A stretch of DNA of 35,890 nt, from positions 32,315,502-32,351,391 of the forward strand of contig NC_069001.1 in assembly GCF_001194135.2 (NCBI RefSeq), given 5' to 3'. A program made the position numbers and the translations under genes. The DNA is from Octopus bimaculoides (Eukaryota). Positions 1-35,890 of this stretch are shown here, piece by piece (position 1 is the stretch's first letter; each line of letters begins with the position of its first letter). Under the pieces are notes generated by a model. That model was not told where the DNA came from. It saw only the letters and a program-made list of their open reading frames with translations, and made no database searches.

Positions 1-392
1 GTGGACTTAGTGCTTTTTATGTGGCCCAAGTATAGGTGAGGTCAGTTTTGGCAAGGTTTTTACAACTGCCCTTCCAAAAGTCAACCACTTTACAGTGTGG
101 ACTGGATCCTTTGTAAGTGGCACCTGCAATGACAGAGTCACCAAGTAACTTGTAAGACGAAAATCTTTTGCAAGGGGAGGGGGCATTGGAGGAGGTGATC
201 TTATGTCAGGTGATGAAAGGTTATAGTGAGACAGATGCCTTGCTGTACAGGAGGTACAAGGTTACCTGGCTGGAGAGAGAGATCAACAATGAAGACAGAC
301 ACAGGTGTGCTGCCGCAAAGGAGGTATATGCTTACCCAACCTGAGGGGAGAGAAGGAGAGAGAGAGAGTGGGTGACAGCAGGATAGAGATGG

Positions 393-492
393 NNNNNNNN
401 NNNNNNNNNNNNNNNNNNNNNNNNNNNNNNNNNNNNNNNNNNNNNNNNNNNNNNNNNNNNNNNNNNNNNNNNNNNNNNNNNNNNNNNNNNNN
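393..492. other. Assembly gap (100 N); hides the 5' part of ZNF-1
   Basis: Run of N. ZNF coding sequence starts mid-finger immediately after it. Confidence 0.99.
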
Positions 493-1161
493 GATATCTG
501 TGGTAAATCATTCTCTACGAATGGTAACTTAAATAGTCACAAGTTTATTCATGCTGAAGAGAGACCATGCCAGTGTGATATCTGTGGTAAATCCTTCCCT
601 TGCATATCGTCCTTAAGTAAACACAGAAGTATTCATACAGGAGAGAGACCATGCCTCTGTCAGATTTGTGGTAAATCCTTCCCAGATAAAAGTAAATTAC
701 AAAGACACATATATATTCATACAGGAGAAAAACCCCATTGCTGTAATATTTGTGGAAAATCATTCTCTCAAAAGAATGATTTAAATAAACACATACGAAT
801 TCATACAGGTGAAAAACCATATCACTGTGATATCTGTGGTAAATCTTGCTCTCAAAGTAGTGATTTAATTAAACATAAGCGTGTTCATACAGGAGAGAAA
901 CCATATCAGTGTGATATCTGTAGCAAGTCATTCTCTGAAGGCAGTGCCTTACATATACATCGACGTATTCATACAGGAGAGACACCATATCACTGTGATA
1001 TCTGTGGCAAATCATTCTCTCACACATCTCCCCTAATTAAACACAGACATACCCACACAGGGGAGAGACCATACCACTGTGAGATTTGTGGTAAATCATT
1101 CCCATATAAAAGTAAATTACAGAGACACATATATGTTCATACAGGAGAAAAACCCGTATGA
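493..1161 (+). CDS. ZNF-1: C2H2 zinc-finger gene, 5'-partial, 8 fingers in frame (not in the ORF track because the start is in the gap)
   Basis: Hand translation from 493: [20 protein letters not shown]...[47 protein letters not shown]...[27 protein letters not shown]. 84-bp periodicity; stop TGA at 1159-1161. Confidence 0.9.
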   Translation, partial: DICGKSFSTNGNLNSHKFIHAEERPCQCDICGKSFPCISSLSKHRSIHTGERPCLCQICGKSFPDKSKLQRHIYIHTGEKPHCCNICGKSFSQKNDLNKHIRIHTGEKPYHCDICGKSCSQSSDLIKHKRVHTGEKPYQCDICSKSFSEGSALHIHRRIHTGETPYHCDICGKSFSHTSPLIKHRHTHTGERPYHCEICGKSFPYKSKLQRHIYVHTGEKPV

Positions 1162-1655
1162 ATTGCTGTAACATCTGTAGTAAATCATTCATTCAAAATG
1201 ATAACTTAAATAGATACATATGGATTCATACCTGACAAAAACCATATTGCTGTGATATGTGAGGTCAATCATTTTCTGACGGTAGTACCTTAATTAAGCA
1301 CAAAAATATTCATACAGGAGAAAAACCATATTACTGTGATATCTGTGGTAAATCATTTTCTAAAAGTCATACCTTAACTAAGCATAAACGTATCCATACA
1401 GGAGAAAAACCATACCAGTGTGACATCTGTGGCCAGTCATTCTCCAGGAATGGATATTTAGCTAAGCACAAACACATTCATATTGATGAGAAAACATATC
1501 ACTGTGTTATTTGTGGCAAATCATTCTCTCAAAGTAATGAGTTAGCCAAACACAAACGCACTCATACAGGCGAACAGCCATATCATTGTGCTATCTGTGG
1601 GAAATCATTCTCTCAAACTAACGACTTATACAGACACAAACGCACTCATACAGGT
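1162..1655 (+). pseudogene. Out-of-frame tail of ZNF-1: 6 more fingers (2 with stops, 4 intact-looking)
   Basis: Frameshift at about 1156-1163, in-frame TGA at 1233 and 1260, then [84 protein letters not shown]. Confidence 0.88.
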
Positions 1656-1807
1656 GACAGCCAGGTAGACTACTCAAGTTACTGTGTTTTGGCAGGGTTT
1701 TTGTGGCTTGATGCCCTTCATAACACCAACCACTCTGCTGTTGCATGTACTTCCAGATGAACTTGCAAGAATTTGGTCAGATGTGGCTGTTATAAAAGAC
1801 TTACTGA

Positions 1808-1883
1808 AGGTGCTATGCAGTGGGACCGAATCCAGGGAAACCTGGTTCAGAAGCAAGCTTCTTAAGTAGACAGCTACTCCTGT
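1808..1883 (-). mobile_element. SINE family A head fragment
   Basis: Reverse complement aligns to the head of the full copy at 12372. Confidence 0.7.
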
Positions 1884-1900
1884 AAGTATTCCTTATATAT

Positions 1901-2057
1901 NNNNNNNNNNNNNNNNNNNNNNNNNNNNNNNNNNNNNNNNNNNNNNNNNNNNNNNNNNNNNNNNNNNNNNNNNNNNNNNNNNNNNNNNNNNNNNNNNNNN
2001 NNNNNNNNNNNNNNNNNNNNNNNNNNNNNNNNNNNNNNNNNNNNNNNNNNNNNNNNN
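1901..2057. other. Assembly gap within a TA/TG microsatellite
   Basis: Run of N flanked by TATAT and GTGTGTATG. Confidence 0.99.
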
Positions 2058-2282
2058 GTGTGTATGTATGTATGTATATATATTCACCATTGTCATTGTA
2101 ACGTCTACTTTTCTGTGCTTGCATGGCTCTGAGGAGAGTGTTAGAACACTGCTCAGCCCAGGAATTGAAACCACGATCTCACTATAACCTCTACAATTAA
2201 ATAAACCAAAAAAGAAAAATTATATTGTTTTTTTTTTTTCTTTTATTACATTTCTCTTCTTGACATGAAACTTTTTTTTTCC

Positions 2283-2720
2283 TTTTAGGGATAGCTTCCT
2301 CTCAGCCCATTGCTGAGTGAGAGTCACCACCCTACTCGTTATCTTGTCCCAGTTCTTCTCCATTTGGAGGAACCAGACCCCAAACAATTTAAGCAATCCG
2401 ACGGTCCGGCGTCCCACGATGGAGACACTGTTGGACGGCATGGGCTTGCTTCTCCTGGTGCCAAGCCGCAAGCCCACTGACTTTTCCTGGTTAATTTTCG
2501 CTCTCGTTACCACTTCGTATTCTTTTAGTGTCTTGCCGACCAGGTCGATATAGCTGTGGCTAGAGACTATGACGGTGACATCGTCCACGTATGAAGACGT
2601 TCTTGTGGGATGCCTCTCAGCATCGCCAGCTTCCACAGTAGTGGCTTGGGAGTCAATACCTACAGAAGCAACAAGAGGGGGCATCCTTGACGGACTGAAC
2701 GTGCAGTTTCAAATGGTCTG
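2283..2720 (-). mobile_element. Non-LTR retrotransposon reverse-transcriptase fragment, Tx1/L1-like, frameshifted
   Basis: VRQGCPL at 2695-2675 in one frame; YVDD (2591-2580), AKINQEKSVGL, FGVWF and WAERKLSLKGK in ORF 2220-2684. Confidence 0.88.
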
Positions 2721-3088
2721 GATAGATGCCCATTTACGCAATTTTTTTTTCAAAATTATAATCTCTGTATTTTTGTACGTATTTCGCTAATAAAATTTCC
2801 GGAAAAAGCGAAAAATAAAGAAATGGGGAAAGGGGGGAATTGAAATTTTGAAGTTGCGATTTTTGAAAGTTTCTTTTTCCAGAATCGGAATCTCCATAGC
2901 CTAGAACATGGGATTTCGTTAAAAAAATCACAAAAAAAATCAAGGGGCAAAGGGTTCCGTTTACATATCTTCCACCTGGACCAAATATTTAACAACAAAC
3001 AGTTTTTTTTTCAATACAAATAAAGCCAACTTACTTGCAGCGATCGATAGAAATACATACTTGCAGCCGATACACACATACGCCCGAC

Positions 3089-3109
3089 TGCGCATGTGCA
3101 ACCGGATAT
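3089..3109 (+). promoter_or_regulatory. Conserved upstream block of ZNF-2 (NRF1-like TGCGCATGTGCA plus ACCGGATAT)
   Basis: Near-identical 21-mer upstream of ZNF-2, -3 and -4; one mismatch to the NRF1 consensus YGCGCAYGCGCR. Confidence 0.6.
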
Positions 3110-3129
3110 TTATTCCCGATACTAATATT

Positions 3130-3340
3130 GGTTTCTAAGTTTGACACAACGCCAGCAATTTCGGGGGAGGGGTTAAGTCGATCACATCGATCCCAGTACT
3201 CAATTAGTACATATTTTATCGAGCCCACTGGAGGAAAGGCAAAGTCAACCTCGGTGGAATTTGAAATGTGAAGGTAAGGACACGAAATGCCGCTGAGTAT
3301 TTTGCCGGTCTTACAAACGATTCTGCCAGCTCGCCGCCTG
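3130..3340 (-). mobile_element. SINE family B
   Basis: Reverse complement begins GGCGGCGAGCTGGCAGAATCG and aligns to copies at 19870 and 32180. Confidence 0.8.
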
Positions 3341-4595
3341 ATCCGATGCTAATATTGACTAATTAATCCCTGATGGGCTTCTGACTTTAATGAGTGCATA
3401 TAATGACACAAGACTAACATTACTGACTTCTTAATAATACGAGGTATTTTGCTTAATGTTCTTCTCTCCATTCAATAGTTTTTCTTTTCGCTTTCCTTCA
3501 TATAACTTTTGGTGAATGTGACGAATTAAGGCTTAATTTCAAAGATATGAGGAATGTATAATAAAAAGATGATGGTTTTTACTTGACATAGTGAAATGAA
3601 ATCGAATCATTGTTTACTACGTTCGTGATATTACAATGATCAGAAACATCGGAAGTTCATAATTACTATTATTATTACATCTTACAATTAATGTTTTACC
3701 TTTAGGGCGGTATTGAATTAATTGCTTGTAATTATATTTGAATTGGGATTTTTTTTCTTCCTCTACTACACATGGTTTTACGATGGAAATATTATTAACT
3801 CTTAAATATTGTTGCATCGTAAAATTGTGTTGTTGATTTTGTTTTGGAATGCAAAAGAAATATTGTTTACTACGGGGAGAAAATATTTACATTTTAAAAG
3901 CATGCGTATAAGGAGAATACAGAAAAAATGCAGTACAGTAACTTGCATGTACTTGTTCTGCTCTGTCTGAATTGACCTGGGGTTAAAGAGTAATTGACCT
4001 ACGGTGAAAGACCTTCCTGGACAGAAAGCCCCATGTCCACTACTTTGTAATTTAAGATAAATAATTTGATCGTGTTGCTGTAGTCTATGATGTATAGACC
4101 TTACATGAGATGTAATTTTAACAAATTTAAAGTTCAAATGTCGACGTAAATGTTTACATTTACAGTTTATCAATATAGAAATATAGTAAATTTTCCATCT
4201 CTGAAACTACTTTTAAAATCCGGTATATCTTACACCGTTTCTCTATTATTTCAGAAATATCAGATGACATTGGCATACAGGTATATCATACTTCAGATGT
4301 ATCATCGATATTTATCATCATTTAAAAAGAAAAAAGAAGTTGCTACACGGAATGGATATAATCCCGTTTCTATGAAATCTGAGAAAATTGGTGAGATCAT
4401 TAGTAAGGTTTTACTACTTAACTGCCTGAAATATGTTCAAGAGTAGGTTATGTTCTAATTAAAGTTGGACATTATTACGAAAGAGTTTCCAGTATCTTCT
4501 ATCATCAGCGAGGATCACGTTCCATGGTAGTATAGCAGTAGAAATAATTAAGAAAATACAAGAACAAGAGGGGAAGTGGTCAGAGAAGAATAATT

Positions 4596-5795
4596 ATGGA
4601 AAGTGAATACTCTAAGAATCCAATTCAAATCAAAACAGAGTCTGCGAGTATTGATAGTTCTGATGAGATGCAAAAAGAGACAGAAAAAACGTCATACTTC
4701 TGTAATGTGTGTAAAAAGACATTCTCTCAAAGACGTTGCCTAATTGAGCACAAGCTTATTCACACGGGACGAAAACTATATCATTGTGACATTTGTAGTA
4801 AATCATTCTCTAAAAGTAGTACCTTAAACACACACAAATGTATTCATACAGGAGAGTCACCATATCACTGTGATATCTGTGGTAAGTCGTTCTCTAGAAG
4901 TGGTACATTAAATATACATAAACGCATTCATACAGGAGAGTCACCATATCACTGTGATATCTGTGGTAAATCCTTTTCCACAAGTAGTAAATTAAATACT
5001 CACAAACGCATTCACACTGGTGAGAGACCATATCATTGTGATATCTGTGGTCAATCATTCTCTGAAAATAGTACCTTAAACAAACACAAATATGTTCATA
5101 TAGGAGAGAAGCCACATCAGTGTAATATCTGTGGTCAATCATTTTCTGTAAGTAGTACCTTAAACACGCACAAACATATTCATACAGGAGAGAGACCATA
5201 TCATTGTGATATCTGTGGTAAATCATTTTCTAAGAGTTGTAATTTAAATAGTCACAAACGCATACACACAGGAGAAAAACCATATCACTGTGATATCTGC
5301 GGCAAATCATTTTCTAAGAGTTGTAATTTAAATAGTCACAAACGTACACATACAGGAGAAAAACCATATCACTGTGATATCTGTGGTAAATCATTCTCTG
5401 AAAATGGTCACTTAAATTCTCACAAACGTATTCATACAGGAGAGAAACCATATCACTGTGATATATGTGGTAAATCATTCTCTGAAAGTGGTAATTTAAA
5501 TTCTCACATGCATATTCATACAGGAGAGAAACCATTCCACTGTGATATCTGTGGTAAATCATTTTCTAAAAGTAGTAACTTAAATAGTCACACACATATT
5601 CATACAGGAGAGAGACCATATCATTGTGATATCTGTGGTAAATCGTTTTCTAAAGGTAGTAACTTAAATAGTCATAAGCATATTCATACTGGAGAGAAAC
5701 CATATCACTGTGAGATTTGTGGTAAATCATTCCCAGTTCCATGTAAACTAAGAGCACACAAATATAATATTCATACAGATGGAAAACCATATTGA
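4596..5795 (+). CDS. ZNF-2: 399-aa C2H2 protein, 35-aa leader plus 13 fingers
   Basis: 13 C-x2-C-x12-H-x3(4)-H units with TGEKP-type linkers; ATG context AATAATTATGG shared with ZNF-3 and -4. Confidence 0.95.
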
Positions 5796-6650
5796 TGTAA
5801 TATTTGTGGCAAATCATTGTCAAAATGCTCACTTAAAGCAAGCACTTACAGATTGATATGGGAGAAAAACCATTTCAGTGTCATATTTCTGGTAAATCTT
5901 GTTCTACATAGCAATGACTTAATTAAACATAAGCGTGTTCATACAGCAGAATAACCATTTCACTGTGACATCTGTCAAAAATCCTATTCTAGTAGTGGTG
6001 TGTTAAATATTCATATACAATTAAAACCATTTCACTATTTTACCTGTGGTTAATCATTTTCTGGAGGTTGTACCTGAACTAAGCATAAGTAATCTCAGGC
6101 AAGTGGGTGGCCATATCAGTGTGATATCTGTGGTAAATCAATTTCTGAAAGTTAGCATAGATATATTCATTCAGCAGAGAAACCACACCATTGTGATGTC
6201 TGTGGAAAACCTCTCAAAATGTTAACTTAGCTCTACACAAACATACTAGGACAGGTTGAAAGCCACATCTGTGAGAAATCATTCTGTACCAATTGATACT
6301 TAACTAAACATCAATATATTCATACAGGAGTGGGACCACATGCCCATGATGTTTACTTTAAATCATTCTCTCCTGATGGAGTTTCAATTATATACAAACA
6401 CACGCATACTGGTGAGAAGCCATATTTGTGGAAAACTTTTCTTTCAAAATGTCAACTTCGCTCTACACAAACATACTAATAAGCTATATCAGTGTGACAA
6501 CTGTGAGAAATCACACTCTCAAGTAAGTATCTTATCTAATTTCAAATACGTTCACAGAACAGAACAAAAGCTGTACCTTTGTGATATTTGTGGTAAATCA
6601 TTCTCTAGGAATTTCGAAGTAACTAAACACAAATGTACTTCACACTGTGG
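5796..6650 (+). pseudogene. Decayed finger tail of ZNF-2 (about 10 units)
   Basis: Finger remnants with stops and frameshifts, e.g. DLIKHKRVH at about 5917-5943 and [21 protein letters not shown] in ORF 6340-6687. Confidence 0.85.
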
Positions 6651-7780
6651 TATCTGTAGACACAAAAAAGATGTTATAACAATATAAGGGTATTCTAACA
6701 ATACATTTTATATATAACTACAACTGGTGAGGTTACTGATTTTTGTACTTCTACTAATGATAGGGATGATATCTTTAATAGTGGTATGACATAATCAACA
6801 TATTTTGCTGCTGTGTGGAGGTTTAGAATCACAGGTATATGTTTTGTTAATCAAGTATTCAGTTGCTATCTCCTGTTGTTGGAGAGCAAATGTTTAGCCT
6901 TCTAGATGAGATATAATGTCATGTCCAGGAGAGGCTACTATTCCAGTCAGTGTTGCTAACATTCTCTAGCTTTTCCATGTTTACATGGGTCAGATGGAAT
7001 TTGTTAAGGCAGATTTTCTACAGTTGGATACCCTTTCAGAAGACTGGAAATGAACAACATTGCTTGTGTGACAATGATGCTTGTTTACAGCTATCATAAG
7101 CTTCTTAAGCAGACAGCTGCTTCTGTGCCTTTTCTTATATATATGAAAAAGGGACAGAAATTGAAATAAAATCATTCGAAACCAATCAAGTTTGCTCACT
7201 TTGGTTGTTAATAAATCAACTGTCAGTTAAGTACATTTTGAAATCTGATGATTACTATGAACATATGAAAGTGCTAATTGAACTTAACATTACAAAATAT
7301 TTTTTAATGTTAAAATACCATAATAAAAAATGTGAAAAATAGACCATGTCTTTACTTTATTAAACTGATTATATTTATATATATATATATATATATGTAT
7401 GCACCATCATTGTTTTAACATCTTTTTTTTCCATGCTTACATGACTAAGAGAAGAGTGTCAGACACAAGTTTCTATGACTGGAAGTACTTCTTGTTGCCA
7501 ATTGCATTTCTTTCTGAATGAAATAATAATTTCCCAGTCTATCAAACAACAAACAGCTTGAACATGTTTATGTGTAGAAACTAAAACAAAGGACATTGTA
7601 TGGATGAGCTTTTTATTTACAATGATGGTACATGTCACGACATAAAGAAGCAAGGTCATACATTCATAGTGGGCTGCAAGCAAACCAACTCCATCAGAAA
7701 GGCCATTGTTCACAATCAGTGAATGCATATGCAAACAAGGCCGATTTCAAATAACTCACACATATATATTAGTATTAACG

Positions 7781-7860
7781 GTAGAAGACACTTGCTCAAG
7801 GTGCCACATATTGAACCTGGAACCATGTGGTTGGAAAGCAAGTTTCTTACCACACATAGT
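7781..7860 (-). mobile_element. SINE family A head fragment
   Basis: GTAGAAGACACTTGCTCAAGGTGCCAC...GAACCATGTGGTTGG, the reverse of the head at 12372. Confidence 0.75.
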
Positions 7861-8164
7861 ACTTTTCAAATGGTGTAGATTAAAATCTGTATTGCAAATA
7901 CATGAGGAAAAATTAAAAGACTACGTGGGGGGTGCATTCATACATACTGACACACATCACAGCTGTCTTCAACATTTCAAGTTTCATTTTATATCAATGT
8001 TAGTGATATGTGTTACTGTGCATGTGTACATGCTCACATTTTTTTTCCCCACATTAAATTCCAAGATAATCATAATTTACTCTCAAGTGAACTAGTAGAA
8101 AATGTCATTGAAAAATCCGTATTTTTACAAAAGCTATAAAGAAAGAAATTCTGGTTGAGGGGGA

Positions 8165-9360
8165 CACGTAGATGAGTCATGAACCTTTCCTCTAACCAAG
8201 AGATTTTTGACGTTGCAGCCCCTACTATAATGAGGCACTAGCTGCTAGTGAGTTTAGGGACTGCATCCCCTACATGCCAGGCCCTAACACCCACAGAAGG
8301 AAGTATTGCAGAAATATAATTTCGTTTGCCCCTCTCCCTCAACATAGAAATGTGTGTAGTTAGGATATTCCTTAGGCTAGTAGATAAGTACTTCACATGT
8401 TCATGTAGGTACGGATACATATTCAACAAACACAACCTAAGGGTCTCTTGTAGCAGCGCCCCTAATGTTAAGAACATTCTAGTTAACATTCCTAGGCCAT
8501 GAACGGAGGTGGGATGCTCGTGCACGCACTACAACAGAAGCCCAGTGGCAGGTCGTTGGGAAACCAAGGGAATCATCTATGAAGCTGAGGTGGTAGGAGC
8601 ATCAGCCATGGCTTTTTCAACGACTACTACACTAGCAGGAATGGCAGTGTCAATAACAACCTGTACAGAAATAGCAGCAGCACCATTGAGAACATAAGTC
8701 ACTACGATAGCACCGATAACAGCACTGCCACCGATGATGTCCCCTACACTAGGTCTGAGAGCATCAGCAACAACGTCAACATCAACAAAAAGTGTCGCCA
8801 ACACCCGTACACAGAAATACATCAGATGTTCCAGAAACACCTTCATGCAGTACTTTTCCAACGATAGATCCTCATTCAGGATCCCAGAGAGAAGATACAC
8901 TACGTCATTAGCCAGTCATGTATAGCAACTGAAAATGAAGGAACTCCACACGTAATATGAAAGATCCTAGAAAATCCAGGCCCCTACATCAATGGGATCA
9001 AGCGTTGTAAGCTGTGCATAGCCAAACAGACGAGGATATTAAAAGACTCCTTCGACCCATGGAACATCCTTAACTCCCGGACAGAAGTTTTTGAACCCTG
9101 CTTGCACTTCAGGAAATTCCTTAGGTTCAATTACAGATTGGGGTCAAAGGGAAACAATCCCTTGTAGTTAACATAACGAGTTCTCCCCCATTTTCTAGAG
9201 ATACCATAGGCCAACGGGTTTAGGTTCTGCAGAAACGTTGTAAAGCTAACTGCTTAATGGACGTGAAACCCTGAGAAGCCCCATAGACCGATGATATCTA
9301 TATACTCTACTGCTCTTTAACTTAGAGTGTGCTTCTTTTTCGGATTTATGATTTACTGAC
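8165..9360 (+). mobile_element. Penelope-like element, 5'-truncated: RT C-terminus/linker, GIY-YIG endonuclease and 3' non-coding part
   Basis: NLSSNQEIFDVAAP-YNEAL, RNIISFAP, FLRLVDKYF, IFNKHNLRVSCSSAPNVKNI, CSC...GIIYEAEV, KYIRCSRNTF...DRSSF, TSLASHV*, RPYINGIKRCKLC, LNSRTEVFEPCLHFRKF. Several stops and frameshifts. Confidence 0.88.
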
Positions 9361-9929
9361 GATATATATATATATATATATATAAGCCACACACACATAT
9401 ACATGTATATGTTTTTTTTTTCGTTTATATAACATACATACACTCAACTGCGCGAATAAATACACACACGTGTATATTCTACATGTAATAATATCCATCA
9501 TATGATGTTTTGATATATGGAGTAACTTTACATTAAAAAGTGGAACGTACAATTTCCAGTAATTCAGACCGATTTATGGTTCCAGCAGACAAAATGCATC
9601 TTGGGGGATAATGTGGGAGATGCGCTGCAACAGCCACTTCGATTCACGGCGCTTCCACATCGGAGGGCCATTTCCCCAGCCACAGGCCTTACCTTGAACC
9701 TGCCAGAGAGCGACCGATATCTTGACAGTTCGCTTTTCTTAGTCTGACGAACAGTGGAGACTGGACCAGTAGCTCAACATAGCAAATTGTTGCTTGTGTC
9801 ACAGCATGTGGAATCCCAGATGAAGGCGACCTACCGTTAGGGAACGGGAAAAACTGTCACACACCGACAGGACTTTTCCTGGGACCTGGGTCTTAAGACG
9901 AGGAAATAACTTTCACTGACATTTCACAC

Positions 9930-9950
9930 TGCGCATGTGCAACGGGATAT
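9930..9950 (+). promoter_or_regulatory. Conserved upstream block of ZNF-3
   Basis: TGCGCATGTGCAACGGGATAT; 20/21 identical to the ZNF-2 copy. Confidence 0.6.
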
Positions 9951-10919
9951 TGATTTCCGCCACGATCTCGAAGCATTGGTAATAGAATCACTTTTCAAAA
10001 CAGTCATTTTATTTCGTAAGAAATCATAATTTTCCGACAGAAAAGTACTCATATTTATCCACTATATTATAGTACATATATGACTGTCATCACTAACTTC
10101 TTAGTAATCACTGTGATTAATACGAGGTATTTTCTTAAAGTTTTTCTCTTCATCTTCATTAATATAACTTTTGGTGACATAGTGAAATGGAATGGAAACA
10201 TTGCTATAGATGTGATACTACAGTGGTTACAAACCTCAGAAATCCATAATTTTTGACGATTCCTATACATTATCACATTTTTCAATTAATACTTGTTCTT
10301 TTTTGCTTTTTCTCTTAGGTCTGTCTTTAATTGATTATTTGTAATTTATCTAAATAGGGTTTATTTCTCTCCCGTAGTACACATTCTTTTATAATGGAAG
10401 TATTGTTAATTTCTTAAATTAACTCCGAAACATTGTTAGATCGTTAGATTGTGTCGCTAATTTTGTTTCGAAATGGACACGAAATATTGTCTAGAAAATT
10501 TCAATTTAAAAGCACCTGTATTAGGGGAGGGAAATAACAGATCTTGTATGTCTGCAACGACGTTCTACTCTGAAATAACTTGGAGTTAAACAGTAATCGA
10601 CCGATGATGAAGGACCTTCCTGGACAGAAGGCTCCATCTCCACTATCCTATAGTTTAAAATAAATTATCTGATAGGGTTACTTTTATCTGTGAAGTATAG
10701 AGTTCGCATGAAACTCTTTGATGTAATTTTAATAACAAATTTAAAGTTCAAATGTCGTCATCAATCTTTATGTTTGCATGTTATATTTAAAGTTTCATCA
10801 ACATAAAAACGTGGTATATTTTCCATCGTTAAACCTATTTTTAAGTATCCACTTTATCTTATACAGTTTCTCTATTCTTTCAGAAATATTCAAAACGAAG
10901 TTGTCAGAGGAGAATAATT

Positions 10920-12122
10920 ATGGAAAATGAATTCTGTGAGAAACCAATTCGAATTAAAACAGAGTCTGAAAGCATTGGTTTTCCTGATGAGATGCAGAAA
11001 GAGATAGAAGACACATTATACTCCTGTGATGTTTGTAGTAAATCGTTTTCTGAAAGTGGTCACTTAGATATTCACAAGTGTGTTCATACAGACGAGAAAC
11101 CACACCACTGTGATATCTGTAGTAAATCATTCTCTTGCGAAAGTCAGCTACTTAGGCACAAACGTATCCATTCACAAGAGACAACATTTCACTGTGATGT
11201 TTGTGGTAAAACATTTTCTAAAAGTCATACATTAACTACTCACAAATGTATTCACTCAGAACAGAAGCTATACCAATGTGATATCTGTGATAAATTGTTT
11301 TCTAAAAGTGGTAACTTGAATTCTCACAAACGTATTCATACAGGAGAGAAACCATATCAGTGTGACATTTGTGGTAAATCATTTACTACAAGTGGTGCTT
11401 TAAACACTCACAAACATATTCATACAGGAAAGAAACCATACCACTGTGAAACTTGTGGTAAATCGTTCTCAGTTCCAAGTAAACTAAGGAGACACATATA
11501 TATTCATACTGGAGAAAAACCATATTGCTGTGATTTCTGTGGCAAATCATTCTCTCAGAATGTTGACTTAGGTAAGCACATACGGATTCACACAGGAGAA
11601 AAACCATATCACTGTGATATCTGTGGTAAATCATGCTCTACAAGCAGTGACTTGATTAAACATAGGCGTGTTCATACAGAAGAAAAACCATTTCTCTGTG
11701 ATATCTGTGGTAAATCCTATTCATTAAGCAGTCACTTAAATACACACAAACATATTCATACAGGAGAGACACTATTTCACTGTGATGTCTGTGGCAAATC
11801 ATTTTCTAGAGGTGGGACCTTAAATGCTCACAAACGTATTCATACAGGTGAGAGGCCGTATCACTGTGATATCTGTGATAGATCATTTTCCACAAGTAGT
11901 TCCTTAAATGCTCACAAACGTTTTCATACAGGTGAAAAACCATATCACTGTAATATTTGTGGTAAATCATTCTCTGAAAATAGTAACTTAAATACTCATA
12001 AACGTATTCATACAGGAGAGAAACCATATGACTGTGATATCTGTGGTAAATCATTCTCTCACAGAAGTGCTTTTAACAATCACAAATATGTTCATAATGC
12101 AGAAAAAAAGCAGTTTCTCTGA
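10920..12122 (+). CDS. ZNF-3: 400-aa C2H2 protein, 35-aa leader plus 13 fingers; vestigial out-of-frame 14th finger to about 12180
   Basis: 13 canonical fingers; candidate acceptor TTCTTTCAG at 10875-10883; [20 protein letters not shown] lies in another frame after the stop. Confidence 0.95.
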
Positions 12123-12371
12123 TATCTGTGACAAATTTTTCTCGAGCAATTTGCAGTTAAGTAGAGAGACACATCTTCATAAACTGAAAAAAATTATATT
12201 ATTTGTCTTTACTTTTATTTCATTTCTCTTCTTGACATGAAATTGTTATTTTTTCCCTCTCTCCAAATTTATAGTCTTTAAATAGTATTCATTAAGAGAT
12301 ATTATACAAATATAATGATGGTTGTTGTGTTACTGCCAAAAGAAAACAAATATTACAGAAATATTACCATA

Positions 12372-12770
12372 GGCGTAGGAGTGGCTGTGTGGTAAGTAGC
12401 TTGCTTACCAACCACATGGTCCCGGGTTCAGTCCCACTGCGTGGCACCTTGGGCAAGTGTCTTCTACTATAGCCTCGGGCCGACCAAAGCCTTGTGAGTG
12501 GATTTGGTAGACAGAAACTGAAAGAAGCCCGTCGTATATGTGTATATATATATATGTGTGTGTGTGTGTATGTTTGTATGTGTGTCCCCCCAACATCGCT
12601 TGACAACCGATGCTGGTGTGTTTATGTCCCCGTAACTCAGCGGTTCGGCAAAATAGATCGATAGAATAAGTACTAGGCTTCTAAAGAATAAGTCCTGGGG
12701 TCGATTTGCTCGACTAAAGGCGGTGCTCCAGCATGGCCACAGTCAAAATACTGAAACAAGTAAAAGAGTA
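12372..12770 (+). mobile_element. SINE family A, apparently full length (tRNA-type head, internal TA/TG microsatellite, AAGTAAAAGAGTA tail)
   Basis: Pol III A-box-like TGGCTGTGTGG and B-box-like GGTTCAGTCCC; absent from the paralogous flank of ZNF-4 at about 19790. Confidence 0.88.
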
Positions 12771-12921
12771 TACACATTATATAGATAGAGAAACAAATGA
12801 TTTACGCAAGAGCTATAACAGTAACAGTTGCAATATTTCTGGGAGAAAGGAAATGTAGGATAGTCAAGAAGGGAGGGTGCATCGGTAAGTAATTGTTCCT
12901 TTGTCTGTATATATATATATT

Positions 12922-13110
12922 ATGGTTTCAAATTTGGACACATGGTCAGCAAGTTCGTGGGAAGGGTTTAAGTCAATTATATTGACCCCAGTACTCAACT
13001 GGTACTTATTTTATTGACCCTGAAAGGATGAAGGGTGAAGTCAACCCTTGCAGCATTTCAACTCAGAATGTAAAGTCAGAAGAGAAGGTAATGGTTCTGC
13101 AAGCTTGCCT
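12922..13110 (-). mobile_element. SINE family B
   Basis: Reverse complement aligns to 19870-20082. Confidence 0.75.
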
Positions 13111-13563
13111 CCTTTATTTTTACATGTAATATCTATATGATATCTTGGGTATGATCTGATTATAAATGCAAAAAGAAATTAATATTAAAAGTAAGAGACT
13201 TTTCCATTCTTCCTGAGAATTAAACTAATACAATTGCTTGTTGTTCAGATACCTGTCTTCGTCTTTTGTTTTCTGTAAATTTGAATGATATAAATGTGTG
13301 TATATATATTATTCAAATATATATGCATATATATATGTTTGTATATTTATGTATGTATATAAATAAGAAAATGGAAAAAATTGATGTACAGACGTTATTT
13401 ATTTAAAGGCATTCTAATTCATGCAGAGAATTTCCTGCCTACAGCTGTTTCCACAACCAATCAAATCAATTACAGAAATAAAATTCTGTGTCTCTTTGGC
13501 ATGGTTTTTACAGCTGGATGCCCTTCCTAACACCAACCACCCAGCTGAGTGGACAGAATGCAT

Positions 13564-13604
<41 letters not shown>

Positions 13605-13943
13605 TACATAGGGGAGAATATACGAAAAAACAACAGCAGACAAGAAGTTTTGAGACTTTTTTGAAGGGAAGAGTGTTGTAACTTGGAATTCATTGTAATT
13701 TTAGTATCGTACCAGGGGAGACAACTCTTCTTTTCCACTTTTTTTAAATTCAGTTTTCAGTACAAAACAGACCAAGACTATATTTACCTCTATCAGTAAA
13801 GAGGCTATGTACCTCCAGCCACCATTTCTGAACAGAGTTTTCTGTTGCCCAGTGCAATAGTAGACATGAAACAAATGGTAACTTTCTGACTGGTTATATG
13901 CCATAACCAAGGATATACTACCTTGAATACACAAATGCATGTA

Positions 13944-14157
13944 TGAGGTGGTTCTGAAAATTCCTGGCTTTAAGGGTATCATGAAAGACGTGGCTGGAGG
14001 CCCAACCTTCCAAGTTCTTTTACAGGGCTTAGAAAAACTGAAAAACTACTGCAATAAGTGTAAATATGAGAGGAGAATATGTTGAATAAAATTATAACCA
14101 GCTGATCTGCTTGTATTTTCTTTTACCCAGAGCCAGGAACTTTTCAGCATCCCCTCG
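13944..14157 (+). mobile_element. Tc1/mariner deletion derivative (MITE)
   Basis: Flanked by TA (13942-13943, 14158-14159); imperfect TIRs of about 27 bp (TGAGGTGGTTCTGAAAATTCCTGGCT / AGCCAGGAACTTTTCAGCATCCCCTCG); internal remnant GLEKLKNYCNKC..RGEYVE* resembles a mariner transposase C-terminus. Confidence 0.8.
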
Positions 14158-14259
14158 TAAGTGTGTGAAAGGCTAGGCTACTATGAGAGACTATTTAATC
14201 AGGAGAATGGAATGGAGTTTCTCCTTTGTGAACCCAAAAGAGGGACCATCTATCCTACA

Positions 14260-14702
14260 TGAGAGTAGTATGACACATAAATCTATTAAAGCTGTGCCAA
14301 CAGGAAAACTGATAAACAGCAGTTACTACTGAGATGCTTTAACTATGTGGTAGAGTAAGATATCGTCTTGTTACCTGTATAGTCAATTGGCCTATTCAAG
14401 AGGGCTCATTTCCAGTGACTGGTGTAGTGGCATTATAGTCTGTTGTGACGAGGGTAAGGGAGATGTCTAAGGAAGAAGTAATTATAGAGGTGGCTATAGT
14501 TGATAAGAGACTGCAAGTGGAAACCTTCTACAGAAGGAGATTAGTTCAGTCATCGCTGCTTAACCCAGGCGAAGCATACAGGCTAAAGAGTGAAACGGTA
14601 ATGACCCTGAGATACCTGCTGATGATATGGAAGGGTTTCTAGTACTGTGAGGGATTTAGAATAGCTTATGCAGTTTCTGTGGGGTGAAAAGCATTTGCCG
14701 TC
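14260..14702 (+). mobile_element. Degraded RTE-clade LINE RT fragment
   Basis: TEML, ISSDWCSGIIVCCDEGKGDV*GRSNYRG, and frameshifted PGRS-TT-like and EKAFDR-like remnants. Confidence 0.7.
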
Positions 14703-14704
14703 TG

Positions 14705-14741
<37 letters not shown>

Positions 14742-15093
14742 AAATAGTAAATGAGTATATGCATATATACGTACAGGTATGTGCGTACCGACATCCACCT
14801 GTATGTATAGGTGCATATCTGGGTACAGGACATTGCAAACAAAACGTAGACGAGAAAACACACAAGCCACATAGAGAACATTCTATTTCATCAGCTACCC
14901 CCGTTTTAACACCGGCGTTTCAAAGAGCTGGGCAGGACGCATCGTTAAAACGGCTCTTCCCATGGACCGCAAATTAAATTTGTATACACAAATTAAATCT
15001 TGCCATGGAGGAATGTAGTGGCGGACAAAAAACAAGACAGGAAAACAAACAGAAAAGGCTTTACGGCCAGACGAGAAAAATTATGTGTGTATA

Positions 15094-15378
15094 TAAAGAC
15101 CCCCTTCGGTCATGAATGACCATGGGATTGCACCTAGAAAGTTACCCACCGAGGCACATGTCTGCGCAAGGTTGTTTGTGGAAGACCAGCAGTCGCCCAT
15201 GCATACCAGCCTCCCAACTACATGCCATTGATGTTATCCAAGGGAAAGGCAAAAGTTGAAACAGCTTGGCAATAGTGACGTCGCAATCCACTTCTACAGC
15301 TGAGTGAACTGGAACAACGTGAAATAAAGTGTCTTGCTCAAGAGCCCAACACACATCCCGGTCCGAGAATCGAGATCA
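15094..15378 (-). mobile_element. SINE family C (centre X plus tail 1)
   Basis: Aligns along its length to 20519-20862. Confidence 0.8.
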
Positions 15379-15379
15379 C

Positions 15380-15476
15380 TGCGCACGCGCGCACTCATGC
15401 ACACACTTGTGTACCTCATTATGAGCAGACGCTACTTTCCACTCACATTTCACACAGCGCATGTGCAACCGGATAT
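15380..15476 (+). promoter_or_regulatory. ZNF-4 upstream region: perfect NRF1-consensus site (15380-15391) and conserved block (15456-15476)
   Basis: TGCGCACGCGCG matches YGCGCAYGCGCR exactly; AGCGCATGTGCAACCGGATAT matches the ZNF-2 and -3 blocks. Confidence 0.62.
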
Positions 15477-16918
15477 CTCCCGCCACCACCTTCAACTATT
15501 CTCCTCTCATATTGACATTGATTTCATTTCTGAAAACAATAATTTAATTTCGAAAGAAATCTTAATTTATTGACGGTAAAGTACTCATATTTATACCGTA
15601 CATTATAGTACATGTATCTGTTTACTAACAACATAGATCACTATCAATGACTAAATAATTACTGTGGTTTATACGAGATATTTTTTCCTAATGTTCTCTT
15701 CATTCAATCGTTTTTCTTTTCTTTTCACTTTCATTAATCTAACTTTTGGTAAATGTGAAGAATTACGGCGTAATTTCGAAGATATGAGGAATGTATAAAA
15801 ACATGACGTTTTACTTAAAACGAAATGGAAACATTGTTTACTACAATCATAATATTGCAGTGATTACAAACAAGTCTATAATTTGATACAGTTATGCATT
15901 AATGCATCTTAAAATTAATATACGTCTCCCTTAGGTCTGTATTTAAATAATTACTCGTTACCTAAATTGTTTTCTGTTTCCCGTAATACACATTCTTTTA
16001 CAACGCAATTATTGCCAATTCTTAAACGTTCGTCGTTACGTGGTAAAATTGTGTTCCTGATTTCTTTCCAAAATGGAAACGAAATAATGTTTATTCTGAA
16101 GAGTAAATATTTTCATTTCAAAAGCACGTGTATTGCGAAGATGGAAAAAGATGTTAAAGCAACTTACACGTTTTTGATTTATAAACAGCGTTAAAGGAAA
16201 TAGTAAATGCAGATGGAATAATTTGTGTGATGTAGGAGAAATAATGGATATTGTTATGTCTGCAATGATGTTCTGCACAGTGAGAACTGATCTGGGGTTA
16301 AAGCATCGACTGACAATGAACTACCTTCCTGGATAGAAAGCCCTATGTCCACTATTTTATAGTTTTGCATAAATAATGATAGCGTTGCTGTAGTCTGTGA
16401 TATATAGACCTCTCATGAGGTTGTTCGATGTAATTTTAATAACAAATTTAAAGTTCAGATGACGACGTAAATATTTATATTGAAAATGTAGCAAATTTTC
16501 CATCATTGAATCTACTCTTAAGTATCCCTCCATCTTATACCGTTTCTCTATTATTTCAGAAATATCAGATGACATTGGTATAAAAGTATTTCTTACTTCA
16601 GATGTGTGGTCGATATATATCATCTTTTAAAAAGGAAGTTGTTCCACAGAATGGATATCATTCTGTTTCTATAAGTTTGTGATGGAATTAGTGGGGAATG
16701 TTTGTTGTGATTTGAGATCATTTGCAAAATTCTTCTACTTCTCTGTCTGGAATATCTTCAAGAGCTGGTTGTTTTCTAATTAACCATGGAGAAATTTTCA
16801 CAGGAGTTTGTAATATCTTCAGCCATCAACAAAGATCACGTTTTATGGAATTATAGCAGTAGAAATAATAATTGTTAAGAAAATACAGAAGAAACGAAGT
16901 TGTCAAAGAGGAATAATT

Positions 16919-18523
16919 ATGGAAAATGAATTCTGTGAGAAGTCAATTCAAATTAAAACAGAGACTGAAAGCATTGATTCTTGTGATGAGATTCAGAATG
17001 AGAGAGAAGAAACATCATATACCTGTGATATCTGTAAAAAGTCATTCTCTCAAAAAAGTCATCTAACTGATCACAAACATATTCACACAGGAGAGAAGCC
17101 ATATCGTTGTGACATATGTGGTAGACTATTCTCTGCAAGTGGTGCCTTAAACACTCACAAACGCATTCACACAGGAGAGACACCATATCACTGTGATATC
17201 TGTGGTAAATCATTTTCTGTAAATGGTAACTTAAATGCTCACAAACGTATTCATACAGGAAAGAAACCTTATCATTGTGATACCTGCAGTAAATCATTTT
17301 TTGACAGTCACACTTTAAATAATCACAAACATATTCATACAAAAGAGAAACCATATTGCTGTGATATTTGTGGTAAATCTTTCCCAAATAAAAGTAAATT
17401 AAGAAGACACATATATATTCATACAGGAGAAAAACCCTATTGCTGTAACATCTGTGGTAAATCATTCTGTCAAAATGTTGACTTAAATAAGCACATACGG
17501 ATCCATACAGGAGAAAAGCCATTTCAGTGTGATATTTGTGGTAAATCTTGTTCTAGAAGCAGTGACTTGATTATACATAAGCGTGTTCATACAGGAGAAA
17601 AACCGTATCACTGTGATATCTGTGGTAAATCTTTCTCTGGAAGTAGTGCCTTGCATATACATAGGCGTATTCATACAGGAGAGACACCATATCACTGTGA
17701 TATTTGTGGTAAATCATTTTCTGAAGGTGGTACCTTAACTAAGCATAAACGCATTCATACTGGAGAGAAACCATATCACTGTGATATCTGTGGTAAAACA
17801 TTCTCCATTAGGGGAAATATAAATGGGCACAAACGTATCCATACAGGAGAAAAACCATACAAGTGTGATATTTGTGGTCAGTCATTCTCTAAGAACAGAT
17901 ATTTAACTGAACACAAACGTCTCCATACAGGAGAAAAGCCATTTCACTGTGATATCTGTGGTCAGTCATTCTCTGTGAATAGACATTTAACCAAACACAA
18001 ATGCATCCATTCAGGAGAAAAGTTATATCAGTGCGACATCTGTGAGAAATCATTCTCTACCAATAGATATTTAACTAAACACAAATATATTCATACAGGA
18101 GAGGGACCATATCCTCATGACTTTTGTAACAAATCATTTTCTCATGGTAAAGCTTTAATTATACGCAAACACATTAATACAAATGAGAAACCATATCAGT
18201 GTGATATCTGCGGTAAATCATTTTCTCAACAATATTTAACTATACACAAACGCACTCATACAGGTGAGAAGCCATATCTCTGTGTTATCTGTGGGAAATC
18301 TTTCTCTCAAAATGTTCACTTAACTCTACACAAACGCACTCACACAGGTGAGAAGCCTTATCACTGTGATATATGTGGAAAATCTTTCTCTCAAAGAAGT
18401 ACCTTGTCTAATCACAAATATGTCCACAGAGCAGAAAAACTGTACCTCTGTGACATTTGTGGCAAATCATTCTCCAGAAGTTTTCAACTAACGAGACACA
18501 AGCGTCTTCATACAGAGGAGTAG
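16919..18523 (+). CDS. ZNF-4: 534-aa C2H2 protein, 35-aa leader plus 18 finger units (unit 14 degenerate, unit 15 one residue short)
   Basis: ORF track translation; 17 units retain CCHH ligands. Confidence 0.95.
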   Translation: MENEFCEKSIQIKTETESIDSCDEIQNEREETSYTCDICKKSFSQKSHLTDHKHIHTGEKPYRCDICGRLFSASGALNTHKRIHTGETPYHCDICGKSFSVNGNLNAHKRIHTGKKPYHCDTCSKSFFDSHTLNNHKHIHTKEKPYCCDICGKSFPNKSKLRRHIYIHTGEKPYCCNICGKSFCQNVDLNKHIRIHTGEKPFQCDICGKSCSRSSDLIIHKRVHTGEKPYHCDICGKSFSGSSALHIHRRIHTGETPYHCDICGKSFSEGGTLTKHKRIHTGEKPYHCDICGKTFSIRGNINGHKRIHTGEKPYKCDICGQSFSKNRYLTEHKRLHTGEKPFHCDICGQSFSVNRHLTKHKCIHSGEKLYQCDICEKSFSTNRYLTKHKYIHTGEGPYPHDFCNKSFSHGKALIIRKHINTNEKPYQCDICGKSFSQQYLTIHKRTHTGEKPYLCVICGKSFSQNVHLTLHKRTHTGEKPYHCDICGKSFSQRSTLSNHKYVHRAEKLYLCDICGKSFSRSFQLTRHKRLHTEE

Positions 18524-18705
18524 CACACAAGACAAAATGCTTAGTGACATTTCATCCACCTTGATGTTCTGGGTTCAAATTCTACCATGCTTAACTTCCA
18601 TCCTTTCAGGGTCTATAACAGTAAGTAACAGTCAAGTACTGGACTTCATGGAATCAAACTGTTCCCCTCCCACAAAATGTCAGGCCTTGCATATATAGTA
18701 GAAAG
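18520..18705 (+). mobile_element. 5'-truncated SINE family B overlapping the ZNF-4 stop codon
   Basis: GTAGCACACAAGACAAAATGCTTAGTGACATTTCATCC aligns to GTTAGCATGCCGGGCGAAATGCTTAGCGGTATTTCGTC (reverse complement of the copy at 32180-32312). Confidence 0.75.
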
Positions 18706-18860
18706 GATATTTTTGGTAACTCCATCTCTGGAAATGGGTAGCTTCACATCACTCAGACTGATTTATACAGAAGAGAAGCTATTTCAAGGTATTTGTGGTA
18801 AATGACTTTCTGTTGGTAGTCACTAAACAAGACAGAAACATATTAAAATGAGAGAGAAGC
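18706..18860 (+). pseudogene. Two heavily decayed zinc fingers downstream of the SINE
   Basis: DIFGNSISGNG*L... and IYTEEKLFQGICGK*LSVGSH*TRQKHI. Confidence 0.6.
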
Positions 18861-19869
18861 AGAAGATAAACAGAACGATAAGTATCCAAAAGAATAGTCC
18901 CTTCATCATTATCATTTACCCTCCATTTTTCATGCTGGTATGGGTTGGACAGCTTGACAGGAGTGGCAAGCCAGAGGACTGCACCAAGCTCCACTATCTA
19001 CACATACACACTTGTTTTTGTTTACCTCTCCCAAACCAATTCACATAACTTTGCTCAGCTGGAGCTATTAAGAAGCGTGGACATACTTTTACAGTGGACT
19101 GCAAGCAAACCAGCTCCATCAGAGAGGCCAGTGTTCACAATCAGCAAACATACATAAAGACAAAGGCAATATTCTGAATGCATGCACTTCTATATCTTAT
19201 CTTTAATGTCAACTTTTCCATGCTTTTATGGGTCAGATAGAATTTATAGAGGCAGTTCTCTATCCTTTCTGTTGTTTACTCTCACCTCTTTCCAAGCATT
19301 TTTTTTTTTCCTTTTCTGTTTGTGTAAGTTTTCTTCTTCCTGAGGTGGACACATTTACAAGTAAAGAAACCCTAAGAATTTTTTTGTTTTTTGTTTGCTT
19401 AAATTTTTATTTCATTTTTCTTTTTATTATGAAACTATTGTTTCAGTTCATTTTTTTTTCTCTCTCCAAGTCTTTAACCCTTTAGCATTCACATAATTCT
19501 ATCAAATGTAATGCTTATTTTTTTCTCATTGTTAATTAATCTGCTTTATTTTGTAGCTTTGAGATTTTGATGAGGTAACTGTTAATTTTTAGAATGATAT
19601 TGTGAGGTTGGTGTGAGAGGGTAGATCAAGCCAGTTTGAACAGAAAGCAGGTGGAATATTTTGGCTGGATATGGCCAGTTTAAAAGCTTAAGGGTTAAAT
19701 AATACTCATTTAGAAATATTATACAAATGTCATGATGGCTATTGTGTTACTGCCAAAAGGAAGCAAGTGTTTCAGCAATTTTACCATACAGATTATTTGG
19801 ACAGAGAGGCAAGAAATGATTTATGCCAGAGCTATAAAAGTGATAGTTACAATATTAATAGCAATATTA

Positions 19870-20082
19870 GGACGGTGAGCTGGCAGAATTGTTAGTATGC
19901 CAGGCAAAATGCTTAGTGGCATTTCGTCCATCTTTACATTCTGAATCAATATTCCACCAGTGTCACCTTCGCCTTTCATCCTTTCAGAGTTCATAAAATA
20001 AGTACCAGTTTAGCACTGGGGTTGATGTAATCGGCTTGCACCCTCCCCTGAATTTCTGGCCTTGTGCCAAAATTTGAAACCA
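19870..20082 (+). mobile_element. SINE family B with degenerate 15-bp target-site duplication
   Basis: ATTAATAGCAATATT (19854-19868) vs ATTAATAACTATATT (20085-20099), 13/15; absent from the paralogous ZNF-3 flank at about 12835. Confidence 0.8.
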
Positions 20083-20518
20083 TTATTAATAACTATATTT
20101 CTGGGAAGAAGGGAGGCCAGATAGTTAGGTAGTTGTTTCTATGTTTATATAATAATATCTGTATATGATATCCTATGTATCATCTGAATTACAAATACAA
20201 AAGAATGGAATAACAAAAATGAATATATAAATTATTTCATTAAACAATTGCTGAAAAGAATGATTTTTATAATTTTTTTTTAACCTTTTTGTATTCAGAT
20301 TATTCTGTGAAATGTAATGCTTATTTATTCACATTGTTTCGAATTAATCATGCATTATCTTGTGGTGTCAAAATTTTGATGATGTCATTTCAAGAATAAC
20401 ATTGTCCAGAAACCTGTGGAAGGCTGGATCTAGCCAATTTGAACATGAAACAGGTTTGGGCTGGATATGGCCGGTTTAAATGCTAAATGATTAAAGCGAG
20501 GTACTTATGTATATATAA

Positions 20519-20862
20519 GGGTAAAGGGTAAAGACCTCCCTTCAGTCACAAATGACTATGGGATTGCACGTAGAAAGTTCTCCTCTGAGGCACAAGTCCA
20601 GGCAAGATTGTTTATGGAAAACCAGCAGTCGCCCATGCGTACCAGCCCCCACCCCTCTCCATGCCACTGATGTTGTCCAAAGGAAAGGCAGAGGCTGATA
20701 CAGCTTGACACAAGTGACATCGCAACTCATTTCTACAGCTGAGTGAACTGGAGCAACATGAAGTAAAGTGTCTTGCTCAAGAACACAACACACAGCCCGG
20801 TCCAGGAATTGAACTCACTACCTCATGATTGTGAGCCCAGTGCTGTAACCACTGAGCCATAT
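20519..20862 (-). mobile_element. SINE family C, near full length
   Basis: Reverse complement: A-box-like TGGCTCAGTGG, B-box-like AGTTCAATTCC, then centre TCTTGAGCAAGACACTTTACTTCATGTTGCTCCAGTTCACTCAGCTG. Confidence 0.85.
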
Positions 20863-21414
20863 GTGTGTATATTATACACTCACAAACAACTGTATGCATC
20901 GATGTATAATTAACCCCATCATTAAATCATCTGCTTTACATCCCCTGAGAATCGCTTGGATCTGCTCGCATTGGACTTAATGAAATCAAAGTGCCTGTGA
21001 CAAACCTTCTCAACAATTTATCTTAGACTAGTCACTGCATTCCCCCTTTCTATCACCCACTCACCTTTTCCACTCTTGCGAGCTTACCTACACATAATCT
21101 GCCTCTATCAAATCTCTCCCCCACAACATCTTCCTAACACCCAATCCCTCTGTCCACTCTGGTCAAATTGTCCAACCCATGCCAGCAAAAAAAGCAGATG
21201 TTAAATGGTGATCTACTTGTTTTGGTCCTTTAACTGCGACCATGCTGGAGAATCTTTGGTCAAATGAGCTGTCCCTAGCCCATCACCCTCTGCTTTATTT
21301 TTGTGAATCTGCTATTTATGCTATGGGTCTCCATTGCCAAGGGCATAAACACACCAACGTTGGTTGTCAAGCAGTGGTGGGGGCGGGTTCAAACACAGGC
21401 ATGACAGCACACAG

Positions 21415-21600
21415 ATGCAGGCACGGGCATGGCTGTGTGGTTAGGAAGCTTGCTTCCCAGCTACATGGTTTCGGGTTCAGTCCCACCGCGTGGCACCTTA
21501 GGCAAGTGTCTTCTGCTATAGCCCCGAGCCGACCGAAGCTTTGTGATTGAATCTGGTAGGCGGAAGTTACTGCCGTGTGTGTATATGTTTGTGTATGTGC
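21415..21600 (+). mobile_element. SINE family A head; a reversed 3' half of the same family lies at about 21230-21400
   Basis: GGCATGGCTGTGTGGTTAGGAAGCTTGCTT...GGGTTCAGTCCCAC. Confidence 0.8.
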
Positions 21601-21767
21601 TTGTGCCTCCGAAAGAGAGATAGAGGGGGTATATATATGTATGTGATTATAAGGAAAAGTTTTTCTCCAATGCATAGACTTCACTTTGAAGTGCTCCAGA
21701 TATTCAAACCTGAGGCATTAGAATAATGTAGAAGAATCCAATTTAGCCAAATCCAATTCACATATAC

Positions 21768-22218
21768 ATCATCATCGTCGTTTAACGTCCGCTTTCCATG
21801 CTAGCATAGGTTGGACGATTTGACTGAGGACTGGTGAAACCGGATGGCAACACCAGGCTCCAATCTAATTTGGCAGAGTTTCTACAGCTGGATGCCCTTC
21901 CTAACGCCGACCACTCAGAGAGTGTAGTGGGTGCTTTTACGTGCCACCCGCACGAAAACGGCCACGCTCGAAATGGTGTCTTTTATGTGCCACCCGCACA
22001 AGCCAGTCCAGGGGCACTGGCAACGATCTCGCTCGAAAATCCTACGGGAGCCAGTCAGGCGGTACTCGCAACGGCCACGCTCAAAATGGTGCATCTCATG
22101 TGCCACCCGCACAAGAGCCAGTCCAGGGGCACTGGCAACGATCTTACTTGGCTTGCCGGGTCTTCTCACGCACAGCACATTTCCAAAGGTCTCGGTCAGT
22201 AGTCATCGCCTCAGTGAG
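21768..22218 (-). mobile_element. Abundant non-coding repeat with (GAT)n tail, probably RTE-associated; internal direct repeat with period of about 113 bp
   Basis: CATCATCGTTTAACGTCCGCTTTCCATGC..GGTTGGACG and GGATGCCCTTCCTAA; direct repeat 21958-22030 vs 22071-22144. Further partial copies at about 15-130, 1685-1745, 13490-13565, 18903-18992, 24780-25052, 26140-26365, 27110-27245, 27598-27770, 32679-32830 and 33038-33120. The RTE link is inferred from the tail type. Confidence 0.65.
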
Positions 22219-22222
22219 GCCC

Positions 22223-22851
22223 TATTCAGCCCTAGACCCAACATGCATGAATTTCTCCAAAAGTATATACAATACATCAAACATATTAAGCACATGCAGA
22301 GTAATCAATACATTAAAAATGAACATATAAATATATATACATTATATATTGAAAAAATAAATACATTATATAAGTCAACTTAGAGATTATAAAACAAAGT
22401 CATAAAAAAGAGCTTTGTATCTCCTTCTCCAACCATTCAAAAATACTGTCACTCCCTGGTCTTTTTGCATATAGCTCTATAAAAACACTCAGTAGGTAAT
22501 TCCCATTGGAAAAATGTAGGACATTTGAGCCTTTCTAGAAATTTATTTTCCCTGATGAAGGAGATGGTGTCCAGTAATGAATGTAAATGTCTTTTTTATA
22601 ACTGGATCCCCAGAAACGGCCGTAAGATTATTAACACCCAAACTTTTCATCTTATAGACTTTGTTTTATAATCTGTAAGTCGACCTATATATATATGTAT
22701 TTATTTTTCCAGTATATTTTTAATGTATATATCTATATATTTATAATGTATTAATTTCGTTATATGTTTTTATATATCTATATATTTTTATGTTTGATGT
22801 ATTGAATATATTTTGGGGAAATTTCATACATATTGGGTCTAAGGCTGAATA
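22223..22851 (+). mobile_element. Fold-back element (about 190-200-bp inverted arms) around a spacer of about 235 bp; probable Penelope-like pseudo-LTR remnant
   Basis: Arms at about 22223-22410 and 22645-22851, e.g. perfect 17-bp match 22385-22401 / 22657-22673 and TATTCAGCC / GGCTGAATA at the outer ends. Confidence 0.75.
22549..22627 (+). ncRNA. Candidate type I hammerhead ribozyme (partly decayed)
   Basis: CTGATGA 22552-22558; stem II GGAGA/TCCCC plus TCCAGT/ACTGGA; GAAA 22613-22616; palindromic stem III ACGGCCGT 22616-22623; GUA triplet. Stem I has only 2 of 3 pairs. Confidence 0.6.
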
Positions 22852-22904
22852 AATATAAATGTATATATGAATTGATTCTTACTTCTACAATATATATATA
22901 TACA

Positions 22905-23030
22905 GCAGGCTTCTTTCAATCCACTCAAAGATTTGGCCAGCCTGAAGACACTTGCCCAATGTACCACGAGGTGGGACTGAACCTGGAATTATGTGGTTGG
23001 AAAGCAAACTTCTTACCACACAGCTACGCC
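22905..23030 (-). mobile_element. SINE family A head; further minus-strand pieces at about 24125-24260, 24511-24665 and 32881-33027
   Basis: Reverse complements align to 12372-12770. Confidence 0.75.
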
Positions 23031-25518
23031 TGTGATGATGTTTCATTAGTAAACTGCTCCATTTCCTACAGCCTTATTATATTCAATGTGAGACAGATAA
23101 CTTACCCACTTCTGAATGAAAGAATACCCTTCCACTAGCTGCTGCAGTCAAATAGTCATCTCAACTACTCTTATTCTACCTGTTCAGTAGCACCACTGAT
23201 GTTTAGTCTTATCCACCCAAGCCCCTGAGAGTATAAAAAGGTGGATGATTGATTTGATTTGGGTAGGATTTCAACTATATACATCACAGTTAGTTCCCTT
23301 CGTACAATTTTTTTTTTTAATTCTGAAAACGATTTATATTCTCATTTTTAAAAAAATCATATTAATAGATTCTGAAATGAAGTATTGGTCATATGTGTGT
23401 GAGAGAGAAAGAGGTAAAAAGTGAGGCAAAAGAATGGTTTTCATCTGCTGTTGGCACATTTCTGTACTTTTTAACACTAAGTCTATTGGAGGTGATTTCT
23501 TGAAATGAATATCAGTTTAGTTGGCTTTCAACAATATATCTGCTTTATGTATCATACACAGGTTACTGTTTTGAACTAATACTGCTTCTGTTGCTAATAA
23601 CAAATTTTTATTCAGTTTGTCAACTAAATGCAACATTGCCAACCTTGCAATCGTGTGATGTAAATGGATGAGGACAGCCAAGTCAAGAAGTGCTAACCTT
23701 TAACTGTGGAAGAGGTAGGCCCAGGATAGACCCTCATAGCCATTTGATGTTTCAAAAATTTTATTATATTTTTAGAATTAAATACTGATGGAAATTGTAT
23801 TTTTAAAAAATTGTTAAAATATTTTGTGTATTGTAGAAGTATAACCAATTTATTGCAGATGAATTTTAACAACAAAATCTTACATGGACCCTGATTGAAA
23901 ACCACTTAGTTATTTGGAGAAAAGAAAAAGCATTACCATTAATGTTTAGTAGGCCTTTTGAGTTGCAGGGGACAAACAGAAAGAAACCAGTTACCTGCAT
24001 TGAATGCTTGCAACAGAATAGACTAATTCAAAGTTACCAGGAGACCAGCTGGTGCTATTAAACTTAATTCATTACCTAATTTGTAACCCAAGAAAGGTAT
24101 ACATCATTCAATGAGTGTCCTTAGCTTCTGGCTTTCTAATTTCACTCACAAAGCTTTTGCCAACCAAGGCTATCATAGAAAATACTTGCCCAGTGTGCTA
24201 TGCAGTGGGGTCAAGCCGTGTGATTGCAAAGCAAATTTCTTTATCACACAGCCATACTTATACTTAAACCTTAGAAGACAACGACCAATCTATCGACCGA
24301 AAAGTCAAATAACAAAGATTGTATTAGTTCATTCAATTTCCTACAAGAATGTATATAGTTTTATATATGTAAGATTATTACTTTATTTTTTATAATTTTT
24401 TTTTAAGAATAAGCGCATGCCCTTTGTAGGGCTTGTGGAAAAGGGTTAAATACTCGATTGGGATCTATTTTGGTGGCTTATCTTTTCATTGGAATAATCT
24501 TTTATCATATCTTTTACTTGTTTCAGTCATTAGAGTGTGGCCATGCTGGAGCACCACCTTCAGGAATTTTACATGAACTGACCCCAGTACTTTTTTCTTT
24601 TCAAACCTGGTACTTATTCTATTGGTCTCTTTTGCCAAACCACTAAGTTACAGGGACGTAAACATGCACACACATATATATACACCTAACCATTAGGCAC
24701 ATGGCCTAGTGGTTAGGGTGTTGCACTCCTGATTGTAAAATTGTGGTTTCAGTTCATGGAGCCTCACTAAGGACATGTCAAGCGACAGGTTGTTGTGGCA
24801 ATTTGCTGTACTTGAGAAGACGCATCAACCTAAATAAAACTATAGTCATCCATACATATAGGCATATTGTTTGCAGGTGCTGGTGCCATGTAGACGCCCC
24901 TGTGCCAGTGGCAGGTAAAAAGCACCCAGCACACTCTGTAAAGTGGTTGGCATTAGGAAGGGCATCTAGCCATAGAAACCATGCCTTAAGCAGACAGTTG
25001 AAGTCTGGACAGCTGTCAACATGCCAGCATGGAAAGCAGATGTTTAAGGACGATGATGGTGACTGGGCTATGCATTGTGTTCTTAAGCAAAGCACTTCAC
25101 TTCACATTATTCCAGTCCACCCAGCTGGCAAAAATGAGTAACCCTGCTATAGACCGGAGCCCCATGCAGAGAAGAATATATATATATGTCAGAGAAACCA
25201 GCCCTATGATTTTTATGGAGTAATGCAGACTAACCTTCAGAGGGAAGTAGCCATTTACAGGGTCTTCCAAGACTGGTGGGAGGAAGGGAGAAAGTTAACC
25301 TCAAACCAAAAATCTAATACATCTACTTGCAACAGCCTGGAATTCACCAAAGACACCCAACAGCCAGATGGTGGTATTAAACAAAATGAGAGATTATTTA
25401 TATCAACCACTGAAGAACAGCTTCAGGCATCATCTATCTGACGGCCTTCCATAGTTTCTATCAACAAGATTTTAATCACAAAGCTTTTAAAATGTCCTGC
25501 AGCAAACTGCTTTATTCT

Positions 25519-25606
25519 TTATTTACACTTGACGGATATTTGTCCTCATCTTGTTTGTTGTTAACAACAAACAAGATGAGGACAAATATCCGTCAACTGT
25601 AAATAA
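25519..25606. repeat. 88-bp palindrome: 68-bp perfect core (25529-25596) with no loop and one C-C mismatch outside it
   Basis: TTGACGGATATTTGTCCTCATCTTGTTTGTTGTT|AACAACAAACAAGATGAGGACAAATATCCGTCAA, checked base by base. Confidence 0.95.
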
Positions 25607-28600
25607 TGTACATAATTCCTCATCTCTTGAATATAGAACTATGCTTTAGTCTTTTTTAACTGTCCCAAGGTTATGCAGTTTGTGACTTTATTGAAAGCCT
25701 TTGCAAAGTCTACATATTAGGCACAAGCATGACAGTGCCAACACAACTGGCCTTGAACCAGCTATGCAATCTGTTAGAAATAGCAGTCAAATCACAACCT
25801 ACTATATTAAATAATGCAAAAGACTGGTTGATTTATACCTAGATACACTATCTAGCAGAGAAGTTAGTAAGATCACAGCATGGAACATCTTCCATCATAG
25901 GTTTACTCAATCATGGCTAACTTGGAATTAAATAACGAGTTTGCAGTAGAGTAAATCTGCAGCCAGTGAAATTTTTCTGAGAGTTAACTGAAAGCTGCTT
26001 CATGAGACCTGCTCTCTCTCTCTCTCTCTCTCTTTCACTTTCTGCAAGATGTGACTTACTTAAGCCCTTTGATCCCATATAGAGTATAAGCCATCGATGA
26101 TTCTGAGATATTTGATGCCATGCTATACTCAAGATCTATCCACCATAGCATAATCGATGCTAGTGCTGGTGCCACATAAAAGGCACATGTGCTGATGCCG
26201 TGTTAAAAGCTCTGGTGCTGGTGCCACATAAAAAGAACATCCAACCACAGAAACCATGTCAGAACAATGGAGTTTGGTGCAGTTCCTGACCATACCAGTT
26301 CCAGTCAAACCATCCAACCCATGCCAGCATGGAAAATGGATATTTAACAATAATGATGATCATCATGATCTCAACTCTGGTCTGCTCTCGCCCAGGTCTT
26401 GTTGGTTTTGAATCATCATCAATGTGTCTTTCTTCTAGCTAGTGGTATAGACCTCTAAACAAACCCATTTCTACTGCTGGAATGATGTGGTCCATATTAT
26501 TCTGGTTTCTATCCTTTGACCTGTGCAGCATGGGAAGCCCTAGAAAGAGCTTGCATTTCACCAGCATAGCTTTCAAGGGAATTGAGGCTCACAAGTCACA
26601 CACTGCATCAAGAATTGGCGCTTGTGGTAGCTGCAAGATGTAAAAGTTTCTAATAATGAATTCTTCACTAGCACAAGGCCAGATTTGTTGGGGGTAGATA
26701 CAGTTATTCTGTTGCTTGATCGGGTGGCAGGGATGGGGTGCCTAAATTAGAAAGAAGAACCATGGTTGTGATCTTTGAAACTGGTAAGATCACTACAATT
26801 ATGTTCAGCTTGAATGTAACCTGCAAAAGAAAAATCTAGCAAGGGAGAGATTTCCAAAGGATTTGATGTTTTGCGGAAGAAGGATTGTACAAAGCAGCTA
26901 GTGTGGGCCTTGTGGAGAAAGGCTGAGAGGGGAGAGGTCTTGAGTGGAAGTGATGTGCAACTATCTAGTTGAGAAGAGCACTGATCATTGTAGTTGCAAT
27001 AGAATTGGAAAAGAGGAAGCAGCACACCTGTAACAAGTGGGGGTGGAGGGGGTAGTGTGATGTTGAAGAAGTTTTTATCAATCAGTCAGAAAGCTTTCCT
27101 TTGTCAAGGATGTGTGTGTTTGAAAGTGGTTGGTGTTAGGAAGGGCATCCAGTCGTAAGAACCCTCCCAAAACAGATAGTGAAGTCTGGTGCAGTCTTCT
27201 GTCAAACCATCCAACCCATGCCAGCATGGGTAAACAAATGTCACTGTCATACAAGTGGTGTTGTTCATTTCCAATCTTCTGTGAAAACATGCCTGGTCAT
27301 GAGAAATATTACCATATTTGGAAACTGGTGAGGGTTTGTGATAGGAAGGGCATCTGGCTATAGAAAATTCACCTCAGCATAATTCTATCCAGCACATGCA
27401 AGCATAGAAAAGTAGATGGTTAACCAATGATGATGATGATAGCATCACCTCCGTCCAAAAAGTGAGAGAAGTACTCCGTTATGGATATCACTTGGGTTTC
27501 GTAAAGAATCAGAGCTAGAATATTCTCTAGTTCTGAAGAGAAAGGTTGGTCTTCTTCTGCTTTGGGTGTGAATTTTAGCTATGTTATGTCTAAGAGCAGG
27601 GATGATGATGATTTAATGTCCATTTTCCATGCTGACAGGGGTTGGACGATTTGACAGGAGCTGATCAGCTGAAGGGCTGTTCAGGCTACGTCTGTTTTGG
27701 CATGGTTTCTACAGCCGGATGCCCTTCCTAATGCCAACCACTGTACAGAGTGCACCAGCACCAGCACAGAAGTTGTTTTTACATAGCACCAGCACTTACA
27801 AGCCCACAAGATTAAGAATGCTCGGCTGGAGAGGATTGATATCAGAGAATATGAGATCTGACATTTGTAGGGATTTGGAGGGTTTTTATTCAGTGTTGTT
27901 CAAGATTAGGGAGGACGAGCTATTACACTGTTTCTTTGATGTGAACAGCGGTTATCTTACTGTGTCGTTGAATCAACCACAATACTCACCCGGTACTTAT
28001 ATTGTCAACACCAGAAACAATGAAGCAAAGTCTACTAAGATATGACTTGAAGATATAGACTAACAGGATCCTTAAATGAGATTAAAGAAGGTGAGGTATG
28101 AAACTGCTTCTTTGATATGAGCAGTCATTGAGTCACTGAATCAGCTACAGTACTCACCCTAGATATGGAAGCAAAGACAATTGAGCAGTGATTTGAGAAC
28201 AGAAGAACTGGATTATTATTAATTATTGCAACATGTTTAACAACTATTTTCCCTTCTCCACTACTTTAACAGAGGTTCTGATCAGAGGTGTATCCAGGTT
28301 TTAAAGTTAGGGGAAGCGAGCACATAAAAAAAAGGTGCTATGACACATACCAAATAATTTTTACCTCAATTTTCTTATATTACATGAAATATTTCATTAG
28401 TTATAATATACATAATTGTATTCCACATGTATTAATTTCATGCTTCATTAACTTACATCTACTGACATAGGTATGATGTGGAAAAGAGGAAACTCTACAG
28501 CATCGTCCAGTGTTAAGATGTCTGGGTTTGTTTTGGTTCTTCAAATGTCAGCAGCCACCAACAGATCACAGGAAATTGAGCAGACAGTTTAAAAACGCAG

Positions 28601-29410
28601 GTGGGTATTCAAAGAAAGTAATGACTCCAGAAAATTCTTCCAAGGCCATGTGATTAACATAACAAAAAAAAAAAACGATAAAAAAAGAAGAGATTCGACT
28701 TTTATCGCCCAAATGACGATAAAAGTTTTATAAGTTTTTTAAAATTGTTGAAAAGGTGCCAATTTTGAAAAATATCATGGGGAAGCAATTCTGCCCTTGG
28801 ACCCCTATTAGCAACACCACTAGTTCTGATATAATGATTATAATTATTACAGACTATATTTTCTATTAAGACACTTAGGAAATCTCTCCCTAGCTTATGT
28901 TTTTCTTTTGCAGGTGTTCAAGCTGAATGCAGCCATATTGATCTCACCAGTCTTGAAGTACCTGGGTCTTAGAGAAAACTAAATATATCTCTCTTACACT
29001 CTGTGTCAATCCTTTTTAATTAAATGTTTAACAATGTTTAACAGAATTAAGTTGCGATGGCAGTAAATACAAATATAAAAACTGACTGTATAGTATTAAA
29101 TGAAAAATAAAATGTTTTTGCTCCCCCCATCTATTTAAACACATAAACACCATGTTTAATATTTTTCTTTACTTGCCCTGTAGCAATATTGACAATTAAC
29201 TTACACAATTATCATACACACTTAAAAATACGGAATTGTGTATTTTGGTGTATTTTCGATTGAAGACGTGGTGTATAAATGACATGTAAATAACATAAAC
29301 ATACAAATACAATATCATAAACAGGATGAAAAGAAAGAGGAGGATAAAATTCAGTTTTACTTAAATAAGATAGTGTTAAAAATAACTTTTGTTTAGGTCT
29401 CAATTCTCAC

Positions 29411-31470
29411 CGATTTACTCGTCGTTTTTTGTTTTCAGTTCTTGAAGAGCTGTTATTATGTTTATTCCTAATTTTAGTTAATGTTTCATCTCCTAATAAA
29501 CTCCTTTTTTTGGAAGGTTGCCCTGAAATATGTTCACTTCCATGCTTAGTGCTAATGTGAGAAGGTGAGAATTTGTCCTTGGAAAATTGTTCTTCATCAT
29601 GATCATCATCACGATCATCATTACAATCGTCGTCATCATTATCATCTTCATCGTCATCATCCCCATCGTCGTCGTCATTGTCATCGTCATCACCATCATC
29701 ATCATCGCTCACAATCTCCCCCTTTTCTAAGTCTACACACTCAGTTTCTGACTGTTCAGTGACTGCATGTAAATCACTTTGTGGCTGAGGAGAAAATGTT
29801 TTGAGAGAATTCTGATCTTCTCTCAGACTGTCATTACTACAATATTCCTCATCATGAGTCTGATAGATATCAACTAACTGTGTTGTATCTTCACAATCTT
29901 CATCTTGTTGCCTTCTGTTATGGGCAGCAATTTCTTGTGATAGTTTTTTTTTCATTTCATTCAAAAACTCAAGGCTGTGATTCTTTGCTAGTGTGTCATC
30001 TTGAATAGGATTTTCCACTGATACTTCATAATCAGGTTTACTTGGTGAGAAAAGTTTACGAACAGAGGCTTTCTTCCTTGTCATGGAATCATCGCAGTCA
30101 GAATCTTTACTACTCAATGATTCAGGAGCCATCGAGTTTGTCACACTGCTAGAAAAGCAAGGAGTAATTACAGAAGAACGAGAATCTTCTAAATTAGATT
30201 TGCCAAAACACTCAGTAACTATAGGTTCCTGATTATTCAATGTGACTGAGGTCTTGTAATTTTGTGAAATAACAGGTGAGAGGTTTCTATCACATTTAGT
30301 TGTCAGTTCTGGTGAAGTTACAACTGGATCACACATTTTACTGCGATGTTTGTCACTTGGAGAGAATTTTCCAGTAGAAGATTTAGAGCTCTCTGCATCA
30401 GATCCTGCAGATTTTACTGACAGTTGTGTTACTATACTGATTGGTTCTACAGACTGCTGACAATCAATCAACTTAGAATCTTGTCTCTTGGCATTACCGA
30501 ATTCACTGGAGTCATTAGATAAATTGTGCTTCTCTTTGAGTGGAGCAGTATGAGATTTTGTATTCTCAGACCTCAAAGATAATTTTTTTGTAGACGAAGG
30601 CATCCTTTGGCAATGATGTTGTTTACTACCTTCCCTTTTATGTTCTCTTGAGGAATTTTCCATTTTTATATTTGAAGAATTAGTTTTGTTTCTGGGGTAT
30701 CTTGATGGTTTCCTTTCCAATAATCTGTTATCTGTTGTTTCAGGCTTTTGCAAATCTCAACTAGAATGTTACTCCTCATATCTTCAGTCATTCTGCCTTT
30801 GTTCTCTTGAGCTAGAATGTTAGGAATATTTCCTATCACTTTCTTTGAAATCTCTTCAATCCCTGTAACAGTTGATTGTGATATGTTTACTGCCTCTTGA
30901 GTTTGAACATTTAATAGTTTTCTATAAGCTTCATGTGATATTCAGTCAGGCAGGGAAGTTATATTTATGCTAGCAGATTTTCTCAGATCAATACTTTCAA
31001 ATAATGGATGACGTACAAAGACTTCTTGTAGGAACTTTTATCAGCAGCAGTTTTCTCTGTTTCACATTTAAAACAATTTAATTTTGAATTTGTAGAATGT
31101 GGGGTATTCAGTGTCTGTGAAGAAATTATAATATTTTCGAATGTAGGTGATCATACTGAATCAGAAGGCATCAACTTTGCACTTGGCACAGTAGGAGCTA
31201 TGCAATGAGAATTGGGTTCAAACCTATTTTGATGATGTAAAATACCTTCAGAAATTTTTGAAATAATAATCGAATCACTGGAGGTATAGGCGAAATGAGA
31301 TTGTGTACGGAAGTTGTCAAAATGAGTACATGTGCGGGGATTTCTCTTTTTCATAAGAGTTTCGTCTATAAGTTTGTGAAGGCTTGCTGTTGCTCTGATA
31401 ATCACCGTTCCATTTTGAATATCCCGACTGTCTTTTCTTCAGATAGTTTTCTTTTTCGTAAGACTCCAAT
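29411..31470 (-). CDS. CASP8AP2: CASP8AP2/FLASH-like large exon (exon C): about 50 codons in frame, disrupted about 31340-30760, then 448 open codons (S/D/E/K-rich) to a GTGAGA donor
   Basis: Acceptor CACTTTCCAG at 31480-31471 is phase-compatible with exon B; stop at 31319-31317; ORF 29407-30753, whose stop falls inside the donor CG|GTGAGA at 29410. Confidence 0.7.
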
Positions 31471-31650
31471 CTGGAAAGTGAACCAAAAATCAGAATATAA
31501 ATAGGTGTGTTGCATTGTAAAATTATATTTTCAACAATCGAGACACACAAAACATTAAATAAGTTCTACAAATTAGTTGATTGGTTTCTATGTATTCAAG
31601 GAATTTTGTGATGAAAGATTTAATTTCATCACATTATTTGCTTCATTATC

Positions 31651-31972
31651 AGGCTTGTGACTTGGTGGTTAGGGTATTTGCCTCATGATTGTAAGGTCAT
31701 GAGTTTGAAAACCAGTAACACATTATGTCCTTGAGCAAGACATTTTATTTCACATTGCTCCAGTCCACTCAGCTGGCAAAAATGAGCCATAGCTGTATTT
31801 CAAAAGGGCCAGCCTTGTCACACTCTGTGTCACGCTGAATCTCCCTGAGAACTATGTTAACGGCAAATGTGTCCGTGGTGTGCTCAGCCACTTATATGTT
31901 AATTTCATAAGCAGGTTGTTCCGTTAATCAGATCAAATGCAACCCTCGTTGTCATAACTGATGGAATACCAC
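31651..31972 (+). mobile_element. SINE with centre X and tail 2
   Basis: Centre shared with 20519-20862; tail GGGCCAGCCTTGTCACACTCTGTGTCACGCTGAAT shared with 34065-34450. Confidence 0.8.
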
Positions 31973-32179
31973 GATCAGGCTTGAAAGAAATTGTACTGCG
32001 ATGGGCGAGGAGGTAGGGAAGAATGAATGGCTAAATTATTCAAAAGTGCATCATCAACATCATCATTGTTTTAACCTCCACTTTGCACAGGCCATTGGGG
32101 CAGATTCTCCATGGTCAGATACTCTTGTTATCACCATCCTTTCCCCCACTTGTTCCCATGTGAGATAATAATCTACCAG

Positions 32180-32312
32180 TCTATCGAACAACAAAGGGCC
32201 CCAACATGCTTTCATGATGGACTCGGCGGAATTTGAACTCAGAACATAATGGCAGACGAAATACCGCTAAGCATTTCGCCCGGCATGCTAACGTTTCTGC
32301 CAGCTCGCCACC
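32180..32312 (-). mobile_element. SINE family B head
   Basis: Reverse complement GGTGGCGAGCTGGCAGAAACGTTAGCATGCCGGGCGAAATGCTTAGCGG...TTCTGAGTTCAAATTCCGCC. Confidence 0.8.
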
Positions 32313-33177
32313 TTGAGCTCCACATGTATTATCCTAGTCGTGTCTGCTTCTAGTATAGTGGTTGAACTGCTCCTTGTTAATATGACTAGTTATGATATAC
32401 AGAGCAAATGTAGGAGAAATCACAATAAACAGAAGATTATATCATTTGTTCCTACATGTGTTCCACCATTGTGCTTGTTTGGAGCTCTACACTGGATGCT
32501 TAACTACAACAGATCATTGGAACAACGTTACTGAGAGCTAATGTCTCTGACAGTCCATTGTGGTTAAGCATCTAATTGCGCTTGGAACATTCAATGCAGA
32601 GTTCCCAACAACCACAATGGTGAAATGTATACAGGTACAAATGATATATTTGTGTGTTTATCATAATTGCTCTTTGTCATCATCATCATCATCATCTTTC
32701 TTTAGCACCTGTGTTCCATACTGGCATGGGTTGGACGGTTTGAGAGAAGCTGGCAAGCCAGAGGACTGCACCAAGCACCACTGTCTGCACTGGAATAGTT
32801 TTTACAGATGGATGCCCTTCATAAGACCAACATTTTCTCATGAATATACATGTGTGTGCGAGACAGGTTTTCTTCAGTTTCCATCAATCAAGTCCACTTG
32901 CAAGGCTTTCATCGGCCCAGGGCTATAGTACTATAGTAGAAGACACTTGCTCAAGATGACATGTAGTTGGACTGAAACCAAAACCATGTAGCTAGAAAGC
33001 AAACTTGTTAACTACACAGCTACACCTGTATCTATATCCATCATCATCATCGTTTAACAGTCACTCGCCATGCTGGCATGGGTTGGACGGTGTGACATGG
33101 CGCTGTCCAGACTCCAACTGTCTGTTATAGAGTCAATAAAAAATATTACGAAAAGACAAACAGACCAACAAACTTAC

Positions 33178-33368
33178 TGTTCTCTTAAAGACTCAATATT
33201 ATCGTTTTTCCTTTTGATTTCTGTGCATGCAGTTTTGTACAGCATCGATATATTCTTCTGCAAGTATATGTTTTTCTTTTCCAGTAACTCCATAGCAGCA
33301 GTGCGTTCTTTCACAGTATTTTCCAAAGTAGCAATCTTCTGCAGAGCTTCCTGGTATTTTTGTTGCAA
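33178..33368 (-). CDS. CASP8AP2: CASP8AP2/FLASH exon B: N-terminal coiled coil (Lsm11-binding region)
   Basis: LQKNISMLYKTACTEIKRKNDNIESLREQ matches the conserved FLASH segment (human [29 protein letters not shown], from memory); acceptor TCTTTGTTTTAG; donor CA|GTAAGT. Confidence 0.88.
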
Positions 33369-34064
33369 CTAAAACAAAGAATAATTTCATTAGAGAGTCT
33401 CGAAAGTGGTTGGGTTTCTTACCACACAACCATGGACATGTAATGTAAACATATACACAATGGGCAAAGAAAAAGAAACAAAAACAAAGAGAGGGGCACA
33501 AGTTGTTGTTAGGGTTAGCCCCTTGATATAACAGATCTTCTATGGTCAAAGACATTCCAGCTGAGACCATCCTGTCTTTTTATGAGTATCAAGTACTATT
33601 ATGTGTTTACCACAAGGTCCAGTCCTTGTTGCAGTATAGTGATTTATGCGCTTCAATGACCCCAAGAGCTGTCGCACAAGCTCTTAGAGTCAAAGATTAA
33701 AGGCCAATCTGATATGGACTGCCTCTTCCCGGAGGTATAAATAGGTTTGCATAGGGCCTATACCCCTACCTAGAAAAACAGACTAAGTTATGGAATCATT
33801 GATGGCAAATGAAAACTAACAAGTCTTGGGAGAGGAAGGCCTTCCCATCACCCCATGATGCAGCAACATCTGAAAGGCTGCAGGGTCAACTCCCCTTCTG
33901 AAGCAGGGACCCAACAGGAAAGAAGTAGAACAGATAGCTGAGGGTTAAGAACAGTGAAGAAAAGTCATCAATGACCTATGATCCATAGGGAGTGGAGGAT
34001 TCAAGTTAGTGAATAAGACAATATGTGTCTAATTTTTCTGTCCTGATTTTAAGGGGTACTGTTG

Positions 34065-34450
34065 TAATGTTGGCACACCGTCGCTTACGACGTCGAGGGT
34101 TCCAGTTGATCCGATCAACGGAACAACCTGCTCGTGAAATTAACGTGCAAGTGGCTGAGCACTCCACAGACACGTGTACCCTTAACGTAGTTCTCGGGGA
34201 TATTCAGCGTGACACAGTGTGACAAGGCTGACCCTTTGAATTACAGGCACAACAGAAACAGGAAGTAAGAGTGAGAGAAAGTTGTGGTGGAAGAGTACAG
34301 CAGGGTTCGCCACCATCCCCTGCCGGAGCCTCGTGGAGCTTTTTAGGTGTTTTCGCTCAATAAACACTCACAATGCCTGGTCTGGGAATCGAAACTGCGA
34401 TCCTATGACCGCGAGTCTGCTGCCCTAACCAATGGGCCATTGCGCCTCCT
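34065..34450 (-). mobile_element. SINE family D (tRNA-type head, centre Y, tail 2)
   Basis: Reverse complement GGAGGCGCAATGGCCCATTGGTTAGG...GTTTCGATTCC; tail shared with 31651-31972. Confidence 0.82.
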
Positions 34451-34503
34451 AAGGGGTACTAACACTTCTAGAAGGAGGAATAAATATTTGTTGTTCCACC
34501 TAC

Positions 34504-34608
34504 CTCAGCAAGAGATTCCTTCTCACATGCAAAGTCTTCCTCAAGGATGTCATCATAAAGGTCAAGGTCACCAGTAGGTTGTCGATCAATGAAGTCTGAT
34601 ACACTCAT
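34504..34608 (-). CDS. CASP8AP2: CASP8AP2/FLASH exon A coding part with LDLY motif (not in the ORF track)
   Basis: MSVSDFIDRQPTGDLDLYDDILEEDFACEKESLAE; donor GAG|GTAGGT in phase 0 joins exon B; candidate acceptor TGTCATTGCAG at 34629; an in-frame TGA lies upstream of this ATG. Confidence 0.85.
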
Positions 34609-35324
34609 CTTTGCATGTCAGCTATGGACTGCAATGACAAATTGAAGCAACATCGTTAACAAAAAGAAAAAAAACCCATGAAACAGAAACAACCTTAGCT
34701 TCATATAACACACACATACACATAATATACTGCTATACAACTGTTTATACATACATGTACGCACTTCACAGCAATAATCTTTTCAAATTTTGGCATAGTT
34801 TATTTTTCTTATTGAAGAGAGCATAAGAAGAATAGGAGCAAAACTTGGTAACTGACTCTTGTATGTATCAGCTCTCCTAATCATTTAGACACCCTGGAGA
34901 AGCCCAGAGGCACACTCAACATCCGAACTCTATCTACCCATCCCTACAAAACACTGAAGTAATGGAGATAGCATGGAGAATATTGTGGCCTCTTGGCATA
35001 AACGGCTGTAAGGAAGTGATCTTTTAAACTTTTACTCCTTTATGTATTACTAGTACATATTTGTGTAGCACACAGTCTTTGCATGTGTATGTATTCTCAT
35101 AATACTTCCTTATGTTTTAGAATAGACATCATAGAATGTTGCCGTATAAATTAAGGGTAAACCACTTTTGACCCCCACCCACATATGACGCCTGATTGCA
35201 AAATTGCCACGCAATAAACAACGCTTGGGTATTAATAATTGGGTTCACTACCAGCAGTATATTGGATAGGTATTATCCCTTAGTTGGCTGGCTTCCCAAA
35301 CTCTAACTCACACGGAAATATATA

Positions 35325-35540
35325 TATGGCAGTGAAACATGGGCTGTGACTGCTGAGGACATACGTAAGCTTGCAAGGAACGAAGCAAGTATGCTCCGCT
35401 GGATGTGTAATGTCAGTGTGCATACACGACAGAGTGTAAGCGCCCTGAGAGAAAAGTTGCATTTAAGAAGCATTCAGATGTGGTGTGCAAAAGAGATGAC
35501 TGCACTGGCATGGTCATGTGTTACGAATGAATGAGGACAG
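35325..35540 (+). mobile_element. RTE-clade LINE C-terminal fragment
   Basis: SETWAVTAEDIRKLARNEASMLRWMCNV...LREKL, then frameshifted LHWHGHVLRMNED. Confidence 0.85.
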
Positions 35541-35667
35541 TAGAAGAATTTGAATAACACCCGCGTTTAACTCTATTTATTTATATATATTATACAAAAT
35601 ATTTCACATAAACCTGGAGTTTCTACCTTTAAAAACAAGGTGTTACGCCCTAATTATTTGTACAATT

Positions 35668-35697
35668 TACATACATACACATATATATACATATATG

Positions 35698-35773
<76 letters not shown>

Positions 35774-35890
35774 CATATATGTACATACATATATATATAT
35801 ACATACATAGATATACATATATACATACATATATATACATACATAGATATACATATATACATATAATTATATATATATACATACATACAT
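35668..35890. repeat. Compound (TA)/(TACA) microsatellite
   Basis: Only A, T and C apart from rare G; runs to the window end. Confidence 0.95.

Follow-up and report, generated by a model that had tools for sequence, protein, structure and literature searches.

A probable split FLASH/CASP8AP2 gene in Octopus bimaculoides

Known FLASH proteins and the octopus locus

FLASH (CASP8AP2) is the adaptor that makes the U7 snRNP an active histone pre-mRNA endonuclease. Members of the family have an LDLY (or LDIY) motif close to the N-terminus, which is required for recruitment of the histone cleavage complex. In both the human and the Drosophila protein an LDLY motif is followed by a coiled coil of 80 residues. 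In human FLASH the cleavage complex is bound by LDLY (residues 55-58) and Lsm11 by residues 100-139, and dimerisation involves residues 51-137 (PMC5636114). In Drosophila residues 1-178 have full in vitro activity and the C-terminal 111 amino acids serve solely for targeting to the histone locus body (PMC4896052). N-terminal fragments made in the laboratory showed that this module suffices for in vitro cleavage, and Drosophila transgenes (an internal deletion and 1-733) showed that viability is still rescued by a FLASH without the locus-body-targeting region (PMC4896052; PMC5636114). The 140-180 N-terminal residues are thus known to be enough in vitro, the remainder serving mainly to concentrate FLASH in the histone locus body. 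Human and fly FLASH (1982 and 844 amino acids, respectively) both have the C-terminal targeting region, which is absent from the octopus protein described here. Unlike them, the octopus protein consists of the N-terminal domain (NTD) alone, with 149 amino acids and its own stop codon. Among the papers searched by text, none was found that brings together CASP8AP2 and octopus.

The window analysed here, a stretch of 35,890 nucleotides from Octopus bimaculoides chromosome CM046621.1, carries one of two FLASH/CASP8AP2 paralogues; all feature coordinates below are on the minus strand. A first-pass annotation had left three options for this locus, namely a natural mini-FLASH or split gene, a decaying duplicate, or a local assembly error. 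The comparisons below favour the first, and we put the probability at roughly 80% that this paralogue is a naturally split gene whose fission was selected.

The N-terminal frame and the second FLASH copy

The first open frame (ORF1) starts with the ATG that opens exon A (34504-34608; donor GAG/GTAGGT; conserved in O. sinensis), which encodes MSVSDFIDRQPTGDLDLYDDILEEDFACEKESLAE, with the LDLY motif at residues 15-18 (GDLDLYDDIL at residues 13-22, aligned to human LDLY 55-58). Exon B (33178-33368; donor CA/GTAAGT) encodes the coiled-coil core, aligns to human FLASH residues ~75-138 and is 98.95% identical to its O. sinensis counterpart; it measures 191 nt and not 192. The ORF1 part of the long last exon (exon C, 31317-31470) contributes the last 51 codons and the TGA at 31319-31317. 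It is 97.4% identical to O. sinensis, and since all four differences are synonymous in the ORF1 frame, these 51 codons are probably translated up to the stop. Spliced in phase as first proposed, A, B and C give 450 nt, that is, 149 amino acids plus the stop. The exact 149-residue protein has no annotation in O. bimaculoides itself, and a recorded 149-residue protein (P0078), whose UniRef name covers two Octopus taxa, is 99% identical to ORF1.

A profile of the N-terminus matched the human CASP8AP2 NTD structure 6AOZ (E = 8e-10) over both the LDLY motif and the coiled coil; 6AOZ, 6AP0 and 6ANO were all matched at E = 8e-10 to 9e-9, at profile positions 14-97. The aligned human region, 55-138, contains the mapped Lsm11-binding stretch, and the coiled coil is homologous to human residues 71-137 (dimer and Lsm11-binding site). 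An exhaustive HMMER search with the N-terminus returned vertebrate CASP8AP2 and bivalve proteins. By homology, then, the N-terminus of ORF1 is the FLASH/CASP8AP2 N-terminal domain, as had been recognised from the letters. Pfam holds no model for this domain, and a C-terminal SANT/Myb-like (NPAT-binding) domain was found neither in the downstream product (Pfam, PDB) nor in the second FLASH copy (Pfam), which has 0 Pfam families. The predicted product would be a mini-FLASH without the known locus-body-targeting domain, and its efficiency in vivo is uncertain.

The second copy (P0001, XP_014788063) is unsplit, codes for 617 amino acids and lies on the same chromosome, ~330 kb away and inverted with respect to the split copy. 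Contrary to what had been suggested, FLASH as a whole is not cut in this species, since a fused copy exists. O. sinensis has the same split and fused pair, ~395 kb apart, with XP_029648977 as its fused copy; that of O. vulgaris, CAI9738241, is named "CASP8-associated protein 2" in UniProt. The two octopus paralogues share a three-exon structure, an internal MENSSREH and the protein end, and are 72% identical in the NTD and ~70% in the downstream part. All gene models end at the same stop. In the fused copy, unlike the split one, the last exon is continuous, contains an Arg/Asp/Ser-rich linker and lacks the 509-nt insert, and evolution at non-synonymous sites is 3-5 times faster. The three ORFs are at present annotated under unrelated names (PFC0760c, CWC22 homolog and SRRM5), which affects cephalopod genome annotation.

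The spacer and the downstream frame

Between the two frames lies a spacer of 653 nt (30664-31316) with no usable frame, seven ATGs and ATTAAA at 31082 and 30915. Three-frame translation found no frame continuous from 31317 to 30753. The least-broken path runs from the ORF1 frame through frame 0 and frame 2 to the downstream frame and still hits TGA 31153-31151 and another TGA near 30945, in agreement with the minimum of two frameshifts and the TGA at 31153 first noted. Two parts of the last exon can be told apart here by comparison with the fused copy. An insert of ~509 nt (30865-31373; BLAST and MAFFT against the fused-copy locus) has no counterpart there, starts straight after the KPSQ codons and, at a length of 2 mod 3, shifts the frame; no repeat copy of it was found in the window or the compared loci. 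The linker relic (30754-30864; tblastn and multi-species alignment) is Arg/Asp/Ser-rich and corresponds to fused-copy residues 131-187. In the ancestral frame it has five stops (TGA 30858, TAA 30822, TGA 30786, TAA 30771 and TGA 30759), two of which stand at CGA positions of the fused copy, as well as a deletion of 51 nt and another gap of one codon. Local alignment gave no support to an apparent second match, between KSPHMYSF and the fused-copy KSPRYFDS.

The spacer is 97.1% identical to that of O. sinensis, with 0 indels, a degree of conservation that equals that of the proximal 3' UTR. The 19 substitutions observed against ~48 expected at the synonymous rate (P = 1e-6) indicate that it is under purifying selection; this conservation fits an exonic untranslated region, whichever transcript carries it. 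Other origins were considered and rejected. The spacer has no copy in the window or the compared loci that would make it a repeat or transposon, and no tandem repeat was detected (the sole microsatellite is the Asp run within the downstream frame). As a structured RNA it folds worse than shuffled sequences (z = +1.87), and no Rfam match, including elements such as SECIS, was found across the whole window. Coding in a hidden frame is not supported either: of the 19 differences, 8, 8 and 3 are at third positions in the respective frames, and wherever a frame is locally open most of them are non-synonymous. A search of transcript contigs for exact matches to spacer ORFs gave none.

Downstream, a frame of 448 codons is open from 30753 to 29407, with two CGA codons, and its first ATG begins MENSSREH, both as first described. 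From this ATG (30663; A at -3, G at +4) ORF2 runs for 418 codons (29407-30663) to the TGA at 29409-29407 and is an annotated gene in O. bimaculoides. Its product is serine-rich and acidic with a long Asp run, has one recorded genomic place only (O. bimaculoides CM046621.1, an exact match to the window) and gave no convincing match in Pfam or PDB, Pfam returning noise only. ORF2 is 97.9% identical to O. sinensis, where the orthologue (P0075) has 413 amino acids. A probable 3' UTR (29040-29406), delimited by the conservation profile and a signal scan, has ATTAAA at 29160 and 29020. Strong conservation extends as far as ~29040, beyond which identity to O. sinensis is 91-93% with many indels. The ORF2 end, CGG TGA, overlaps the donor-like GTGAGA that had been read as an intact donor. 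This site does score like a real donor (3.1), but every annotated relative that reaches this end stops at the TGA there and one Logan contig that spans the 3' part of ORF2 crosses it unspliced.

Could the two frames still form one protein, joined by recoding or by an unannotated splice such as exon B donor to an acceptor at 30691? The exon B donor (phase 2) is in frame with CCCCAG/A at 30691, where the AG and pyrimidines are kept in O. sinensis, a donor at 31405 is in phase with the AG at 30757-30756, and conservation such as that of the spacer could be seen in a regulated intron or exon. However, on a rough consensus score based on human frequencies, no in-frame acceptor across the gap does better than -3.4, where the real acceptors of the gene reach +4.5 and +5.5, and no pyrimidine tract precedes any of the in-frame ones. 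The splice-pair scan thus gave no credible in-frame acceptor that bypasses the spacer, which bears out the earlier remark that no strong splice pair skips the damaged part. A comparable donor or acceptor is missing in Argonauta hians, the annotations of three species hold the ORFs apart, and the synonymous-only change in exon C speaks for reading up to the ORF1 stop. We consider a single joined protein unlikely.

Selection, other octopods and the origin of the split

Both ORFs are, by their substitution patterns, under purifying selection, which is stronger than on the fused copy. Against O. sinensis, ORF1 shows six synonymous and two non-synonymous differences (dN/dS 0.075, from eight substitutions only) and ORF2 17.5 and 8.5 (dN/dS 0.116), as compared with a dN/dS of 0.376 for the fused copy. 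In Tajima relative-rate tests with Argonauta as outgroup, the N-terminus has 12 changes unique to the fused copy and 1 unique to the split copy (p = 0.002), and the C part has 54 and 11, respectively (p = 1e-7). The window NTD scores nearer to the human, the bivalve and another cephalopod NTD than the fused-copy NTD does. On these rates it is the fused copy that is the fast-evolving paralogue.

A decaying duplicate, an unprocessed pseudogene with the fused copy doing the work, would agree with the intact paralogue on the same chromosome, the five stops of the linker relic and the frame-shifting insertion in the exon. The locus is indeed a duplicate, but decay is contradicted by the low dN/dS of both ORFs and by the slower evolution of the split copy. 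Neither ORF has gained an indel or a stop since O. bimaculoides and O. sinensis separated, and in 2000 neutral simulations that applied only substitutions, at the divergence of the paralogues, ORF2 never remained open. All lesions fall within 653 of ~2060 nt and are shared between species, with 0 indels between them; their clustering had already been held against uniform decay, an argument that is borne out here. A pseudogene is highly improbable.

The same stops and frameshifts are present at the same locus in O. sinensis and O. vulgaris, in register base for base, on a background identity to O. sinensis of ~91-92% with indels. That lesions cluster in one short stretch could be a sign of local assembly or sequencing error. 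Yet frames, stops and length all agree in the independent assemblies of these two species, without a single indel over the 653 nt, and an equivalent split occurs in A. hians, so that an error of this kind has a negligible probability. In O. sinensis and O. vulgaris a 149-amino-acid gene and a separate downstream gene are each annotated. In A. hians the annotation has a 140-amino-acid gene and a 581-amino-acid gene, the product of the latter starting with MENSSREH and ending with KRRRVNR*; satellite and (CA)n repeats fill the 1.1 kb between the two. The same structure in two further species argues that the split is not due to chance, and in Octopus and Argonauta the two ORFs are separately open, constrained and conserved as separate frames.

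The two-gene state annotated elsewhere could in part reflect gene predictors that are unable to join ORFs across stops. An outgroup cephalopod contig holds exon B only and gives no information on the ancestral state. A word-indexed protein search with the N-terminus and the translated spacer, on an incomplete index, gave no match, even to the fused copy (P0001); its profile version returned three proteins only and missed both P0001 and P0002, and absences in it mean little.

It might be supposed that ORF2 alone is functional and that exons A-C form a 5' leader, the 149-codon frame being an upstream ORF that merely regulates ORF2 translation. ORF1 and ORF2 apparently lie within one conserved exon block, the O. 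bimaculoides annotation has ORF2 only, and in O. sinensis a single ORF2 sequence is recorded under three protein accessions. Against this, ORF1 is constrained as a protein and preserves, more faithfully than the fused copy, ancestral NTD residues in common with FLASH of human and bivalves, and the seven spacer ATGs argue against re-initiation. We regard such a leader as very unlikely.

For the split gene that we prefer, the long last exon (~31470 to 29040) would hold, in order, the ORF1 tail and stop, an untranslated spacer, ORF2 and the 3' UTR. ORF1 would yield a 149-amino-acid mini-FLASH made of the LDLY motif, a coiled-coil dimer and a short basic tail, which by homology would bind the Lsm11 N-terminus on the U7 snRNP and recruit the CPSF73 histone cleavage complex. 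ORF2 would yield a separate acidic, serine-rich protein of 418 amino acids, the non-catalytic remainder of octopod FLASH. Since the seven upstream ATGs make re-initiation after ORF1 unlikely, ORF2 is most likely translated from a separate transcript whose start lies within the spacer; alternatively, initiation could be internal, on a bicistronic mRNA. We infer that the split arose in a continuous ancestral exon when the 509-nt insertion shifted the frame, and that the linker, once released, acquired stops driven by CpG change.

A wider scenario is offered tentatively, at somewhat worse than even odds. Octopods may have split FLASH at least once, and perhaps on two independent occasions (Argonauta and one Octopus paralogue), into a stand-alone mini-FLASH that binds Lsm11 and the cleavage complex and a separate C-terminal protein. 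The slowly evolving mini-FLASH would be the working histone pre-mRNA processing factor, with the fast-evolving fused paralogue taking on another role. That even the fused copy retains the Met of MENSSREH would, on this view, mean that one exon of the ancestral gene already gave two products, and this would have allowed the fission.

The locus resembles the general pattern of gene fission after duplication in that one duplicate stayed fused while the other broke between two modules and both halves were retained. It differs from that pattern in that the octopus halves are adjacent and apparently in one exon, and in that a second octopod lineage has a similar split. If the split gene is as we propose, it would provide a clean, datable example of this process. 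The laboratory truncations of FLASH were engineered, whereas the octopus version is naturally fixed and conserved beside a fused paralogue. A strongly conserved N-terminal-only FLASH would be a natural test of which portion of the protein suffices in vivo, with the separately retained remainder and the fused paralogue available for comparison.

Structure and identity of the split FLASH copy

The FLASH (CASP8AP2) gene lies on the minus strand of the window and begins with exon A (34608-34504), which opens with ATG and codes MSVSDFIDRQPTGDLDLYDD..., followed by exon B (33368-33178; 191 nt, donor CA/GTAAGT), which leaves over two bases of a codon, and exon C, which starts at 31470. Spliced together, the three exons amount to 450 nt, with 149 codons ahead of the stop TGA 31319-31317 (ORF1). 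From this stop to 30753, three-frame translation of 31480-30640 showed an interruption in every frame; the least-broken path through 31317-30753 takes three frame changes, yet TGA 31153 and another TGA near 30945 remain. A single minus-strand frame of 448 codons is then open from 30753 to 29407, with its first ATG at 30663 (MENSSREH) in a strong start context, and the resulting 418-aa ORF2 ends in CGG TGA, with a donor-like GTGAGA overlapping the stop. The first-pass annotation had described the 149-aa ORF1, the broken stretch and the 448-codon frame, and exon joining and three-frame translation showed it to be accurate.

The FLASH N-terminal domain has no Pfam model. A profile of the first 130 residues matches human CASP8AP2 N-terminal domain crystal structures (6AOZ, 6AP0 and 6ANO; E = 8e-10), with the match extending from LDLY across the coiled coil, and an exhaustive HMMER search retrieved vertebrate CASP8AP2 and bivalve proteins. 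On these similarities, the ORF1 N-terminus is assigned as the FLASH N-terminal domain.

The donor-like site at the ORF2 stop (CG/GTGAGA; 29410-29402, minus strand) scores 3.1, similar to real donors. Both paralogues and Argonauta retain the protein ending encoded there (R-x-N/I-R followed by the stop); all gene models covering the ORF2 end terminate at the same stop, and the Logan contig SRR16213284_31190 (1012 nt) reads through the GTGAGA. It aligns at 97.6% to ORF2 and the 3' flank (30084 to 29175); its nucleotides 1-110 had no match in any fetched sequence, and the break point is not at an AG. The ORF2 Asp run is coded by a (GAT)n-type microsatellite (29594-29706), replaced in the fused copy by a Lys/Ser/His-rich stretch, and only this microsatellite and one 6-nt indel account for interspecies differences in ORF2 length.

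Paralogues and the inserted segment

The top homologue in the first protein search was P0001, a 617-aa unsplit O. bimaculoides protein (fused copy) encoded at ~32.68 Mb on the same chromosome, roughly 330 kb from the window gene and in opposite orientation. The 418-aa ORF2 product has a single recorded place, CM046621.1 at ~32.34 Mb in O. bimaculoides, and that locus is an exact match to the window. Both copies are present in O. sinensis, ~395 kb apart and also inverted, and in O. vulgaris; the window gene is therefore a paralogue and not the sole FLASH gene. The word-indexed protein search gave no match for a query with a 130-aa stretch 72% identical to P0001, and its profile version also missed P0001 and P0002; its negatives are unreliable for the FLASH family, including those for squid and other octopods.

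Exons A and B of P0001 are as in the split copy, its last exon is one continuous ORF (residues 99 to 617), and its C-terminus falls at the same place as that of ORF2 (KKRREIR*). Relative to P0001, the window carries ~509 extra bases (31373-30865) directly after the KPSQ codons, which shift the frame because their length is 2 mod 3; no repeat copy of this segment was found in the window or any fetched locus. The next 111 bases (30864-30754) are recognisable, in the ancestral frame, as the Arg/Asp/Ser-rich linker of P0001 residues 131-187, with a 51-nt deletion, an additional one-codon gap and five stops (TGA 30858, TAA 30822, TGA 30786, TAA 30771 and TGA 30759). P0001 has CGA at both 30786 and 30759; CGA to TGA change at CpG sites is the expected first loss once a frame is unread. 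A second, non-ancestral open frame of 90 codons (30938-30668, minus strand) crosses this linker relic (TAAAAATG) and ends at a TAA 5 nt upstream of the ORF2 ATG. Donor 31405 and the AG at 30864-30863 would join it in frame to ORF1; it is probably non-coding, since substitutions there are mostly non-synonymous.

The window sits within a C2H2 zinc-finger gene cluster: three intact plus-strand ORFs (4596-5795, 10920-12122 and 16919-18523; 399, 400 and 534 aa) encode tandem C2H2 fingers (Pfam zf-H2C2_2, E down to 1e-127), and similar sequence occurs at about 493-1657. Because the fused copy, too, has a related zinc-finger gene beside it (3036-4544 of its locus, L001), the FLASH duplication may have ridden on expansion of the cluster. 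Short interspersed repeats (34447-34071, 33040-32863, 31973-31790, 12770-12369 and others) lie in introns and flanks, with many copies at 72-93% identity in all fetched Octopus loci, and explain why introns 1 and 2 differ in size from one species to another. The window ends in a low-complexity TA/CA-rich simple repeat (35640-35890).

Conservation and selection

Compared with the O. sinensis locus, identity is 97.4% with no indels in the ORF1 part of exon C, 97.1% with 19 mismatches and no indels in the 653-nt spacer between the two ORFs (30664-31316), and 97.9% with two in-frame indel events in ORF2. Bins of 100 nt show an even block of 95-100% from ~31540 to ~29040, beyond which identity falls to 91-93% with many indels; where intron 1 and the more distal downstream flank can be aligned, identity is 86-90%. 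A signal scan placed ATTAAA at 29160 and 29020, and the block resembles a single long last exon whose 3' end lies close to these signals. All stops and frame breaks are common to the two species. The local assembly error considered in the first-pass annotation is thus ruled out, since two independent assemblies cannot share one base for base. Its decaying duplicate proved to be a duplicate but not a decaying one: 19 substitutions in the spacer, against ~48 expected at the local synonymous rate (P = 1e-6), rule out neutral decay.

Between O. bimaculoides and O. sinensis, dN/dS of the split copy is 0.075 for ORF1, based on 8 substitutions (6 synonymous, 2 non-synonymous), and 0.116 for ORF2 (17.5 synonymous, 8.5 non-synonymous); that of the fused copy is 0.376 overall and 0.54 in the ORF2-matching part. 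By our own binomial estimate, the chance of at least 6 synonymous among 8 ORF1 changes is ~1e-3. Four of four differences in its exon C part are synonymous, which indicates that the ORF1 frame is read as far as its stop. Of the two paralogues, it is the fused copy that evolves fast: with Argonauta as outgroup, Tajima relative-rate tests counted 12 unique changes in the fused copy to 1 in the split copy for the N-terminus (p = 0.002), and 54 against 11 for the C part (p = 1e-7), and the N-terminal domain of the split copy scores nearer human, bivalve and another cephalopod FLASH than that of the fused copy. Paralogue dS is 0.34-0.5 against the O. bimaculoides fused copy and up to ~0.78 against that of O. 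sinensis, compared with 0.04-0.17 between the two Octopus species and saturation against Argonauta, which places the duplication after the Argonauta split and several-fold before that of O. bimaculoides and O. sinensis.

Two genes, their origin and proposed function

The split gene that the first-pass annotation had offered as an option is supported by separate gene annotations. O. sinensis and O. vulgaris each have an annotated 149-aa gene upstream of a distinct ORF2 gene, and a 149-aa protein on record (P0078), whose UniRef name covers two Octopus taxa, is 99% identical to the window ORF1 protein. Argonauta hians has an annotated 140-aa FLASH N-terminal protein (GAB1606835.1) ending shortly past the coiled coil, followed by repeats (48-bp satellite and (CA)n) over 1.1 kb and then by a distinct 581-aa gene (start MENSSREHKREG, end KRRRVNR*). 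Another FLASH-like gene starts ~6 kb downstream on the same strand (20690-21921 of locus L003), with an annotated product of 671 aa and an exon B only 43-46% identical to other copies; a duplicate alongside a split copy thus occurs in Argonauta as well. Alternative isoforms of two O. vulgaris models (P0070 and P0076) splice from the last exon to distant downstream exons; the exit point is within the Asp run for the fused copy and past SPQPQ for the split one. By that annotation, both paralogues therefore undergo alternative splicing of their C-terminal part.

For splicing around the spacer, all GT donors within exon C's ORF1 portion and the exon B donor were paired with every AG entering the ORF2 frame past the last stop. 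No in-frame acceptor scored above -3.4 on a rough consensus built from human splice-site frequencies, compared with +4.5 and +5.5 for the real pair; the earlier remark that no strong splice pair skips the broken region therefore holds. None of these acceptors has a pyrimidine tract, and Argonauta has no comparable bypass donor or acceptor. The spacer contains no Rfam element such as SECIS, folds more weakly than shuffled sequence, and shows no codon pattern in its substitutions in any frame. With such weak acceptors, no SECIS-like element, poor folding and no codon pattern, a fused ORF1-ORF2 product seems unlikely.

We favour, at roughly 3 to 1, a continuous ancestor with independent fission in Argonauta and in one Octopus paralogue; bivalve FLASH is continuous, with an Arg/Ser-rich stretch after the coiled coil. 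An ancestor that was itself split, with later re-joining of the fused Octopus copy, is the less probable course. TGA 30759 is common to the window and Argonauta and is CGA in the fused copy; this stop lies at a CpG site, where parallel change is easy, and re-fusion requires reversion of five stops and a frame-restoring deletion. The MENSSREH Met is kept in all copies, the fused one included, a hint that it may have served as a start as early as the ancestral gene.

ORF2 would be produced separately. Seven ATGs intervene after the ORF1 stop and before the start of ORF2, so its most likely source is a transcript of its own that begins within the conserved spacer; otherwise the mRNA could be bicistronic, with ORF2 initiated internally. 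ORF1 would be a working mini-FLASH. Its residues 14-97 align to human FLASH 55-138, and it therefore contains the entire active module. The LDLY motif recruits the cleavage complex; in human FLASH, Lsm11 binding maps to residues 100-139 and the dimer is formed by residues 51-137 (PMC5636114). Fly FLASH 1-178 has full activity in vitro; the last 111 aa of the fly protein direct it to the histone locus body, and viability is still rescued by a version that lacks them (PMC4896052).
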